From contig CP147778.1 in NCBI GenBank assembly GCA_037305845.1, positions 2,464,001-2,528,000 of the forward strand: a DNA stretch of 64,000 bases, written 5' to 3'. The stretch comes from Candidatus Freyarchaeum deiterrae (lineage in GTDB: Archaea > Asgardarchaeota > Jordiarchaeia > Jordiarchaeales > Jordiarchaeaceae). The translations under genes and the position numbers were made by a program. This document shows positions 1 through 64,000 of the stretch, piece by piece. The notes under the pieces are model-generated. The model made no database searches. It was not told the origin of the DNA and saw only the letters and a list, made by a program, of their open reading frames with translations. Within the stretch, counting starts at the first letter, position 1. Each line of letters opens with the position of its first letter.

Positions 1-1
1 A

Positions 2-619
2 AAGAACCTAAAGAAGATGCTAGCATACTCCTCAATGAGCCAAATGGGATACATCCTGTTCGGCTTCGCCGTGATAAATGTCATAGGCGTAAACGGTGCC
101 CTACTGCACATACTAAACCACGGTATTTGCATGGGAATATGGTTCATGGTTGCGGGAATCATACAGAAAAACGCTGGCACCCTAGATTTCGACAAACTCG
201 GAGGGCTGTCTGAAAAAATGCCTGCAACAGCCGCGTTAGCAGCCATCGCAGGCTTATCACTTGCGGGGGTACCGCCACTGCTGGGGTTCACCAGCGAGTG
301 GATGATATTCGTAGGAGGTGCAACAGCACCGCAATACCTGCTAACCGCGCTCCTAATTGTAGCTACAGCCTTCACACTCGGCTACTACCTGTGGGCCATA
401 AGAAGGATATTCTTCGGACCACTGAAAAAAGGACTTGAAAAAATACAAGCACAACGAAGCCTAGTAGTACCCATAGCCGTGTTAGCAATCTTCGTAGTAG
501 TGCTAGGAATATTACCAGTAATCGCTACACAATACTTCGCACCGATAACCAGCAGTATTCTCACACCATGGTACGGATACCAACAATTCCTACACTTACT
601 AGGAATAGGAGGTCCTTAA
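2..619 (+). CDS. Mrp antiporter/NuoLMN-type proton-conducting membrane subunit, 5'-partial
   Basis: Frame is open from the window edge (KNLKKMLAYSS). Motifs LAYSSxSQMGY, H..NH and SLAGVPPLLGFTSEW are typical of MrpA/D and NuoL/M/N. Confidence 0.85.
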   Translation, partial: KNLKKMLAYSSMSQMGYILFGFAVINVIGVNGALLHILNHGICMGIWFMVAGIIQKNAGTLDFDKLGGLSEKMPATAALAAIAGLSLAGVPPLLGFTSEWMIFVGGATAPQYLLTALLIVATAFTLGYYLWAIRRIFFGPLKKGLEKIQAQRSLVVPIAVLAIFVVVLGILPVIATQYFAPITSSILTPWYGYQQFLHLLGIGGP

Positions 620-620
620 A

Positions 621-2402
621 ATGATAAGCGACATAAATCTACTTTATCCAATACTCATCCCAATTGCAACCGCAATATTAGTAATCGGAGCCGGCACCCT
701 ATTCGAAAGAGTAGCAGGAGGCAGGCTACAAAGAATCAGAGAAATCATAGCAACCGCAGGGTTCTCAATAACCGCTTACATAATCTACTTAATGTATCTG
801 AACCTGAACACCCTCCAACTCTTATCGTACATTGCACCCATAGTGTTCGGTATGCCCATCATACCCACATACTACTTTGAATACATGCCGGGCGGATACA
901 CCACAACCATACTCATTAATCTGCTCACCGGCGGTCAGGGGCCTCTCGCAAAAGTCTCAGCCCTATCAATGTTCACTGCACCACCCACCGGTTCAGTCTT
1001 CGCGGTGGACTTCCTGAGCATAGTAATGGCGGCAACCTTCACAGGCCTCGGGCTCCTCGTGTGCGTCTACTCCATAAGCTACATGGAACATGACACTGGC
1101 AAAACAAAATTCTTCGCACTGCTACTAATCTTGGTGGCAGCGCTAAACGGCATTGTCTTCTCGGGTGACTTGTTCACGCTATTCGTGTTCTTCGAAATAA
1201 TGAGCATAAGCGCCTATTCCCTGGTAGGATTCAGAAAAGAGAAATGGGAACCGGTGGAAGCCGGATTCAAATACCTGATAATGGTAGCAGTAGGAAGCTC
1301 ACTCGTCCTATACGCAATGTCATTCATATACGGCTACACAGGAACACTCAACTTCGCCTACGCTGGAAGTGTAATAAACACACTACTCAGTCTAGACCCA
1401 CTTCAGCTATCCACACTCAGACCCCTATTCTATCTAGTAATCGCATTCCTACTAGCAGGATTCGGGGTTGAGGCAGCTATTGTACCACTACACTGGTGGC
1501 TGCCTGACGCGCACCCAGCCGCTCCGAGCGGTATGAGTGCTATGCTATCGGGTGTGGTTATCGCGTCTGGTGTCTACTCCATAATACGCACCTTAACGGT
1601 TCTATTCCCAGTTCAGTCCACTCCATTCCCATACTTATGGTACACCTTTACCACGACTGCCTACAGTTATCCATACGGTTTCCCAGCGACTCCTTATCCG
1701 TTTGACTGGAGCTACGCATTGGTTGTTTTGGCAATAATCACGATGGTTGTTGCTAACATTATGGCTTTGCTTCAGAAGGACATTAAGCGTTTGCTTGCGT
1801 ACAGCAGTATTTTGAACATCGGTTACATCCTTATGGGATTCTCAACGGGTACGTTCCTTGGGTATACTGCGGCTTGGTTCCAGGTCATTAACCACGCTAT
1901 GATGAAGGGACTCCTCTTCTTGTGCGCTGGAGCGTATCTCCACGCGACGGGTTCGCGTATGATAGATGATCTCTCCGGCATAGGTAGGAAGATGAAAACT
2001 GTGAGCATAAGCCTTGGTATTGGCAGTTTTGCACTTATTGGCTTGCCGCCCTTCAACGGGTTCTGGTCGAAGCTTCTCCTGATTCTTGCCCCAATCCAAC
2101 TTGCACCCTTCACTATGAATGGGTGGGTTTGGATTACTCTATCACTAGTTGCGGTGCTTTCCAGCGGTTTCTCGGCTATATATTACCTGAGGTTGATACA
2201 GATTGTCTGGTTCGGCAAGGAGTCTGCGAAGGTTAAGGCGCTTGAAAAGAAAAGAGCCTCTGTATGGATACTCGTTCCTATCGTATTATTAGCAGCAGCC
2301 TGCGTAATATTCGGAATATTCCCAAACATAATTTACAATCTAGCAAACAGTGCTGCCGGATCTCTGTACTACATTCCTTGGTACTTTGGCGGAATTATCT
2401 AA
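621..2402 (+). CDS. MrpD/MbhH-like antiporter subunit of an energy-conserving membrane complex
   Basis: DLFTLFVFFEIMS, EAGFKY, PLHWWLPDAHPAAP, KRLLAYSSI and GLPPFNGFWSK motifs; many TM helices with long loop insertions. Confidence 0.9.
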   Translation: MISDINLLYPILIPIATAILVIGAGTLFERVAGGRLQRIREIIATAGFSITAYIIYLMYLNLNTLQLLSYIAPIVFGMPIIPTYYFEYMPGGYTTTILINLLTGGQGPLAKVSALSMFTAPPTGSVFAVDFLSIVMAATFTGLGLLVCVYSISYMEHDTGKTKFFALLLILVAALNGIVFSGDLFTLFVFFEIMSISAYSLVGFRKEKWEPVEAGFKYLIMVAVGSSLVLYAMSFIYGYTGTLNFAYAGSVINTLLSLDPLQLSTLRPLFYLVIAFLLAGFGVEAAIVPLHWWLPDAHPAAPSGMSAMLSGVVIASGVYSIIRTLTVLFPVQSTPFPYLWYTFTTTAYSYPYGFPATPYPFDWSYALVVLAIITMVVANIMALLQKDIKRLLAYSSILNIGYILMGFSTGTFLGYTAAWFQVINHAMMKGLLFLCAGAYLHATGSRMIDDLSGIGRKMKTVSISLGIGSFALIGLPPFNGFWSKLLLILAPIQLAPFTMNGWVWITLSLVAVLSSGFSAIYYLRLIQIVWFGKESAKVKALEKKRASVWILVPIVLLAAACVIFGIFPNIIYNLANSAAGSLYYIPWYFGGII

Positions 2403-2560
2403 AACCTAATCCCTCTTTTTTATTTTTTCAATTTTATGTTATTCTGATATTCTAATTTTCGTGATTGTCCTTTGATTTTTTTATGTAATACATTTTTTTC
2501 GTTTTTTTGGAAAAGCTTTAATTGCGGTTTTGAGTACACCATTTTCTTGGAGGGCTTCCT

Positions 2561-3025
2561 ATGAGCCTCGAAAAAAGGAAAAAAAATGATAGTAGAAGGT
2601 TTACTGCTGGAAACGTCGGCAAATGGATGGTTGTTGGTTCAGAGCTTCCTATTATGGTTATTGCCGGTGTTTATATCGGTTATTATTTAGGTCAACAGTT
2701 CGGTTCTTGGGTTGCTACATTTGCCCCCATAATTGGGGCTTTATTGGGTATGCTTGTGGGAACATACAATATAATTAGAATTGTTAGGCTTTGGGAATCT
2801 CGGCAAATTTCCAAAAGAATAGATAAAAAAGAACCTCCCGCACCTTCATCTCCATCAGAGGAATCGAAGGATTTTCCGGCTGAGGCTCAAAAGAAGCGTA
2901 AAGGTTCCAAACTCTCTCAGGATGAGAAGTTGGATAGCGTAATCAAACTTATGAAGCTCCAAGCGAATTTTGAAGATGATGAGGGCTCTTCTTCTACTAA
3001 GAATGATAAAAAAAGAAACGAATAA
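2561..3025 (+). CDS. AtpZ/AtpI (ATPase gene1)-family two-TM protein with charged tail
   Basis: G.EL...VI.G.YIGY.L...FGS...IIG.LLG..VG two-helix pattern; lies directly upstream of ATPase subunits C and K. Confidence 0.65.
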   Translation: MSLEKRKKNDSRRFTAGNVGKWMVVGSELPIMVIAGVYIGYYLGQQFGSWVATFAPIIGALLGMLVGTYNIIRIVRLWESRQISKRIDKKEPPAPSSPSEESKDFPAEAQKKRKGSKLSQDEKLDSVIKLMKLQANFEDDEGSSSTKNDKKRNE

Positions 3026-3088
3026 TTTTTTATATAAGTAATTATCAACGTAGGAGAAGCCTCAAAAAAATGTTAGCGGGGTAAACCA

Positions 3089-4153
3089 ATGGGCGTGTCC
3101 ACTGCAAGACAATATGCACAAATCAACGCAAAGGTAAGGGCACTTAAATCGCATCTGATATCAGTTGGAGATTATGAAAAACTAGTTCAGTCCTCTAACG
3201 TTGACGATGCGGTACGCCTTCTCAGCGCAACTAGTTACGCCGAAAGAATGGCTCAAGTGGAATTAAGACCACCCTACGATTTGGTACAAGTAGACAGAGT
3301 TCTAAGCGAAGAATTCCTAAAGTCCTTCGAATTGATAACAAACAGCTCATCTGGAAAAGCGAAAGAATTCTTAAAACTCTATAAAGAAAAATTCTACTAC
3401 GACAACCTGAAAGTCATAGTCAGTGCTGTAACCAGTAAGACCTCGAAACAGACCGCATTACAATACATCGTATCGCTTTCTCCCAAAGAAGCGGAGGAGT
3501 ACGGCGTTCTCTTAGATTCACAGAATATCAATCAGCTCATTGATCAGGTAAGAAATCGTAAGGCTAAGGAAGCCTTAACAGCGGCACTACCACAGTTTGA
3601 ATCTCTCAAAACTCCCCTAGTCCTAGAAACCGCACTTGATAAGGAGATATACAACGAACTCTGGGAAAAAATAAAAAAGCTCTCTCGAAGTGATAAAAAA
3701 TACGCTAAGACGTTAATCGGAACAAAAATAGACATTATAAATATCATGACCGTTCTTAGAAGCAAAGCCTTGAAACTTAGACCAGAAGTGATAGAGCAGC
3801 TCATTTTGCCCGTATTCTACAAGTCTGAACATGCCATTAGAGAATGCATTGCTGCAGCCGATATAGACGGTGTACTAAACTCTCTCTCGGTTTCGGAATT
3901 CCAGCACCTTGCCTACAGAGCAAAGGAAGCTTATGAAAAAGAAAAGTCTCTTTTTTCAATTGAACACGCTTTAAACGAGTATTTTACTCAAATTGTTTAC
4001 TCCCAATTACTTGGTTTTCCCTTTCACATAGGGGTTCCAATATCTTATCTGGAGCTTAAAAGCCAAGAAATCCGAAACATTAAAATAATAATTGTCGGGA
4101 AAGTAGAGGCGGTAGAACCAAGCAGGATACGTGACCTACTAACAATCTTCTAA
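3089..4153 (+). CDS. atpC: A/V-type ATP synthase subunit C (V0 d-like)
   Basis: YAQINAKVRALKSHL N-terminus, ID..NI..VLR, EIRNIKII..GK; ATPase gene context. Confidence 0.9.
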   Translation: MGVSTARQYAQINAKVRALKSHLISVGDYEKLVQSSNVDDAVRLLSATSYAERMAQVELRPPYDLVQVDRVLSEEFLKSFELITNSSSGKAKEFLKLYKEKFYYDNLKVIVSAVTSKTSKQTALQYIVSLSPKEAEEYGVLLDSQNINQLIDQVRNRKAKEALTAALPQFESLKTPLVLETALDKEIYNELWEKIKKLSRSDKKYAKTLIGTKIDIINIMTVLRSKALKLRPEVIEQLILPVFYKSEHAIRECIAAADIDGVLNSLSVSEFQHLAYRAKEAYEKEKSLFSIEHALNEYFTQIVYSQLLGFPFHIGVPISYLELKSQEIRNIKIIIVGKVEAVEPSRIRDLLTIF

Positions 4154-4169
4154 AAATTGAGGTGGAAAA

Positions 4170-4514
4170 ATGAACAAAACGTCTATAATACTACTAGTAG
4201 CAGTGGCGGTAACTCTAGCATTCGCATTGGTCAATACCTTTGTAGTTGCTCAGGGAACCTTCAATTTTAACTTTACAGGATTACCCGTGTATGATGCCTT
4301 CGGAAAGATATCTACAGGTTTGGGTGCGGGTCTCGCTGTAGGTCTAGCGGGTCTTGGAGCTGGTCTCGGTATGGGTACGGCATCAGCAGCCGCAATAGGA
4401 GCTATAAGTGAGAAACCCGAAGTATTCGGCAGATCTATCATCTACATTGTGTTAATCGAAGCTATCGCGATATATGGATTCGTTATCAGTTTCTTGTTAA
4501 TCGGCAAACTATAA
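4170..4514 (+). CDS. atpK: A/V-type ATP synthase proteolipid subunit K (single hairpin with N-terminal leader)
   Basis: Gly-rich GLGAGLAVGLAGLGAG helix, EKPE loop, conserved Glu in LIEAIAIYG. Confidence 0.95.
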   Translation: MNKTSIILLVAVAVTLAFALVNTFVVAQGTFNFNFTGLPVYDAFGKISTGLGAGLAVGLAGLGAGLGMGTASAAAIGAISEKPEVFGRSIIYIVLIEAIAIYGFVISFLLIGKL

Positions 4515-4773
4515 AAAAAACAAAAAATCTACCACCTTTTTTTTAATTCTCCATTTTCTTGCATTCAAACATACCCCCGTTTGATCGCAGTTATTTGGTG
4601 GTAATTTTAACACGTATTTTCCTTTCATCCCTTAAAATTATTAATGCTTAAAGGGTCACATACCCAAAAATATAGGTTCACTTTGACAAATCGGAAAAGC
4701 AGGAAGTGGAGCAGTGATACAAGTCTATCTAAAAATATAGGATTATAACAAAGTTATATGCTGCAAAGAAAAA

Positions 4774-4781
4774 TTTATATA
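4774..4781 (+). promoter_or_regulatory. Putative TATA box with A-rich BRE for the large surface-protein gene
   Basis: gaaaaaTTTATATA about 60 nt upstream of ATG 4838. Confidence 0.4.
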
Positions 4782-4837
4782 TCTGAAAAAAGCATAACTT
4801 GTTTCGCCTTATCGGAGATTGGGTGCGGGTTATATTC

Positions 4838-7800
4838 ATGAGCGTTAAGAATTGCCTTAAAAGGTATAAAAAATCGGCGCTCGGATTAATTGTAATCTCA
4901 ATTTTCCTCTTATCCTTATATATACCCGTGTTCTACTTTTCCCAAATCTCTAACAATCCCCTCATAAATATTCCTCCCAATTATCTTTTAAACAACAATG
5001 TGAATTCCAAAGATTCTACGAATGGGCAGTCCGTAAGCAATACGGTGGATGTTTACGGCTACGATTCAAACAATAATCTCCTATACGTATACGCCAACCC
5101 CTGGACATACAGCTATCTGGGTCAGGGAGACCAGATTAGAATAACCTTAACCCACACAATACAAAATCGCAACGTCAAATATATTGTAATCGTTCACCCT
5201 TACAGCATGGGTTGGAAATTCGAGAGCAACTCAAGCGGGACTGTTGTTCCAATCAATTGGACAACGGGCAACGGCGGGCAATGCACATGCATTAAAGACT
5301 TTACAGACCCTGTCACCGTAACCTGGATAGCAAACACAACATACACATACTCAGGAATAACCTTCACCAGTGGAAACGAACCCATAACCTACACTGGTAA
5401 CCCGATAATCACCCGAAACGGATCAACACTCAGATTCCAATTCAGGGACGGCGTATGGACTGATACTCGTTTTATACTCCCCGGCGATCCCGAAATGAAC
5501 TGCTTTTCAGCGGTTTCGATAAACAGTGGTTCAAATCCCGATTATGCGAACACCCCATGGTCCTCAACAGAATACAGTAATGGTCGAAACGATGATAATG
5601 CAGGAAACCATTACGAGCAAACAGCAGCTGATTGGTCCTCGAGTTTAGTCTGGAACAGGTACGTTGCTAATCTATCTTGGTTCAGCGGCCAAGACGGGGA
5701 AACCGCAAGATTACTTAATGACATAATCTATTCTTTCAAAGGATATACGCAACTACAAGGTACTAACTTGTGGGGAACTCTATTCTATAAAGACAATAGT
5801 GGCACATGGCATGCCATGGCAAGCTTACCCAATCCAAATCAAGCTACTCTTTTGATACCCTCTTCAACAATTACTAGTAATGTCAACGGGCTGCTCCAGA
5901 ACGATCAAACTCTAGTTTTCGGTGCAGGAGCTTCGGCTCAGTCTTTCACGTGGCCAAATTATGCTTGTTTTTGGGGGTATTGGTATATTACAGGTTATAC
6001 TATCGTTGACTCTGATACCACCTTATATGTAAACCAAGTTAAAGCCCAGGTGGACTACAACTGGCACTACACGTGGGCTAATCTAACCTATCACGGTACA
6101 TCCTTCAACACCAACGATTACCCCTGGCTCTTTATAAAGTATAAGTCAAGCTCCACGAACAATTGGAACTTTTGGCTGACAAACGGAGGAAATGACAAAG
6201 CCGCTAAACCATTATCTCTAGTGGGAACCAATGGACAATGGAATACGGTCAAGGTTAATATAAGTGATATTATTGGTGGAGGCATCTACGATGGATTCCA
6301 CCTTGAGAAGAACTATAACGACCAATTCAAGAACGACTGGATAGAATTCGACTACGTCCTAACCGGACGCGAAGTAGAAGTGAACAGCCTTAACCAGAAC
6401 GGCACCTCCAATCTCACAGTATCGGCAGCTGATGGAAACCAAAATTTGGGAACAACTAATAATCCGTTAAACGTATCCGGATCAATAAGACAAATGGACG
6501 GATACGACAATCCCTTCATCCCAGACTCAAGCCAACTAGGCTGCACACTCGAACTCTGGAAGGACGGAGTGCAAAAAGTTTGCTCCGACACAGTGTACAA
6601 CAGCAACAGCAACTTCGTCTACTCCATAGTAACCGGTGATTCACAGCCACTGTCCACGGGAAGCTACACGGTTAAAATCAAACCCCACTGGACGAATCCC
6701 CGTTACCCCGATGTGGAACTCAACTTTTCCTTATACCCCCTAACGGTTTCCGATACGGATTGGCGTACGGGAAATGGAACCGTTGAAGTAATTGAAAAGG
6801 TTGGTGCAAACTATTACACCTACAATGATGCCTGGCAATACCGATATGCCCCGGATGGAACAATCCAGACTCGCATCATGCACAACCTTGAAAACGAGGC
6901 GGCTGATTACTTACTAGTAGGCTATAAAGACGGATGGAATCTTAACGAAACTCTGTTAAAAGGCGGAACGCTGAGCCCCTATCCCGATGATTTTAGTAGT
7001 TTCAGGATCCAGGCTGGATCTGATGACTGGAATTATACTTCCACCACTTATAGCACGGTCAAATCCAGCGTATATCTAGGAACCGATTATTCTGGCACAG
7101 CCTATAGTGCTGGATTCAGATGGCCTCTATCAATCCCACACGGCTCCACGATCTTAAGCAGCACCTTAACCCTAACGGCTCTAAACAGAAGCAGCCTCTA
7201 CCCGTTCACCACAAACATCCGATTATACGATCAGGATAACTGTTCCTCACCGGACTCAAGTATTCAGACTTGGAATACCACGGGAGATGTTCTCTGGACC
7301 TTGAACAACTGGATTCCGGGCGAGGAGTACACCTCTCCAGACATTACTTCACTTGTTCAAAGCTTCATTGATAGGTCAGGTTACATTCCTGGAAAATACA
7401 CAGGATTAGTGCTTGACGCAGGGAACTCCACAACTGGGATTTACCGAAGCGCATATACGTATGATAATCGCCAAGATTGGTCAGCAAGACTAGACATCAA
7501 ATATGTAAACCCAACCTACACAAATTACTATTGGATACAAGAGCCCGCAACGCACACAATGATTACTTTCGACGTTAATCAAACACTCGCATATAACGGT
7601 ATCAACGTGGTCACCGGAAACGAACCCTTCACAATATTCGGAAATCCACAAGCTCTTGAACTAAGTGGGAACACCTTCACGTTCGCACCGATAAAACAAA
7701 ACTATAATGTTACCGATACACTTAGTAGTTACACAAAATCCGATATCGGTTATAATACATACACTCCACCATACGGGTTTGAATCTGTGTTTATGCCTAT

Positions 7801-10800
7801 TGGGCAACCCTCATCCCTACAAAACACTGATAAGAATTACTATTATCAGGGTTCGTTTGGTGTTTCGTCTAATATAGTATACCTCAAAGGGTACATTAAT
7901 CCCGCTAATTACATGAATTTAGCTGATTGGAAATGCACGCAAATAGACTTGAACTATACGGGGCACGCTATAGCTTCAGGCTCTACCACTGATTATAATT
8001 CTCGGAATTACAGTTGGAACTACTGGACTCAGCAGTGGTCTTGGGACGGCTCCAAGATTCCGACGGGGAGCTCCGACATTTCAAGAAGTACGACATGGAT
8101 TGCTGGAAATTCTGGAGCGCCCTCCGAATTTAATGACACAGTAGGAATGGGTGTGTTAGCCTACAGCACCTGGGCATCAAATAATATTGGGGTTGGTTGT
8201 AGTATCGAAATGTGGTCCGACCTGTTTAGCGGCACGTGCCACTTTGAATCGAGATACTCTTCACTAAGGTATGATTGTTCCCCGTTTAACACAAACGATG
8301 AGCCCTACCTGATAGTGAGATATAGAACCTCCTCGGGCACGCCGCAGAATTGGAGCTTCTACTTAACCAGCGGCGATAACAGAACAGCATATCTCATCCC
8401 TCTCTCAAGCTCTACTAATTGGAATACAAGCATCATCAATATTAAGGATGGCAACACCTACGACGGATTCTTCCTCAACTCCTCAGACTGGGGACAATCT
8501 ATTCAATTCGACTACATTCTAACAGGCCACCTAATGGAGGTGAACAGTCTTAACCAGACTGGCGACCCCGTTCTCCAAGTATATGAAGAAAACCCAACAT
8601 CCATTCCAGGGTCATCTAATAATCCGTTACACGTAAACGGAACAATTAGACAAATGGACGGCTACTCTAATCCCACCTCAAACCTGAGCTGTACACTTGA
8701 ACTCTGGATGGGTGGACTGTTTGGCAGTCCCTACAATGTCGTTAATAATGTGAACGGTGCTTTCGATTGCACGATAAATAACTTAGGCTCTCAACTATCT
8801 GATGGAAATGTTTACACTGTTATAATCAAGTCTCCCTATGGGGAAAACCCTCACTACTCCGATGCCAATCTTAGTTTCTGTGTCAAAGTTGATTCTTCGA
8901 ATAATTATCAAATAGTGACTCTTGATAGCCAATCGATAATCCAAGTGATCGAAGAGAACAGCTCAGGATACTACACTTACAACGACCCCCTGGTATGCCA
9001 GTATGTGAACAGAGAAACCCAGATAAACATCACACACACTCTAAAAAACAATGGTGTCGAATATTTACTGGTGGGCTATAGGAGCGGGTGGAATCTTAAT
9101 TCAGCCACAACAAGCGGGCAACCTACTTTACCACTCGTACCCTATCAGGATGCAAATATGAGAAACTACTACTGGATTAATACAACATCCCTAAAACTTG
9201 GGTCGCAGATTAATGTGACTTTCGACTCCAACCAAACTTTTACCTACAATGGAGTTAACGTAGTCACCGACAATGGAATCAACTTGGTTACCGGAAACGA
9301 ACCATTCACTGTTGTTGGAGCGCCAAACTCTCTCACATTAGACGGGAACAACGTTACCTTTAGTGCCATAAAACTAAACGACGTCATCATTACAGACACA
9401 CTTCTATCATTTCATAGAGAAATAACAGGTAAAGACTCCGGTTCCTTAACTGGTTTTAGTTCAACAAGTTTCATTCCCTTAAGCCCTTCAGCTATGCAAT
9501 CTGTAAGCGCTTCAGATAATACTTACTATTCCCAAACAGCAAGTAGTATTAACTATAATGGAGTTGAGACTCAAAATTCTGAAGTATTTATTAAAGGTTT
9601 TATTAATCCCACTGACTATGGTGTAGACCTAAACTACTGGAAATGTTACCAGATAAGTGTCTCTTATTCGGGTAAGGCTGGTGTTACTTATCCTGGTTCC
9701 ATGCCTTCAAGTTCAAGTTCATGTGGGTACCAGTTTTTTGTTTGGGGATACTGGGATCCACAGGATTGGAATCATACATCCGATATGAATATGATTGGCG
9801 CCTTTAATACGGGTGACCAATTTGTAAGTAAACAGTTCAATGCTGGGAATATTGTAACCGGCGGCGAATTTATAGGACCGGTAGGCTTGGGTGTGGACGC
9901 TTACTTTTTTAATAATAACGTGTCTACGGTTAATATGTATAATGACCAACTTCAAGGTACATGCTACTATGCGCAAAAATATGCTTCAATGTCATATTAT
10001 TCGGATCCATTCAACACAATTAATGAACCCTATCTGATAGTGAAATATAGAACCTCCTCGAACTATAATCCGACGAATTGGAACTTCTACCTATCAAGCC
10101 AAGATAATAAAATAGCGAAACTAATTACTTCTCTTTCAGGATCTACCCAATGGAATACAAGCGTTATCCCCATTCCGGGTAGCCAGGACGGCAATACCTA
10201 TAACGGCTTCTTCCTCAACTCCTCAGACTGGGGACAATGGATTCAATTCGACTACATACTAACCGGCCACCCGCAGGTGAACAGCCCCAGCCCGACCCAG
10301 TCGAATGGTAATCTGAATGTTACGATTACGAACCCCACCATGGGCAGCACGGTCAACTACGGAGTTGTCTGGATAAACGGAACCTATAACTCCACAGGGA
10401 GTAACATCGCCCAAATAACCATTAACGATACACGCTTCGGTCTCATGCAACCTTCAATAGGAGGGTCTAACTACGGTACTTCTGGAATCTACAGCTTCAG
10501 AGCTTCGTGTATACCAGCGAGTGAGTTCGGCGTGGAGGTTACGGTCGAGGATGTGACGGGAAACATGGGAACAGCGGCAAGACATGTCGCGGTGGTAGAC
10601 ATGGAGAACCCCACCATCAATCTTAATTCCCATATCGATAATTCCCCTGAATCCTTGTATACTTCATCTTTTATTAAAAATGATATCGTCTGGATAAACG
10701 GAACCTTCAACGGCACAGGCAGCCCGATTAGAAGCATAACCATTAACGACTCAAGGTTCGTCCTAGTAGAGCGTGATAATACGGATCCCAATGGAATTAC

Positions 10801-11107
10801 CGGTAGCTTCAGCTTCAAGAACCCAACCCCTATAGTAGCGGATAAATCTACTCCTTTTGTAATATTCGATCTAAACATCACAGTCAAAGATTATGCAGGA
10901 AATACTAAAACAATAATAGTAATTGTATTGGCTCTTAATCCTAATTTTGATGAGTATACAGAATCTATGATCTTAGGATATGATTATTCGAAATTTTACG
11001 TAATGAATCAACTAATTCAAGACTTACTCCTCACTCCTGACTTTTGGCAAATAGTTCTTGTAAATGCGGGTGCAATATTCATGGCTATATTGGCCTTTCT
11101 CGCCTAA
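4838..11107 (+). CDS. Very large (~2,090 aa) cell-surface protein: three long tandem repeats, a DNRLRE-like insert and two Ig-like domains
   Basis: N-terminal signal/TM segment; N/T/S/Y/W-rich; repeated motifs GNEPFT, FNTNDEPYL, FDYILTG and IRQMDGY; hydrophobic C-terminus. ATG 4838 preferred over TTG 4799. Confidence 0.85.
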   Translation: MSVKNCLKRYKKSALGLIVISIFLLSLYIPVFYFSQISNNPLINIPPNYLLNNNVNSKDSTNGQSVSNTVDVYGYDSNNNLLYVYANPWTYSYLGQGDQIRITLTHTIQNRNVKYIVIVHPYSMGWKFESNSSGTVVPINWTTGNGGQCTCIKDFTDPVTVTWIANTTYTYSGITFTSGNEPITYTGNPIITRNGSTLRFQFRDGVWTDTRFILPGDPEMNCFSAVSINSGSNPDYANTPWSSTEYSNGRNDDNAGNHYEQTAADWSSSLVWNRYVANLSWFSGQDGETARLLNDIIYSFKGYTQLQGTNLWGTLFYKDNSGTWHAMASLPNPNQATLLIPSSTITSNVNGLLQNDQTLVFGAGASAQSFTWPNYACFWGYWYITGYTIVDSDTTLYVNQVKAQVDYNWHYTWANLTYHGTSFNTNDYPWLFIKYKSSSTNNWNFWLTNGGNDKAAKPLSLVGTNGQWNTVKVNISDIIGGGIYDGFHLEKNYNDQFKNDWIEFDYVLTGREVEVNSLNQNGTSNLTVSAADGNQNLGTTNNPLNVSGSIRQMDGYDNPFIPDSSQLGCTLELWKDGVQKVCSDTVYNSNSNFVYSIVTGDSQPLSTGSYTVKIKPHWTNPRYPDVELNFSLYPLTVSDTDWRTGNGTVEVIEKVGANYYTYNDAWQYRYAPDGTIQTRIMHNLENEAADYLLVGYKDGWNLNETLLKGGTLSPYPDDFSSFRIQAGSDDWNYTSTTYSTVKSSVYLGTDYSGTAYSAGFRWPLSIPHGSTILSSTLTLTALNRSSLYPFTTNIRLYDQDNCSSPDSSIQTWNTTGDVLWTLNNWIPGEEYTSPDITSLVQSFIDRSGYIPGKYTGLVLDAGNSTTGIYRSAYTYDNRQDWSARLDIKYVNPTYTNYYWIQEPATHTMITFDVNQTLAYNGINVVTGNEPFTIFGNPQALELSGNTFTFAPIKQNYNVTDTLSSYTKSDIGYNTYTPPYGFESVFMPIGQPSSLQNTDKNYYYQGSFGVSSNIVYLKGYINPANYMNLADWKCTQIDLNYTGHAIASGSTTDYNSRNYSWNYWTQQWSWDGSKIPTGSSDISRSTTWIAGNSGAPSEFNDTVGMGVLAYSTWASNNIGVGCSIEMWSDLFSGTCHFESRYSSLRYDCSPFNTNDEPYLIVRYRTSSGTPQNWSFYLTSGDNRTAYLIPLSSSTNWNTSIINIKDGNTYDGFFLNSSDWGQSIQFDYILTGHLMEVNSLNQTGDPVLQVYEENPTSIPGSSNNPLHVNGTIRQMDGYSNPTSNLSCTLELWMGGLFGSPYNVVNNVNGAFDCTINNLGSQLSDGNVYTVIIKSPYGENPHYSDANLSFCVKVDSSNNYQIVTLDSQSIIQVIEENSSGYYTYNDPLVCQYVNRETQINITHTLKNNGVEYLLVGYRSGWNLNSATTSGQPTLPLVPYQDANMRNYYWINTTSLKLGSQINVTFDSNQTFTYNGVNVVTDNGINLVTGNEPFTVVGAPNSLTLDGNNVTFSAIKLNDVIITDTLLSFHREITGKDSGSLTGFSSTSFIPLSPSAMQSVSASDNTYYSQTASSINYNGVETQNSEVFIKGFINPTDYGVDLNYWKCYQISVSYSGKAGVTYPGSMPSSSSSCGYQFFVWGYWDPQDWNHTSDMNMIGAFNTGDQFVSKQFNAGNIVTGGEFIGPVGLGVDAYFFNNNVSTVNMYNDQLQGTCYYAQKYASMSYYSDPFNTINEPYLIVKYRTSSNYNPTNWNFYLSSQDNKIAKLITSLSGSTQWNTSVIPIPGSQDGNTYNGFFLNSSDWGQWIQFDYILTGHPQVNSPSPTQSNGNLNVTITNPTMGSTVNYGVVWINGTYNSTGSNIAQITINDTRFGLMQPSIGGSNYGTSGIYSFRASCIPASEFGVEVTVEDVTGNMGTAARHVAVVDMENPTINLNSHIDNSPESLYTSSFIKNDIVWINGTFNGTGSPIRSITINDSRFVLVERDNTDPNGITGSFSFKNPTPIVADKSTPFVIFDLNITVKDYAGNTKTIIVIVLALNPNFDEYTESMILGYDYSKFYVMNQLIQDLLLTPDFWQIVLVNAGAIFMAILAFLA

Positions 11108-11253
11108 AGTATCAGCGAGATATTGTAGATTTATTCATTATTCTACAATCTGCGTTTTTAAAAAGGTAGATGTTACTAATTGGGAATCAGTTAATAACAT
11201 GTTTGATGGCTCAAAATGTTTTTGGTTTGTCTGAAAAAATAAAATAGAAGATT

Positions 11254-11940
11254 TTATTCTAATAAAATCTTTGCTGCTTTCACTCTAATTTCTTTGGTTT
11301 TCCGTTCTCGTATTGCTTCGAAAGTGTTGTCAACGGATACGCTGCCATCCTTTTTCCTAACCAAACATCCGCCGGTTGCATCTATTGTTTCTTTTGAAAC
11401 TGTTATGCTTGTTGGATTTTTGGTTTCAGTTTCCACATTTTTAGCTACTGAAGAAGCGTTGGACAAGTATTTGCTGTGTCCCTCTGGTAGGAGAACTTCT
11501 AACTCTCCGCCGCCTATACTTACTGCTGCGCCTTGTACCAATCTTTCCAGTATTTTGGAATAATCTTTTGAGGAGGTTAACTCTTTTAGCTTTTCGTTAG
11601 CCTTTTCGAACGCCGTTTCGATTAGTTGTTCTTGTGCTTTGGTTTTTCTTTGTTTCGCCTTGAGTTTTGCTTCCGCCAGTCTTCTTCGCTTGTATCTCTC
11701 AGCTTCTTCCTTTCCTCTTTTGGTTATTTCATCAACCTTTTTTTCTGTTTTGCCTGTAGCCTCTTCCTCGATTTGCTTTGCTTTTACTTCGGCTTCCTCA
11801 ATTATTGCTTTCGCTTTTTCTTCTGCTTCTTCTTCGATTTTGCTTTTGATTTTCTTTAATCGCTCCATTTCCGGTTCTTCAATGCCTTCTTCTATTACTT
11901 CTTCTTCGCCTTTGACTGCTTCTTTGTCTGCTGCCTTCAT
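11254..11940 (-). CDS. atpE: A/V-type ATP synthase subunit E
   Basis: N-terminal coiled coil; C-terminal GGCLV..DG.VSVDNTFEA motif. Confidence 0.92.
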   Translation of the reverse strand: MKAADKEAVKGEEEVIEEGIEEPEMERLKKIKSKIEEEAEEKAKAIIEEAEVKAKQIEEEATGKTEKKVDEITKRGKEEAERYKRRRLAEAKLKAKQRKTKAQEQLIETAFEKANEKLKELTSSKDYSKILERLVQGAAVSIGGGELEVLLPEGHSKYLSNASSVAKNVETETKNPTSITVSKETIDATGGCLVRKKDGSVSVDNTFEAIRERKTKEIRVKAAKILLE

Positions 11941-11941
11941 T

Positions 11942-12280
11942 TTATCGTCCCCCGATTATTGCTTCCACAATTACTTGGGCTGCTTCTTCTATTTTTTTTG
12001 ACTTTTCTGATATTATGTTCTCTGCTTCCTTCTCAGATTCGCTATCGATCTTTTTAACCTCTTCGTTCACTGTTTTTTCTGCTTTTTTCATCATTTTTTC
12101 GACTTCTTTTTCAGCCGAGCTGACCCTTTCTTTAAGTAATTCGTCTCTTTTTTTCATTGCACTATTTTCTATTGTTTGTGCTTCGATCTCTGCTGAGGCG
12201 ATTTTTTTGTCTGCTGCCTCTTCAGCACTTCTGATAACTTTAAGAACATCCGAAGCCATTGCACTCACCTCAAAGCTCAC
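11942..12280 (-). CDS. atpH: A/V-type ATP synthase peripheral stalk subunit H/G
   Basis: Fully charged coiled coil (VLKVIRSAEEAAD...EEAAQVIVEAI), directly upstream of atpE. Confidence 0.8.
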   Translation of the reverse strand: MSFEVSAMASDVLKVIRSAEEAADKKIASAEIEAQTIENSAMKKRDELLKERVSSAEKEVEKMMKKAEKTVNEEVKKIDSESEKEAENIISEKSKKIEEAAQVIVEAIIGGR

Positions 12281-12604
12281 TGTATTTTTTCAAGTCTGAA
12301 GTATTACCTTTAAATATTTAACAATAACGCTACCTCTTATCCTAAAAACAGGTATCTTTGCGAATAATTATTCATACCAGCTCCCAAAAGGATTAATTAC
12401 ACTAGCAATAATGGAAAACAAGTACTGGATTAACCCTTAAGCGCATCAATGGCGCCTAGTTTTCAGCATACTATCTCCTGAGATATGAGATGAAAACTTT
12501 TCTCAGGTCGAGAATGAAATTCCCTCTCTAACAGAGAGCATACTCTCCAGTCTGCAATCTTCAATTACATCAAGCTATCTCATACTTGTAAAAGTCTGCA
12601 AAAA

Positions 12605-12612
12605 TTATATAT
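12605..12612 (+). promoter_or_regulatory. Putative TATA box for atpI
   Basis: gcaaaaaTTATATAT about 70 nt upstream of ATG 12681. Confidence 0.4.
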
Positions 12613-12680
12613 ATTCGAAGCTTCAACCGTAGAATACTTCTAGTTACATTATCAGATAACAACTTTCAAAGGGACTTACG

Positions 12681-15155
12681 ATGCAATTCTCCGTAGCTGA
12701 AATGGGCATTATAAAAATTATCTGCCATAAAGATTATGAACGCGACTTGATGCGTTGCCTACATGAGATAGGAAACGTAGAACTCATAGACGTAATGGAA
12801 CAGCGTACTTCTACAGCTATCGAGCTTTCTGAACAGGAGCAGTCTGTTTACAAGGTCTTAAGCGACATACAAAGAGAGGTTGATTACCTCGAATTAACCC
12901 AGTATATTCCTGGTATAGCGGCTAAAATACGTCCAAAAAAGCGTTATCTACTTGACGATAGAAAATTAGATAAAATACTCGATATGTCTGAAAAGACCTT
13001 AAGTAAGGTTGAGCCGAAAGTACAGTCCCTAAGCCAAGAATTATTACAAACGCGGCAGAGTTTAGACCAGCAATACACAATATTCAAAGTAGCAGAGACC
13101 CTTGCCCCCCTAGATATTGCCATATCTCAACTAGGCCCGGGAAGATACGTTTACGCAGTAGCGGGGACGGTGCCAACCGTTAGATCTGGAACATTAAAAT
13201 GGCGTATCAAAGAAGTGACAGAGGGTAACTATGTATTCCGTTCCGAAAGCATAGCTGGAGGGCGGGACGTAGTCTTCATCGCGATACTAAACCAGTACCG
13301 AGGAGTGGTTGAAAGAATTCTCACCGCTTTTGGCTTCGAAGAGTTCAAAGTGCCTCCAGATGTTAAAGGCAGTTTACAGGATATAATGACAAAGACACAG
13401 GCAAAAATAAAAAAATTAGAAGAAGACCTCGAAAACCTAGAAAAAAAACGCATGGATCTAACCAAAGAGTGGGGATTCCAATTACTTATTTGCAGAGAAC
13501 AGCTAGAAATCGAAAGAGACCGCATAGATGCTAAAAAGTACCTCCGGATAACTAAATCAACTATAGAAGTTTGGGGGTGGGTACCCCTCAAAGCAGCCAA
13601 AAAGCTAACGAATGCCATTGATAATGTTACAGAAAAGACCGCCATAATTGAGGTAACAAAAAATCCTCCCACCAAAGAAGAGCCCCCCTCAAAAATGGTA
13701 AATAACAGAACTTTTAGTCCATACCAAAAACTGGTAAAAGGTTTTGGTATACCGAACTACCATGAAATAGACCCAACAAAACTCATGACTCTAAGCCTTC
13801 CGTTCTTCTTCGGACTTATGTTTCCAGACGTAGCCCACGGAGCCATACTGACCGTATTTGCACTCGCAATGCTCGCCTTGAGACTAAAAAGGCCAGCAGT
13901 CAGCGGGATTTCAGCCTACATATACGAAGGAGCAGGACTACTGTTTCTTTGTGGACTTTTTGCAATGCTCTTTGGGTTCATTTTCGGCGAAGTGTTTGGG
14001 TCAACCAGTATCATTAATCCTCTATGGTTCTATCCGTTCGGAACAGCCGATGGAAACTTCAGACTCCTAAGACTATCCATAGTTATCGGAGTAATCACAA
14101 TTACAGCCGGATTTTTAGTAAAATTTAGTAACCTAGTAAGGAACGGTAAGAGAAAACTGGCGGTCTTCCAGCCACTGATGCTCATAATTTTCTACATAGG
14201 CGCATTCCTAATCATATACAGCGATGAATATAGCGTAAACTTCACAGGATGGGGGTCCCCCTGGGGAACTGTAATTACTAGGTTACAATCAGCGATGCTA
14301 GATCCAAATTATACTACACCACCATCGTGGTTCACACAAAGTCAGTGGGACTACTTGAGATTCGCATGGGCGACAACACCCTTCTACAACACAACTATAA
14401 GACCCCTAAAAGCACTAGAACCCATAGGTGTTGGAACCTACATAATAGATACAAATCTATGGCACATATGGTCGTTGATAGCCCAGTTTCAATACATCAA
14501 CACTGGTGATAAAACACTAGTAAACACTTTAACTAGTATTCAGCAATTTGTTGTATTCAATACAACATCTTGGTCGCCTGCTATTAGCTTACCACCTATC
14601 CAATTTCTCACCTACGGACTTGTCTTGCTTCCTCTGCTTGTTTCGCTTATTGGCACCATACGCCTGGCTCACGACCGAATGGAAGGAGTCTCAGAGCAGA
14701 TAGACTACTTAATCTCCTGCCTATCTCACTCAATATCCTTCGCACGAATTTTTGCTCTAGCGGCAGTACACGCCATCCTATCCGAAATATTCCTAGGACT
14801 ACCTGGTCCACCCTTACTGACGAATACATATAGCTTAACAGCATTAACATCTGGGACAACAGCAGTTGCCTTTCCAGCTGTGGCCGCCGAGTCGCTACTT
14901 TGGGCTGGGGTGGGCGCTATTCTGATAGTTGGGTTAGAAGGACTATTGGGCTTCATGAATAGCTTGCGACTTCATTGGGTGGAGTTCTTCACCAAGTTTT
15001 ACGTTGGCGATGGAAGAGAATTCGCTCCCTTTACTTCGTCTCGTCAACTAACCAGAGTGGAAAGAACTTTCGAAGCACCTGTCTATGAAAAAGAGATTAC
15101 GGTGAAGGCTAGCGGTTCTAAAGGAAGCAGATTTAGACGCAAAGCTCAGAGCTGA
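12681..15155 (+). CDS. atpI: A/V-type ATP synthase subunit I (a), with a large extracellular insertion
   Basis: P.Y.EIDPT, FFGLMFPDVAHG, SHSISFARIFAL (essential Arg) and LRLHWVEFFTKFY motifs. Confidence 0.95.
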   Translation: MQFSVAEMGIIKIICHKDYERDLMRCLHEIGNVELIDVMEQRTSTAIELSEQEQSVYKVLSDIQREVDYLELTQYIPGIAAKIRPKKRYLLDDRKLDKILDMSEKTLSKVEPKVQSLSQELLQTRQSLDQQYTIFKVAETLAPLDIAISQLGPGRYVYAVAGTVPTVRSGTLKWRIKEVTEGNYVFRSESIAGGRDVVFIAILNQYRGVVERILTAFGFEEFKVPPDVKGSLQDIMTKTQAKIKKLEEDLENLEKKRMDLTKEWGFQLLICREQLEIERDRIDAKKYLRITKSTIEVWGWVPLKAAKKLTNAIDNVTEKTAIIEVTKNPPTKEEPPSKMVNNRTFSPYQKLVKGFGIPNYHEIDPTKLMTLSLPFFFGLMFPDVAHGAILTVFALAMLALRLKRPAVSGISAYIYEGAGLLFLCGLFAMLFGFIFGEVFGSTSIINPLWFYPFGTADGNFRLLRLSIVIGVITITAGFLVKFSNLVRNGKRKLAVFQPLMLIIFYIGAFLIIYSDEYSVNFTGWGSPWGTVITRLQSAMLDPNYTTPPSWFTQSQWDYLRFAWATTPFYNTTIRPLKALEPIGVGTYIIDTNLWHIWSLIAQFQYINTGDKTLVNTLTSIQQFVVFNTTSWSPAISLPPIQFLTYGLVLLPLLVSLIGTIRLAHDRMEGVSEQIDYLISCLSHSISFARIFALAAVHAILSEIFLGLPGPPLLTNTYSLTALTSGTTAVAFPAVAAESLLWAGVGAILIVGLEGLLGFMNSLRLHWVEFFTKFYVGDGREFAPFTSSRQLTRVERTFEAPVYEKEITVKASGSKGSRFRRKAQS

Positions 15156-15222
15156 TCAGACACCCTTTCTCTACTCCTTTTTTTATGTAATGCTCAAGCT
15201 AATCCAAATTTTCTTTTTATTA

Positions 15223-15573
15223 CTATTCTTTTCGAGTTTTTGGATCCTTTACAAGTGTCCTCTTCAACTTTTTTTGTTTCCGTTTTGGTTTTTTATCCTT
15301 CAAAGCTTCTTTTTTGAGTTTATAAAGCTGGTACACGAGCAGAGCTTGGAGAATAATCAAGAAAAATAGGAGTGTTAAACCAATTATATCAAGTTGTTGA
15401 AAGGGAATCGGCGTGGGTAGAAGGTTTAAGCGCCCCCACCAATTATTATTTATGAAATTCAAGTTTATAATAACAAGCCACAAAATCGGAAAAAAAATAA
15501 GGTAACCGACCGCCTTCTGAAGATTGGAAAGCCTTCTGGCCCTTACTTTCGCCTTTTCAAGTTCAGACATCAA
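15223..15573 (-). CDS. Hypothetical two-TM membrane protein with basic tail
   Basis: 116-aa ORF with two hydrophobic segments. Confidence 0.6.
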   Translation of the reverse strand: MMSELEKAKVRARRLSNLQKAVGYLIFFPILWLVIINLNFINNNWWGRLNLLPTPIPFQQLDIIGLTLLFFLIILQALLVYQLYKLKKEALKDKKPKRKQKKLKRTLVKDPKTRKE

Positions 15574-15701
15574 ATCACACTCATTTATCCTGAAATAGGA
15601 TGCCTGCAGCTATAAAAAAATTTACGCATATAAAAAATGACTAGAAACCCTCTTTTTACTACCTTTCTTCTTCGCCTGAAGTAATCACATTTTAAACTGC
15701 T

Positions 15702-16868
15702 TTATATTAAAGCTTTGACTGCTTCTTCTAGGTCGTTAATTGTTAACTGAAACATGGGAAATATTCTGGAGATAGTGTTTATTGTCCATCCGGAGTGACC
15801 TGCCGGATTTATCCAGACCGCCTTTTTGAAATGGTCTCGCAAGCGGGTGAGCCACACAATGCCCGGTGTTTCGTCTGTGTCAACGGGATAAAAATAAATT
15901 GCGCCGCCTGGCTCCATCAGTTCAGCAGGATGCATGTTCGCGTCTCCTACGATGATGAGCTTGTAATTCTTATCATACTTCTGCATTAAATCCGCCGTGG
16001 CAACCATTGTGGAGTTCAATTGCGCCATGTCCTTATAGACGTATTGATAGACACAATTGTGGAAGTAAAAGTACTGAAAATCCTTAAAGAATTTCAGGGA
16101 GTGCGCTGCCGAAAAGAGTTGATTCACGAGGTCGGAGTAAGGATCCATGGAACCTCCAGTATCCATTAGAAGAAGAACCTTCACGCGGTTTTTCCGTTCC
16201 GGATGAAATATGAGTTCCAATTCCCCGGCGTTCTTACACGTTTCATCAATCGTATCCTCAAGACACAACTCATCCGGCACACCGACCCGTTTAAACAGCC
16301 GCAGTTTTTTAAGAGCCATCTGAATCTGGCGAATGTCCAGAGTCAAGTCATGTCGATAGTTCTGATACCGACGCTCCAGAGCATACTTCATAGCCGTGCC
16401 GCTCCCTCTCCGGTCACCGAAACTAATTCCCGTAGGATGAGCACCGCGAACTCCAAAGGGAGATGTTCCACCAGTACCAATCCACTTATCGCCCCCATCA
16501 TGTCGCTCCTTCTGCTCCTTGAGCCGCTCTTCAAGAAGCCTTCGAAGCTCCTCCACATTCAAGTGCTTCAGGAACTCCAGCTCTTCGGGCGAGAGATACT
16601 TCTGATTACGCGGATTCTCAAGCCACTTAAGAAACTCCTCATCTATCGTGAGAGACCCTTCCACGTCCCTAAAATACTGAGCAAAACACTGATCAAAAGC
16701 ATCAAAATAACACTCGTTTTTCACGAGCAGGGCACGGGTTAGGAAATAAAAATCATTGAACCTACAGTTGTGAAGCCCCTTCGAGAGAGCTTCCATGTAG
16801 GTAAGCCACTCGGTAATCGTAACAGGGATCTTATTCTGCTTCAAAAGGAAAAAGAAATCGATGAGCAA
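15702..16868 (-). CDS. VWA-domain CoxE-like partner of MoxR ATPase
   Basis: WIGTGGTSPFG, MIDAS-like LLMDTGGSMDP, YFHNC and IVGDA.M.P.EL motifs. Confidence 0.9.
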   Translation of the reverse strand: MLIDFFFLLKQNKIPVTITEWLTYMEALSKGLHNCRFNDFYFLTRALLVKNECYFDAFDQCFAQYFRDVEGSLTIDEEFLKWLENPRNQKYLSPEELEFLKHLNVEELRRLLEERLKEQKERHDGGDKWIGTGGTSPFGVRGAHPTGISFGDRRGSGTAMKYALERRYQNYRHDLTLDIRQIQMALKKLRLFKRVGVPDELCLEDTIDETCKNAGELELIFHPERKNRVKVLLLMDTGGSMDPYSDLVNQLFSAAHSLKFFKDFQYFYFHNCVYQYVYKDMAQLNSTMVATADLMQKYDKNYKLIIVGDANMHPAELMEPGGAIYFYPVDTDETPGIVWLTRLRDHFKKAVWINPAGHSGWTINTISRIFPMFQLTINDLEEAVKALI

Positions 16869-17750
16869 CTAATAATATCTCCTGCGATTTGTTTCCGGCG
16901 TTTCATAAGCCGCCCGCTTCTGCTGCTGTTGCTGCATTACTCGATTAAGTTCTGCGATATCCTGCTCCTTCTTGATGAGAGAACCGAGAAAAGGAATCTC
17001 CTCAGCCAATTTTCTCTCAGAAATTCCGAAACGAAGCAGCACAGCTATCCAATCAATAAGCTCACTCGTCGAGGGCTTCTTCTTCAAAGTATTAATGGAA
17101 CGAATCTCATAGAACTTTTTCAAAACCTGATTAAGAAGATTCTCTTCCAAGTTTGGATGATGAACATTCACAATCCTACGCATCAGTTCCTCATCCGGAA
17201 ACTCTATGTAATGAAACACACACCGACGGAGAAAAGCATCTGGCAACTCCTTCTCATTGTTACTAGTGATAACAACAATGGGCCGGGTTTTCGCCTTAAT
17301 CTCTCTTCCCGTTTCTATAATCCTAAACGACATCTCGTCAAGCTCATTTAAGAGATCGTTTGGAAATTCTATATCAGCTTTGTCAATTTCATCGATTAGG
17401 AGGACTAATTGTTCGTCGGAATCAAATGCTTGACCCAACTCTCCCAATTTGATGTAGCTTTCGATATTTGAAACGTCTTTGTCACCAAAGCGGCTGTCAT
17501 TCAGACGCTGAACCGTATCGTATACGTAAAGTCCATCCTTCGCTTTGGTCGTAGACTTTATGTTCCAAACAAGCAACTTTTTGTTCAAAGCCTTTGCAAC
17601 GCTCTTCGCCAGAAGCGTTTTTCCCGTCCCGGGTTCACCTCGAACCAGCAAAGGGCGTCCAAGTGTAACTGATGCATTAACAATATTTGCAAGTTCCTCC
17701 GATGCGATGTAATCATCAGAACCTTCATAAATTTTAGCTGTTTCAGTCAA
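16869..17750 (-). CDS. MoxR-family AAA+ ATPase
   Basis: GEPGTGKT, LLIDEIDKAD, TSNNEKELPDAFLRRC and KKPSTSELIDW motifs. Confidence 0.95.
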   Translation of the reverse strand: MTETAKIYEGSDDYIASEELANIVNASVTLGRPLLVRGEPGTGKTLLAKSVAKALNKKLLVWNIKSTTKAKDGLYVYDTVQRLNDSRFGDKDVSNIESYIKLGELGQAFDSDEQLVLLIDEIDKADIEFPNDLLNELDEMSFRIIETGREIKAKTRPIVVITSNNEKELPDAFLRRCVFHYIEFPDEELMRRIVNVHHPNLEENLLNQVLKKFYEIRSINTLKKKPSTSELIDWIAVLLRFGISERKLAEEIPFLGSLIKKEQDIAELNRVMQQQQQKRAAYETPETNRRRYY

Positions 17751-17935
17751 ATTTCTCTACCAGCGACGGTCATTAATAATAAGTGATAATTAACAATCAT
17801 TAAAATTCGATTTAAATTTTTTCTACACCAAACTCTCAGAAAAATAACAATAAATGAGAAATGCGTACACACGGTGTGCAATTCAACTCTTACAAAAAGG
17901 GGCACTTTTGGTGCTGATAAAGATAAAGAAATTTT

Positions 17936-18061
17936 TTATTCTGCGTCTAGAAATATGAGCATTCCGAATAATTCACCCTTTTCGATTTCAATGTTCAGCT
18001 TGTCCACTGCGGTGAGACTTTTGAATTTCTTAGTTAAATCTTTTGTTTTGATTACGGACAA
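17936..18061 (-). pseudogene. Truncated ABC transporter ATP-binding gene (41-codon remnant)
   Basis: Manual translation gives MSVIKTKDLTKKFKSLTAVDKLNIEIEKGELFGMLIFLDAE*, preceded by a GGAGG SD. It stops just before the expected Walker A. Confidence 0.75.
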
Positions 18062-18646
18062 CTTGGTACGTCTACCTCCTATTGGTCTCCTTTGTTTGCT
18101 AAACGACGATGCATAGGAGGCTTTTAAGGTTTGAAATTTGCTTCTATTAAATTCAACTTCTGAACTTTGAACCTTTTATTTGGGGGTGCTCTAATACTTT
18201 CATTTATTTTTTTTTCAATCAGTTATTTTCTATTAACTAGATATTTATACAATTAATAATTTTATAATTTTAGTTTTTTATTTTATTAATAATATGTTCT
18301 TTAAAAAAATGTATCAAACCAAACGTTTAAATTGTTTGAGAAAGAAGTAATAATCAAGCTGTTATAAGGAAGACAGCCCGGAGATAAAACTAGGTGAGGA
18401 GGGGTCCCTTACTTATCTCTTACTAAAGAAACAATTCAACCACAAAATTAGTTCAAAATTACAGAACTAAAATTTATCAGAACTCTTTTAGACCTGATTC
18501 AAATTTCAGATAATAGAATCATTTTGCTAGATTCCAATTAAATTTTAACATACTCCTGCTGAAACATGAGCAAGTTTTTTGGTCGAAAAGGCTTTATTAG
18601 ATTTCGCGCTTATAATATAACTCACAAACATAATGGGTGGTATGAA

Positions 18647-19495
18647 TTGTCTAGTAAACCTTGTTACATGCTTATGCTTCAAATTGAACGCGGAGATAAG
18701 GTTCCCATCCCATTCAGACAAGAAAACCTGTCTGACGATAAGATTATTGCACTTATAGACGAGTCTAAAAGCTCTTTATACCTCTGGGTCGGAAAAGACT
18801 CTAGTGACGTCAACAAAAGGTCGGCCACGCGTACTGCGCAATCAATAAAAAAATCGGGATTTTCATACGGGCAACTTCACATAGGACACGACCTGAAGGA
18901 CCTAAAGGTTGTCGATGCATCCAACCCGGACGATCCAGAAACCCGCAATAATCAATCAGAGTTAACCGCGATTTTCCGTCGTAAATTCACAAAGAAGGAC
19001 CAATTTGTGATGGAGATCGGAGCAAAACCACAGGCTGCCCCAGCTGTCCCGCCAGTGGAAAAGGAAGCGTACACACCGAAGCCTGAACCTAAAATTATTG
19101 CTCCTAAAAAACCTGCTTCTGTTCCGAAACCTGTTTTTGTCTCTGAGCCAGAACCGATCGCTGAGGAAGTTGAACCGACTCCGGAACCCGTAGCAACACC
19201 AAAACCAGTTATTCGCGAAGAATTACCTTCGGCTGTTGACCCAGAATTGGTTGGGCAAGTTAAACTCGGGCTTTTGACTACCATTCTAGCTACCAAATTT
19301 TCAGGTTACGTATTTAAATCCACTTTGTCCAGCGATGGGAAGCCAATATATGAGTTTTCAAGCAGTGGAGGCTCTCTTTGTAAAGTCTCTCTAGAAGGAA
19401 GCGACCTTATCATTTTCCCGGATTCCAGATTTGGCGGAATGAGAGAAGATATAGTTAAAATGCTGAAGAGTAAGGTTAGTTCCCTTAAATTATAG
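18647..19495 (+). CDS. Single gelsolin-domain protein with Pro/Glu-rich linker and C-terminal domain (Asgard-type actin regulator)
   Basis: IIALIDE....LYLWVGKDSS..NKRSA...A matches a gelsolin repeat. TTG 18647 follows a GGTGG SD (the ORF track starts at 18566). Confidence 0.7.
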   Translation: MSSKPCYMLMLQIERGDKVPIPFRQENLSDDKIIALIDESKSSLYLWVGKDSSDVNKRSATRTAQSIKKSGFSYGQLHIGHDLKDLKVVDASNPDDPETRNNQSELTAIFRRKFTKKDQFVMEIGAKPQAAPAVPPVEKEAYTPKPEPKIIAPKKPASVPKPVFVSEPEPIAEEVEPTPEPVATPKPVIREELPSAVDPELVGQVKLGLLTTILATKFSGYVFKSTLSSDGKPIYEFSSSGGSLCKVSLEGSDLIIFPDSRFGGMREDIVKMLKSKVSSLKL

Positions 19496-19526
19496 ACTCA
19501 CTCTCTTCTTTCCCCTCTTCTTATTT

Positions 19527-20291
19527 TTATATAACTTTTAGTGCAAAAGTCATATATCCAGTGTGCCCTATCATTCTGGTCTCTGGTCTGGTTTTTCCCT
19601 CTTCTACATTGATGTATCTAACGATGCATTCTAGTGTTGTCAAGTCGATGAAGTTTTGTTTTTCCAGTTCCTTCACTGTTTTTTGCACCTGTTCAATAGT
19701 GGGGGAATATGAAGAGAAGTGTCCTCCCGCTATTAGTGCATCGTAAGCCAGTTTAACCGCTAACCATGGTGTAGCCATGTCCAGTATGACGGCGTCTACT
19801 TGTTTTTCTTCTATGCCCTCCAGAATGTCTTTATTTTTGAGTTCCACGTAATCCAGAACTCCCGTTTTTTCGAGGTTTTTTCTAGCTATTTTTAGGAACT
19901 CCTCCCTATTCTCGTAACTGTAGACCTTACCGGAAGGTTTAACATAATTCGCTAAAATGCTGGTGAGCGCACCGCTACCGGTACCCGCTTCCACAACCCG
20001 GCTACCAGGAATTACACCCGTGTTCAACAAGATGAAACCCATGTCTTTGGGATAGATTATCTGTGTGGCTCTCTGCATCTTCAAAAGCAAATCCATGGGA
20101 GTTGGCTTGACCGCGTAAAATTTATAATTTAGGTTGCTCAAAACCATGGTTCCATACGGTTTACCTATGATATCAGCAAAGTTTACTGCTCCTTTGTGAG
20201 TATGGTGAATTTTTCCCTCTTCAGCTTTAAGAAGCCATCTCCTCTTCCTATCGTATATTAATAGCACATAGTCGCCTACGTTAATGCTCAT
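19527..20291 (-). CDS. trmI: tRNA (adenine-N1)-methyltransferase TrmI
   Basis: QIIYPKD, EAGTGSGALT, LDMATPW and GHTGY motifs. Confidence 0.95.
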   Translation of the reverse strand: MSINVGDYVLLIYDRKRRWLLKAEEGKIHHTHKGAVNFADIIGKPYGTMVLSNLNYKFYAVKPTPMDLLLKMQRATQIIYPKDMGFILLNTGVIPGSRVVEAGTGSGALTSILANYVKPSGKVYSYENREEFLKIARKNLEKTGVLDYVELKNKDILEGIEEKQVDAVILDMATPWLAVKLAYDALIAGGHFSSYSPTIEQVQKTVKELEKQNFIDLTTLECIVRYINVEEGKTRPETRMIGHTGYMTFALKVI

Positions 20292-21344
20292 TTCTTCTCA
20301 CTTCTCTGCTCTAGATTCGGTTCTCCTATGAGTGGGATTTCAGCGCCGCATTTAGGGCATTTTTTATCAGGGGTAATCCGATACTTGGTGATGCTAAAAA
20401 TATATCTCTCTATGAGTAGTTCTCCGCAAACTGGGCACCAGGTGTTCTCGCCGCTGTGTCCCGGTACATTTCCTATGTAGACGTATTTTAGGCCTTCACT
20501 GAGTCCTATCTGCCTGGCTATTTCCAGTGTTTCTGTCGGCGTGGTGTCTCTGTCCATCATTCGATATTCCGGGTGGAACTTGGTTAGATGCCAAGGCATG
20601 TTTTCGTCTTCCCTATTTATTCTTTTAGCTATGCTTCTTAAACAGTCTTCATCATCATTTACTTCGGGAATCACTAGTGTTGTTACTTCGATATGTATCC
20701 CCCTCTTCTTTGATTCGTGAATGTTGCTCCAAACATAATCGACGTCAGCTCCGCAGTACTTCTGCACGTTTTCCTTACACCCCTTTACATCCACATTCAT
20801 AGCATCCATGCCGCTTTCTATAAGAAGATTCAGAGCCTCGGGAGTCATGTAGCCATTGGTCACATAAGTATTGTAGTATCCCCTCTCTTTCGCAAGCCTA
20901 AACACGTCCAGAGAGTACTCTAACATTAGAGTAGGCTCGTTAAAAGAAATAGAGGTTCCCTGACACTTATAGGCCTTAACCAGCTTCATAAACTGCTCCG
21001 GGCTTACATAATTCTTGGACTCATCCGGAGGATGTTTCGAGATCTCCCAATTTTGACACCAAGGGCAGAAAAAAGTTGCATCCCCAGGAGCCGACAGTTA
21101 GAGCTTTTGAACCGGGGTAAAAATGGAAGAATGGTTTCTTTTCGATGGGGTTTGCGCTTAGGGAGGAGATGTCACCGTAGATTAACGTGTATAACTTTCC
21201 ATCAATGTTTTTTCTTGTTTTGCATACTCCAGTTCCACCTTCTGGGATTACGCATTTACGCATGCAAGTGAGGCATCTAATTTTTCCATTTTCGTTTCCT
21301 TCACTCAGTATTGCCTCTTTCAAACAGTCTTCATTATTTCTCAT
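20288..21344 (-). pseudogene. amrS: AmmeMemoRadiSam radical SAM enzyme, split by a 1-nt frameshift (real or sequencing error)
   Basis: PIEKKPFFHFYPG N-terminal part and YVTNGY...YVYIGNVPG...CP.CG C-terminal part are in different frames. Deleting one A from 21069-21074 restores CNFFCPWC. Confidence 0.85.
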
Positions 21345-21723
21345 TTGAAAATCCTCATTTTAGGTTTCAGCCCATTTTTTTGAAAATAATGGTTTTTAAA
21401 CTTGAAAATCAGGTAACATTATAATATGGCTTATTTTAAATTCTTCTGCTCATAAATAAGATTTTGAAGTTGGCTTTCTGATTTTCTTCAATGTTTTAGA
21501 TCTTCTTTTGAACGGCTGTAACTGTCCACTCTATCCCTTGCCCTTTTTTCCTTCACACCTAGTGAAATAAATGGATAACATTTTTGTCAGACAAAAACTA
21601 AAAAGCATACTCACAGCGTTAGTCTTAGAACCAAAGTGTTTCTTCAAAAGAAAATCTTATATATAAATTATCTTAATAATGATTCATAAAATTTTGTTCA
21701 CTAAGTGGCTGGTTGATGATAGT

Positions 21724-22089
21724 ATGTCTAAAGATATACAAATACCACCTGCGGTTCCTCTCAAACTCAGCAGTTTAGAGGATTTGGCGAGGATGCTAGT
21801 TTTTTGGATGTCTCGAGAAAGAGGCGCTTCAATTCTGTATTTCAAAAAGGATGGAAAGCATGTCTACGGCGCTCTAACAGTGAGCTTCCCCGGATACTAT
21901 GAACTTAGAGGACTTCCACTATTCATATGTGTGGTTAACGATGAGGCTCCTAAAGGGCAGTTTCTCCGATATCAGGGAACGCCTGAAGAGTCCATAACTT
22001 TCGTAAAATCCTTAGAAATGGATCCCAAATACCAATTCATTCCCATAATAAAACTCGCCGAAGCTCCGAAGTTCGTAGGAAACCTATAA
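21724..22089 (+). CDS. Conserved archaeal hypothetical protein
   Basis: SLEDLAR...ILYF..DGKHVY...IPIIKL pattern recalls uncharacterised TACK/Asgard proteins. ATG 21724 preferred. Confidence 0.65.
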   Translation: MSKDIQIPPAVPLKLSSLEDLARMLVFWMSRERGASILYFKKDGKHVYGALTVSFPGYYELRGLPLFICVVNDEAPKGQFLRYQGTPEESITFVKSLEMDPKYQFIPIIKLAEAPKFVGNL

Positions 22090-22195
22090 ACCTGAACAAT
22101 TCCCATCTAAACCGGAATAGTCTCTTTAATTTAGAGAACCTGCTCAACCAAAATATCTCTACATAAATAATTGATTAGCGGGTATCTCACTTTTT

Positions 22196-23590
22196 TTAGA
22201 AACTCACTTGTTTCGAGGGCGATCTGGCGAAGCTCCAAACAAAAGCTAGGAACCAGAATACTGAGAGGCCGACTATGGCTATCAGTGTGATGATGCTGTT
22301 TGTTGAGACAAGATACCAGACTTGATATACAATGCCAAGGAAAGCGGGATTCCCTGTGTCTACGAAAAAGTATATGAAAATTTGCTGAATTTCATTAAGG
22401 GGAATGTACAGGTTAAACCAGTACTGATACGGAACATATTTTGCTACTAGGCTGGGTAATGTGTACAGGTACCATGAAATGTACTGTGGTATCGTGGCTA
22501 ATTGGATTATGAACTTGCCAGTGAAGTAGTCTACTGCTATAAATGCTCCGGCGAAAATGAAGCCTATTATTGAGGGGTTTAAGCCTAATCCTTTCTGAAT
22601 TCCTTTAATTAGACCTATGAGAGTCACTACGCCGAATATTCCGAGGCAGATCCAATTGATGTAATCGAATAGAAGCCCTGGACTCCCACCCCAGGTAAGA
22701 TATCCCGAGGGGCTTATTCCCGGGAAGTAAACGTATGGTAAAGTAAAGTATGCTAAAACTAGGAAAACTGCCATCTGAAAAACCGCAAGCAGTCTGTATG
22801 GTACTTCCGTCATTTTTACTCCATAGGTGTTCGCTTCAAATTCTCCCGCACCTGCAAAAATTAGCCAGATTACAGAGCCAATCGCTAGGGCATCGACTAT
22901 GCACATGGCAATCGCGTACACCATTACCATGATATTGGTCCATATGCTCCAAATCCAATTGGCCATCAAGAAAAAGACTTGACCGTTGTAAAAAATATAA
23001 GCGGCATAAATCGGCAGTGGACATATCATGAGCACGAGAAGAGCCCCAAACAGTATTCTGGCTCCACTGCTTCTCTTCCACACCCACTCACTCTTGGTTA
23101 CTATTCTACCCGCAAGGATAATCCCTCCAACGACGCCTAGAATGGGGGAAATCATTGGAAGTAAGAAAAATAGTATAACTATCAGAGTGTTGAAGCCGTA
23201 AAAAATCCTATACCGGAGAGGAATAATCGTTGTGCTACTGTTCATAGCTGAAAACGTGTTAGCTAAACGCGTCCTATTTAAATATATGAACAAGACCCAG
23301 GGCAGCGAGAAAAAGATGGGAGCAACCACATAATTAATTAGAGTATCTACAAGGCTAGATTGGAGACCAAATTGGAGGAGCTGTATAATAATTTGATAAA
23401 TGGGGGCGCCCTCAAGAATCGGATAAATCTGGAAAGGAAATTGATGAATCTTGTAAGGAGAAATACCAAACAAAATCAGGAAATATATCGGCAAAGCTAT
23501 TGCACAAAGCACAACCAGCAGCCTAACCGCTATAACTCCACCGAATCTTCTACTCATCGGGAGATCCTCCAAAAGATAAGCTCCAGACAA
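22196..23590 (-). CDS. Hypothetical polytopic membrane protein
   Basis: 464-aa ORF with about 10 hydrophobic segments. Confidence 0.75.
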   Translation of the reverse strand: MSGAYLLEDLPMSRRFGGVIAVRLLVVLCAIALPIYFLILFGISPYKIHQFPFQIYPILEGAPIYQIIIQLLQFGLQSSLVDTLINYVVAPIFFSLPWVLFIYLNRTRLANTFSAMNSSTTIIPLRYRIFYGFNTLIVILFFLLPMISPILGVVGGIILAGRIVTKSEWVWKRSSGARILFGALLVLMICPLPIYAAYIFYNGQVFFLMANWIWSIWTNIMVMVYAIAMCIVDALAIGSVIWLIFAGAGEFEANTYGVKMTEVPYRLLAVFQMAVFLVLAYFTLPYVYFPGISPSGYLTWGGSPGLLFDYINWICLGIFGVVTLIGLIKGIQKGLGLNPSIIGFIFAGAFIAVDYFTGKFIIQLATIPQYISWYLYTLPSLVAKYVPYQYWFNLYIPLNEIQQIFIYFFVDTGNPAFLGIVYQVWYLVSTNSIITLIAIVGLSVFWFLAFVWSFARSPSKQVSF

Positions 23591-23727
23591 TACTTAAAAT
23601 AAGGCGTCGCTCAAAACTAAAAAATGTTTCTATTCCCCCAACCCAGCAAACACTAGCATAAACAAGAGAAGCAGAAAAACAGAAGCTATGATTAGCCTAA
23701 ATTCGATTTTCTAATTTAATGTTGATT

Positions 23728-24255
23728 CTATTTCGTTTTTAGGACGAATTCCCATTCACACCATAGATTCTCATCATGCTCATCCGGAGGACACACAACA
23801 CAATTCGCCTCCATCTTTGGATTAAACGCCTTTGCAAACTCTTTCAAATAAGTCCATCTAACCTCCTTGCAGGGAAATTCGCCAACCCCTTTCCTTATTC
23901 TGGCTTTTTGGGTGCGGCAACTAGTAACTCTGAACACCACTCTATCCGATTTACTCTCCCACTCCTTCTCCTCCTGGTACAAAGCCCAGCTGGTGGCTCT
24001 CAGCATCGTCGTAAATGACTCCAAATCATTATTTTTTAATCCCAAAAGCTCTTTTAAATCTCTAGCTTCCAACTTCGCCAATGTATTCCAACAGTTTCTG
24101 TCAATGTTTGTAGCAGCATCAGTACCAAAATTTTCCTCAATTCCTAGAAAATAGAAGCCATCAACTCTCCAAATGTTACCAACCTGTAACGATAGCAGGT
24201 CCACCAATTTTTGTTTTGAAAGACTCTGCAACCAGTTTCTATCCTCGCCGTTCAT
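23728..24255 (-). CDS. DUF6125-like (V4R/ATC-hydrolase-like) protein
   Basis: W.VDG.YF..IE, C.TQ.AR......FPC and CPPD.H....WCEWEF motifs. Confidence 0.8.
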   Translation of the reverse strand: MNGEDRNWLQSLSKQKLVDLLSLQVGNIWRVDGFYFLGIEENFGTDAATNIDRNCWNTLAKLEARDLKELLGLKNNDLESFTTMLRATSWALYQEEKEWESKSDRVVFRVTSCRTQKARIRKGVGEFPCKEVRWTYLKEFAKAFNPKMEANCVVCPPDEHDENLWCEWEFVLKTK

Positions 24256-24518
24256 TTTAATTCACCGTCACTTAGGTTACTAGTCCAGAATAAATATTTT
24301 CACATATTCAATTTCGTTTTTTTACCATGCAGTGAACTTTGTATTAAAACTTTGCAACACTTAAAAGATTACTGACCAAGATGATAACTTATATTAAATT
24401 TTCTTGAAGAAGTGCCCATTTTTGTTCCAAAACAGGTGAAAAACAATAGATAAATTTATGAGGAGTGATACAAATAATATCAAAACTGAAATAGCTATGG
24501 CGAATTACTCCTAATGGT

Positions 24519-25040
24519 TTGGGACTGGAATTGGAGGATGAATCTAGAAAACAGGTTCAAGAGTACTTGGAACTGTGTCAAAAACATATAGACGAAATGA
24601 GAAAAAAATTCGGGATCGAAATAGATTCAGCTGAATCCATAATCGAACACTCCGACAAGCAATTGGAACTCGCAGACGACATAAACACTTACCTCCAGGG
24701 AATAATAGAGTACCTAGAACTAAGAAAGAGGACAATGAACGAGTTCCTCTCCCAGCTATTCTGGATAAAACAGGCGCTCAACTCCACAAAATCCGAAGAA
24801 ATTTCCTTCTATCTACGCAACTCCCTCGAAGGACTAATAGACATGGAAACCCTACTAGACCGAGAAAACGAGCTTCTAATAAACTTTGAAAAAAGAGTTC
24901 AAACCATAAGAAACTTCCTAGACTTCGTTGAGGGAACAAAAAAAGAAATAGAAAACTACAAAAAATTCTACCCCGAACTCATAAACAAACTAGACGAAAT
25001 AATAAAAAACACTAAAGAAACCCCCCCAAAAACAACCTGA
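24519..25040 (+). CDS. Hypothetical helical/coiled-coil protein
   Basis: 173-aa charged heptad-rich ORF. Confidence 0.65.
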   Translation: MGLELEDESRKQVQEYLELCQKHIDEMRKKFGIEIDSAESIIEHSDKQLELADDINTYLQGIIEYLELRKRTMNEFLSQLFWIKQALNSTKSEEISFYLRNSLEGLIDMETLLDRENELLINFEKRVQTIRNFLDFVEGTKKEIENYKKFYPELINKLDEIIKNTKETPPKTT

Positions 25041-25095
25041 ACATATCACACAAAAAAATCCCAAACAAAATTTTCTATCCCCCTTTTTAAAAGAA

Positions 25096-25875
25096 TTATC
25101 CTATTGCTTCGTTAATTTTTTCTTTTATTTCCTTGGCAGACAATTTTGGATCTTCCGACTGATAGATTGAACGTCCTACAATAGCGTAAGTGGTTCCCGC
25201 ACGGAAAGCCTCGCCTATTTCACCCCCCTGAAAACCGATACCCGGACTAAAAATCGGAATCTTTCCACCAACGATTTCAGAAACCCTCTCAATTATCTTC
25301 GGCTGTGTAGCTCCAACCACAACCCCATCAGCCCCCCATGACTTCGACTTCTCAGCAAAAATCTCATACTGAAAACGGGTCTCACCATCCGCGTTAACCA
25401 CTTTTTGACCATATCCCTCCTCAGCGCCCGGATGAGACATGTACACCAATAGAATGACGCCCTTCCCGTAGTCCTTCGCGACGCTAAAGACAGAGTCTAA
25501 TCCGCCCTTCCACCCTACGAAAGGATTAGCGATCAGAGCATCAAAACCCGCCTCGAAAAAGTAATGCGAAGCCCACTCATTAGTATGTTCCACATCATTC
25601 AGTTTACAATCCATAATGAGAGGGAGACCATAGTGAGCCGCATCCTCAATCAACAATCTGAGATCATCAAAAAGACCGAGAGGAAGCAATAACTGAAAAT
25701 TAATCTTAACCCCCACAATATGCTCCTCAACATCACTCAGAATCCTTCGAGATTTTACCAGTAATTTTCTCTTAAAATCCTTCGCACCAACTGACGGAGA
25801 CAAATCCAACGCTAAAACCACACGACTCCCATTCTCTCTAACACGTTTTTCAAGCTTCCCACTAAAAACCGACAT
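25096..25875 (-). CDS. pyrF: Orotidine-5'-phosphate decarboxylase
   Basis: VLALD, GVK, D.KL.D, VVGAT, SPGIG.QGG and IVGRSI motifs. Confidence 0.95.
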   Translation of the reverse strand: MSVFSGKLEKRVRENGSRVVLALDLSPSVGAKDFKRKLLVKSRRILSDVEEHIVGVKINFQLLLPLGLFDDLRLLIEDAAHYGLPLIMDCKLNDVEHTNEWASHYFFEAGFDALIANPFVGWKGGLDSVFSVAKDYGKGVILLVYMSHPGAEEGYGQKVVNADGETRFQYEIFAEKSKSWGADGVVVGATQPKIIERVSEIVGGKIPIFSPGIGFQGGEIGEAFRAGTTYAIVGRSIYQSEDPKLSAKEIKEKINEAIG

Positions 25876-25962
25876 GAAAAGCCACCCAACAAAAGAAAAG
25901 CAAAACTAGTAAAAAAAACTATCCATCCACAAACAAATAAACGAGAAAAAATACTTCGCAGA

Positions 25963-26436
25963 TTAGATAAGTCCTAGTATTACATTAATCACTTTAGGAA
26001 TAACTGCTTTAATCTCTGGTGAAAGATCCATGTCGTACTCCTTATAATTTTTCGGCTCTACACCAACCAGCACCAACTCTGGAGGCAACTTACCCGTCTC
26101 TTTGCCAATCCTGAGAGCAGACAACAAATCCATTTCATGAAGAGAAAAAAACTTAACCACACCCTTCAACAACCTATCAATATCCACCACGTAAATTTGA
26201 CCCGGTTCACCGCCACCCAAAACAGCATCTACAATAATTACTTTATCAGCACCCTCCATAAGATTAAGAATCGAAACACCACCTGTCCCACCATCAAAAA
26301 ATTCAACATTAGGCGGCAAATTAATCTCGTTTAACTCCTCAACAATATGCACTCCCAATCCCTCATCACCAAGCAACAGGTTACCAACACCAATGATTAT
26401 CGTATGTTTTATCTTTGTTATTTTTAATACCTCCAT
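25963..26436 (-). CDS. Hydrogenase maturation endopeptidase (HyaD/HybD family)
   Basis: GVGNLLLGDEGLG, DGGT, VDAV and SLH motifs. Confidence 0.93.
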   Translation of the reverse strand: MEVLKITKIKHTIIIGVGNLLLGDEGLGVHIVEELNEINLPPNVEFFDGGTGGVSILNLMEGADKVIIVDAVLGGGEPGQIYVVDIDRLLKGVVKFFSLHEMDLLSALRIGKETGKLPPELVLVGVEPKNYKEYDMDLSPEIKAVIPKVINVILGLI

Positions 26437-26630
26437 CCTAAAAGGATTCTCCTCCGTATTAAAAAATTATTGGAAGCACATCAATGTAAATATTTGAATC
26501 AGGGTTTATGGAAACACGGGAGGAAAACTTTCAGAAACAGCGTAGAATAAAATTCAAAGCTTATAAGAGATAATAGAGAAATTAAACGACGAGAGTTGGG
26601 TGAAAAGTTTTATGCTCCTAAAATAAGGTA

Positions 26631-26909
26631 TTGTTAGAGGGATTAACGGAGATGAAAATAACAAAGAGCTGGGACTACGCCACTGGGGAATACGTGGCAA
26701 AAATTGTTGAAGGAAAAAGAAAATCTACTGTAAGAGTCGGTAGCACGCTAGATGTGGATGTTGCTCGTGACGACGCGTTAGATCTGGATTACTCTATCGA
26801 TGACTTGGCGGTGAAGGTTAGCGGCGACAAAGAATTAGCCATCCAAGCCGCCGGAGCAAAGGGACTAAAAGCCTATTTGAACGAATATTTAGAAATGAAA
26901 AGAGATTGA
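26631..26909 (+). CDS. Hypothetical small protein
   Basis: 92-aa ORF; the alternative ATG at 26652 has a GAGG SD. Confidence 0.55.
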   Translation: MLEGLTEMKITKSWDYATGEYVAKIVEGKRKSTVRVGSTLDVDVARDDALDLDYSIDDLAVKVSGDKELAIQAAGAKGLKAYLNEYLEMKRD

Positions 26910-27156
26910 GGCAACCCTATTTGCTAGTTTTAATTCGCTCCAACTTAATTCTCTGCCCTGTTAAGCATTCCTTCGACTATTAACGCCTAGCCGAACATAA
27001 CAAGGATTCCCTCTACCTAGATTGCATGAAGCCATTCTGCTGTCTAGAAATAGTGTTATTGGTGGATAGCAACTGCCGCAAACATTACCTTATTAAGCAT
27101 ATTCGATTCAATTGAATCAATACTAAAATAGGGAGTTAAGAGAGAAGTGAACTATT

Positions 27157-29487
27157 TTGAAACAAACATTTAGGATTAGGAAAGCTTCCAAAAAAGCAAT
27201 ACTACTGATAACAGTCCTACTCACAACAATAATAACAATCGCAGCAGTCACCGCAATCCAAAACCAAAACGCAAATCCACTAATCTGTCAGACTCTACTC
27301 ACAAGCACGAACTCCCACGCAAACCAACCAATAATTGTAAAAGCTGACCCAGCCTGGGAAGATGAAACCTTTACGAATACATCAACTTACAGCAACATGG
27401 AAATCATACTGAACGGAAATCTAACAATTGACACCGGAGGAATCCTAACTCTAACCAACGTCACCCTAAGGGTAAACTGCACCACCAACGGTGAACACCA
27501 AATAGAAGTTAAAAACAATGGGACGCTCTACATCAATGGATCCTCAATCATTACAGCCCTAAACACCAGCTACAGATTCCTATTCAAGGTGCAGTCCGGT
27601 TCGACGTTCCAGATGAATAACAGCGAACTACACTATTGCGGATACGAGAATACTTTCAGCAGCAATGATTGTTATGGTCTCTGGATAAACACAAACAACA
27701 CAATTATTATAAACAACACATTCACAGACGGCTTCTACGGAATCATATTATGGTATTCACAAAACAATACAATAATAAACAACACCGCCATAAACAACGA
27801 CTTAGAGGGCTTCACCCTGTGGGACAGTCAGTACAACAACCTTACTGGTAACTACGCCTCAAACAACATATTTACTGGCTTTTCATTGAGTTATAGCTCT
27901 TACAACAATCTTACCGGTAACACGGTCATAAATCCCCCCCTGTTCAATGCTGCTTCTTCAGGCTTCTACATGCAACATAGCTCTTACAACAATCTTACTG
28001 GTAACACCGTTACAAACCCCACCTGGGATGGCTTCTACCTGATCGAATGCCAGTACAACAATCTCACTGGTAACACCGTCACAAACAGCGGACGTGGCTT
28101 CGAACAGTGGAGATGCCAGTACAACACTTTTACTGGTAACAACGCCTCAAACAACGATTACGGAGGCTTCTACGTGTACAATAGCACACATAACACTTTT
28201 ACTGGTAACAACGCCTCAAACAACGGCGGCCTCGGCTTATACCTAGACCCATACTCGAATTACAATAATCTTTCTGGCAACACTGCAAGCAACAACGGCT
28301 ACTACGGCTTCTACCTGGACTCTAGCTCGAACCATAATAATCTTTCTGGCAACACTGCAAACAATAACATACTATACGGCTTCTTCCTAGACTCTAGCCC
28401 CTACAATATGCTTTTAGGTAACAACGCCACAAATAACAACTATAACTTCTACCTCTTGTCCAGCTCGAACAACACTCTTTCGGGCAACACAGCAGCCGCT
28501 CCAGAAATCTACGACATCATTCCGGTGAACATCTTCATTTTTGCGTATCCGACTACTGATACTTGGGTCAGGTATCATGGCTTGTCTGTGGATCAACCTC
28601 TGCCCAATGACTTCTGGAACCATCCAGGCTACACCATCCAACAAACTCCGATATCATTTACCTACACCACGATAAGATACTTTTCCCCAGGGAGCCACTA
28701 CGTCGAGTACGCGAGTTCTGGTTACGTGCCGGACTACGCTTGGCATGCGAGAATATATATCAATAATGTCCTGATGGCGCAAGGAGACGTTGGAAGATTA
28801 AACCACCTCATAGCCAATTTCACAGTGACCAACACCACCTACGGCTTCTGCCTAAACTCCAGCCCGTACAATAATCTTACGGGCAACACCGCAACCAACA
28901 CCACCTACGGCTTCTATTTGGAAGGGTCTTCTACTAATAATAATCTCTTAAATAACACCGCTTTAAACAGTAAAAGTGTAGGATACAACTGGACTACTAA
29001 CTGTATCAATAATGATTTTACGGGCAGTGTGGAGACGAACTACCTGCGCGTGAAAGTCACCGAAGGTCTGGGCTTTCCTATTAACGGTGCGGATGTTGAA
29101 GTTGTGACCGAAGGAACAGTTGTTTACAAGACACCACAATTTAATGGCACAGACAACAAAACTGGCTCGAACGGTGCCACTCCATGGATCGCTGTCACCT
29201 ACAGGACAGGCACGGGAATAGATACAATGACTATGAACACGACCACCGTCACAGTTTACTATCCAGGGTTCAGCGTCTTGGACAATTCGAGAACAGTGGA
29301 AATGTCATTGTCGCACATAGAAACATTCACAGTGGCTACTGAGCAACTTACACTGCTTTCCATCCTGCTGCAGGTTGGAACACAAGGCGGTGGCAGTACC
29401 CTTGTTTACGCAGCTATAAGTGTTACTACCTGTGCAGTTGTGGCAGCAGCGGTTTTGTTCTACTACTTCCGCTTCCATAGAGTATAA
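27157..29487 (+). CDS. NosD/CASH parallel beta-helix surface protein with C-terminal membrane anchor
   Basis: Signal peptide; many GF.L..S.YNNLTGN.A.NN repeats; C-terminal TM plus basic tail. Confidence 0.9.
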   Translation: MKQTFRIRKASKKAILLITVLLTTIITIAAVTAIQNQNANPLICQTLLTSTNSHANQPIIVKADPAWEDETFTNTSTYSNMEIILNGNLTIDTGGILTLTNVTLRVNCTTNGEHQIEVKNNGTLYINGSSIITALNTSYRFLFKVQSGSTFQMNNSELHYCGYENTFSSNDCYGLWINTNNTIIINNTFTDGFYGIILWYSQNNTIINNTAINNDLEGFTLWDSQYNNLTGNYASNNIFTGFSLSYSSYNNLTGNTVINPPLFNAASSGFYMQHSSYNNLTGNTVTNPTWDGFYLIECQYNNLTGNTVTNSGRGFEQWRCQYNTFTGNNASNNDYGGFYVYNSTHNTFTGNNASNNGGLGLYLDPYSNYNNLSGNTASNNGYYGFYLDSSSNHNNLSGNTANNNILYGFFLDSSPYNMLLGNNATNNNYNFYLLSSSNNTLSGNTAAAPEIYDIIPVNIFIFAYPTTDTWVRYHGLSVDQPLPNDFWNHPGYTIQQTPISFTYTTIRYFSPGSHYVEYASSGYVPDYAWHARIYINNVLMAQGDVGRLNHLIANFTVTNTTYGFCLNSSPYNNLTGNTATNTTYGFYLEGSSTNNNLLNNTALNSKSVGYNWTTNCINNDFTGSVETNYLRVKVTEGLGFPINGADVEVVTEGTVVYKTPQFNGTDNKTGSNGATPWIAVTYRTGTGIDTMTMNTTTVTVYYPGFSVLDNSRTVEMSLSHIETFTVATEQLTLLSILLQVGTQGGGSTLVYAAISVTTCAVVAAAVLFYYFRFHRV

Positions 29488-29752
29488 AACGATAAGAACA
29501 CGGATTGGAAAATAATAAACCCCAAAACCAGTGATTCTGAACCTTCACCATCTACAATTTCTTTTTTTATTTAGTACCATAATAATGACACCGACAGCAG
29601 CAAAGTCAGTACGCCAAATAAAAACAATAAAAATGCTACCCTTTAATGAAATAAATTCGTTTATTCTAGAATGAGACATCACCAAATGAGTGGAGAAAAC
29701 ATTAATATGGTTTCGACAATCGGAAGAGCTATGTAAAAGGAGGAAATTTAAA

Positions 29753-30328
29753 ATGAGACTTCTGGGCATTGTTTGCAGCCCGCGCAAAGGCGGAAACACG
29801 GAAATTCTGGTTAAAGAAGCCTTGAAACCGGCTCAGGAAGCCGGTTGGGAAACCGAGTTATTTTTAATGTCAGAAAAACAGGTGGCTCCCTGTGATGCTT
29901 GTGGAGCTTGTTTCAAAACTGGCTCCTGTGTTATTAAAGACGATATGCAAGAACTGTACTCGATGCTTGAACAGGCCGACGGTGTGATAATCGGCAGCCC
30001 GGTCTACTTCGGCAATGTCAGCGCACAGGCCAAAGCGGTCATGGACAGAACCTATGCCATAGCGTTTAAACGAGCACTAAAAGACAAAGTAGCCGGCGCC
30101 ATCGTCGCTGCCAGAAGGGTGGGGGCAGCGCAAGCACGCTCCTTAATATACTCCTTCTGCATTATTCACGGAATGATAGTAGCCGCAGGAGGAATAGGAT
30201 ACGGGGGAGACCCCGGTGATGTCTTAAAGGGAGTAGGAACCATCGGCCCCTCAGCTACGGCAGAAGCACGGCAAGTAGGTATCAGAGTCATGAACCTGGC
30301 GGAACGGCTGACCAAAAGCAAGAAATAA
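29753..30328 (+). CDS. Iron-sulfur flavoprotein (Isf/flavodoxin-like)
   Basis: SPRKGGNT, C..C..C.....C, DDMQ and GSPVYFG motifs; AGGAGG SD before ATG 29753. Confidence 0.9.
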   Translation: MRLLGIVCSPRKGGNTEILVKEALKPAQEAGWETELFLMSEKQVAPCDACGACFKTGSCVIKDDMQELYSMLEQADGVIIGSPVYFGNVSAQAKAVMDRTYAIAFKRALKDKVAGAIVAARRVGAAQARSLIYSFCIIHGMIVAAGGIGYGGDPGDVLKGVGTIGPSATAEARQVGIRVMNLAERLTKSKK

Positions 30329-30598
30329 ATCCATTACAACATTTAAAATGAGCAATAAAAAGGAAGATTATGCCTCAGGTTTTTATTAGTGCATAACTTC
30401 TACATTGCGTAAATCCATATTATCTCCAATTAAGGAGGGGAGGGTGGAGATTATTGTCTCTCTACCTACCATAAATATCATCCACGAACATTTAGCTACA
30501 TAAAAAAATGAAAAAAAAGGGAAAGAGAAATAAATAGCAAAAAAGTAAAGTTCACAAACCAACAATAATGTTACTCAACAAAAAAGGTGAATGTAAAA

Positions 30599-32615
30599 AT
30601 GAAGCTATTCGAACCAATCAAGATAAACACCCTCCAGCTTAAGAATCGTATCACTATGCCCGCCATGCATCTGAATTATATGCGCGTATGATTACTTTGT
30701 ACGCGTAGGTTAAGCAGATCAGGGCTATGTGACTCAGCGATTAATTGATTTTTACGCTGAACGGGCAAAGAATGAGGTAGGTTTGATTCTTGTCGGAGGA
30801 TGTTACACGGAAGTCCTTGCGAAAGGATTCGATACAATGATTAGAATAGATCAGGATGATGCTATTCCAGGTCTTTCAAAACTCACTGAAGCTATTCATG
30901 AGGGTGGTGCCAAATGTGGTGCGCAGTTATACCACTCGGGAAGATACTCGTTTTCTGCGGTGATAGGTCAGGCGTCTGTGAGTGCTTCGGCAGTACAATC
31001 GAAATTCACAGGTGAGACTCCAAGGGCTCTGACGAAGGAGGAAATTCTACAAACTGAGGAGAATTTTGGTGAGGCTGCTCTTAGAGCTAAAAAGGCGAAT
31101 TTCGATGCTGTGGAGCTTATTGCTTCGGCGGGGTACTTGATTCCGCAGTTCCTTTCGCCGCTCACTAATAAGAGGGATGATGAGTATGGTGGTGATCTTA
31201 GTGCTAGGGCGCGGTTCGGTGTTGAGTGTATTCAGGCTATTAGGGACAAGGTTGGGGATGATTATCCCTTGATTATGCGGCTTTCTGGGGATGATATGAT
31301 GCCTGGGGGTAACACTTACCGGGAAGTCAGGGAATACGCTCCTTTATTCGCGGAGGCGGGTGTGGATATGTTTAATGTTACTGGGGGTTGGCATGAGTCG
31401 ACTGTTCCTCAGATTACTATGAATGTTCCGCGGGGTACCTATGTTTGGCTGGCTGAGAATGTTAAAGAGGTTGTTGATGTGCCGGTTATGGCGTGTAACC
31501 GGATTACTGATCCTTTGATGGCGGAGCAGGTTCTTCTTGATGGTAGGGCGGATCTTGTGGGTTTGGGTCGGGGTTTGCTCTGTGACCCGGAGTGGGCTAG
31601 GAAAGCTAAGGAGGGGCGTTTCCGCGAGATTCGGCAGTGTTTGGGTTGTAATCAGGGTTGCTTTGACCATGTGTTTGCACTTCAGCCTGTGGAGTGTTTG
31701 GCGAATGCTGCTGCGAGTCGTGAGGCGGAGTATCGGATTAAGCCTGCTGCTAAGCGTAAAAAGGTACTTATTATTGGTGGCGGACCGGGTGGTATGGAGG
31801 CTGCGAGGGTTGCGAAGCTTAGGGGTCATGATGTTACTCTTTACGAGAAGACTTACACGCTGGGCGGTCAGCTGAACCTAGCCGCGGCACCACAAGACAG
31901 GCGGGAGTTCAAGAATCTGGTTGACTACCTGTCTTATCAAATGAGTTTGCTCGGTGTTAACGTGGTTTTGGGTAAGGAGGTTACTCCTGATGTTGTCAAG
32001 AAGTTGAAGCCAGATGTTGTGATTGTTGCTGCTGGCGGGAGTCCTCTGGTTCCCAAGATTCCCGGAATTGATGGTTCTAACGTGGTTATGTCTTGGGATG
32101 TGCTTGCTGGTAAGGTTGCCGTGGGTAGAAAGGCTGTTGTGGTGGGAGGCGGCGGTGTGGGCTGCGAAGCGGGTCTCTACCTTACTGATCATGCTTCTAT
32201 TACTCCGGAGCAGATGATGTTTCTTGTGAACTTTGGGGTTTTGGACTTGCAGACGGCTTACGACATGGCGAGGAAGACGCGTGACGTTACTATTGTGGAG
32301 ATGCTTGACAAGATGGGTGCGGATATTGGCAGAACCTGTCGTTGGACGATTCTTAAGACTTTGTCTATGTGTGGAGTGCAGATGTTGACTAACGCCAAAG
32401 TGGCGGAGATTACTGATAAAGGCGTGATTCTTGAGAACGGTGATCTTCTTGAGGCGGATACGGTGGTCGTAGCGGTGGGTACTGTTCCCAACAATGAGCT
32501 TATTGACCAGTTGGAGGGCTTGGCTCCTGAAATGTACTCTATAGGTGACTGTGTGCAGCCCAGGAAAGCGTATGAAGCGGTTCACGAGGGAGCTGAAATA
32601 GCTCACAAAATTTAG
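30599..32615 (+). CDS. fadH: FadH-type 2,4-dienoyl-CoA reductase, join(30599..30679,30714..32615), 660 aa
   Basis: Exon 1 MKLFEPIKINTLQLKNRITMPAMHLNY (GGTGA SD at 30586) is the OYE/FadH N-terminus missing from the ORF track. Exon 2 carries GYL (Tyr), GWHE (His), CLGCNQGC..C and two GxGxxG motifs. Confidence 0.85.
30680..30713 (+). other. Candidate 34-nt bulge-helix-bulge (BHB) intron in mRNA
   Basis: ATCTG/CAGAT outer helix, AATT/GGTT 4-bp central helix, 3-nt bulges ATA and AAG, 11-bp inner hairpin. Excision after the second base of each bulge restores the frame (HLNY|ADQGYV). Confidence 0.85.
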
Positions 32616-32682
32616 TCACGTCTGCTGTTCCCCTGTATACTTGTTCGATGCGCTGAGGTGGACTTTAATTCACCTTTCTACT

Positions 32683-32762
32683 TTTCCTTTTTCGGTGCCT
32701 ATTTTTTCTAAAAGTTGAACACAGGGTTTTTATAGTTGTTTATTTTTTTATTTTTAATTTAT
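32683..32762 (+). terminator. T-rich terminator region after fadH
   Basis: Oligo-T tracts following an AGGTGGA/TTCACCT hairpin. Confidence 0.35.
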
Positions 32763-32975
32763 AAATTCGAATAAAGGGAAGGCAAGAATTTTTAAGGGGC
32801 TGTTAACGGAGCCGTTTGCCCGTTGGAACAAATTTATAAGGATTAGATGAGGTTCACAGTATTATAACTTATAAGCAAGTTGGCACTCATTAGTTGGTGT
32901 TTGATTCTTTAGTGTGGCTTAGAAACAGTTATTTATTGATGCCCTTTAGTAATTAGGCTCAAGGAGGTCAAGCAA

Positions 32976-34055
32976 GTGGGTAAAATTAGAGTAGCTATTA
33001 CCGGGCTTGGTAACTGTGCTAGTGCAATTATTCAAGGAGTCCGCTATTATCAAAACGCTAAAAAGGAAGAAACTGTTCCCGGTTTGATGCACGTGAATTT
33101 TGGAGGATACTACCCCAAAGACATTGAATTCGTCGCAGCGTTTGATGTTAACACAAATAAGATAGGTAAGGACGTGAGTGAAGCTATTTTCGCCCAGCCC
33201 AACTGTGTTAGAAAGTTTGCTGAAGTACCAGAGTTAGGTGTTAAGGTTCTCCCGGGTCCGATACTAGACGGTGTCGCGCCTCACATGGTGAAATCCTTTT
33301 TCTGCTACGATTCCAAGAAGATGGACCCTGTTGATGTGGCTGAAGCCCTGAGGGAGGCTAAGGCGGATATTCTGGTGAACTTCATACCTGTGGGAAGCAT
33401 TGAAGCCACTAGGCATTATGCTACTGCGGCTTTGGAAGCGGGCTGCGCGTTTGCATGCTGTATACCGGAGTTCATATGTTCTGATCCTGTATGGGCTAGT
33501 AAGTTTGAGGACGCCGGTTTACCAGTTGCTGGTGACGATATCAAGAGTCAGCTCGGAGCCACTATTCTTCACAGAACCCTCGTGAATCTCTTTCTTGATA
33601 GGGGCGTCAAAATAGATGATACCTATCAGTTGAACATCGGAGGAGACACGGATTTCGAAAACATGACTGTGGAGGAAAGGCTGAAAAGCAAGAGAATCAG
33701 CAAGACTGAAGCGGTTACAAGTCTAACCCCGTACAGTATACCCGTTAGGATAGGTCCCTCGGATTACGTGCCCTTCTTGGGGGACAAAAAAATATGCTAC
33801 ATTAGGCTTCACGGGAAAAAATTTGGAGACACGCCGGTGAGCGTGGAGGTTAAACTATCCGTGGAAGACTCTCCCAACAGTGCTGGGATGGTTATTGATG
33901 TTATTAGAGCGGTTAAACTGGCGCTTGATAGGAAAATTTCGGGACCGCTTATAAGCATCTCATCCTACGCGTTTAAGCATCCTCCCACCCAGACTACGGA
34001 TAACATTGCTCGACAGTGGGTTGAAGATTATATTCAAGGAAATCGAGAACGCTAA
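32976..34055 (+). CDS. ino1: myo-inositol-1-phosphate synthase
   Basis: GLGNCAS, GDDIKSQ.GAT, YQLN.GG.TDF.NM, SK..SKT and DSPNSAG motifs. Confidence 0.95.
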   Translation: MGKIRVAITGLGNCASAIIQGVRYYQNAKKEETVPGLMHVNFGGYYPKDIEFVAAFDVNTNKIGKDVSEAIFAQPNCVRKFAEVPELGVKVLPGPILDGVAPHMVKSFFCYDSKKMDPVDVAEALREAKADILVNFIPVGSIEATRHYATAALEAGCAFACCIPEFICSDPVWASKFEDAGLPVAGDDIKSQLGATILHRTLVNLFLDRGVKIDDTYQLNIGGDTDFENMTVEERLKSKRISKTEAVTSLTPYSIPVRIGPSDYVPFLGDKKICYIRLHGKKFGDTPVSVEVKLSVEDSPNSAGMVIDVIRAVKLALDRKISGPLISISSYAFKHPPTQTTDNIARQWVEDYIQGNRER

Positions 34056-34251
34056 AAATCGCTCCTTTCAAAGAATTTTTTAGATTCAACCCATCCCTTC
34101 TCTTTTAATATCCTATAATACTTATTGAAATCCCTAATTTTTGATATTTTTTGCATTATTTTTATTCTTTTGATTTAAATTTAATGAGAACGAAAATATT
34201 ATTAAACTCTTGGCGCCATTTTTATATCAATGAGGTTTTGGAGGAAAGCAA

Positions 34252-34449
34252 ATGAGTGAAACCCCTCCCACAGCGGAGCAAGTAAAAAAAGATAGAGATT
34301 TGCTGAAAAAGCTGCAAGATGAGAAGAAAAAAGAACTAGAAAAAAGCTTGGCTGATGGTAAAGCGAAAAGGGAAGCTGCGTTTAAAGAGGCAGCATCCAA
34401 GTTGGAACCTCATATTGGAGAAAAAGCGACAAAAAAACCTCTTGATTAA
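34252..34449 (+). CDS. Small charged helical hypothetical protein
   Basis: 65-aa ORF with GGAGG SD. Confidence 0.6.
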   Translation: MSETPPTAEQVKKDRDLLKKLQDEKKKELEKSLADGKAKREAAFKEAASKLEPHIGEKATKKPLD

Positions 34450-34588
34450 GCGCCATCAGTTCCCCATTTTTCTTTAATTCACAAAAAGCGGCCGCGACAA
34501 ATTACTCGCATCTACTTTTCTTTTTTTTAAGATTATTTGTTCTCACAATAAAAATAATGCAAAAATAAGTGGGATGAAAATTATTACA

Positions 34589-34768
34589 CTATTTCTTTTT
34601 TGTTCCTTCTTGTCTATTCCAGACTTCCTTTTTGAGCATGTCTCGGACAGCAACCCTTATAGCTTCGCTTCTACTTGGATAGATTCCATTTTCAACCAAC
34701 TCATTCAGGCCGTCAATGTAAGCATTCGGTAGCTTTATACTGATTAGCTTCATGGAAGGTTTCTTCAT
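34589..34768 (-). CDS. Ribbon-helix-helix regulator, CdrS/CopG-like (not in ORF track)
   Basis: Manual translation MKKPSMKLISIKLPNAYIDGLNELVENGIYPSRSEAIRVAVRDMLKKEVWNRQEGTKKK; GGTGA SD. Confidence 0.85.
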   Translation of the reverse strand: MKKPSMKLISIKLPNAYIDGLNELVENGIYPSRSEAIRVAVRDMLKKEVWNRQEGTKKK

Positions 34769-34975
34769 GATTTAGATCACCGGTATCAGAGTTAACTTAA
34801 TCTAATGGTTGGAAGGCATTAAAAAATGTTTTTAAAAGTAAAGATTAAATTTCTGATACATGGTGTTCAATTTTTTCAAAATGTCTATCAAAGAGAGGTT
34901 TGTTTAATATATCCGATTCGGAAGTTTCGCAAAACTAATAAATAACTGTGTTACAAAAGTGAAGTAACTATTTAA

Positions 34976-36517
34976 TTGGTGATAACTTTGTTTGAACACG
35001 AGGTAAGAAGTTTTCCGATAAAGACAAAGAGCATTTGTCCTGAATGTCAGAAAGTTATTGACGCCACACTATACGAGGAAGGCGGCAAAGTATACATGGA
35101 AAAAACCTGCCCTGAACACGGCAAGGTAACCGACTTATACTGGGGCGACGCTGAACTCTTCCAAAAGGTTGAGAAATGGTGGCTGGACTCGATTCCCCTA
35201 GAAAATCCCAGAACGAGAGAAAAACTCGGCTGCCCCTACGACTGCGGTATCTGCGATAAACACCATTCACACACCGCGTTAGGTCTCATAGATGTTACCA
35301 ATAGGTGTAATCTCCGATGCCCAATCTGTTTTGCAAACGCTGCAGTATCAGGCTACGTGTATGAACCATCCATAGAGCAGATACGCTTCATGCTAGAGAA
35401 CTTCAGAAGCAACAAACCAGTTCCCGCCCCCGCAATACAGTTTGCTGGCGGCGAGCCCACAGTTAGAGAGGATCTACCCGAAATCATCCGCATTGCGAAA
35501 GAGGTTGGTTTTCAACACGTGGAGATAGCCACTAACGGCATAAAACTAGCAGAGAGCGCAGATTACTGCCAAGAACTCAAAGACGCAGGCCTAAGCACAC
35601 CTTACATGCAGTTCGACGGTGTAACACCAGAACCCTATAAGGCAGCCCGAGGAGTGAACCTTCTGCCAAGAAAGCTGAAAGCTATTGAAAACTGTCGCAA
35701 GGCTGGTTTGACTTCTATTGTTCTTGTACCCACAATAGTCCGTGGAGTAAACGACAGCCAGATAGGAGACATCATACAATTCGCCTTGAAAAACATAGAC
35801 GTGATTCGAGGAATAATTTTCCAACCAGTGAGCATAACCGGAAGAATCGACGAATCCAAGAGACTGGATATGAGGATAACGATACCCGATGTTATGAAAA
35901 AATGCGAAGAACAGACCGAAGGAAAAATAAAATACGAAGATTTCTATCCCTGCAGCATAACCGCATCCATTTCACGAGCACTAACAGCCTACACCGGAAA
36001 CCCCATAGTAGAATTCGGAAACAATGTGCACTGCGGCATGGCCACCATACTCAGAATGGAAGAAAATGGAGAATACCATCCAATAACTTGGTACGTGAAT
36101 GTTGAAGGTTTCTTCGGAATGCTAGAGGGTGTGACCAAAGACTTTGAGCAAGGAAAAATGACCAGAGGCAAGTTAAAAGTAGTAACTGGAGCCCTACGCC
36201 ACTTTAAAAAGAAAGGAACACTCTTCAATTTAATGCGTGGCATGCTAAGCTCAGGTAAGTACGACTCTCTGGGCGACTTTATGAGATCAATACTCCTTGT
36301 AGGCATGATGCACTTCCAGGACCCATACAACTACGACCTTGAGAGAGTTAACAGATGCGTTATACACTACGGAATCCCTGATGGACGAATAATTCCCTTC
36401 TGCGCGTATAACAGCATTCACAGACCGCAGGTTGAAAAGCAGTTCGGCATACCTATCGAAGAGTACACAAAACAAAAGGGAAAAGCCATAACTCCAGCAA
36501 TAACTGAAAGCTCGTAA
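34976..36517 (+). CDS. tes: Tetraether lipid synthase (GDGT macrocyclising radical SAM, MJ0619 family)
   Basis: T.SICPEC...CPEHG, CPYDCGIC..H, DVTNRCNLRCPICFANA and MHFQD.YN.D.ER..RC.IHY...IPFC motifs. Confidence 0.9.
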   Translation: MVITLFEHEVRSFPIKTKSICPECQKVIDATLYEEGGKVYMEKTCPEHGKVTDLYWGDAELFQKVEKWWLDSIPLENPRTREKLGCPYDCGICDKHHSHTALGLIDVTNRCNLRCPICFANAAVSGYVYEPSIEQIRFMLENFRSNKPVPAPAIQFAGGEPTVREDLPEIIRIAKEVGFQHVEIATNGIKLAESADYCQELKDAGLSTPYMQFDGVTPEPYKAARGVNLLPRKLKAIENCRKAGLTSIVLVPTIVRGVNDSQIGDIIQFALKNIDVIRGIIFQPVSITGRIDESKRLDMRITIPDVMKKCEEQTEGKIKYEDFYPCSITASISRALTAYTGNPIVEFGNNVHCGMATILRMEENGEYHPITWYVNVEGFFGMLEGVTKDFEQGKMTRGKLKVVTGALRHFKKKGTLFNLMRGMLSSGKYDSLGDFMRSILLVGMMHFQDPYNYDLERVNRCVIHYGIPDGRIIPFCAYNSIHRPQVEKQFGIPIEEYTKQKGKAITPAITESS

Positions 36518-36738
36518 AACTAGAAGCATTCGCTTCTCTTTTTATTATTTTTAAACAAATTTTTTGAAATTATTCTTAAATAACAAAACAAGAAGACATC
36601 ATACAAAAAGGTAAACCATTATTCGGCAATACTGTAGGCTACATGTTCATCCGCCAATTGTAAACCTGCAGAAAAGCTGAATTTTTTTATAATTGAGAAT
36701 GGGAGAAGAAAGTTACCAAGTTTTTGAGTTTGTTTCCC

Positions 36739-36942
36739 TTATCCTCCCTTTATTTTTGGTAGCACTATTATCTTGTTTCCTTTTTCTATTTCTTCACTGA
36801 GGTCTGCTTTTCTTCCGTTAACGATTACGGCGAAAAATTCTTCTTGTAGACCCAGTTCGTGTAGCAGTTCGGCGACTTTTTGACGATGTTCCGAAACTAG
36901 TTTAATGAGTCCCCCGCTTCGTTGTGCTTCAGGTTCGGACAT
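36739..36942 (-). CDS. ThiS/MoaD/SAMP ubiquitin-like sulfur carrier
   Basis: AVIVNG...I.VLP.I.GG C-terminus; GGAGGT SD before ATG 36942. Confidence 0.85.
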   Translation of the reverse strand: MSEPEAQRSGGLIKLVSEHRQKVAELLHELGLQEEFFAVIVNGRKADLSEEIEKGNKIIVLPKIKGG

Positions 36943-37115
36943 CTGCACACCTCCAATTACATAAACAAGTTTTTTTGAGGAAGATATTCTGAGAAATTAA
37001 AGTATTTCTTTTTACATAAAGCTTTCGTAGATGCCTTTTCAACAGTTTCGAAATAAGTAGGCTTAAATAGTAACATAAGAAATCATGTTGAAGGCTGCGG
37101 AATCAGCAAGGCCAA

Positions 37116-38420
37116 CCGTTATAAAGAGAGGAGACGCTTGAGGAGAAAAACAGGGTGATAAAAACCTATACGGTTCCCCACAACCTCCAGCTGGACCAAT
37201 TCTTCTACGCCTACCTCACAGCCCTAAACAGCATGATCGGCGATGTCTGGAAAAACATCCAGTGGAAAGAAAAAACAATAAAGGGGAAAAAACAGAAGCG
37301 GATACTGCCCACCATCCCCAACTACACCTTCAAGAAGGAGATGAGAGAACAGTACCTGAATGGCTGGGAGTACGCCAGGCACTGGGTCGATTCCGCCCTG
37401 AAAACCGCGTTCTCCATAATAAACAGCTGGAAGAAAAACTACGCCAAAGGAAACCGCAAGAGGAAAAAGCCGGTCGTCAAACGCTGCTTTGTGAGAGTTA
37501 AACAAACACTAATGAGAATCAGTGGGGAAAAGCTACGCATCACCATCAAGCCAGGAGAATACGCAACTATTGATTTGTCGAAACGCTACTTCAGCATAAA
37601 GGGAGGAAGAATCGGGGAGCCCATACTAACCCCCACCAAGCTCCACTTACCCATAGAAACCAACCACGCGGAACAACAACAGCAAAAGGAGCCCGCTGAG
37701 CGGATCGGTTGGGACTCAAACAAGTTCTCAGTGGACGGTTTCTCACCCACCCACGGCTGGATAAAAATTGATTTGAAACCGCTGCACACCCTCCACACAA
37801 CCTACGACAACAAGATGCGCAACATAAACCAAGTGTACTCCAAAAACCGGCGGAAGGGAAAAAGGCTCTACCAAAAATATGGGAAGCGGTGCCGGAACCG
37901 GGTGAAAAACTACCTATGCCACATCGCCAAGCGGATAACCTCTTCATACTTTGGGCAGGCACTGCACGGTTTTGAAAAACTGGAGAAGCAGCGCATGAAA
38001 AAAGGGCACAAGCACCGGTGGAACCGGGAGCTGAACCAAGCGGATTGGCGTCTGCTCGTTTCCCTGATCCGAAACCGGGCACCGGTTGTCGAAGTCAGCC
38101 CCTTTTACACCTCAAAAACCTGCAGCAGGTGCGGGGAAATCCACAAAGCCCTAAGAAGCGAGAAGGTTTTCGAGTGCCCGTTCTGCGGGCTGCTAATCGA
38201 TCGGCAGCTGAACGCCAGCATAAACATTTATCTGAGGATGAGAGGAGTTTCCCCGCGAAGGGAGTGGTTCGACGCCACATTCATCGCGGGTAGGTTTCCC
38301 TTGATCGGGGTGGAGACAAAGATTCCCGATGAACTCGCGAGGGAATTATATGACTCTTTGAAACCCCAATACTACGTAAGTCTACCTCTGACTACATAGT
38401 ATAAAACCTGTCTGTAATGT
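37116..38420 (+). mobile_element. Non-autonomous IS200/IS605/IS607-superfamily element (tnpB only); ends approximate
   Basis: tnpB with no tnpA; visibly GC-richer than its flanks; boundaries estimated by eye. Confidence 0.55.
37155..38399 (+). CDS. tnpB: TnpB RNA-guided endonuclease family protein
   Basis: RuvC-I IGWD, RuvC-II GFEKL, Zn finger TSKTCSRCG..CPFCG, RuvC-III DRQLNASINI. Confidence 0.9.
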   Translation: MIKTYTVPHNLQLDQFFYAYLTALNSMIGDVWKNIQWKEKTIKGKKQKRILPTIPNYTFKKEMREQYLNGWEYARHWVDSALKTAFSIINSWKKNYAKGNRKRKKPVVKRCFVRVKQTLMRISGEKLRITIKPGEYATIDLSKRYFSIKGGRIGEPILTPTKLHLPIETNHAEQQQQKEPAERIGWDSNKFSVDGFSPTHGWIKIDLKPLHTLHTTYDNKMRNINQVYSKNRRKGKRLYQKYGKRCRNRVKNYLCHIAKRITSSYFGQALHGFEKLEKQRMKKGHKHRWNRELNQADWRLLVSLIRNRAPVVEVSPFYTSKTCSRCGEIHKALRSEKVFECPFCGLLIDRQLNASINIYLRMRGVSPRREWFDATFIAGRFPLIGVETKIPDELARELYDSLKPQYYVSLPLTT

Positions 38421-38499
38421 ATCTTCTTTCTGATTCATTATGGCTCGAGCGATTCCTTTTTAAGTATTCAGGTATCTGTTGGAGCGCAGTAAAAATTGA

Positions 38500-38943
38500 G
38501 TGATGGTGAAGATGACTTCGGAACTACTTCTGAACGAGATTAGGAATATATTCTGGATTTTTCACACAAGCTATGATGAAATAGTTCAGGAACTGGAAGA
38601 AATAGATGCCGAAAATGCAATAGACGATTTCGACATCGCACTGGTGTCCTTCCTAGAAACAATTCACGTTTTAAATCTCGACAGCAATGTGGATGAACTA
38701 ATAAACAAATATCTGGTCATGCTAACAGGCCCCAAAGCCGCTGCAATGATAAGGGAGGAAGTATCTAAAAAAATCAAGGAAAAAGAAGAAAAGGAAGTAC
38801 GGGAAAGCCTGAAAGCCGCTCTATCCCAGGGTGAAATTGAGGAAATACAGGAACTACTAGAAGGAACCACAAGTTTCGTTAAGAAATGGCAAACAATATG
38901 GGCCAAAAGAAAAGACGAAGACCACAAAGGGCTCTACATCTAA
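38500..38943 (+). CDS. Hypothetical acidic helical protein
   Basis: 147-aa ORF. Confidence 0.65.
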   Translation: MMVKMTSELLLNEIRNIFWIFHTSYDEIVQELEEIDAENAIDDFDIALVSFLETIHVLNLDSNVDELINKYLVMLTGPKAAAMIREEVSKKIKEKEEKEVRESLKAALSQGEIEEIQELLEGTTSFVKKWQTIWAKRKDEDHKGLYI

Positions 38944-39093
38944 TAATCCGATACAAAAATATTTTTAACACCACAAAATAATATCAAATCAAAACAAAAA
39001 GCAGAAGACCCGCAAAAACTCTACTTTTAAAATTTATATCAACACTTTAAACACCATAAAACAAACAGCAGCGCAAAGGCACACTTTACTATA

Positions 39094-39723
39094 CTATAAC
39101 TCATATCGGTGATTTATAAGATTCAACGCCGCTGCTAAAGCCCCCCTCCAAGCAGTCAAGTCATCATCAGCTGAGGTAATAATTATAGCATCCCCCTCAT
39201 GCACATCAAAAGCTTCTCTGATCATTTCACACTCTTTTTCGTTTAATTCGCGTATTGAAGGGATTATTAATCTTCCATTCTTGCAGATAATGGTGGTCGC
39301 CCCGCCGGCACCCACCTGAATAGCCTTATCCCGTTGTCCCTGCCCATTCGAAATTTTATCCGCAGCGTTCCTCAATCTAACACCGTAAAAGTTTTCTCCT
39401 CCAATAAGGAACAAGTAATTTTCCTGAAGCCTTTTCTCTTCAATAATAAACTTTCTTATCTCTTTAATAGTTTCTTCCCCCTCAACAGTTAGAATGTGTC
39501 CCTTTTTCTCCACAGGTCGGATTAAACTCAACTGGGCGAGTCGCCTCAGCAGAGTTCTGATTACTCCTGGACCCAGCTTCAACTGCTCTCTGAGAGCGTA
39601 TCTTCCGATGGGGTACTTCTTCTCCGAGAAAAACAACAGTACCATCAATACGTCATAGCTGTTGAAACTGGGGGAAATCGTCGGAGATTCCTTTATTGCT
39701 TCCAATAACTCCCCTATTTTCAT
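39094..39723 (-). CDS. DUF4443/DUF2111-type winged-helix regulator
   Basis: PIGRY.L...L.LG.G.IRTLL HTH followed by QRD.AI.VGA.GATTI. Confidence 0.8.
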   Translation of the reverse strand: MKIGELLEAIKESPTISPSFNSYDVLMVLLFFSEKKYPIGRYALREQLKLGPGVIRTLLRRLAQLSLIRPVEKKGHILTVEGEETIKEIRKFIIEEKRLQENYLFLIGGENFYGVRLRNAADKISNGQGQRDKAIQVGAGGATTIICKNGRLIIPSIRELNEKECEMIREAFDVHEGDAIIITSADDDLTAWRGALAAALNLINHRYEL

Positions 39724-40125
39724 ATAATCAATCCTAAATTTTCTAGTTTACAAATATATAAAAATATGATTACTAAAATTTACCCTATAACCTCATAACA
39801 ATGCCCTTAATTCTTGGAAGGCTTCTTGGACGACCAGCTCTTGTCCCTAAATCTTCTATTACCATCCTTTATTGTTGCTCTTATTAATTCTTAACTCTAA
39901 TGACAAACGAATTAAACTCATTGCGCTACGATAAGTTCAACATCCTAAATTTCATCGAGTATATTTGAAGTCTCTTAAAATTATACATTTGGGACAGTTA
40001 GAGTTATATTTCGTAAATTTTAAGGTAACTTAATAAAAAATACAAACAGGTTTCCTTGAGTGGAAAAAAACAAGATAAAACGTGAATTTTGGTTGAATTT
40101 AAACAGTTTGTAGGAAGGGGTTTCT

Positions 40126-41259
40126 TTGTACAAGGATTTGGAACGAGATGTGATAAACGCTGGAAAATGTGTTTTTTGCGGTACATGCATTTCCGCTTGC
40201 CCCGAAGGAGTGCTTGCATTGGATAAATGGGGTAAACGAGTAGTATCCACTGGAAGGTGTCGTATGGACTGTAATGTCTGTTATGAGATGTGCTTAGGGG
40301 TGAATCCTATTGAAGTTAATCAGAATGAAATATTTGGAGATTTCCAGGAGGTTGTTCAAGTTCGGTCTCTAATGAACGAAGCGAAAGATTACTCGTATTT
40401 CAAGTTCCAACCCATTAGTAAAAGTCTGGGAACCATAGCTAAACCGAAAAGTGGTGTGGTGTCCACGATCCTAATACACCTGCTGGAACAGCATCTAATC
40501 GACTGTGCGGTTGTGGCTGGGCGCAGGCAGGATGAGCCTTGGAGACCCTCACCCGCTATTGCGGCTTCCAAATTCGAAATCCTCTATGCTTGTGGAACGA
40601 AGCCTTTCCAATGCCCAACGAACGCTGTACTCCTCGATGCCGTAACGAAGTTTAAGAGTGTGGCCCTGGTGGGACTACCCTGTCATATAGAGGGGGCGCG
40701 AAGACTTGCACAGACGTATGAGGAATTCCGGGGGCCAATAACTTACTGGATCGGTATACCCTGCGGGAATGTTTTCAATCATGACCAATTAACCAAGCAG
40801 GCTGCGGGAATGGGCATAGACCCCGAAACAATCGTGGCCGTCGATTTCGACAACGAGGTATTCAAGGAGGAAACCCCCATTAAAAACCTAGGAATCTACA
40901 TAGTAACTAAAGATGGAAAAAAACACCCCATGAGCCTAAACGAGTTTAAAGCCTCCATGGCGAAAGAATGCATAACCTGCAAAGACTTCGCAGCGGAGCA
41001 CACGGATTTTTCAGTCGCCACACAAGGTTCCCCAGCTGGCTGGTCAACTGTCTTCATCCGGACGGACAAAGGAAAAGAACTTATCAACAAAATGGCTGGG
41101 GAAGCAAAAATAAACAAAAGACCCCTCGAATACGAGAAGGTGCAAGATAAAGCCACACTGGAAGCCCAGGCCGAAATGGTTTGGTTAAAAAGCCAACCCA
41201 AAACATGGATGAGCTTAGTCACTTCAGCCATAACCAAAAGGAATCGGCTGTATTACTAA
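40126..41259 (+). CDS. FrhB/FdhB-family F420 oxidoreductase beta subunit with N-terminal ferredoxin
   Basis: CVFCGTCISACP, VGLPC, IG..C, C..C.D, D.SV and GWSTVFIRT motifs. Confidence 0.85.
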   Translation: MYKDLERDVINAGKCVFCGTCISACPEGVLALDKWGKRVVSTGRCRMDCNVCYEMCLGVNPIEVNQNEIFGDFQEVVQVRSLMNEAKDYSYFKFQPISKSLGTIAKPKSGVVSTILIHLLEQHLIDCAVVAGRRQDEPWRPSPAIAASKFEILYACGTKPFQCPTNAVLLDAVTKFKSVALVGLPCHIEGARRLAQTYEEFRGPITYWIGIPCGNVFNHDQLTKQAAGMGIDPETIVAVDFDNEVFKEETPIKNLGIYIVTKDGKKHPMSLNEFKASMAKECITCKDFAAEHTDFSVATQGSPAGWSTVFIRTDKGKELINKMAGEAKINKRPLEYEKVQDKATLEAQAEMVWLKSQPKTWMSLVTSAITKRNRLYY

Positions 41260-41423
41260 TAGACTATAATACATCAACACCTATTTACTCCAACACCTTT
41301 CAAACACTTGGCGTCATGAAAGTCCAGTACACCACCACATCATCAAAACCCAAACAGAATAAAGGGCGTCGCCTATTTCGCAACACTGGAATTAAATTAA
41401 AGGGTTGTTTTTGTGACATGTTT

Positions 41424-42179
41424 TCAATTAGCTCGGGACTTTTTGCAAACTGGACAGTTAGAATCACCCCGGGTTTCGCAGGTTACGAAAGTCATATCCT
41501 CCAAATCAAAGAATAGTAGTTTCCCGATCAGAGGTTCACCGATTCCCAGAATCAGTTTTATTACTTCTGTTGCTTGGAGAATCCCTAACAAGCCAGGTGT
41601 TACTCCCACAACCGGAAACCTCTCCGCTTCTGGGGGCTTTACGGGAAATATACATTTCAAACAGGGGCTTTTCCCGGGAACTATTGTGGTCATCTGACCC
41701 TGAAATCCGTAGATACCTGCGTGGACGAATGGGATTTTATTTTTAACGCACGCTTCATTAATCATGTATCTTATTTCGAAATTATCCATGGCGTCCACAA
41801 TTACGGTTGCCCCTGAGATGAGTTTATCTATGTTTTGTTCAGTGATATCTGTTTTTAACGCTTCCACTTTAATTTCCGGGTTTAATGCCAATATTTTTTC
41901 TTTTGCGGAAAGAACCTTAGGCTTCCCTATGTCTTTTTGCCAGTGCAGGATTTGCCTATTCAAATTACTGAGCTCAGAACTATCCTTGTCTACCAAAACT
42001 AGATGACCAACACCCGCAGCTCCAAGGTAAAGGGATGCCGGGCAACCCAACCCGCCAACACCCATAACCACAACCTTAGACTGCTTCAACTTTTTCTGTC
42101 CCTCCTCTCCCCACCCTGAAACTCGCATTTGCCTATCGTATCTATCCTTCTCGGAAATTGAAAGATCCACTTTTAGCAA
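41424..42179 (-). CDS. MoeB/ThiF/UbaA E1-like enzyme
   Basis: RYDRQ, GVGGLG, ELSNLNRQ, C..C and C-terminal CPVC motifs. Confidence 0.93.
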   Translation of the reverse strand: MLKVDLSISEKDRYDRQMRVSGWGEEGQKKLKQSKVVVMGVGGLGCPASLYLGAAGVGHLVLVDKDSSELSNLNRQILHWQKDIGKPKVLSAKEKILALNPEIKVEALKTDITEQNIDKLISGATVIVDAMDNFEIRYMINEACVKNKIPFVHAGIYGFQGQMTTIVPGKSPCLKCIFPVKPPEAERFPVVGVTPGLLGILQATEVIKLILGIGEPLIGKLLFFDLEDMTFVTCETRGDSNCPVCKKSRAN

Positions 42180-42261
42180 ACCTCCATAAAATTAAAAAGT
42201 ATAATAATTTTAAAACCTAAAAAGGCCATTTTTTCTAATGCCGCTTAATTTTTGTGCTAAA

Positions 42262-44109
42262 TTATTTCTCTTCTGCTAGTTTCAAATTGGTTAGGATGTA
42301 TAGAGCGTGTGACCAAGTCAAAGGTATTGCTGATTCTTTTTCCCAGTTCTTCTCTATCACCTGTTCTGGGAGCAAATCTAAACCATTTTTGGAACGCACG
42401 CACCAGTCAATTAGACTTTCAGCTTCCTCTCTTTTTCCCACTTCAAGTTTGTACCATGCAAGCCAGAGTGTGGTTAATGTCCAGGGGTTACCCCCAAAAT
42501 AGTTATCTTTTTCGAATCTCAAAATTCCTCCAGTTTTTGTTTTTAAAGGCTTCTCTATTTTGGCAACTGTGCTTAACATTTTCTTGTTGTTTGGGGGAAT
42601 CATGAGAAAAGGAACTGAAATGCCGAGCAAGCTCGCATCCGGTGTATAATCTTTTACGAGCTTTTCAGTTACAAGTGACCTCACGAACATTTCTTTGTTA
42701 TCATCCCAGAAGTTCTTAACGAATCCTTCTTTTATCCTGCCAGAAACAGAATTCCAGAGGTCCCGCTTATCTTGATCCTCTTTGATTAAAGCCATTTCGG
42801 AGGCTGCTTTTAGTCCCGCGTAAACCGAGGCTGTAGAGTAGGCGTGAACGCCCATTCCATCTTCCCAAAGGTCATTACAGGGTGCTAATAATTTATCCCC
42901 ATTGACTAATTCTGATAAATTATCCGCAGTTAATTTAATCTTATCCCAGTTCTTACTCAAAAATTCGTAATCCTCTGTTAGGGTTATGTGTTTTTCTAGA
43001 CCCCAGAGAAAACCCGCAGTTCCATCAATGTAGGGCTGTTCCCCGCTGGGGCCGGTGGATCCTGGTGCAGTCCAATATCTCTGGTGTAGAAAACCGTGAG
43101 AATTTTGGGACTTGAAAAGCCATTCATAGAACTTATGAGAGAGCTTGTACTGACCTATACAGTCCAGAGCAAAGGCGGTATAAACTCCCTCTCTTCCGCA
43201 AACGTAACCGTATCCTTTACTGAACGAAAAATCTGGATCGAATTCTGGTGCGGTCAAAATTCCCCCCTTGCTGTCACATAATAATCTAATTGCCAGAATC
43301 GACCTTTCAAAAAGTTTCTGTCTACTATTCTCCGTTTGAGGTATTCTTGTATCGCCCAAAAAGCTAGTCGACTCATTAATAGTTTGCTCTAAAACTTTTT
43401 GATTATCCTGTTTTTTCTCCTTTTCGAGTTTTGAGAGTACCTCTTGAGAAGAATTCCCACAGCATATGAGGATGGGAACCTTGCCGGTGTCTCCCGGTCT
43501 TAACTTTCCTATATTCCAACGGAAGTAGCCTGCTACATCTCCAGCAGCATGGGCACTTTCTCCAGCAACCTTTGCTCGCATCCGTAGACCGAGTTCAGTG
43601 TTTTTATTGGCTCTTAAACACGAGTAAGTATCTACATTAGCATTCGCTCCGACCGCGAAAAAGTAACCATGTTTGTAAAAAACCATCGCCTGTTTGGAAA
43701 AATCGTAATAAACCGCGTTGGCTCGGGAACTCTCCAAAATACTAAAATTACCGTAAAACTCGATTTCAAAATTTGAACTGGTAGAAGATTTATTTTCGAT
43801 TTCTGTACTTATTTCTATAATATCCTCATCAGGAAGGGCGAAGATGTACCTTTTCACCCTGATACCCTTTTTTCGACTAATGATTTGGATAACATTAGAA
43901 CTCGGCAGATAGGAAAATTCGTTCTTCCAACCCCCACTGGATAACCAGCTTGTGGAATGTTCGTCAACTATACCCATCTTAGTTATGGTAACATGATAAG
44001 GAAAATCGATATTCGGCCAAAATATCTGTGTAATGTCCCCTGAACCACCGACCGTGCCCAAAATCCTTCCATTACCAAAAATTCCCTCTATATCCAATTT
44101 CTTTCTCAA
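42262..44109 (-). CDS. Glycoside hydrolase family 15 (glucoamylase/trehalase-like), divergent
   Basis: FWP..D, A.PEFD, DLWE, DASLLG, GGNPW...TLW, LPEQ and PLTWSHA motifs. Confidence 0.85.
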   Translation of the reverse strand: MRKKLDIEGIFGNGRILGTVGGSGDITQIFWPNIDFPYHVTITKMGIVDEHSTSWLSSGGWKNEFSYLPSSNVIQIISRKKGIRVKRYIFALPDEDIIEISTEIENKSSTSSNFEIEFYGNFSILESSRANAVYYDFSKQAMVFYKHGYFFAVGANANVDTYSCLRANKNTELGLRMRAKVAGESAHAAGDVAGYFRWNIGKLRPGDTGKVPILICCGNSSQEVLSKLEKEKKQDNQKVLEQTINESTSFLGDTRIPQTENSRQKLFERSILAIRLLCDSKGGILTAPEFDPDFSFSKGYGYVCGREGVYTAFALDCIGQYKLSHKFYEWLFKSQNSHGFLHQRYWTAPGSTGPSGEQPYIDGTAGFLWGLEKHITLTEDYEFLSKNWDKIKLTADNLSELVNGDKLLAPCNDLWEDGMGVHAYSTASVYAGLKAASEMALIKEDQDKRDLWNSVSGRIKEGFVKNFWDDNKEMFVRSLVTEKLVKDYTPDASLLGISVPFLMIPPNNKKMLSTVAKIEKPLKTKTGGILRFEKDNYFGGNPWTLTTLWLAWYKLEVGKREEAESLIDWCVRSKNGLDLLPEQVIEKNWEKESAIPLTWSHALYILTNLKLAEEK

Positions 44110-44422
44110 GCCGCCTCACCAAAAAACGGGAACATACGTAATCTTAGAAATTGTGTTTTTCACTTAAATTTTTTTTTGGGACTATTTATGAAATTACTCC
44201 TAGAAAAATATAATACACCCATCAGAATAAATAAAGTTAGGATAAGAATATGACTATTTACATTTAAAAGACTGGCGCCATATTCATCCTCCAAAAAACT
44301 TAAAATCATCATAAAAGGGGTATATCTTAAAACTTAGGATGGTAAATATCTTTAAAAAAACAATAAACCAAAATCATAAGCTTAATTTACTTCAAAGTAC
44401 TAATTTGTTGTAGGTGCAATTC

Positions 44423-45175
44423 ATGCCGCATTTGGGAAAAGAAAAAAAGGAAGGATATCTCGACTCATCAACAAGTGAGCAACCAGCAAACGACCCTCCA
44501 TCAAAAATGGATTCACAAACACTAAGTGAGGTAAAGTCGGGAATAGAAAAACTCACCCAGATTTTATCAACTTACTTATCCTCATTTGAAGAAAGACTTG
44601 GCAAAATGGAGAAACAAGTTGGAAACCTTGACTTACGAATGGCTGACCTTGAACAAGGTGGCAAGAAAGCCGCCTCTAGCACCGGGGCGCTTCGTGTGCC
44701 TTCAGGACTGGTGCAGGACGCTACTAGAACTGAACCAGTTATAGCTAAAAAACGACTGGAAGCAGAAACCCCCTCTATTCCAACTCCGGCTGTTCCAACC
44801 GGCCCTCCAAAACCTCCTACGGCAACTCCGCCAAAAGCACCTATAGCTGCTCCAAAGATTGAAACTCGCGCTCCGCAAATCGAAACCGGGGCAGTTCCAC
44901 CCACAGGACCGGGAACACAGGCTTCCCAACCTGATATACCTCTCTCCAAAGAAGCTCCCATGGCTGAGCACTTTTTCGATGAATTAAAGTCACGAATATC
45001 CAAGACTAGTGATTTTCAAGAAGGCAGAGTATCCCAAACTACACCAGGATATGTTGCTCCGGCGGCACCCAAGCCAACCGCCCAAGTGCCAGCTAAGCAA
45101 GAAGCCACCGGGGGATCGGAAGAGGACATTAAAAGGGTACTCCAACGCCTTAAAGATTCCATAAAAAAGGCTTGA
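44423..45175 (+). CDS. Coiled-coil + Pro-rich + short amphipathic helices; candidate actin-regulator-like protein
   Basis: Heptad FEERLGKMEKQVGNLDLRMADLE, PPKPP tract, FFDELKSRI and DIKRVLQRLK helices. Confidence 0.65.
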   Translation: MPHLGKEKKEGYLDSSTSEQPANDPPSKMDSQTLSEVKSGIEKLTQILSTYLSSFEERLGKMEKQVGNLDLRMADLEQGGKKAASSTGALRVPSGLVQDATRTEPVIAKKRLEAETPSIPTPAVPTGPPKPPTATPPKAPIAAPKIETRAPQIETGAVPPTGPGTQASQPDIPLSKEAPMAEHFFDELKSRISKTSDFQEGRVSQTTPGYVAPAAPKPTAQVPAKQEATGGSEEDIKRVLQRLKDSIKKA

Positions 45176-45479
45176 ATAATCCCTCTTTGCAAGTAATTAA
45201 TCAAATTCGACCAAACTTGCCCAATTTTAAGAATCCTCCTCGCATAGGATTAGTGAGAAAGCCGGTACCTATAGATAGGATGATTTGCGAGGAGTTAAAT
45301 TTTAAAAAAAGGTAAAAAAAGGCGGGTAATAACACTTGCTCACTCATGAAGGGTACGCAAGCCATTAACCGGAAGATGATTATAAGCCTCACACTATTTA
45401 GCACTTTAACGGTAAGAGTGAAGCCCACCAAACTTTCAAGGGTAAAGCAGGAAGCTCCTTTGCAGAAGCGAAGGGTGGT

Positions 45480-46013
45480 TCACAGAATTTTTATCAAGAA
45501 CGCATCTTCTTCTTTAGCCATTCCTACAATTTTCTCGCTTTTGTCCATCATAGCATAAGCTCTTCCCACTTCGATTTCTGTGTCGCTTTTCAGGAGGTTA
45601 ATGTTTAGATAAACTTTGTCTTGTTGGCTTATGGGATCCCTCTGTTTTTCGGGTGTAAACTGGAAGTTTCCTTTAAACATTATTGGGTACGCGGCAAGCT
45701 GGGGCACCGCTTTCTCTTTTATAATTCTGTGAGGTAGCATAGATAGATCATTTTCTATCGAAGCCACGCCAGAATGGCTAGCATAGGAGGGATTAATCTG
45801 AGAAATGTTATAAATTTCAGTTAGAGCAGCTATGTCGGTACGAAGTAGCATAGGGTCACTTTTTTCTGAGTACTCCTTCAATTTTTCCTGATCCACGTCA
45901 ATTTTCCACATCCAATTAACTGAATCAATCCAAAAAATTCCCGCAACTTTCTTTTTCTCATCAAACTTCATCAAGCGGCCTCCTTTAGGAGATTTAAAAA
46001 CTCTGAACTGCAA
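45480..46013 (-). CDS. Hypothetical protein
   Basis: 177-aa ORF with no recognised motif. Confidence 0.65.
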   Translation of the reverse strand: MQFRVFKSPKGGRLMKFDEKKKVAGIFWIDSVNWMWKIDVDQEKLKEYSEKSDPMLLRTDIAALTEIYNISQINPSYASHSGVASIENDLSMLPHRIIKEKAVPQLAAYPIMFKGNFQFTPEKQRDPISQQDKVYLNINLLKSDTEIEVGRAYAMMDKSEKIVGMAKEEDAFLIKIL

Positions 46014-46285
46014 TTCTGACTTATTTTATACGGTATTATCATTGATTGGTACGAACAAACCACTTTGTTACACATCGTCAAATTAAAGAATATAAAGATT
46101 AATAAACCATCAAAAGCAAGATATATGAGCATTTACTGAAAAATAAATTTTTCTTCAGTATTTTCTAAATTGCAGAAATTGGCAGAAACCATGTAAACTC
46201 TTAAAAGTCTAGGGACATAAAATTACAGTAGTTTTAATTTTCGCGTTGGCACGAGAACTGGTTTAGTCACTCTCGGAGGAATAAT

Positions 46286-47257
46286 ATGAGCAACGAGATA
46301 CCCAACCGTATCCACGGTTGTCTAGTTGGATTAACCATAGGAGACATGCTAGGGGCCGCTCAAGAAGGTCTAACGCCCTTTGATATAAGATCAAAGTTTG
46401 GAGTAGTAAAAGACCCTTTAAGTTTAGAGATAACCGATGATACGATTCTAAACTTCCTAGTAGCTGAAGCTTTAATAGAAAACCAGGCAAATGTTACTCA
46501 AGAAATTATAGCGAAAGCGATCTTAAAGAGCGCTGGTTCTTCCCGTCTAGGTCCAACTACTCAATCCTCTATTCTACGCCTTCAAAAGGATCCTAAAGCC
46601 ATCCCTACCACCGGCGAGACTAACGGAGCCGCTATGCGTGCTTTTCCTTTAGGTTTATGCTTACCCTATGAACCAGAAGTAATCGTGGAAAAAACAGCCA
46701 TATCATCAATGGTTACCCATGGGACCAGCGCTGCAATTTCAGCGGCCGCAGCAGTTGCCTGTGCAACCTCCGCCGCGGTTGAAGGATTTAAGGTGGAACA
46801 AATAATGGACTCTGCATTTGAGGGTGCAGAATTGGGGGAAAACTTCGGCAACAAGTCCGGTAAAAGTGTAGCATTTAGAATTAGAATGGCTGATGAGCTT
46901 GTGGGGGGGCAGTCTGATCCTTTGGAGATACAAAAAATTCTTTACCGCGAAATCGGTGTAGGCCCTCTTTCTTGGGAAACCGTTCCCTCAGCTTTGGCAA
47001 TTTTTTCCGCCTGTAAAGGTGATATCCAAAAGGCTCTGCTCATCACAGCAAATATGGGTGGCGATACGGATACTTTGGGTAGCCTAGCAGGAGGTCTTTG
47101 TGGAGCTAAAAATGGTCTAGGCTCTGTTCCTAAACGTTGGATACGATTCGTAACAAAGCTTGAACCACAAATTCCTACAGGCAACATACAGAAGATTGCC
47201 GAAGGCCTAACGAATCTTAGAGCAAAGTTAATTTCCGAGAAAAACCCTGTTTATTGA
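46286..47257 (+). CDS. ADP-ribosylglycohydrolase family protein
   Basis: GD.LG...E, TDDT, GPTT, NGAAMR, TH and GGDTDT motifs. Confidence 0.92.
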   Translation: MSNEIPNRIHGCLVGLTIGDMLGAAQEGLTPFDIRSKFGVVKDPLSLEITDDTILNFLVAEALIENQANVTQEIIAKAILKSAGSSRLGPTTQSSILRLQKDPKAIPTTGETNGAAMRAFPLGLCLPYEPEVIVEKTAISSMVTHGTSAAISAAAAVACATSAAVEGFKVEQIMDSAFEGAELGENFGNKSGKSVAFRIRMADELVGGQSDPLEIQKILYREIGVGPLSWETVPSALAIFSACKGDIQKALLITANMGGDTDTLGSLAGGLCGAKNGLGSVPKRWIRFVTKLEPQIPTGNIQKIAEGLTNLRAKLISEKNPVY

Positions 47258-47369
47258 ATATTAAAATGTTTCAAAAATTGCCATTAAGACTAGATTTATA
47301 TTCTTACAATCACATAATAAAATTAGAACCTCTTGATACTTTAGGGTACAAGAAGGGAGGTTAATCAAC

Positions 47370-48176
47370 TTGGCAGATAATGTAACCCTACTTATGGACG
47401 AGTACCATAATGAAGAGACCAAAACAAGCATATACAACGAAATAAAGAACAGTATAGTAAACTGGGGTTTGGAACTCTACGTAAACTCCTCAAGCCCACT
47501 TAATTCACCACTACTAGAATCATACGGTGCTTTAGTTCTTATAGCTCCCAGAAGGTTCAGGAAAGAGTACGACTGGAAGGTGGAAGAAACTCGATCGATT
47601 ATGGAATACGTCGAGGAAGGCGGAACACTACTAGTAACTCCCACACGAGCAGACAGAAACTATAAAATCAATTTCGCCCGTGAAATCGGCATTGACTGGT
47701 TAGGAATGAACCAGAAATTCGTTACCGATTTTACCCTGCATCCCATAACCAAAGGAATTTTCAAAATCCACGCTCCTTGGTTCCGGGCAAACCTGATTCC
47801 CGAGTGGCAACAAATAGCAAGAGTTCAGTTGGGTTTAAGATCATTTCCAGTAATCGCGGTTAGGGAGCTTGGAAAAGGAAAAATGATCTTCGTAAGCAGC
47901 ATTATGCTATTTTCTAAGCCGTATATGAAAAGAAATGACAATGCAAGACTTATAATGAACCTATTCGAGTGGATCAAAGAACTCGGCGAAAATACTGGAA
48001 TAAAAAGAAATGCGCCGAAAGAGGAGAAACGAATAGTAGTCACTGAAGAAGTAAAGCCGAAGGTAGAGATAAAGCTAGGAGCACCGCAGAAAAGCCGGTT
48101 TTGCCCACACTGTGGCGTCGAGGTACCGCCCTTCGCAGTTTTCTGTCCAAACTGCGGAGCAAGCATAGAGGAATAA
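47370..48176 (+). CDS. GIFT/GldG/DUF4350-like domain protein with C-terminal double zinc ribbon
   Basis: LLMDEYH.E, LVLIAP, YVEEGG.LLV, HPITKG, GKG..IF and DNARL..NLFEW motifs; FCPHCG...FCPNCG. Confidence 0.75.
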   Translation: MADNVTLLMDEYHNEETKTSIYNEIKNSIVNWGLELYVNSSSPLNSPLLESYGALVLIAPRRFRKEYDWKVEETRSIMEYVEEGGTLLVTPTRADRNYKINFAREIGIDWLGMNQKFVTDFTLHPITKGIFKIHAPWFRANLIPEWQQIARVQLGLRSFPVIAVRELGKGKMIFVSSIMLFSKPYMKRNDNARLIMNLFEWIKELGENTGIKRNAPKEEKRIVVTEEVKPKVEIKLGAPQKSRFCPHCGVEVPPFAVFCPNCGASIEE

Positions 48177-48303
48177 AACCCCAAATTATCTTTATTATTA
48201 TACCCATTTTTCCACCCCCCGTTTAGAGGCCTAAAACTATATTAAACCTTAAAGATTAATGATTTTTTCACCGAATTTTTAGTTACTCACAATTGCGTTT
48301 ATT

Positions 48304-49215
48304 CTACTTTTGACAGTACAAATTTGTGGTTGCTCTAAACTGCTCGGGTATAAAGTGGTGAAAAAACCTTTTGTCCGTTTTATAGGCTTCCTTGTACAAT
48401 CTTTCAAAGTATTTTTTTGGAAGGAAACCCTTCATGAAAAAGAAAAGGAAATAAGAAAAAAAGGTTTCAGCCTTAGTAAAAACTTTTTTAAATCCCGACA
48501 CATAACCCGCCCTAATCAACTCATTTAAAGTAAACATATAAGGATCAGTCAGCAACTCCCTAGGATTTTTCTGCATCTCCAACATAGCCTTATTTGTCCT
48601 CACGTCTAAACTAGAACCAGATCTGCGTCCCACAAGCTCCCCCAGCTGGTTAAGTATCACACCCACCATTCCAACCAGCATTATTCCCAGACGATTAGGC
48701 TCCTCCAATACGGCTAAATATCCTCTAGGCTTCAAAATCCTCCTGCTCTCCTTCATAAAGGAAACATAGTTTGGAAAATGATGCAAAGAAGATGAACAGA
48801 TAACCAAATCAAAAACATCATCCCTTAAGGGTAAATTCTCACAGTCACACCGAAACCAGAAGGTATCACCAGAAAATCCATAATTTTTCGACTTGCCGAT
48901 AGCCACCTTAATTATCTCCGAACTAATATCACAATTTACTATCAAAGCCCTAGAACCAAAAGCCTTGAGATTGAGAGAGATTTTCCCAGTTCCACAGGCG
49001 GCATCCAAAATTAGAATTTTCCTGGAAGCATCAATACCCGCAAAAGACAACTCTGAGTTAATCACACTTCCATACCGGTAACTAGTCTTTATGTCAAATA
49101 TACCATCATAGTATGTACTCTCTATATCATGCCTCAGTATGTTATCCTTCTTAACTCTTCTTTGAGAATCCGACGACAAGTTCTCACGTCCTTCTGAATT
49201 TAACCGCCTTACCAT
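48304..49215 (-). CDS. Class I SAM-dependent methyltransferase
   Basis: ILDAACGTG, D.E.LP, FDLVI...LHH and RILKP.G motifs. Confidence 0.9.
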   Translation of the reverse strand: MVRRLNSEGRENLSSDSQRRVKKDNILRHDIESTYYDGIFDIKTSYRYGSVINSELSFAGIDASRKILILDAACGTGKISLNLKAFGSRALIVNCDISSEIIKVAIGKSKNYGFSGDTFWFRCDCENLPLRDDVFDLVICSSSLHHFPNYVSFMKESRRILKPRGYLAVLEEPNRLGIMLVGMVGVILNQLGELVGRRSGSSLDVRTNKAMLEMQKNPRELLTDPYMFTLNELIRAGYVSGFKKVFTKAETFFSYFLFFFMKGFLPKKYFERLYKEAYKTDKRFFHHFIPEQFRATTNLYCQK

Positions 49216-49423
49216 CTTAAACCCTTTATCAAAAGAAATAGGTCTTTCTCTCTTGATAATAATCTTCCAAACAATTCTTACAATTACCAGTAGCCTAGTC
49301 CTTCTGTTCTTGCGTTTCTATGAATCAATGACAAAAGCAGAAGATTTATTCGTTTATGCTTCAGCGAATCTTTCTACATTGCTTCCTCCGCCGGTGATAA
49401 TTTCTAGCCTTTCCTCAGTCGCC

Positions 49424-52132
49424 TCATGTTAAGGCATATCGCTTGTAGAACCATTTTTTAATAGTCTCAACAAGTAACAGGTAGCTACCAACCAAACCTG
49501 CTAGAATTATGTAGAATAAGAGTGGTGGTTGCGCGAATCCGAACAGTGCGCCTAACGGTGTGAACGGTATTATCAACGCGAAGCCGACAACAGCTAAACT
49601 GCTTATGGTCAAAAGCTTACTCGGCTTACTCTTAAAGAAAGGTGTTAAGGTCGTTCTTATAACGAATATAACCAGAGTCTGTGTGCACAAAGACTCAATA
49701 AACCAACCAGTTTGAAACAGTGATTGAGATGCGGCGAAGACGTTTAACATTATGAAGAAGGTTAGGAAGTCATAGATAGAACTCATTGGTCCAATAAGAA
49801 GCATGAATTTCCTTATGAAGGAAATATTCCATCTTCTCGGCTTTTCAGTATACACCGCATCAACATTGTCGGTTGGTATAGTTGTTTCAGACAAATCATA
49901 AAGAAAATTGTTTAAGAGTATCTGTATTGGCGTCATAGGCAAGAATGGAAGGAATAGAGACGCGCCTGCACAGCTGAACATGTTACCGAAATTCGAACTC
50001 GAACCCATCAGGATGTACTTCAGGGTGTTGCCGAAAGTTTTTCGTCCCTCTATAACTCCTTCTACTAACACCGTTAAATCCTTACGAGAAAGTATGATGT
50101 CTGCGGACTCTTTCGCAATATCCACAGCGTTATTGACCGATATGCCAACATCCGCAGTCCTCAAAGAGGGCGCATCATTAATGCCGTCGCCAAGAAAACC
50201 GACAACATGCCCGTTACTCTTCAACACGTTCATTATCCTGTCTTTCTGCTGGGGCGTCACCCTCGCGAAAACGTTTGAATTCTCAACTAATACCGCGAGA
50301 GCATCATCAGGCATTCCAACAATATCGCTTCCGAGAACAATACCCTTAACCTCAAAATCCAACTGCTCGCATACCTTCTTCGTAACTATCTCATTGTCGC
50401 CCGTACAAATTTTCAGTTCCACTCCCGCCTTGCTTAACAACTGAAGAGATTTTTTAACAGTTTTTTTAGGTGGGTCGAGGAACACCACATAACCCAAAAA
50501 TACCATACCACTCTCGTCGCTGACAGAGCACGCCTGCTTCTCCTCTTTCATACTCTTGTATGAGATTCCCAAAACTCTGAATCCATCAGAGCTCAGTTCA
50601 AAGTATTTTTGCTCGATCTTTCTCTGTAAATCACTTGTCATGTCAACTATTCTGTCCGCGAGTTCACAGTAAGAACACACTTTGATAATCTCATCAGGAG
50701 CACCCTTAGTAATCAAAAATCTCTGGCCCCTCTGTTCAACAACAACAGAAATTCGCTTTCTTATGAAATCAAAGGGAACCTCATCTATCTTCTGGTAACC
50801 CTTTGCAGTAACATCAACATTTTCGTGCCGAAGTATCGCCTCGTCAAGCGGGCTCTTCAACCCTGTTTGATAGTAACTGTTTAAGAAGGAATAGAGCAGC
50901 ACTTTTTCATCTTCATTTCCTTCAAAATCCACATGAAGAAGAAGTGTCACTTTATTCTCCGTGAGTGTTCCCGTCTTATCTGTACACAAAACATCCATGC
51001 TTCCGAAATTCTGAATCGACGCCAAACGTTTTACGATAACACCCTTCCTGGACATTGCGAGGCCAGCCTTTGAAAGGTTTACAGAGAGAATCATTGGCAA
51101 AAGTTCAGGCGTCAAACCAACCGCTAGAGCCACGGAGAAAAGAAGCGATTGTAGCACTTGTCCACTGATTTGCGTGCTTAAAGAGAGAATCCCTTGCAAA
51201 AGGTCAGGCGTCAAACCAAACGTTAGAGCCACAGCGAAAAGACCCGATTGTTGCATTTGCAGAGCTTGGCCCTTGAGAAGTGTATTTACGAAAAAGACGA
51301 ATACCACGAGGAAAAAGGTGATTTCCATTATTAGAAAACCGAATCTTCTAAGCCCCCTCTCATACTCCGTTTCCGGTTGTCTTGCGACAAGCTTTTTGGC
51401 AATTTTCCCATATTCTGTAAAGCTTCCAGTTTTTACCACAACAGCAGTTGCTGTTCCACTTACAACAGAAGTACCCAAAAAAAGATAGTTACTCCTTTCA
51501 GTGACTGTTTCACATTTAACCATCGACGGCGCAGCTGTTTTTTCTACCGGAAAAGACTCACCTGTTAATGAGGACTGGTTCAAGAAAAAGTCCTTAGACT
51601 CAATTACTCTCGCATCCGCAGGTACAATATCCCCCGCCGAAAGATATACTATGTCCCCTGGAACAATCTCGGAAAGCTTTACTTCTTTTTTAACGCCGTT
51701 TCTGAGAACAGTTGCGGTAGTGGTTACTTTTTCTTTAAGCATTTCAGCGGCTTTCTCAGCCCGAGATTCTTGGTAAAAGTCAAGAACCACGCTTAGAAGC
51801 ACTATCGCAAATATGATGACTGCGTTTATTACCTGTTGGAAAAAAACTGAAACCAAACCTGCAATCAACAAAATAATTATTAAAGGATTTCTGAAGTGAG
51901 AAGCGAATTCAGCAACAGCAGTTCTTTTCTTTCTCTTGGCTATCTCATTATGGCCGTAGAGCTCAAGGCGTTTTTCCACCTCTTGAGAGGTAAGGCCTGA
52001 TTGAGAAGTCTTCAAATTAGCAAAAAGATTGTTAATCGGCAGTTCAATCTGCTCTTCGGTGCCTTTCTCTAATTGTACCTGACTCGAAGACTTTGTTGTA
52101 CTCGCTTTCTTGGAGCCTTTGAAGCCATTCAT
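49424..52132 (-). CDS. mgtA: Mg2+-translocating P-type ATPase (P3B)
   Basis: TGES, GLTPELLPMI, DKTGTLT, IDEVPFDF.RKR, GDGIND and SSNFGN motifs; GGTGA SD before ATG 52132. Confidence 0.92.
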   Translation of the reverse strand: MNGFKGSKKASTTKSSSQVQLEKGTEEQIELPINNLFANLKTSQSGLTSQEVEKRLELYGHNEIAKRKKRTAVAEFASHFRNPLIIILLIAGLVSVFFQQVINAVIIFAIVLLSVVLDFYQESRAEKAAEMLKEKVTTTATVLRNGVKKEVKLSEIVPGDIVYLSAGDIVPADARVIESKDFFLNQSSLTGESFPVEKTAAPSMVKCETVTERSNYLFLGTSVVSGTATAVVVKTGSFTEYGKIAKKLVARQPETEYERGLRRFGFLIMEITFFLVVFVFFVNTLLKGQALQMQQSGLFAVALTFGLTPDLLQGILSLSTQISGQVLQSLLFSVALAVGLTPELLPMILSVNLSKAGLAMSRKGVIVKRLASIQNFGSMDVLCTDKTGTLTENKVTLLLHVDFEGNEDEKVLLYSFLNSYYQTGLKSPLDEAILRHENVDVTAKGYQKIDEVPFDFIRKRISVVVEQRGQRFLITKGAPDEIIKVCSYCELADRIVDMTSDLQRKIEQKYFELSSDGFRVLGISYKSMKEEKQACSVSDESGMVFLGYVVFLDPPKKTVKKSLQLLSKAGVELKICTGDNEIVTKKVCEQLDFEVKGIVLGSDIVGMPDDALAVLVENSNVFARVTPQQKDRIMNVLKSNGHVVGFLGDGINDAPSLRTADVGISVNNAVDIAKESADIILSRKDLTVLVEGVIEGRKTFGNTLKYILMGSSSNFGNMFSCAGASLFLPFLPMTPIQILLNNFLYDLSETTIPTDNVDAVYTEKPRRWNISFIRKFMLLIGPMSSIYDFLTFFIMLNVFAASQSLFQTGWFIESLCTQTLVIFVIRTTLTPFFKSKPSKLLTISSLAVVGFALIIPFTPLGALFGFAQPPLLFYIILAGLVGSYLLLVETIKKWFYKRYALT

Positions 52133-52600
52133 CGCTTTCACCATCCATAAAGACACCTCATGAGTTGAGCTACCCTTTTTTAAAATTAAAGAAAAAACCA
52201 CCATCATTGCTTATAGGTTTTTCCATAATCCACTATACTATGTAGTTTTCTCTTTTTCTTTTTGAAAAAGGTCTTCCTCTGCTTAATTTCGGTTTTCCGC
52301 TTGCGGATTTTTCTTCTTTTTCCTTTCTGTGCTTTTTTCTCCGTCTTTAATTTTCCAAGTACTCGTACTATTTGCAAATCTTTCGATATAGTTTTTATTG
52401 AAAAATTCTAGCCTCCTTCTAATTACCTATGGCAGCAAGAACCAATTCGTAGATTGGAACAACAGAAGATATATCTCAAATCTGCACAAAAACGGGAATA
52501 TAATTTGTAAAACTAGTTGTGGTCTTTAAAAGGGCAAAACAGGCGAAATAAATTGCCCAAAGAACTAATTCTGTAACTTCTGCACAACAGGTGTGAAGCT

Positions 52601-53059
52601 TTGTCTAAAAAAGTTGAACTGGTAAACGTTCTCAAAAGGATCAACTCACCGGATACGGGTTCCGCTTTATTCGAATTATGCAAGTGGTGCGGTTGGTATC
52701 AGGTGTTGGAGGTTAAAACCCTTTTCAGAACCCGTGTTAAGAAGCCCTACAAGAATTGCCCTAATTGCGATTGCCCTACTACAATAACTCCAGATAAAAT
52801 AGTCTGTACATGTGGAGTTTGCAGAAGATTACTCGTTGAAAAATTCGTGATATCTCTCGACAGTAGCAAAAAAGTATCCTCAGTAGATTATGATTACGAG
52901 TGCTACAATTGCGGAAACACCTCAAACATTACCTTTCTTCATATTTGCGGCGATGGGGAGCTGGGTGAGTGCGACGGCTTATGCAAAAAAGAAGGAGAGA
53001 AGCCCTTTGGATTTGTATGCATAAGATGCCACGAGTATACCCCAAATACCACATTTTAG
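52601..53059 (+). CDS. Cys-rich multi-zinc-finger hypothetical protein
   Basis: Repeated CxxC pairs (CKWC, CPNC, CGVC, CYNC, CIRC). Confidence 0.7.
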   Translation: MSKKVELVNVLKRINSPDTGSALFELCKWCGWYQVLEVKTLFRTRVKKPYKNCPNCDCPTTITPDKIVCTCGVCRRLLVEKFVISLDSSKKVSSVDYDYECYNCGNTSNITFLHICGDGELGECDGLCKKEGEKPFGFVCIRCHEYTPNTTF

Positions 53060-53075
53060 TCTGAAATAAGACGCG

Positions 53076-53360
53076 TTAAATTGGAGGCGCTAGATTTGGG
53101 GGCGGAAGAAAATAGGATTTCTTACTTCCATCTTTTTCAGAACTAGAATTGCGTCCCTCCAGCCACTTCTCAAAGTCCGCAAGAATATCACTTATACGCT
53201 TATATTTGTAAAGCCTTGCCCTTTTCTCAATAAAATCTTTACAAAGCGTTTTGTTCCCTCGTTTGTCTATTAACTCGAACCAGTGCGGTTCTCCCCACTC
53301 AAAATGCACCCAAATAGCAAATACCTTACCCTCAAAAACCTTCAAATTAGATCCCACCAA
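53076..53360 (-). CDS. Hypothetical protein
   Basis: 94-aa ORF with GGGAG SD. Confidence 0.5.
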   Translation of the reverse strand: MVGSNLKVFEGKVFAIWVHFEWGEPHWFELIDKRGNKTLCKDFIEKRARLYKYKRISDILADFEKWLEGRNSSSEKDGSKKSYFLPPPNLAPPI

Positions 53361-53539
53361 TTCAGCTCCCCTTAGTTTAGGAGTTCACTATTTAAACCCA
53401 GTCCTTAACAAAACGAAAATAAAAAGAGTAAAAGAATAAACGAAAAACAATAAGAAAAGGTACAATATTCCCCGGACAAATTTTCCTATCCCAAGTTTGG
53501 CAGTACTACTCTATTCGGTAATAAAGAGTATCCTTCCCT

Positions 53540-54991
53540 TTATCGTTTAGAATCCCTGCCCTCTTTTAGATATATCCTCAACATTTCGGGGTTCCACTTC
53601 CACGTTTCGGTCTGGGGGTCGAAAAGCTTCGGTAGGGGGTAGTTGCTTCCCTCCTGCTTGCTTCTGAAACATAGTTTATAATCTGCTAATGTACGTAGAT
53701 TCTGGCGCACTACTCTCTCAAGTGGGGTGATGCTTCCCGGCGGGGTTTCCAACCAGCAGGCGAGAGCTGGAGGGTTATCCCCCTTAAGAGATTTCATCCA
53801 GTAGATCCAAGCTTTTGGCAGCTCTCTAACAGCAACCACGAACGCATTAAGAGTGTTCATATCCGACTCGACGATGAAGAGTATGCTCTCACTCAAACCT
53901 ATGTGCTCTATGCTTAGAAACGGCAGAAGTATTCCACCCTCAAAGAGGCTATTCTTGGTTTTTTCCGCAGCGCGCATATCGTATTCGAGCTTCTTGCTCA
54001 ACTCTAGTGTGGGTTTATCCGCTCTTTCGAGCATCTCAACGATGAGCTTCAGGTCCTCAGTGGTGATACGCTTTCTTTTTTTGGGTGGTTCGGGTAAGGA
54101 ATTTGGCTCTTCTATTTTCTTTTTCTGGGGGATAACCTTGTCCCACCCCTTGTTGAGCACATTACTGAGGTAAAGTGACCAGGAATCCCAATCAATGCTC
54201 CAATCTTCCTTATCCGCATCATAAAAGCCGAACGAGTTGGAGCCCTCAAATCCATCGACTTCCCAGATCCATAGTTTTGAGAATCTCTTCCCGAAATCTT
54301 TGTGAACCTGGCTAACCGCGCCGGAAGGTACCGCGATTGAGAAGAGGGTGTATGAGTCCACGCCCAAGAGTTCTTGTCTCGAGAGGAGATACGGGCTCTC
54401 CACGTAGGCTTCACCCTCAACAATGACCACCAGATTAGAGAGGCCTATCTTTGAGTAATCCAATCGTGTGCCCACTCTTAGGCGGCACCTTTCCTCAAGT
54501 TCCTTCTTACGGTACAAAGCCGTCTTATAGCTCATATTGGTTTGCTTTTGAATATCGGCTATGGAGATAAACAGGTCGTCGCACATCGCATTCAGAATCA
54601 TCAAATCCTTCGCGTCCAGCCTTACGCGATAATCGTAAACTATGTTAAATAGAGTTTGCCTAAACTGTTCCGAGGTAAGAATCTCCCCACTAAGCCTCTT
54701 ATACTTGTTCATCTGCCTAAGCTTCGAAACCACCAAAGGCAGAAACTCTCCCCCCATTATAGAATCAACTATCATCAAATCCCTAAACTTCTCTCCCGCC
54801 CCTTCCTCCAATCCCTTTTCACCCTTATACCTGTAGACAAAGAACTCGGTCAAGAGCTGTTTATCCTCCTCAGATAAAATACCAGGTAAAAACAAGTGAA
54901 ACAGGCCCTCCACCGGGAGACTGTCAGGATTAGCAACCTTTTCTAATGGCTCACTCTTAAGAAACTCCTTAATTTTTACAATTTCACTCAT
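53540..54991 (-). CDS. Tandem Lrp/AsnC-like winged-helix regulator
   Basis: Two HTH-linker units (SIADIQKQTNMSYKTA...LDYSKIGL and PTLELSKKLEYD...IEHIGL). ATG 54991 preferred. Confidence 0.65.
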   Translation of the reverse strand: MSEIVKIKEFLKSEPLEKVANPDSLPVEGLFHLFLPGILSEEDKQLLTEFFVYRYKGEKGLEEGAGEKFRDLMIVDSIMGGEFLPLVVSKLRQMNKYKRLSGEILTSEQFRQTLFNIVYDYRVRLDAKDLMILNAMCDDLFISIADIQKQTNMSYKTALYRKKELEERCRLRVGTRLDYSKIGLSNLVVIVEGEAYVESPYLLSRQELLGVDSYTLFSIAVPSGAVSQVHKDFGKRFSKLWIWEVDGFEGSNSFGFYDADKEDWSIDWDSWSLYLSNVLNKGWDKVIPQKKKIEEPNSLPEPPKKRKRITTEDLKLIVEMLERADKPTLELSKKLEYDMRAAEKTKNSLFEGGILLPFLSIEHIGLSESILFIVESDMNTLNAFVVAVRELPKAWIYWMKSLKGDNPPALACWLETPPGSITPLERVVRQNLRTLADYKLCFRSKQEGSNYPLPKLFDPQTETWKWNPEMLRIYLKEGRDSKR

Positions 54992-55284
54992 AAAAACGCC
55001 CTTCAGATTAAAACATATGCAAATAGATAAATAAAATTTAGCGATAATAGTCCATCTCACCAAAACAAAGGATAGCAATCAAGAAAAAGCACCACCACAA
55101 ACCGCCAAAGTGGCTATTTTCCCGTATCCTCAACAAAAATTAGAAGTGTATTCCTTTTACAAAAATCTTATTCGGAGTATTTTGAATTTTTTTCAAATAA
55201 AAAGTTGAAGGCAACGTTAACAATAACATTATTAACATTTTTTCGAAAAGCGGAGTTCTTGAAGAAACATGTTCAAGAGTTCTG

Positions 55285-56007
55285 CTATAAGAGTTTTTTA
55301 ACTGTCTCCTTTAGTTTCTCTGAATCAATAATGTTGATGGGGTTTAAGTGATAATCCTTCTTACACAGTGACAGAATTATCTGTGCATCCTCTCCCTCCC
55401 TACAATCTACAAGGTTGAACAAAATTTCTGGATCAGTAACGCCGTTACTCAGGAGCTCCCAGAAAAATTCAGCCTGTAGCGCTAGAAGCCTGAGTTTTCC
55501 GCTGAGAATGATTTCAATAGATTCGGTGTAGTGGGAAGCCTCCGAAAGAAGATTCTCCATAAGCCAGCACCGTGTTTTCGCAACATCTACGTTAAGCCAC
55601 TTTCGATTATTCAAGTCATAAACAGCAACATTATGCTTGCTAAGTTCTTTTTCATCGGGAAGAGACACACACGAAGCCACCCACCCGGTGTCAAAACTCT
55701 CCATAAGCCGCGTGAGGAAATCCGATGAGATGCCCGAAGCCAGGTATATTACTCTCTCTGACCTACCGTTCTGTTCCCCTTCAAACAGGGCTTTGAGCTC
55801 CTCCATGCCGTTGTCAAAATCCTCTGAAATATCCAGCTCGTATTCCCACAACTGTCGGTGGGGGGCAAACGCAGTCACCTCTCTGAGAACGTTGCTATTT
55901 AGAAAGCCAAATAGGAGCACTGGGCGTCTCAGGGTGAAAATCAACTGCCCTAGCACTGCCAGACCCTTATCGCTGAAATATTTAGAAAGCTCTTTCAAAG
56001 AGTTCAC
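55285..56007 (-). CDS. Hypothetical protein, possible DENN-like domain
   Basis: LIFTLRRPVLLFG...AFAPHR...GWVA...VAVYDL resembles the cDENN core; overlaps the GTPase stop (GTGA). Confidence 0.55.
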   Translation of the reverse strand: MNSLKELSKYFSDKGLAVLGQLIFTLRRPVLLFGFLNSNVLREVTAFAPHRQLWEYELDISEDFDNGMEELKALFEGEQNGRSERVIYLASGISSDFLTRLMESFDTGWVASCVSLPDEKELSKHNVAVYDLNNRKWLNVDVAKTRCWLMENLLSEASHYTESIEIILSGKLRLLALQAEFFWELLSNGVTDPEILFNLVDCREGEDAQIILSLCKKDYHLNPINIIDSEKLKETVKKLL

Positions 56008-56582
56008 CGAGACTTGTTTTTGATGGCTAAACGTATCATACCCCGAAATACTTCGTATACACCCTCACCGGTTGCCGCTGAAGCGGGATAAACTCGAATG
56101 CCCCTAGGTAAACCCATTTCTTTTCTTAGTTTTTCCGCTGGGACTGCTTTGGGCAAGTCCTGTTTGTTCGCCTCAACTACTATTGGGATTTTGTTTTCTG
56201 TGAAGGCTATGAGCTCTTCAAAGCTTCTCACATTATCCTTCAATTTGTGTTCCTGTGAATCAGCGACGAAGAGAACACTATCCGCGTTTCTCGCAACCTG
56301 TTCCCTAGTTGCCAGAAACCTTTTTTGACCTGTTGTTGTGTGGACGTGGAACACGAAACAGTAAGGGGGAAACTCTAGTTGTAGAGCCAGGTAATCCTCC
56401 CAAATAGTGCGGCCCTCGCTAGTTGAGATTTCGTAGGGCTCGCCAATTATGTTATTTGGAAAAAGCTTCGCTAAAGCACGGATGTTTGTTGTTTTCCCAG
56501 ATGACGCGGGTCCCCAAAAGACAATCTTCAACTGCACCATTTTTTCTTCTGGCAAATCTCTCTGAAACTTTTCTGCCTCCAA
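56004..56582 (-). CDS. MglA-like small GTPase
   Basis: KIVFWGPASSGKTTN, GRT, TTTGQ (MglA-type TxxGQ rather than DxxGQ), FVADSQ, NKQDL and ASA motifs. Confidence 0.9.
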   Translation of the reverse strand: MEAEKFQRDLPEEKMVQLKIVFWGPASSGKTTNIRALAKLFPNNIIGEPYEISTSEGRTIWEDYLALQLEFPPYCFVFHVHTTTGQKRFLATREQVARNADSVLFVADSQEHKLKDNVRSFEELIAFTENKIPIVVEANKQDLPKAVPAEKLRKEMGLPRGIRVYPASAATGEGVYEVFRGMIRLAIKNKSR

Positions 56583-56598
56583 TTCTATCTAACTCCTT

Positions 56599-57183
56599 TT
56601 ACTTCGTTTCTCTTATGAGAGCGGCGTCCAGTATGTGCAGGACGTCCTCGATCTGCTCCTCACTTGCTTCAATGGTTTTTCTTATTGGCTCACTGTTCTT
56701 AATATCTTCTTGGATTCGCTTCACGTATTGGCTCATCTTCGCACGGATAAATCCAATATTCGCTTTCTCGGTAGCAAAAATCAGAAGCAGCAAAGACTTA
56801 TTTTCGTCAAGGTCACCGATTTTGCAGACGTAGAACTGTTTTGAATCGTACATAATCATCGCGTTCTGGAACGCGTCTGCACCCAGATGGGTCTCTCCTT
56901 GTTTTGCTATACCGGCCAAAGCTGCGCCCAAGGCTCCTGCATTCCAAGCGTTTTTTACATGAAAGAACCTAGATTTTGCTAAAGCCTTACCGTCGCTATC
57001 TACCAGTAGTAAACCCTCTATGTCGCCTTTACCAAGCATTCTCTTGTAAGATTCCAGTAGACTGTCTAGTGTATCTGAAACCCTGTTAGTCAGGTAAAAA
57101 TATCTGTGCTGTGTCTCGTTATTATTTTCTGGTGTTTGTTGAACTTTTCCAGTTGAGAAAAATTCCGAATCCATTTCATTCAC
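56599..57183 (-). CDS. Roadblock/LC7 (MglB-like) protein
   Basis: IEGLLLVDSDGKALA, GALGAAL.G.A and ANIGFIR motifs; directly upstream of the GTPase. Confidence 0.8.
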   Translation of the reverse strand: MNEMDSEFFSTGKVQQTPENNNETQHRYFYLTNRVSDTLDSLLESYKRMLGKGDIEGLLLVDSDGKALAKSRFFHVKNAWNAGALGAALAGIAKQGETHLGADAFQNAMIMYDSKQFYVCKIGDLDENKSLLLLIFATEKANIGFIRAKMSQYVKRIQEDIKNSEPIRKTIEASEEQIEDVLHILDAALIRETK

Positions 57184-57238
57184 TCCTTTAAACTTCTATA
57201 ATTCTTCTTAATCAGCATGATTTAAACACCCCTAAATG

Positions 57239-58216
57239 TTAGAGAGTGGTTTGTACGAGTTGCGATTCCTTGTAAGCCTTCACCAATCTCCTAATTCCCT
57301 TATCTATCCTCTCAGGCTTCATACTAAACTCCTCCAACAGTCGCCTGAGAGAACCAGTATTAGGAGCATTGAATATTATCTGAGGTTCCACAACATCGGG
57401 GTTTAGAAAAATCTCCCTAACACCTTCCACATCAAAAGGTTCCAACCCCGCTCCAGAAAATACTCCCCTAATATCCCCATGTTTTCGAATCAGTTTCAAC
57501 GCCTTTTTTGCTCCCACCTTCTTAACTCCCAAGTTAAAGTCAGTTCCCACAAGGATTGCCAAGTCTACAAGCTGCTCATAAGAAATGTTTTGCAGCTTCA
57601 GAACCTCTTCCAGAGTTGCACACTGAACATTGTTTTCCGTTAGATCCAGATTCCTCAAGATTGACCTAGCCCCAAAGAGCAGAGCGTCGTAATCCTGTGT
57701 GAGAACATGATCAGCCTTCCCTATCCGAGTCATGTAAGCCGCCTCCGCCTCTCCCTCTCCCGGAGACTTTACCCAGGGCACCCCCATAGTGGTGAGTAAT
57801 TTCTGGGTTTCGTTTATGATGGTATCGTATAAAATCTCATTGGATAATGATAGGGTTCTAGCTACATTGTAATTCTTGTTCTCTCTTGCTTTTCTCAGAT
57901 AACTGTACTCCTTAACCAGAGATTCCACCAGATGCTCCCTCCTCTCCTTCAGCCTCGGATGCGCTCCATCAAACACAATTATCGGTTTAATATTATGTTC
58001 CAAAAAGTTAGTGGTTCTATAAAACACACCATAAATGTGAGAGACCACACGACCCTCATAGTTAAAGAGAGGGAGATTCTGCCTCCTAATCTTATTTAAG
58101 AACTGAAACAGCATGTTTGAAGCGTCCACTGCTACCCTAGTATGCTCCAGTTGGTCTAGGGAAAGGGTTTTGAAGTTAACTATAGAAGCAAGTTTTACTC
58201 CCATCTTTTTCACCAT
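57239..58216 (-). CDS. Flap endonuclease-1 family nuclease, divergent (probable paralog)
   Basis: MGVKL, VDA.N..QFL, VFDG, EGEAEA, QDYD.LLFG, LVGTDFN.G and C-terminal QTTL. Confidence 0.88.
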   Translation of the reverse strand: MVKKMGVKLASIVNFKTLSLDQLEHTRVAVDASNMLFQFLNKIRRQNLPLFNYEGRVVSHIYGVFYRTTNFLEHNIKPIIVFDGAHPRLKERREHLVESLVKEYSYLRKARENKNYNVARTLSLSNEILYDTIINETQKLLTTMGVPWVKSPGEGEAEAAYMTRIGKADHVLTQDYDALLFGARSILRNLDLTENNVQCATLEEVLKLQNISYEQLVDLAILVGTDFNLGVKKVGAKKALKLIRKHGDIRGVFSGAGLEPFDVEGVREIFLNPDVVEPQIIFNAPNTGSLRRLLEEFSMKPERIDKGIRRLVKAYKESQLVQTTL

Positions 58217-59353
58217 CTATTTTTCGGCTTTCAGTATTTTTCTCATTTCTTCGATTCTTTCGTTTACCATTCTTTTCTGCTCCGAGCCCTCCTCGGACGA
58301 ATCCTCAATTTTAAATTGAGAAATTTTATTCAAAATCTCCTCCGCCCTATCTTTTTCACCCCTTGAAAGAAGGTAATCTAAGTAAATATTTAGGGCAACC
58401 AATAGATGCACTCTGGTATACCATCTCTCAAAGATTTGAATCGCCTTCTCAAAAGCCTCAACAACTCTCTGATCATTTTTTAACATAATATTCGAAACTC
58501 CTATGTGAAAGAGAGTGATAGCTTCTCCGGGTTGGCTGCCTTCCTCCCTCGAAATCGTAAAAGCTTTGTTGAACTGTTCAAGAGCCTCCCCCACTTTTCC
58601 TAATTTAAGAAGAACGGTTCCTACTCTTATACGGCAAAGCGGCTCCTCTACCCCATCATGTATTTCTTCTTTGATTTTCGCCGCTTCGAAATATGATTCA
58701 AGAGCCTCATCCAGTCTCCCCAGTCTCTCATGTATGACTCCGATTTCCCATAAACAAACACCTTTGGTTTTAGTGTCCTCTAATTCTTCTGAAAGTCGAA
58801 GAGCTTCCTGATATTTTTTGTAGGCTTTCTCATATCTCTGCATACCGAACAAAATGTCTCCCATTCTAACAAGAACCTCTAATACACCATCCTTTTCTAC
58901 ATTCTGAATAGCTTGGTAGGCCTGTTCAGAATGCTTCAAAGCCTTCTCCAAATCATCCATCAACCATAAGATTGTACTTATGTGAAAATGAACAGAACCC
59001 AAATTCAGCAAGTCCCCAAGCTCCCCGTAAATAGCCGCAGCCTCCGAGTAACACTTTACAGCATCATCCCCCCTCTCTTTGCTCCACATTAGACGCCCCA
59101 TTCTCGTCAGGCAATCACCCTCTGATGCCTTATCACCTTTTTCTCTGCTCAACTCCAGAATAAGGTTTAGAACCCTTTCCGCTGCATCGTGATGGTAAAG
59201 CTTCGTGCACTGATTAGCCACATTCAGCATGAACCTAGAAATGGACTCCCATTCCCTACCCTTCCCTTTCATAACGTCTATGATATCCTGAGGTTCAGCT
59301 CCTCGCGAAATCAGACTGGCTACACCGTAAACACTATTAATCAAACTTAGCAT
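58217..59353 (-). CDS. TPR-repeat protein
   Basis: Serial G.....G....A...Y..A repeats. Confidence 0.85.
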   Translation of the reverse strand: MLSLINSVYGVASLISRGAEPQDIIDVMKGKGREWESISRFMLNVANQCTKLYHHDAAERVLNLILELSREKGDKASEGDCLTRMGRLMWSKERGDDAVKCYSEAAAIYGELGDLLNLGSVHFHISTILWLMDDLEKALKHSEQAYQAIQNVEKDGVLEVLVRMGDILFGMQRYEKAYKKYQEALRLSEELEDTKTKGVCLWEIGVIHERLGRLDEALESYFEAAKIKEEIHDGVEEPLCRIRVGTVLLKLGKVGEALEQFNKAFTISREEGSQPGEAITLFHIGVSNIMLKNDQRVVEAFEKAIQIFERWYTRVHLLVALNIYLDYLLSRGEKDRAEEILNKISQFKIEDSSEEGSEQKRMVNERIEEMRKILKAEK

Positions 59354-60677
59354 CCTCCTCGTAGGATTTCCCCTCGGTGGCGTTCATCGAAATTTGAATA
59401 GGTAGAAGTTCAGATACTTCCTTCGAATTATACTTCTCCGTGTATTTCCTTCTCCTAATGAGATTGTATTCAATTTCGCCTCTTTTCTCGGTGTTCACCT
59501 GTCTTATTATCCGCGTCATATCTCCCCCTGTTCCAACAAAGAAAAGGCAAGCACCCCAAAGCCCGCAGCTCTTAGCGTCTATCATCCTCTGACACTTAAC
59601 TCTCGCCTCCGTTAGTTTCTTCTCCAAGCCTGGTTGCATAAGAAGACTTCCATCCCGACTCATGGACAACATAGTGATTAGGGAGGCCGGGTCATTCTTC
59701 TTGAATTTGTTAGACGCCAATCCCTCAATATTGCGTTTTAGTTCTTTTTCGGCTGTTCTAAATTCCTTATCCAGATTAAAAACAGGTCGCAAAAGGAGTA
59801 CGTAACCGGCACTCTCCTTCTCGAAATCCACGCCGCTCAAAACTCTTTCTAAGATTGGTTTCGTCTCTGTACTAAGAACTAATTCGTTAACACTGAGCTG
59901 ATCCAAATACTGTTTATCCAGTTTTTCAATATGATTACCATCACTTGCTAGCAGTGGTGAATATAAGCAGCGTTCAATCTCCAACTCATCAACTATTAAC
60001 CTCGTATCGTAACCCTCTTTTTCCAGTATAGCTCTGAAGAGGCTCATTTTTTTCCTCACCTGCTCCACCGCCTCACCGAAATTCCTGGAAGTCTCCCAAA
60101 CTGAGACAAAAGTGTACAACGCTTCATCCATCCTATAAGTTTCGAAGCTGAGATTGATTTTTTCCTTCCAGGCGGATAACAAAACCGAAACCCCGGTGCC
60201 ACTACCCTTTACTTCGGTGAATTGCAACACTTGGAAACCCTTTCTGCCACTTCTGAAGACTACACAATCATCCAAAATAGCGTCAGGCACAACGTAACGG
60301 GGAAATTTGCCCCTGACCCAGAGCAGAGGGATATCTCCTGAGTTGCGTCTTATTAATATTAAAACTACTAACGTTGCTGCCTCAACAGCGATAGTTATTA
60401 TGGCAGGAATTCCATGACTCAACCCTAGTCCAATAAAACCAATGCACATATTGACGGTTCCCACTCCCAATACGATTAGACTCGACTTACTGAACCGCCT
60501 GTCAAAAACGAACCTGGCTAGAGGATAAAGCACCAAATAAACCGCTAGAATGTAGAGAAGACCGAGAGGGCTGCCATTGAAGCAAGCCGTTATCCCAGTT
60601 TCTATTAATCTAATGAGGAAAGCAATTCCTACTGCCAACGCGAATATTATGGCTATATAATAGATTTCTTTAAACAT
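59337..60677 (-). CDS. Hypothetical protein: four N-terminal TM helices plus a soluble domain
   Basis: Hydrophobic aa 5-110; overlaps both neighbouring genes. Confidence 0.75.
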   Translation of the reverse strand: MFKEIYYIAIIFALAVGIAFLIRLIETGITACFNGSPLGLLYILAVYLVLYPLARFVFDRRFSKSSLIVLGVGTVNMCIGFIGLGLSHGIPAIITIAVEAATLVVLILIRRNSGDIPLLWVRGKFPRYVVPDAILDDCVVFRSGRKGFQVLQFTEVKGSGTGVSVLLSAWKEKINLSFETYRMDEALYTFVSVWETSRNFGEAVEQVRKKMSLFRAILEKEGYDTRLIVDELEIERCLYSPLLASDGNHIEKLDKQYLDQLSVNELVLSTETKPILERVLSGVDFEKESAGYVLLLRPVFNLDKEFRTAEKELKRNIEGLASNKFKKNDPASLITMLSMSRDGSLLMQPGLEKKLTEARVKCQRMIDAKSCGLWGACLFFVGTGGDMTRIIRQVNTEKRGEIEYNLIRRRKYTEKYNSKEVSELLPIQISMNATEGKSYEEDAKFD

Positions 60678-61393
60678 TTTTCACCAACCTTCCTTAATTT
60701 TTCCTGAAGTTCTGAATCAACAGAACTTATTCCTCCATTTGTAATCTGGTAGTAGACCCTACCACTCAGGTCACGGTAATGGCTGATAATTTCCGCCTCC
60801 ATGACTGGCTTCACAGGAAGCCCTGAAAGATGTAGTGTTATCTGGCAAAACTTGTTCAAACCCCCACCGGCTGCAGGAACCGTTTTACCCTCTTCTCCGT
60901 CTTCTACCTTAGAAACCACCTGGTTCAGTACAAGTACTGCTATGTCTCGCCTCCTCCTGCATAAACCCAGCATTTCAGGCAACTGTTTCTCCACAACATC
61001 TCGGTATCGGGAAAAACTAGTTTCAGGAGAGAGCCCCTCGCGGTACTGGGAGGCAATCGTGTCTACCACTATAAGTCTAGTTCTATTCGAGACATAAGCA
61101 TCCAGAACGCTGATTATCTCCGTTTGTTCGTCCAAACTCTTAGGAACAATTAGCGTTAATCTCTCCAGCGAATTCTCATCTTGGAAGAGTTGAGAGAACC
61201 TTTGGAAAGAGAACCTGTTATCACAGTCGATGTAAAGTGTTTGATAGCCTTCCTCGGATAGGTGGCCCGCCGCCTGCATGGCTATCGTAGTCTTACCCGT
61301 GGCAGCCTCCCCGTAGATGTGGGTAATTATCCCGGTTGGTATACCTCCTCCAATTAAATCGTCTATTGGACTATGCGTTCTGACACAAGACAC
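60653..61393 (-). CDS. RadB-like RecA-family ATPase
   Basis: IDDLIGGGIP.G.IT.IYGE.ATGKT, YID, LIVVDTI and VLNQV motifs; GTG 61393 follows a GGGGTGA SD. Confidence 0.85.
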   Translation of the reverse strand: MSCVRTHSPIDDLIGGGIPTGIITHIYGEAATGKTTIAMQAAGHLSEEGYQTLYIDCDNRFSFQRFSQLFQDENSLERLTLIVPKSLDEQTEIISVLDAYVSNRTRLIVVDTIASQYREGLSPETSFSRYRDVVEKQLPEMLGLCRRRRDIAVLVLNQVVSKVEDGEEGKTVPAAGGGLNKFCQITLHLSGLPVKPVMEAEIISHYRDLSGRVYYQITNGGISSVDSELQEKLRKVGEKCLKKSII

Positions 61394-61406
61394 TTCATAT
61401 TCACCC

Positions 61407-61826
61407 CTAAAGGTAAGTGAATTCAACACCACCACTTCTCCTAACCAGCATTCCCTCACTCTCCATGTAATCCAACCTCTTGAGCACCCAATCTTTAGCT
61501 AATCCTATTTTTTCAGCGTTTCTTACTATGTCTTGAACTGGAATCACTTTACTTTCCCGAAGGCTCTGGATAACGCTCTCCAATTTCTCGGTCTTGGTAT
61601 CCATTCCCAATGCATTGTACCTCTCCCCCATCTTCTCAGCCTGCCTCCTCTGAACAAGTTTCGCCCCTGTTTTCCAAGAGTCGACGATATCCCCATGTAA
61701 CCGCTGCGGGTTCAATTTCTCCCCGCATCTCGGGCAGGAAGGCTTCTTGCTGAGGGCGGCTGCAAAGTATTGTTTACATGACGGGCACTCTGCCACCATG
61801 TACTCCCTTTTTCCCATATTTCTCAA
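61407..61826 (-). CDS. Zinc-ribbon plus winged-helix protein (DUF1922/DUF5817-like)
   Basis: CPSC...CPRCG followed by a C-terminal wHTH (LKRLDYMESEGML). Confidence 0.7.
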   Translation of the reverse strand: MRNMGKREYMVAECPSCKQYFAAALSKKPSCPRCGEKLNPQRLHGDIVDSWKTGAKLVQRRQAEKMGERYNALGMDTKTEKLESVIQSLRESKVIPVQDIVRNAEKIGLAKDWVLKRLDYMESEGMLVRRSGGVEFTYL

Positions 61827-63985
61827 CTCCAGGTTTCGAGGTCTTTCTCTTTTCTACGATTCTTAATGCGTTCCTCCAAACTATTTCCCACCCTAGTCGC
61901 GGTTTTCGCCCCCTCCATATTCGCTATCTCCGTGACACAGTGTATCATCCAGTTTAGAGTATCAATGACCGATTCTAGGTCTCCCTGAGGAATCGCATAG
62001 AGAGAGCTAACCTGCCTGATACTCTTACCCTTAAGATAATCCAAAACCGCCACCGACATAAATTGAGGCTGCGGTCTACCATACTCCGACTCCACCGCGC
62101 TTAGAACCAAATTCAATAAACCAAGTTCATCATCAACGTTACCGTGAATCATGCTTCGAATTAGTATACCAGTAGCTGGCTTGAGATAGAGCCTTGTAAC
62201 CTGTTTCCCAAACCCTGTGGCAGTAAAAGTGTTCATTGTGGTTTCAGCAACTAATCCATTATCCCTCAGCTTTTTCAGCACATTCTCAGCGTTAAGGCAG
62301 CGTGACACTAAGCCCTTGTAGACTGGATAATTCCGCTCCACAACCTGGGCCAGCTTAACCAGATGCCTGCACAATCCTTCCCGATTTTCTCCCTGATAAG
62401 AACAAGTGCAGAGAGGACCTTGCTCCTCATGAAAACTGCAAACATTGACAACGGGATCCGTAACAGTAGCCTCAACTCTCTTAGAGAGTAATTGTAATCT
62501 CAAATCCTCGTCACGAATTCTCTCAGCGCCACTCAATTCACATGTTTCAGCAAGGCATTTCACAGAGTCAGATATGTTTGCCGAGCCCAACCTAACCAGC
62601 CTCTCAAGGCTTGGTTGTGAATTATTAGATTTCTCCTTCCTCCACCAAAAAGTTTTTTCAAAAAAGTTCAAGATATCCTTTTCATTCGCCGCCCCGCTCT
62701 CAAATATTCTGAGAAGGGTTTGCTCCTCAAGATTCTGAGGTGAACCGATGGAACTTTCCACGGGATTGTACCGAGGCACTAATTCCCCATCCCTGACATC
62801 AAAGTATTTCTCCAGAACCATAAAACGGTCCGAATCAGAAGAGCAGAGTACTACACCATAGCCCACGCTGTCAAACTCCGGTCTACCCGCTCTCCCCAAT
62901 ATCTGATGAAACTGATTCGCATTAATCCCATCAATCTCAAACTCACCAGTAGCCATCTCTACGCGATTAAACACTTGAAAATCCCTTAGAATCACTAACC
63001 GGGCAGGAGTGTCAATACCCGCAGACAGAGTAGTGGTGCAGCATACAACCTTGAGAAAACCGTTTCGAAATGCGTCCTCCACCAATTCCCTAGAACCATG
63101 ATTCAAACCCGCATGGTGAAAACCCACACCCTGCCTCATCAACTCAATCAAACGTTTAGAATAATTCTTACCCTCAACGAACCTAGCTGAGAGCGTCTCC
63201 CTCTCATCACCAGATAACTGAGGCTCAACCGACTTAACCAATTTACGAGCCAGACTCTCCGCGTCCCTCCTATGCGCAACAAAAACAAGAGCCTGACCGC
63301 CATTCTGAACTGTTGAGGAAACCAATTTCCTTATAGCCCCCAGTTTATCAGCCTCCACCAAGATATAGTTTTTTAAAGGCACGGGTCTGGTGTCTGACTC
63401 GATTAACTTTAAATTCAACCAATCCGCGAACTCACCAGCATTGGCAATGGTTGCACTCAATCCAATGAGCTGCACCCGCAGCTTCTCCCTTATTCTAATA
63501 AGTGCACTCTCCAGCCTCCCCCCTCTCTCGCCCTCACCCATAGCGTGTATCTCGTCCACCACAATAACCCTTATATCGTAGAGCCAATCGGGATTCAAAC
63601 GCAGAAGTGAATCAAACCTCTCAATTGTTGTGATCAGTATATTCGCTTCCTCCAAAATATCGGGAGTATAATGGAAATCGCCGGTGGATATCCTAATCTT
63701 CAAATTCAGGCTGCGGTACTTTCTCAGGAATATACCAAATTTCTCCCGGGCGAGAGCTTTCAGGGGAACCATGTAAACCGCCTTCCCGCCTTCCAGAACC
63801 CATTTCAAAATAGCAAGCTCTCCCACCAGGGTTTTACCACTAGCTGACGGAGAACAAACCAGAAGATCAGCGCCCTCGAATAATCCACCCTGAATTGCAA
63901 GTATTTGAACGGCGCGCAAATAGTTTATCCCCTGCTGTTCCAGAATCTCCCGGATTTGGGCAGGCATCTTCTCCTCCAAGTTCAA
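61823..63985 (-). CDS. Ski2/Hel308-like SF2 helicase with inserted SWIM zinc finger
   Basis: SPSASGKT, VPLKALA, DEIH, SAT, HHAGL, TTTLSAG.D.PA and QILGRAGRP motifs; CTC-x10-CRH. Confidence 0.9.
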   Translation of the reverse strand: MNLEEKMPAQIREILEQQGINYLRAVQILAIQGGLFEGADLLVCSPSASGKTLVGELAILKWVLEGGKAVYMVPLKALAREKFGIFLRKYRSLNLKIRISTGDFHYTPDILEEANILITTIERFDSLLRLNPDWLYDIRVIVVDEIHAMGEGERGGRLESALIRIREKLRVQLIGLSATIANAGEFADWLNLKLIESDTRPVPLKNYILVEADKLGAIRKLVSSTVQNGGQALVFVAHRRDAESLARKLVKSVEPQLSGDERETLSARFVEGKNYSKRLIELMRQGVGFHHAGLNHGSRELVEDAFRNGFLKVVCCTTTLSAGIDTPARLVILRDFQVFNRVEMATGEFEIDGINANQFHQILGRAGRPEFDSVGYGVVLCSSDSDRFMVLEKYFDVRDGELVPRYNPVESSIGSPQNLEEQTLLRIFESGAANEKDILNFFEKTFWWRKEKSNNSQPSLERLVRLGSANISDSVKCLAETCELSGAERIRDEDLRLQLLSKRVEATVTDPVVNVCSFHEEQGPLCTCSYQGENREGLCRHLVKLAQVVERNYPVYKGLVSRCLNAENVLKKLRDNGLVAETTMNTFTATGFGKQVTRLYLKPATGILIRSMIHGNVDDELGLLNLVLSAVESEYGRPQPQFMSVAVLDYLKGKSIRQVSSLYAIPQGDLESVIDTLNWMIHCVTEIANMEGAKTATRVGNSLEERIKNRRKEKDLETWS

Positions 63986-64000
63986 GAAGGTTCCCAGACT

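What the first reader, a model, noticed from the sequence alone, without database searches (positions are those of the whole stretch)
30599..30730. Canonical bulge-helix-bulge (tRNA-type) intron inside a metabolic protein-coding gene (fadH)
Seen in the sequence: an SD-led ATG at 30599 encodes the FadH/OYE N-terminus MKLFEPIKINTLQLKNRITMPAMHLNY and then hits a stop (MRV*, TGA 30689-30691). The other 633 codons (ADQGYVTQRLIDFY...) are in another frame, closed upstream by TAA 30711-30713. The 34 nt between them fold into a complete hBHBh' motif: outer exon-exon helix ATCTG(30669-73)/CAGAT(30715-19); central 4-bp helix AATT(30674-77)/GGTT(30708-11) with two G-U pairs; 3-nt bulges ATA(30678-80) and AAG(30712-14); inner 11-bp hairpin TGCGCGTATGA/TTGTACGCGTA closing a TTACT loop. 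Established: the archaeal splicing endonuclease EndA cuts after the second base of each bulge and RtcB ligates. Cutting there gives exactly CAT CTG AAT TAT|GCA GAT, an intact 660-aa enzyme, so structure and reading frame independently predict the same junction. The archaeal mRNA intron I know as well documented is in crenarchaeal cbf5. Inference: this probable Asgard archaeon splices a metabolic mRNA with its tRNA-splicing machinery, a possible regulatory layer reminiscent of eukaryotic HAC1/XBP1 splicing. Gene callers would report such genes as truncated, so more could be hidden genome-wide.
Basis: partly seen in the sequence, partly recalled or inferred. Interest (0 to 1): 0.97.

Follow-up and report, generated by a model that had tools for sequence, protein, structure and literature searches.

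The report
tRNA-type intron in Asgard enzyme gene
A flavin-enzyme gene of the Asgard archaeon Freyarchaeum is broken by a 34-base hairpin of the kind archaea cut out of tRNAs; a diverged relative keeps the same hairpin at the same spot, so the message is very probably spliced, and the insert looks as if it was born by duplicating the gene's own neighbouring bases.

Summary
The window is from the complete Freyarchaeum deiterrae genome. The 34-nt insert (30680-30713) recurs unchanged in independent assemblies. Ten relatives fix the junction exactly where the bulge-helix-bulge (BHB) rule cuts. A second species (90% amino-acid identity, synonymous sites saturated) carries a diverged 34-nt insert at the same site, with three double compensatory changes and the same 5-bp exon helix. 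Both exons stay under purifying selection. The genome encodes a two-subunit EndA and RtcB, and at least 21 similar inserts in about 20 protein genes; 18 sense against 0 antisense in a control.

Best reading (0.87): an EndA/RtcB-spliced mRNA intron. No RNA data could be read, and its central helix is the weakest of the family.

New: the insert's last 15 nt copy the preceding ancestral exon (13/15). This points to birth by local duplication across a self-pairing GGYT, a route for the open question of how BHB introns arrive.

Regulation like HAC1/XBP1 is unsupported: the intron is patchy. In the papers searched, cbf5 is the only confirmed intron in an archaeal coding sequence. This scan noted similar introns before, in this and other genomes.

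The parts
30584..30590 (+). Shine-Dalgarno-like AAGGTGA before the true start
   Evidence: sequence; similar leaders in relatives
30599..30679 (+). exon 1, 27 codons: first beta-strand region of the FMN barrel, ending MPAMHLNY
   Evidence: aligns with the N-terminus of E. coli FadH 1PS9 through ortholog P0003; pN 0.16 against pS 0.76 versus the second carrier
30680..30713 (+). 34-nt BHB intron; shifts the frame and holds stops TGA 30689-91 and TAA 30711-13
   Evidence: clean indel against 10 relatives; homologous 34-nt insert in L131/L132
30669..30673 (+). outer helix h, 5' strand ATCTG (pairs with 30715-30719)
   Evidence: all five pairs Watson-Crick in both intron carriers and in none of 11 intron-less orthologs
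30674..30677 (+). central helix H, exon strand AATT (Asn codon; Gly GGN in most relatives)
30678..30680 (+). 5' bulge ATA; predicted cut after 30679
   Evidence: BHB rule; agrees with the ortholog junction
30681..30707 (+). inner hairpin h', 11 bp closing TTACT
   Evidence: 3 double and 3 single compensatory changes against L131
30708..30711 (+). central helix H, intron strand GGTT (GGCT in L131); equals the ancestral exon GGYT
30712..30714 (+). 3' bulge AAG; predicted cut after 30713
   Evidence: AA is the commonest intron end among this genome's tRNA introns, 17 of 38
30699..30713 (+). decayed direct copy of exon bases 30665-30679 (duplication footprint)
   Evidence: 13/15 identical to the ancestral exon in L131; 6/15 identical and 13/15 purine-pyrimidine pattern here
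30714..32615 (+). exon 2, 633 codons: FMN barrel, 4Fe-4S motif and FAD/NADPH domain of a FadH-like reductase
   Evidence: GYL, GWHE, CxxCxQxC and two GxGxxG motifs intact; pN 0.05 against pS 0.80

Best explanation
The insert is a tRNA-type intron in an mRNA. In the transcript a 5-bp exon-exon helix and the 11-bp intron hairpin clamp a weak 4-bp central helix between two 3-nt bulges. The two-subunit EndA cuts after the second base of each bulge (after 30679 and 30713). RtcB joins the exons, giving a 660-aa FadH-like flavoenzyme and probably a circular 34-nt intron. Without splicing, translation stops after 30 residues. It is one of at least 21 such inserts in this genome and behaves as a tolerated passenger that is gained and lost, not as a dedicated switch. 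It most likely arose in place: about 15 nt of exon ending in GGYT-AC were duplicated, GGYT pairs with its own copy through G-U wobbles, and an inverted copy forms the hairpin. The exon copy then changed Gly to Asn (GG to AA), turning wobbles into A-U pairs. Shown: insert, junction, covariation, selection on both exons, machinery genes. Inferred: cleavage and ligation of this RNA, the order of events at its origin (about 0.6), and neutrality.
For: Ortholog-defined junction equals the BHB cut. Second carrier L131 at saturated synonymous distance keeps length, register and hairpin with 3 double compensatory changes; 92.5% of cells paired against 15-53% in slid controls. Outer helix perfect only in the two carriers. 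Both exons under purifying selection, no other lesion. EndA alpha has the Tyr-His-Lys triad and aligns best, without a gap over the specificity-loop region, with the crenarchaeal enzyme in 3P1Z/3AJV; the second EndA gene lacks the His. RtcB present. Family of like inserts, many in single-copy or conserved-motif genes and conserved with varying stems in congeners; 18 sense against 0 antisense. Imperfect central helices are common here: 14 of 56 annotated tRNA introns have a mismatch, 3 have two G-U, and the only rtcB gene has a 3-of-4 helix. Duplication: 13/15 match, chance about 1e-6 at a fixed register, 7/9 outside the constrained positions; no donor elsewhere in the genome.
Against: The central helix is predicted open in the free RNA of both carriers, and L131 has an A-C mismatch in it. 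With only two carriers the covariation count has little power (69 of 500 shuffles equal it). The gene has a full-length paralog at 45% identity, so essentiality cannot be invoked. The duplication signal is strong for fadH only: family-wide p is about 0.04 and this genome's tRNA introns show none (p 0.58).
Confidence: 0.87

Rival explanations
1. The ribosome, not a nuclease, skips the insert: translational bypassing or a +1 frameshift at the hairpin. In L131 the insert is flanked by matching TAC codons.
For: Matching Tyr codons 34 nt apart and a stable hairpin in L131; selection on both exons would look the same.
Against: In this genome the landing codon would be TAA, and TAA closes the downstream frame at the last intron base, so a frameshift anywhere in the insert fails. 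No stop follows the take-off codon. It does not explain the exon-exon helix kept at synonymous sites, nor the shared BHB geometry of 20 other inserts of all three frame classes.
Confidence: 0.03
2. The gene is dead or makes a truncated protein from an internal start (GTG 30729 here; an ATG inside the insert in L131), and the hairpin is an inert scar.
For: Gene callers annotate 628-aa and 638-aa products; a paralog exists; the central helix is weak.
Against: dN/dS about 0.1 or lower on both carrier comparisons; exon 1 keeps its ribosome site, start and conserved residues with saturated synonymous sites. The truncated forms lack the first barrel strand. An inert scar would not keep compensatory pairs.
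Confidence: 0.06
3. The intron is spliced and serves as a regulatory gate, like HAC1/XBP1, with slow cleavage of the weak helix tuning enzyme level.
For: Weakest central helix of the family in both carriers; retained over a long divergence.
Against: Absent from 11 of 13 close orthologs, including the sister gene of each carrier; same design as the genome's ordinary tRNA introns; no link to a sensor.
Confidence: 0.12
4. Origin only: the intron came from outside (transposed from a tRNA or left by a mobile element with a target-site duplication) or was passed between lineages by recombination, rather than being born once in place and lost twice.
For: The two carriers are not sisters (AU test p 3e-90 on the whole gene; p 0.05 on the first 300 nt). 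Exon 1 here is only 73% identical to its sister gene against about 88% downstream, which may mark a recombined patch. A target-site duplication leaves the same direct repeat.
Against: No similar sequence in the genome or among its tRNA introns; no nuclease or transposase gene beside the site in either carrier; the 5' arm is itself an inverted copy of the same exon bases; protein and 5'-end trees put both carriers and their three sisters in one clade (93/94 and 94/91).
Confidence: 0.3

Closest known systems
BHB intron in crenarchaeal cbf5 pre-mRNA (Watanabe 2002; Yokobori 2009, PMC2738675)
   Same: Short BHB insert in a coding sequence, cut after the second base of each bulge by a hetero-oligomeric EndA, often with a relaxed motif, gained and lost among relatives.
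   Different: cbf5 is one RNA-modification gene with cDNA proof. Here it is a metabolic flavoenzyme in an Asgard archaeon, one of about 20 genes, without RNA proof, and with a visible duplication footprint. The 2009 paper calls the origin of the cbf5 intron unclear.
Non-canonical tRNA introns of Freyarchaeia and Atabeyarchaeia (PMC11291895; bioRxiv 10.64898/2026.10.13.758758)
   Same: Same genome, size (mostly 22-32 nt), A-rich bulges, inner hairpin, tolerance of imperfect central helices, repeated recent gains.
   Different: Host is an mRNA. Neither paper reports mRNA introns in the passages searched. [quoted passage not shown]
BHB element in the 5' UTR of Haloferax HVO_1309 (PMC7714728)
   Same: EndA acts on an mRNA.
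   Different: Untranslated region; the reading frame does not depend on it.
HAC1/XBP1 splicing by Ire1 with tRNA ligase or RtcB (own knowledge)
   Same: Non-spliceosomal removal of a short frame-shifting intron with an RNA ligase of tRNA splicing.
   Different: Ire1 is a stress-activated nuclease cutting two stem-loops. Here the housekeeping EndA is implied and no regulation is shown.
E. coli 2,4-dienoyl-CoA reductase FadH (PDB 1PS9)
   Same: Full-length match, E 2e-128; Tyr and His of the active-site motifs and the 4Fe-4S cysteines are aligned.
   Different: No NCBIfam equivalog cut-off is reached; substrate unknown.

Membership tests
Archaeal BHB (EndA-type) intron | 4-bp central helix between exon and intron | tested here: met
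   4/4 pairs with two G-U here; 3/4 in L131 (relaxed class). Predicted open in free RNA.
Archaeal BHB (EndA-type) intron | Two 3-nt bulges 3' of the helix strands, with flanking helices h and h' | tested here: met
   h 5 bp and h' 11 bp (9 of 10 in L131), with compensatory changes.
Archaeal BHB (EndA-type) intron | Cuts after the second base of each bulge restore the uninterrupted sequence | tested here: met
   Insert length 0 at exactly this junction in 10 of 10 genomes of the class, and in further metagenome orthologs.
Archaeal BHB (EndA-type) intron | EndA and RtcB encoded in the genome | tested here: met
   Two EndA genes, one with the catalytic triad, and one rtcB.
Archaeal BHB (EndA-type) intron | Cleavage by EndA, exon ligation and circular intron observed | not testable with these tools
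Regulated non-spliceosomal splicing (HAC1/XBP1 type) | Signal-dependent nuclease and a condition-dependent spliced fraction | not testable with these tools
   No expression data.
Regulated non-spliceosomal splicing (HAC1/XBP1 type) | Intron conserved across orthologs | tested here: not met
   2 of 13 close orthologs carry it.
Translational bypass (T4 gene 60 type) | Matched take-off and landing codons with a stop right after take-off | tested here: not met
   TAT against TAA here; next codon is ATG.
Transposed tRNA intron (Thermoproteales type) | Similar intron sequence at another locus | tested here: not met
   Best match elsewhere in the genome 24/34, chance level. Other genomes were not searched for a donor.
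Curated RNA families (Rfam 15) | Match to a covariance model | tested here: not met
   No match at E up to 1 in 30300-31000.

The most novel reading that the evidence does not exclude
Freyarchaeia routinely splice about 20 mRNAs, metabolic ones included, with the tRNA machinery, and new BHB introns can be born in coding DNA by a short local duplication across a self-pairing 4-mer. The fadH intron would be such a birth caught with its footprint, with the protein sequence then changing (Gly to Asn) to improve the splice helix.
Probability: 0.5. Interest if true: 0.9.

Novelty: new variant of a known kind. Interest (0 to 1): 0.8.

Why it matters
In the papers searched, cbf5 is the one confirmed intron in an archaeal coding sequence. 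Here the closest prokaryotic relatives of eukaryotes appear to need splicing for about 20 protein genes, so their gene catalogues are systematically truncated (this gene is on record as 628 aa) and metabolic reconstructions can miss or misread enzymes. How BHB introns enter genes is stated as open in a 2026 preprint. This locus gives a concrete, testable route: duplicate about 15 nt across a self-pairing GGYT and EndA may already have a substrate. It also suggests that an amino-acid change can be driven by RNA splice structure. Public metatranscriptomes of this soil exist (BioProject PRJNA1050611), so splicing can be tested directly.

Tried and rejected
Pattern scans for other intron-bearing fadH genes gave only chance hits: 3 in metagenome contigs and 42 bacterial ones in genome contigs, none encoding a homolog. 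The metagenome pattern required Asp-Gln and would have missed L131 (Asp-Lys), so carriers are under-sampled. A 200-aa homolog search used the wrong length window and returned nothing. A BHB scan by pairing alone is useless (about 31,000 hits per strand), and frame repair without a length or bulge profile does not beat the antisense control (684 against 713). The profile that gave 18 against 0 was chosen after seeing the candidates, so that contrast is somewhat inflated; the ortholog checks are the independent test. A candidate at genome position 2338488 is non-coding and not conserved and was dropped. Assembly artefact rejected. No Rfam match. No donor copy. The duplication signature was not found in this genome's tRNA introns. 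The whole-gene DNA tree is confounded by third-position composition, so gain-and-loss against transfer is unresolved.

Full report
Observation. Exon 1 runs 30599-30679, the insert 30680-30713 and exon 2 30714-32615. Joining the exons gives 660 codons without a stop. Twelve different 34-nt deletions would restore the frame, but only the one given by the BHB cut rule yields Tyr-Ala-Asp-Gln-Gly-Tyr. The hairpin folds better than shuffles (z -3.5), and 2 of a million shuffled inserts give both the central helix and an 11-bp stem.

Source. The genome is one contig of 3,576,204 bases. This is the length listed for SRVP_Freyarchaeota_curatedFINAL in the supplement of PMC11291895, and that paper's tRNA coordinates fit this sequence. 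It is Freyarchaeum deiterrae, an Asgard archaeon from wetland soil; 92-95% of tRNA genes in the three genomes of that paper carry introns. The insert is not an assembly error: Logan contigs of two separate runs match the window at all 4887 bases compared and a third carries the same insert. Databases record the gene as a 628-aa protein starting at the internal GTG.

Junction. All ten other genomes of the class have an uninterrupted ortholog with insert length 0 at exactly this point. Most read MHLGY where this gene reads MHLNY, so the exon differs from its relatives at the bases that form the central helix. The protein matches E. coli FadH over its full length, with the active-site Tyr and His motifs, the 4Fe-4S cysteines and both nucleotide-binding motifs intact. 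Exon 1 encodes the conserved N-terminal strand region. No curated equivalog cut-off is reached, so fadH is a family name.

A second carrier. A 638-aa hit at 90% identity proved to be another mis-called gene. Loci L131 and L132, from an ENA metagenome, carry a 34-nt insert at the same site. The two inserts share 16 of 34 bases. Outside the loop almost every difference is a transition, and in the inner stem three pairs changed on both sides and three on one side while staying paired. Synonymous sites between the two genes are saturated (pS 0.80), yet the five exon-exon pairs are all Watson-Crick in both carriers and in none of 11 intron-less orthologs. Both exons are under purifying selection: exon 1 pN 0.16 against pS 0.76, exon 2 pN 0.05 against pS 0.80; dN/dS to the sister genes is 0.11 and 0.06. 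A frame-shifting insert at codon 27 kept this long in a gene that is otherwise maintained has to be removed or bypassed. Two sequences give little statistical power on their own; the argument rests on the agreement of several lines.

Machinery. Two EndA genes are present. One has the Tyr-His-Lys triad and matches best the crenarchaeal catalytic subunit in PDB 3P1Z/3AJV, without a gap over the N-terminal loop region; the other lacks the His. This indicates the two-subunit type that, by PMC5829648, cleaves relaxed motifs. RtcB is present. Weak central helices are normal for this cell: of 56 annotated tRNA introns read at their published borders, 14 have a mismatch and 3 have two G-U pairs, and the single rtcB gene itself holds a 29-nt insert with a 3-of-4 helix.

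A family. A genome-wide scan for BHB folds whose removal repairs a frame found a group of 25-39 nt inserts with A-rich bulges. With that profile there are 18 on the sense strand and none in the antisense control (the profile was set after inspection). Nineteen sites were checked against relatives. Inserts in porA, pcm, tyrS, ahcY, a ferredoxin, selD, leuC, kae1, alba, cbf5 and two further genes are kept in all or nearly all congeners examined, with variable stems and a fixed central helix. Those in an HD protein, nadE, a second ahcY site, mvhD, hdrC and one unnamed gene are clean indels against intron-less relatives. Gene names rest on conserved motifs that I recognise. With gatE and rtcB this makes at least 21 sites. 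Earlier notes of this scan had listed several of them. fadH has the weakest central helix of the set and among the strongest flanking helices.

Origin. The last 15 bases of the L131 insert match the ancestral exon end at 13 of 15 positions; outside the positions that the BHB constrains the match is 7 of 9. The intron strand of the central helix (GGCT in L131, GGTT here) equals the Gly codon region of intron-less relatives rather than the complement of the present exon. GGCT and GGTT pair with themselves through G-U wobbles, and two intron-less relatives already have a fully paired exon-exon stem. The 5' arm is an inverted copy of the same bases. My inference is that a short local duplication created a cleavable BHB at once, and that GG to AA in the exon (Gly to Asn, a residue seen in other homologs) later replaced wobbles by A-U pairs. 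No donor exists in the genome. The signal is weak across the mRNA family (p about 0.04) and absent from the tRNA introns, so I claim it for this locus only. A target-site duplication by a vanished element would look similar. An earlier unchecked note reports a duplication-born tRNA intron in another Asgard genome; I reached the idea before reading it and did not test it.

History. This gene is sister to an intron-less gene with Asn, and L131 to two intron-less genes with Gly. Monophyly of the carriers is rejected on the whole gene and borderline on the first 300 nt. Protein and 5'-end trees group all five. One gain with two losses fits, and deletion between the repeats could leave either copy; transfer by recombination also fits. 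Either way the intron is dispensable, which argues against a regulatory role.

Comparison with what is known. It works like the cbf5 pre-mRNA intron and meets every sequence-level criterion of a BHB intron; cleavage was not testable. PMC7714728 (2020) names cbf5 as the only earlier mRNA case and adds a 5' UTR element. PMC2738675 notes that introns in other protein genes were predicted but unconfirmed and that the origin is unclear. The 2026 preprint on Asgard tRNA introns does not mention mRNA and leaves arrival open. PMC11782384 reports direct repeats near intron borders in general, with four archaeal introns. The library lacks most subscription journals, so absence from it is limited evidence.

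Verdict. Real feature; spliced mRNA intron 0.87; born by local duplication about 0.6; regulatory about 0.12. New variant of a known kind. Interest 0.8.

Noticed in passing
G000 genome positions +987065, -1877066, -1145015: BHB inserts in an HD-domain gene, a second ahcY site (56 nt) and mvhD are absent from all relatives examined: recent gains. For mvhD the relatives may be paralogs.
   Followed up: partly
G000 +1619887 (nadE-like) and -2434719 (unnamed gene): Inserts shared only with G002; both sit after a self-pairing 4-mer (TYGG, GGYT), as do fadH and the 56-nt ahcY insert (CCGG). Young inserts may prefer such sites; small, post hoc sample.
   Followed up: partly
L150-L152 (kae1 in the second family of the class): The kae1 insert shrinks to 13-14 nt with no inner hairpin but a 5-9 bp exon helix, against 28-29 nt in this genus.
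   Followed up: no
L199, L200 (alba): Precise absence of the alba insert in two genomes of the second family while three others keep it; one has an altered central-helix exon strand.
   Followed up: no
L180, L181 against G000 +1152345 (hdrC): Inserts of 30 and 39 nt with unrelated inner sequence at the same hdrC site; other copies lack it. Paralogy not resolved.
   Followed up: no
L133 (JGI 3300035643) fadH: Intron-less sister gene keeps the Asn codon and nearly the same leader but has a broken exon helix: possible precise intron loss.
   Followed up: partly
window 30599-30679: Exon 1 is only 73% identical to the sister gene against about 88% downstream, while the leader is nearly identical; possible recombined patch or faster evolution.
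   Followed up: partly
G000 +219764 and +223159: Two similar 83-89 nt elements with perfect BHB geometry (5-bp outer, 4 Watson-Crick central, 14-bp inner, AAA bulges); host not examined.
   Followed up: no
window 37155-38399 (+): TnpB-like gene (NCBIfam 95.5 bits, just under the cut-off of 100), 4.5 kb downstream; no link to the intron seen.
   Followed up: no
L136 (SRR29366191 contig): Same species, same insert, but extra frameshifts in fadH and the upstream flavodoxin-like gene; probably read errors.
   Followed up: no
whole genome: ARAGORN finds only 17 tRNA genes, several mis-assigned, because most carry multiple non-canonical introns; the paper lists 38.
   Followed up: yes

Follow-up and report, generated by a model that had tools for sequence, protein, structure and literature searches.

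A conserved Asgard archaeal gene cluster that combines recombination-protein paralogs with a VirB4/HerA-fold pseudo-ATPase and, in some lineages, a roadblock-GTPase-DENN operon

The window analysed here is the whole stretch of 64,000 nucleotides from Candidatus Freyarchaeum deiterrae, and its last part is occupied by ten minus-strand genes. An earlier note on this DNA had described these ten open reading frames; all are present in the order that it gave, and its family calls hold for the Hel308-like SF2 helicase, the RadB-like, TPR, FEN1 and roadblock proteins, the small GTPase and the HTH protein. The features are, in window coordinates:

61823..64000, minus strand: Hel308-like SF2 helicase paralog with SWIM finger; start probably beyond the window
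61407..61826, minus strand: Zn-ribbon and winged-helix (wHTH) protein, conserved locus member
60653..61435, minus strand: RadB-like RecA-family paralog, Walker A intact (GEAATGKT)
59337..60677, minus strand: 4-TM membrane protein with four hydrophobic segments
58217..59353, minus strand: TPR protein
57239..58216, minus strand: FEN1 paralog
56599..57183, minus strand: roadblock (MglB/LAMTOR-like) protein of a locus-linked subfamily
56004..56582, minus strand: MglA-type small GTPase
55285..56007, minus strand: stand-alone protein with predicted cDENN+dDENN fold (AF2 model and structural matches)
53540..54991, minus strand: tandem Lrp/AsnC-like HTH protein, loosely linked

The first nine genes overlap or lie 0-55 nt apart, with successive gaps of -4, -53, -25, -17, 0, 55, 16 and -4 nt; the likely RadB start is at 61435. 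The gap between the ninth and tenth genes was 206 nt as first called, and since the likely start of the Lrp-like gene at 54991 leaves 293 nt, this gene probably forms a separate transcript. A distant homolog of its product is encoded near the pseudo-VirB4 described below in two genomes of family f12. At the other end, a TGA overlapping a TTG at 63985 had been read as a hint that the cluster continues. The continuation is right, but that TGA is not the upstream stop, which ends 30 nt past the window end; the most probable start of the helicase is an ATG 24 nt past the end, or else a GTG 15 nt past it. The TPR gene occurs here and in one close relative only, and in five congeneric genomes its flanking neighbours stand without it; it is a local insertion, limited to this sub-lineage. 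Scanning for sigma-70 promoters and terminators, a model unsuited to archaea, gave results at chance level. A TGTAA-N15-TTACA box is present in two copies in the divergent promoter region, together with a third copy with one mismatch; none was found in the five congeneric loci, and the box was not counted as evidence.

The DNA enzymes had been proposed to be divergent versions of housekeeping genes, and a search of the genome bore this out. The helicase, RadB and FEN1 are extra copies, the canonical genes being located (genome C1 coordinates) at C1:1801606-1803825 for Hel308, C1:1585058-1585759 for RadB and C1:2244761-2245795 for FEN1. Canonical Hel308 has five domains including a C-terminal HhH domain 5 (PMC13623763), whereas the locus copy, with its ATPase motifs intact, lacks domain 5 and has its winged-helix region interrupted by a SWIM Zn finger, and so falls outside the canonical Hel308 definition; it scores 340 bits against the NCBIfam Hel308 model, for which the cut-off is 1200. 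The SWIM motif that had been noted in the helicase is indeed there, as CxC..CxH at C526/C528/C539/H541 (720-aa numbering), and its residues are invariant in 17 aligned locus helicases and missing from canonical Hel308. Loki-type copies are longer and apparently keep the C-terminal region. The Zn-ribbon/wHTH protein gives a profile match to a family in f7 and f33 loci (probability 97, E 1.7e-10), which is also found in Loki-type loci. The FEN1 paralog keeps the catalytic acidic residues, with a shortened loop after the second metal site and a truncated C-terminal PIP-like motif; it reaches 299 bits against TIGR03674, under the cut-off of 352.

The ten genes are not the unit that they had been taken for. 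They are one half of a larger Asgard gene cluster, and the core of the cluster (a membrane pseudo-VirB4, a RadA paralog and surface proteins) lies outside the window, at the following C1 coordinates:

C1 2528030-2529928, minus strand: 2-TM protein
C1 2531222-2532289, plus strand: RadA paralog
C1 2532308-2534974, plus strand: M28-like surface protein
C1 2534961-2535413, plus strand: TM protein
C1 2535530-2536378, plus strand: TM protein
C1 2536384-2537946, plus strand: VirB4/HerA-fold pseudo-ATPase (the ring protein)
C1 2539726-2540646, minus strand: 6-TM protein
C1 2540745-2542778, minus strand: surface protein

In structure, the ring protein comes closest to VirB4 (Foldseek E 3.3e-12) and to DndH/VirB4 (Z 29), with HerA and TrwB next; its top NCBIfam match is CedD, at 32 bits against a cut-off of 600. 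It lacks the Walker A lysine and carries a wHTH tail. The Walker A GK[ST] is missing in all 24 locus copies, as is the P-loop GK[ST] in 134 of 135 representatives of the ring family. Other HerA/VirB4 ATPases of the genome with an intact P-loop sit in unrelated neighbourhoods, and none could be linked to the locus. The 4-TM protein has the four hydrophobic segments expected from the earlier description; its soluble domain weakly resembles a membrane-proximal domain found ahead of pseudo-VirB4 or fused to it (by hhalign, probability 72 with E 3.4e-5, falling to probability 24 when the comparison is reversed), and the Atlas returned only clusters below 0.9 for it. The 2-TM proteins of different classes show weak homology to one another. 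The TM proteins of the locus that were scanned gave zero NCBIfam or Pfam matches, including the one scanned among its small 2-3-TM proteins. Neither a channel like CedA/VirB6 nor a pilin like CedA1/VirB2 nor an active VirB4-type ATPase was recognised among the locus proteins scanned, so no path for DNA through the membrane is apparent.

The synteny comparison showed that the neighbourhood is kept far beyond the genus, across Asgard archaea. Gene order is identical in 5/5 congeners, and among 96 genomes with both positions listed, the SWIM helicase and the pseudo-VirB4 share a contig in 77 and lie no more than 12 kb apart in 72. In genome G009 the modules all stand together in a single co-directional operon. 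Recurrent members are large surface proteins and several small TM proteins, and Loki-type loci include a TM-anchored HhH protein. TACK archaea have a reduced form, with a core of TM protein, pseudo-VirB4 and RadA (and a RadB-like protein in some) in Thermoprotei and Methanomethylicia; the ring protein also occurs in Bathyarchaeia. The distribution is patchy, the locus being undetected in entire families (e.g. f5, 0/31 genomes). Counts at E 1e-5 (193/400 and 287/400 genomes) take in weak cross-matches to other HerA/Hel308 paralogs and are not ortholog counts. A complete genome of 6,035,313 bp carries the locus with the roadblock-GTPase-DENN triad, and in a complete 4.4-Mb relative the locus was undetected, which makes the latter a natural negative control. 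Taken together, sequence comparison and structural models show that the predicted membrane proteins, the VirB4/HerA-fold ring protein, the surface proteins and the private paralogs of RadA, RadB, SWIM-Hel308, Zn-wHTH and FEN1 are inherited together, as a single locus.

The GTPase of the triad has the MglA-type pattern, namely G1 GxxxxGKT (here GPASSGKT), an arginine before the G2 threonine (GRT), G3 TxxGQ replacing DxxG (TTGQ) and NKxD (NKQD), and it groups with the other MglA-like GTPase of the genome, apart from the Rab-like ones; f12 copies have His instead of that Arg. The 240-aa neighbour had been called DENN-like. It has no Pfam match, yet the five best VIA matches of its AF2 model (pLDDT 77.6) are all DENN proteins: C9orf72 (Z 8.4), FLCN (8.4 and 8.3), DENND10 (8.0) and DENND1A (7.6), over residues ~2-231. 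These scores of 7.6-8.4 are middling, yet unanimous and full-length. The model aligns only to the C-terminal cDENN/dDENN of its targets and has no longin domain, unlike the tripartite DENN modules of FLCN and C9orf72, in which a longin domain is N-terminal. Atlas features and Foldseek also offered an AAA+ ATPase; we prefer DENN because the AAA+ scores were weak (<0.9, E >=0.008, TM <=0.4) and covered mostly an alpha/beta core. A search for longer fused forms found none, and synteny brought up a tandem form of 555 aa. Complex prediction gave a score of 0.50 for binding of the DENN protein to the roadblock dimer and GTPase, against 0.18 for the best control, with runs agreeing in at least 86% of contacts and a partner pLDDT of at least 81. 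The passing mark was reached by 58/80 solved complexes and 2/110 mismatches, and passes at 0.60 or below comprised just 7 of the 80 solved complexes plus both mismatches. The prediction lends weak support to DENN binding; a resemblance to DENN-GTPase complexes already solved may account for the pass.

Linkage of the triad to the locus varies among lineages. Jordarchaeia, Loki-type genomes and two other families carry it within the locus or next to it (28/29 same-contig cases within 33 kb), and in 26/26 same-contig cases listed the distance from the roadblock ortholog to the helicase or ring gene is no more than 33 kb. In the complete genomes G167 and G172 the roadblock ortholog sits between these two genes, in complete genome G164 all three markers were undetected, and in Loki-type loci it adjoins the FEN1 paralog. 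Loci of f7 (Thor-type), Baldr and G049 yielded no triad, in a search whose DENN profiles did not extend to Thor-, Odin- or Atabeya-type genomes. The earlier idea of a module gated by a GTPase is therefore not general; since complete loci of other lineages lack it, as do Thor-type and Baldr loci, the triad is accessory and not an obligatory gate. We considered whether it is an unrelated signalling operon that merely shares the chromosomal neighbourhood in some lineages, the DNA machine being real. Consistent with this, it lies 270 kb from the locus in G214, the MglA-like genes of f7, f3 and f13 genomes lie far from the helicase, a 55-nt gap precedes the roadblock gene, and such a triad has been published as a general Asgard operon. 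That publication (Liu et al. 2020, bioRxiv 10.1101/2020.10.19.343400) likens an operon of roadblock, small GTPase and DENN to FLCN/Ragulator. Matched by protein types, the two operons share the same three neighbours and a GTPase that is not a Rag; however, the GTPase here is MglA-type rather than 'Rab-like', the DENN protein lacks a longin, and the text of that paper mentions no VirB4, HerA or RadA and makes no tie to a recombination locus. Against an unrelated operon, the linkage outlives repeated rearrangement: the triad follows FEN1 in f1 and f9, precedes the helicase in one operon in f2, lies near the ring gene in f6, beside the 2-TM gene in f12 and between surface protein and RadA in f30, and is single-copy in G000. 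We regard chance neighbourhood as unlikely. The apparent tie of the GTPase to the DNA machine is one of gene linkage and implies no physical contact. The Myxococcus MglA-MglB polarity switch (PMC9481161) likewise has MglA-type motifs and an adjacent roadblock gene, but there the third partner is RomR/RomX instead of a DENN-fold protein and the linked machine is a type IV pilus motor.

Several known systems resemble parts of the locus. Gram-positive competence machinery comprises ComEA, ComEC, ComFA, DprA and RecA. By analogy, both may use an SF2 ATPase motor and dedicated recombinase loading at the membrane, and the TM-anchored HhH protein of Loki-type loci may be a further parallel; the locus proteins scanned, however, had no ComEC, DprA or competence-pilus family match. 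The Shu complex is the eukaryotic SWS1-SWSAP1. Together with HELQ-BCDX2 (PMC13623763), it offers the same combination of SWIM finger, Hel308/HELQ-family helicase and RecA-family paralogs, although here the SWIM is inserted in a helicase without domain 5 and the set is placed beside SWS1 by composition. The Ced (Sulfolobales) and Ted (Thermoproteales) DNA-import systems, with CedA/A1/A2/B/D (PMC9905601, PMC11823120), share a chromosomal membrane-bound VirB4/HerA-family protein and linkage to recombination genes (HerA and Rad50 in Ted), CedD being the best NCBIfam match noted above. Unlike theirs, the ring here is not an intact ATPase and has the wHTH tail, and the locus holds private RadA, RadB, Hel308 and FEN1 together with the triad. 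Because no channel (CedA) or pilin was found among the proteins scanned, the locus is probably not Ced/Ted. A literature search, with subscription journals largely outside its reach, found no paper on this locus or describing a DNA-exchange system in Asgard archaea. Judged by composition, the locus as a whole appears to be new, the triad alone being already known; the position of the triad inside or beside a recombination locus is also new.

A membrane-associated module for DNA handling and recombination, as the earlier note had it, remains the best reading. Specifically, we favor a chromosomal, membrane-anchored machine for DNA uptake or exchange and recombination, tuned by a GTPase switch, at a probability of about 0.5. 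The dead ring would serve as a membrane scaffold or DNA conduit and not as a motor, and pulling and unwinding force would come from the SWIM helicase, in which the domain-5 brake is missing. SWIM and RadB would form a mediator, loading the dedicated RadA onto incoming single strands like SWS1/SWSAP1 for RAD51, and FEN1 would trim flaps once strands are exchanged. The triad would be an accessory switch in which roadblock serves as GAP or scaffold and DENN as GEF or adaptor, and it would set the place or the timing of assembly at the membrane, as MglAB does with type IV pili.

Alternatively, the same parts could repair or handle chromosomes at a membrane tether and transport nothing. Damaged or replicating chromosomes would be anchored by the dead ring and the TM proteins, and the private toolkit, switched on through the GTPase by stress or cell-cycle state, would recombine sister copies there. 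The unfound channel, pilin and active ring motor fit such tethering, as do the XPD-like, Hef-like, RPA-like, ligase and PLD-nuclease genes that join the locus in some lineages. However, tethering alone needs no recurring large surface and small TM proteins, the ring is nearest to VirB4, and the locus is patchy, being undetected in the f5 genomes among others; we hold this reading possible but doubtful. Defence against viruses or plasmids, also raised in the earlier note, would have membrane sensors and a HerA-like scaffold steer helicase and nuclease to entering DNA. HerA-fold proteins do work in Sir2-HerA and similar systems, as the structural matches recall, and patchiness would suit defence, but PADLOC returned only generic helicase matches for the ten proteins scanned, no toxic effector was seen, and the full RadA/RadB set and an order conserved across classes better fit a domesticated recombination role. 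Defence thus found no support and seems quite improbable. We give still less credit to a conjugative mobile element, whole or in decay, which VirB4-like ancestry and a GC content of 0.44 against 0.41 for the genome (~95th percentile of 10-kb windows) might suggest: the locus is intact, mostly single-copy and conserved in order within lineages, no integrase or relaxase was recognised among flanking ORFs, and the ring protein was not found in the viral contigs scanned.

To our knowledge, no cellular role has been assigned to the roadblock-GTPase-DENN operon, a eukaryotic-signature module, and the locus would be its first candidate target. On a bolder and rather doubtful version of the uptake and exchange reading, the locus would be an ancient, dedicated Asgard programme for cell-to-cell DNA exchange and recombination, built on a domesticated, inactivated type IV secretion ring, with a switch of the forerunner type to Ragulator/folliculin signalling and a Shu/HELQ-like SWIM-helicase/RadB mediator. 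If true, the lineage from which eukaryotes arose would have possessed a regulated, sex-like process. Asgard archaea are the closest relatives of eukaryotes; the way their archaeal ancestor exchanged and recombined DNA matters directly for how meiosis and sex arose, and here the locus offers a concrete candidate with named parts.

The window lies within a complete genome of 3,576,204 bp. All ten minus-strand ORFs claimed in the earlier note were present, in the order and with the spacing described, and Pfam and NCBIfam agreed on the Hel308-like helicase, RadB-like ATPase, TPR protein, FEN1, roadblock protein, small GTPase and HTH protein; three of these, the helicase, RadB and FEN1, scored under the equivalog cut-offs. 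The cluster does go on past the window, although the TGA read as the upstream stop is not that stop, the upstream gene ending 30 nt beyond the window. Next to the locus lies an unrelated gene for a P-type ATPase whose motifs point to Mg/Ca transport (window 49424-52207, minus strand).

Corrected likely starts in the cluster (window positions) and genes beyond the window (C1, genome coordinates)
54991, minus strand: start of the Lrp-like gene, start codon corrected
61435, minus strand: start of RadB, start codon corrected
15-24 nt past the window end, minus strand: start of the helicase, a small start-codon correction
C1:2528030-2529928: 2-TM protein, past the window end
past the window end, after the 2-TM gene: small HTH gene, followed by a divergent operon
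C1:2531222-2532289: RadA paralog, divergent operon
C1:2532308-2534974: M28-like surface protein, divergent operon
between the surface protein and the ring protein: two TM proteins, divergent operon
C1:2536384-2537946: ring protein (pseudo-VirB4), 520 aa, last of the divergent operon

The ring protein combines a HerA/VirB4 fold with a winged helix. Its profile matched HerA (E 3.7e-9), and its predicted model (pLDDT 86) had VirB4 as best Foldseek match (E 3.3e-12), with Z 29 to both VirB4 and DndH. The Walker A lysine is missing from all 24 locus copies and from 134 of 135 database representatives. In other lineages the protein carries one or two fused copies of a TM domain, which in this genome has its own gene; the 4-TM protein of the window is weakly similar to that domain. 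TGTAA-N15-TTACA palindromes occur in the divergent promoter region (C1:2530452 and 2530556), with a one-mismatch copy upstream of a distal surface protein (C1:2543288); none were found in five congeneric loci. The genome of the window also encodes a 1013-aa HerA-like ATPase between two genes resembling ESCRT-III proteins by eye (C1:2271448-2276958).

Conservation of the neighbourhood was confirmed in relatives: gene order is kept in five congeners save for the TPR gene, which they lack and which is common only to one close relative. All parts are merged into one co-directional run in G009, which belongs to a different family within this order (surface protein, roadblock, GTPase, DENN, helicase, Zn-wHTH, RadB, TM, RadA, small ORF, TM, pseudo-VirB4, FEN1), and the ring-gene loci of twenty further Asgard genomes hold mostly the same parts, reshuffled. 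Among the groups with the ring protein are Baldrarchaeota, Helarchaeota and Promethearchaeia; it also occurs in Bathyarchaeia. In Thermoprotei and Methanomethylicia the core is smaller, comprising a TM gene, pseudo-VirB4 and a RadA paralog, in some cases with a RadB-like gene. Both positions were listed for 96 genomes: in 77 of them helicase and ring gene are on one contig, 72 times within 12 kb and always within 33 kb, and in the other 19, which are draft assemblies, they fall on different contigs. Because the genomes are kin and hence not independent, linkage is given here as plain counts rather than statistical tests.

Several additional genes were seen in these loci. A gene for an intramembrane protease of the M50/site-2 type, with HExxH and PSxxD motifs, recurs in many Asgard families (L077:1929-2684, L067:9488-10273, L068:6531-7202, L023:8674-9321, L094:5237-6016 and others), with none seen in loci of this genus; it could process a surface protein, a pilin or a regulator. 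Near the ring gene, Loki-type loci encode a membrane protein that has a helix-hairpin-helix domain at its N-terminus (L053:4046-6184, L044:13873-15648, L049:14308-16125) and calls to mind a DNA receptor in the membrane. In two families pseudo-VirB4 is directly followed by genes for a NifH-like ATPase and nitrogenase-component-1-like proteins (L034:5507-9229, L024:6299-8403), which are probably chance neighbours.

The possible objection that the DNA enzymes might be the only housekeeping copies fell away, since canonical Hel308, RadB and FEN1, together with two RadA genes, were located elsewhere in the genome. Those RadA genes are canonical-looking and encode 315 aa (C1:2323552-2324499, C1:1520672-1521619). 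The locus helicase retains Walker A, DExH and motif VI. It also bears an inserted SWIM motif, CxC..CxH, which canonical Hel308 does not have and which is unchanged in 17 locus copies. In this genome the locus helicase is missing the C-terminal HhH domain, described as a brake on helicase activity (PMC13623763). Walker A is retained in both RadB and the RadA paralog, as are the acidic catalytic residues of FEN1. The locus enzymes look active and specialised rather than decayed. Loci of family f7 contain a second RadB-like paralog without Walker A (L046:3497-4213) and an XPD-like helicase.

The locus GTPase has MglA-type motifs and clusters with the other MglA-like protein of this genome, apart from the Rab-like ones. 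The suggestion of a DENN-like neighbour was upheld by modelling: the 240-aa protein is predicted to adopt a cDENN+dDENN fold without longin, its best five matches among 48,161 chains being C9orf72, folliculin (twice), DENND10 and DENND1A. Their Z of 7.6-8.4 is middling, so the assignment relies on the unanimity of the top matches and coverage of nearly the whole chain. In a predicted complex, DENN against roadblock dimer plus GTPase scored 0.50 (best control 0.18), lending weak support to such binding. Since a roadblock-GTPase-DENN operon has already been published for Asgard archaea (bioRxiv 10.1101/2020.10.19.343400), the triad itself is not new; what is new is where it sits. Variants include a protein of 555 aa in which two DENN-like domains follow one another (L052:5239-6906), encoded near pseudo-VirB4 and divergent from roadblock-GTPase, with a DNA ligase gene next to them, and an f2 roadblock with an extra N-terminal domain of ~100 aa resembling a second, degenerate roadblock (L021:5040-5912, L066:2330-3154).

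A rival reading makes the triad an incidental neighbour of the locus, and the distribution of the triad bears on this. It lies in or beside the locus in families f1, f2 and f6 and in f12 genus g21, where it adjoins an ortholog of the 2-TM gene; in the complete genomes G167 and G172 it sits between helicase and ring gene. The roadblock ortholog is also found in Loki-type families f9 and f30, followed by a related GTPase and usually a protein of ~390 aa with a DENN-profile match in its N-terminal half (E as low as 2e-7), beside the FEN1 paralog. The roadblock ortholog is no more than 33 kb from the helicase or ring gene in 26 of 26 same-contig cases listed, and on a separate contig in 30 others. 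One exception, G214, has the triad 270 kb away; in f7, f3 and f13 genomes the helicase and the MglA-like genes are far apart, and the triad is absent from Baldr loci and that of G049. None of the three markers (roadblock, helicase, ring gene) was detected in the complete genome G164. The earlier idea of gating by a GTPase thus does not hold as a requirement, f7, Baldr and G049 loci being without the triad. Linkage in several families, taken with the unlinked or triad-free cases, therefore marks the triad as a recurrent accessory, kept through several rearrangements.

The locus is real and conserved, and apparently undescribed, our search of open-access literature having found no description; its function is putative. 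The most probable reading is of a machine anchored in the membrane that receives DNA and uses a private toolkit to recombine it. The dead ring would be scaffold or conduit, the SWIM helicase the motor, and SWIM and RadB the loader of RadA; FEN1 would trim flaps, and the triad would act as a switch that sets place or timing. What we observed is co-inheritance, folds and motifs; transport, its direction and every inter-module contact we infer. In working, this locus would be nearest to DNA import by Ced/Ted with recombination coupled to it (PMC9905601, PMC11823120); those systems have an intact ATPase site, which the locus ring protein lacks, and the locus is not a member. The channel is the main gap of the model, no locus protein scanned matching CedA, VirB6, pilin or ComEC, and membrane-tethered repair without transport is a rival. 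A mobile remnant is another. Defence, also raised earlier, gained no support from PADLOC.

On the contig around P0151 in Logan SRR29366192, the gene immediately upstream of the pseudo-ATPase encodes an 838-aa DUF87 protein of the HerA/VirB4 family; provided that it is active, this protein could represent the partner that the dead ring had ancestrally.
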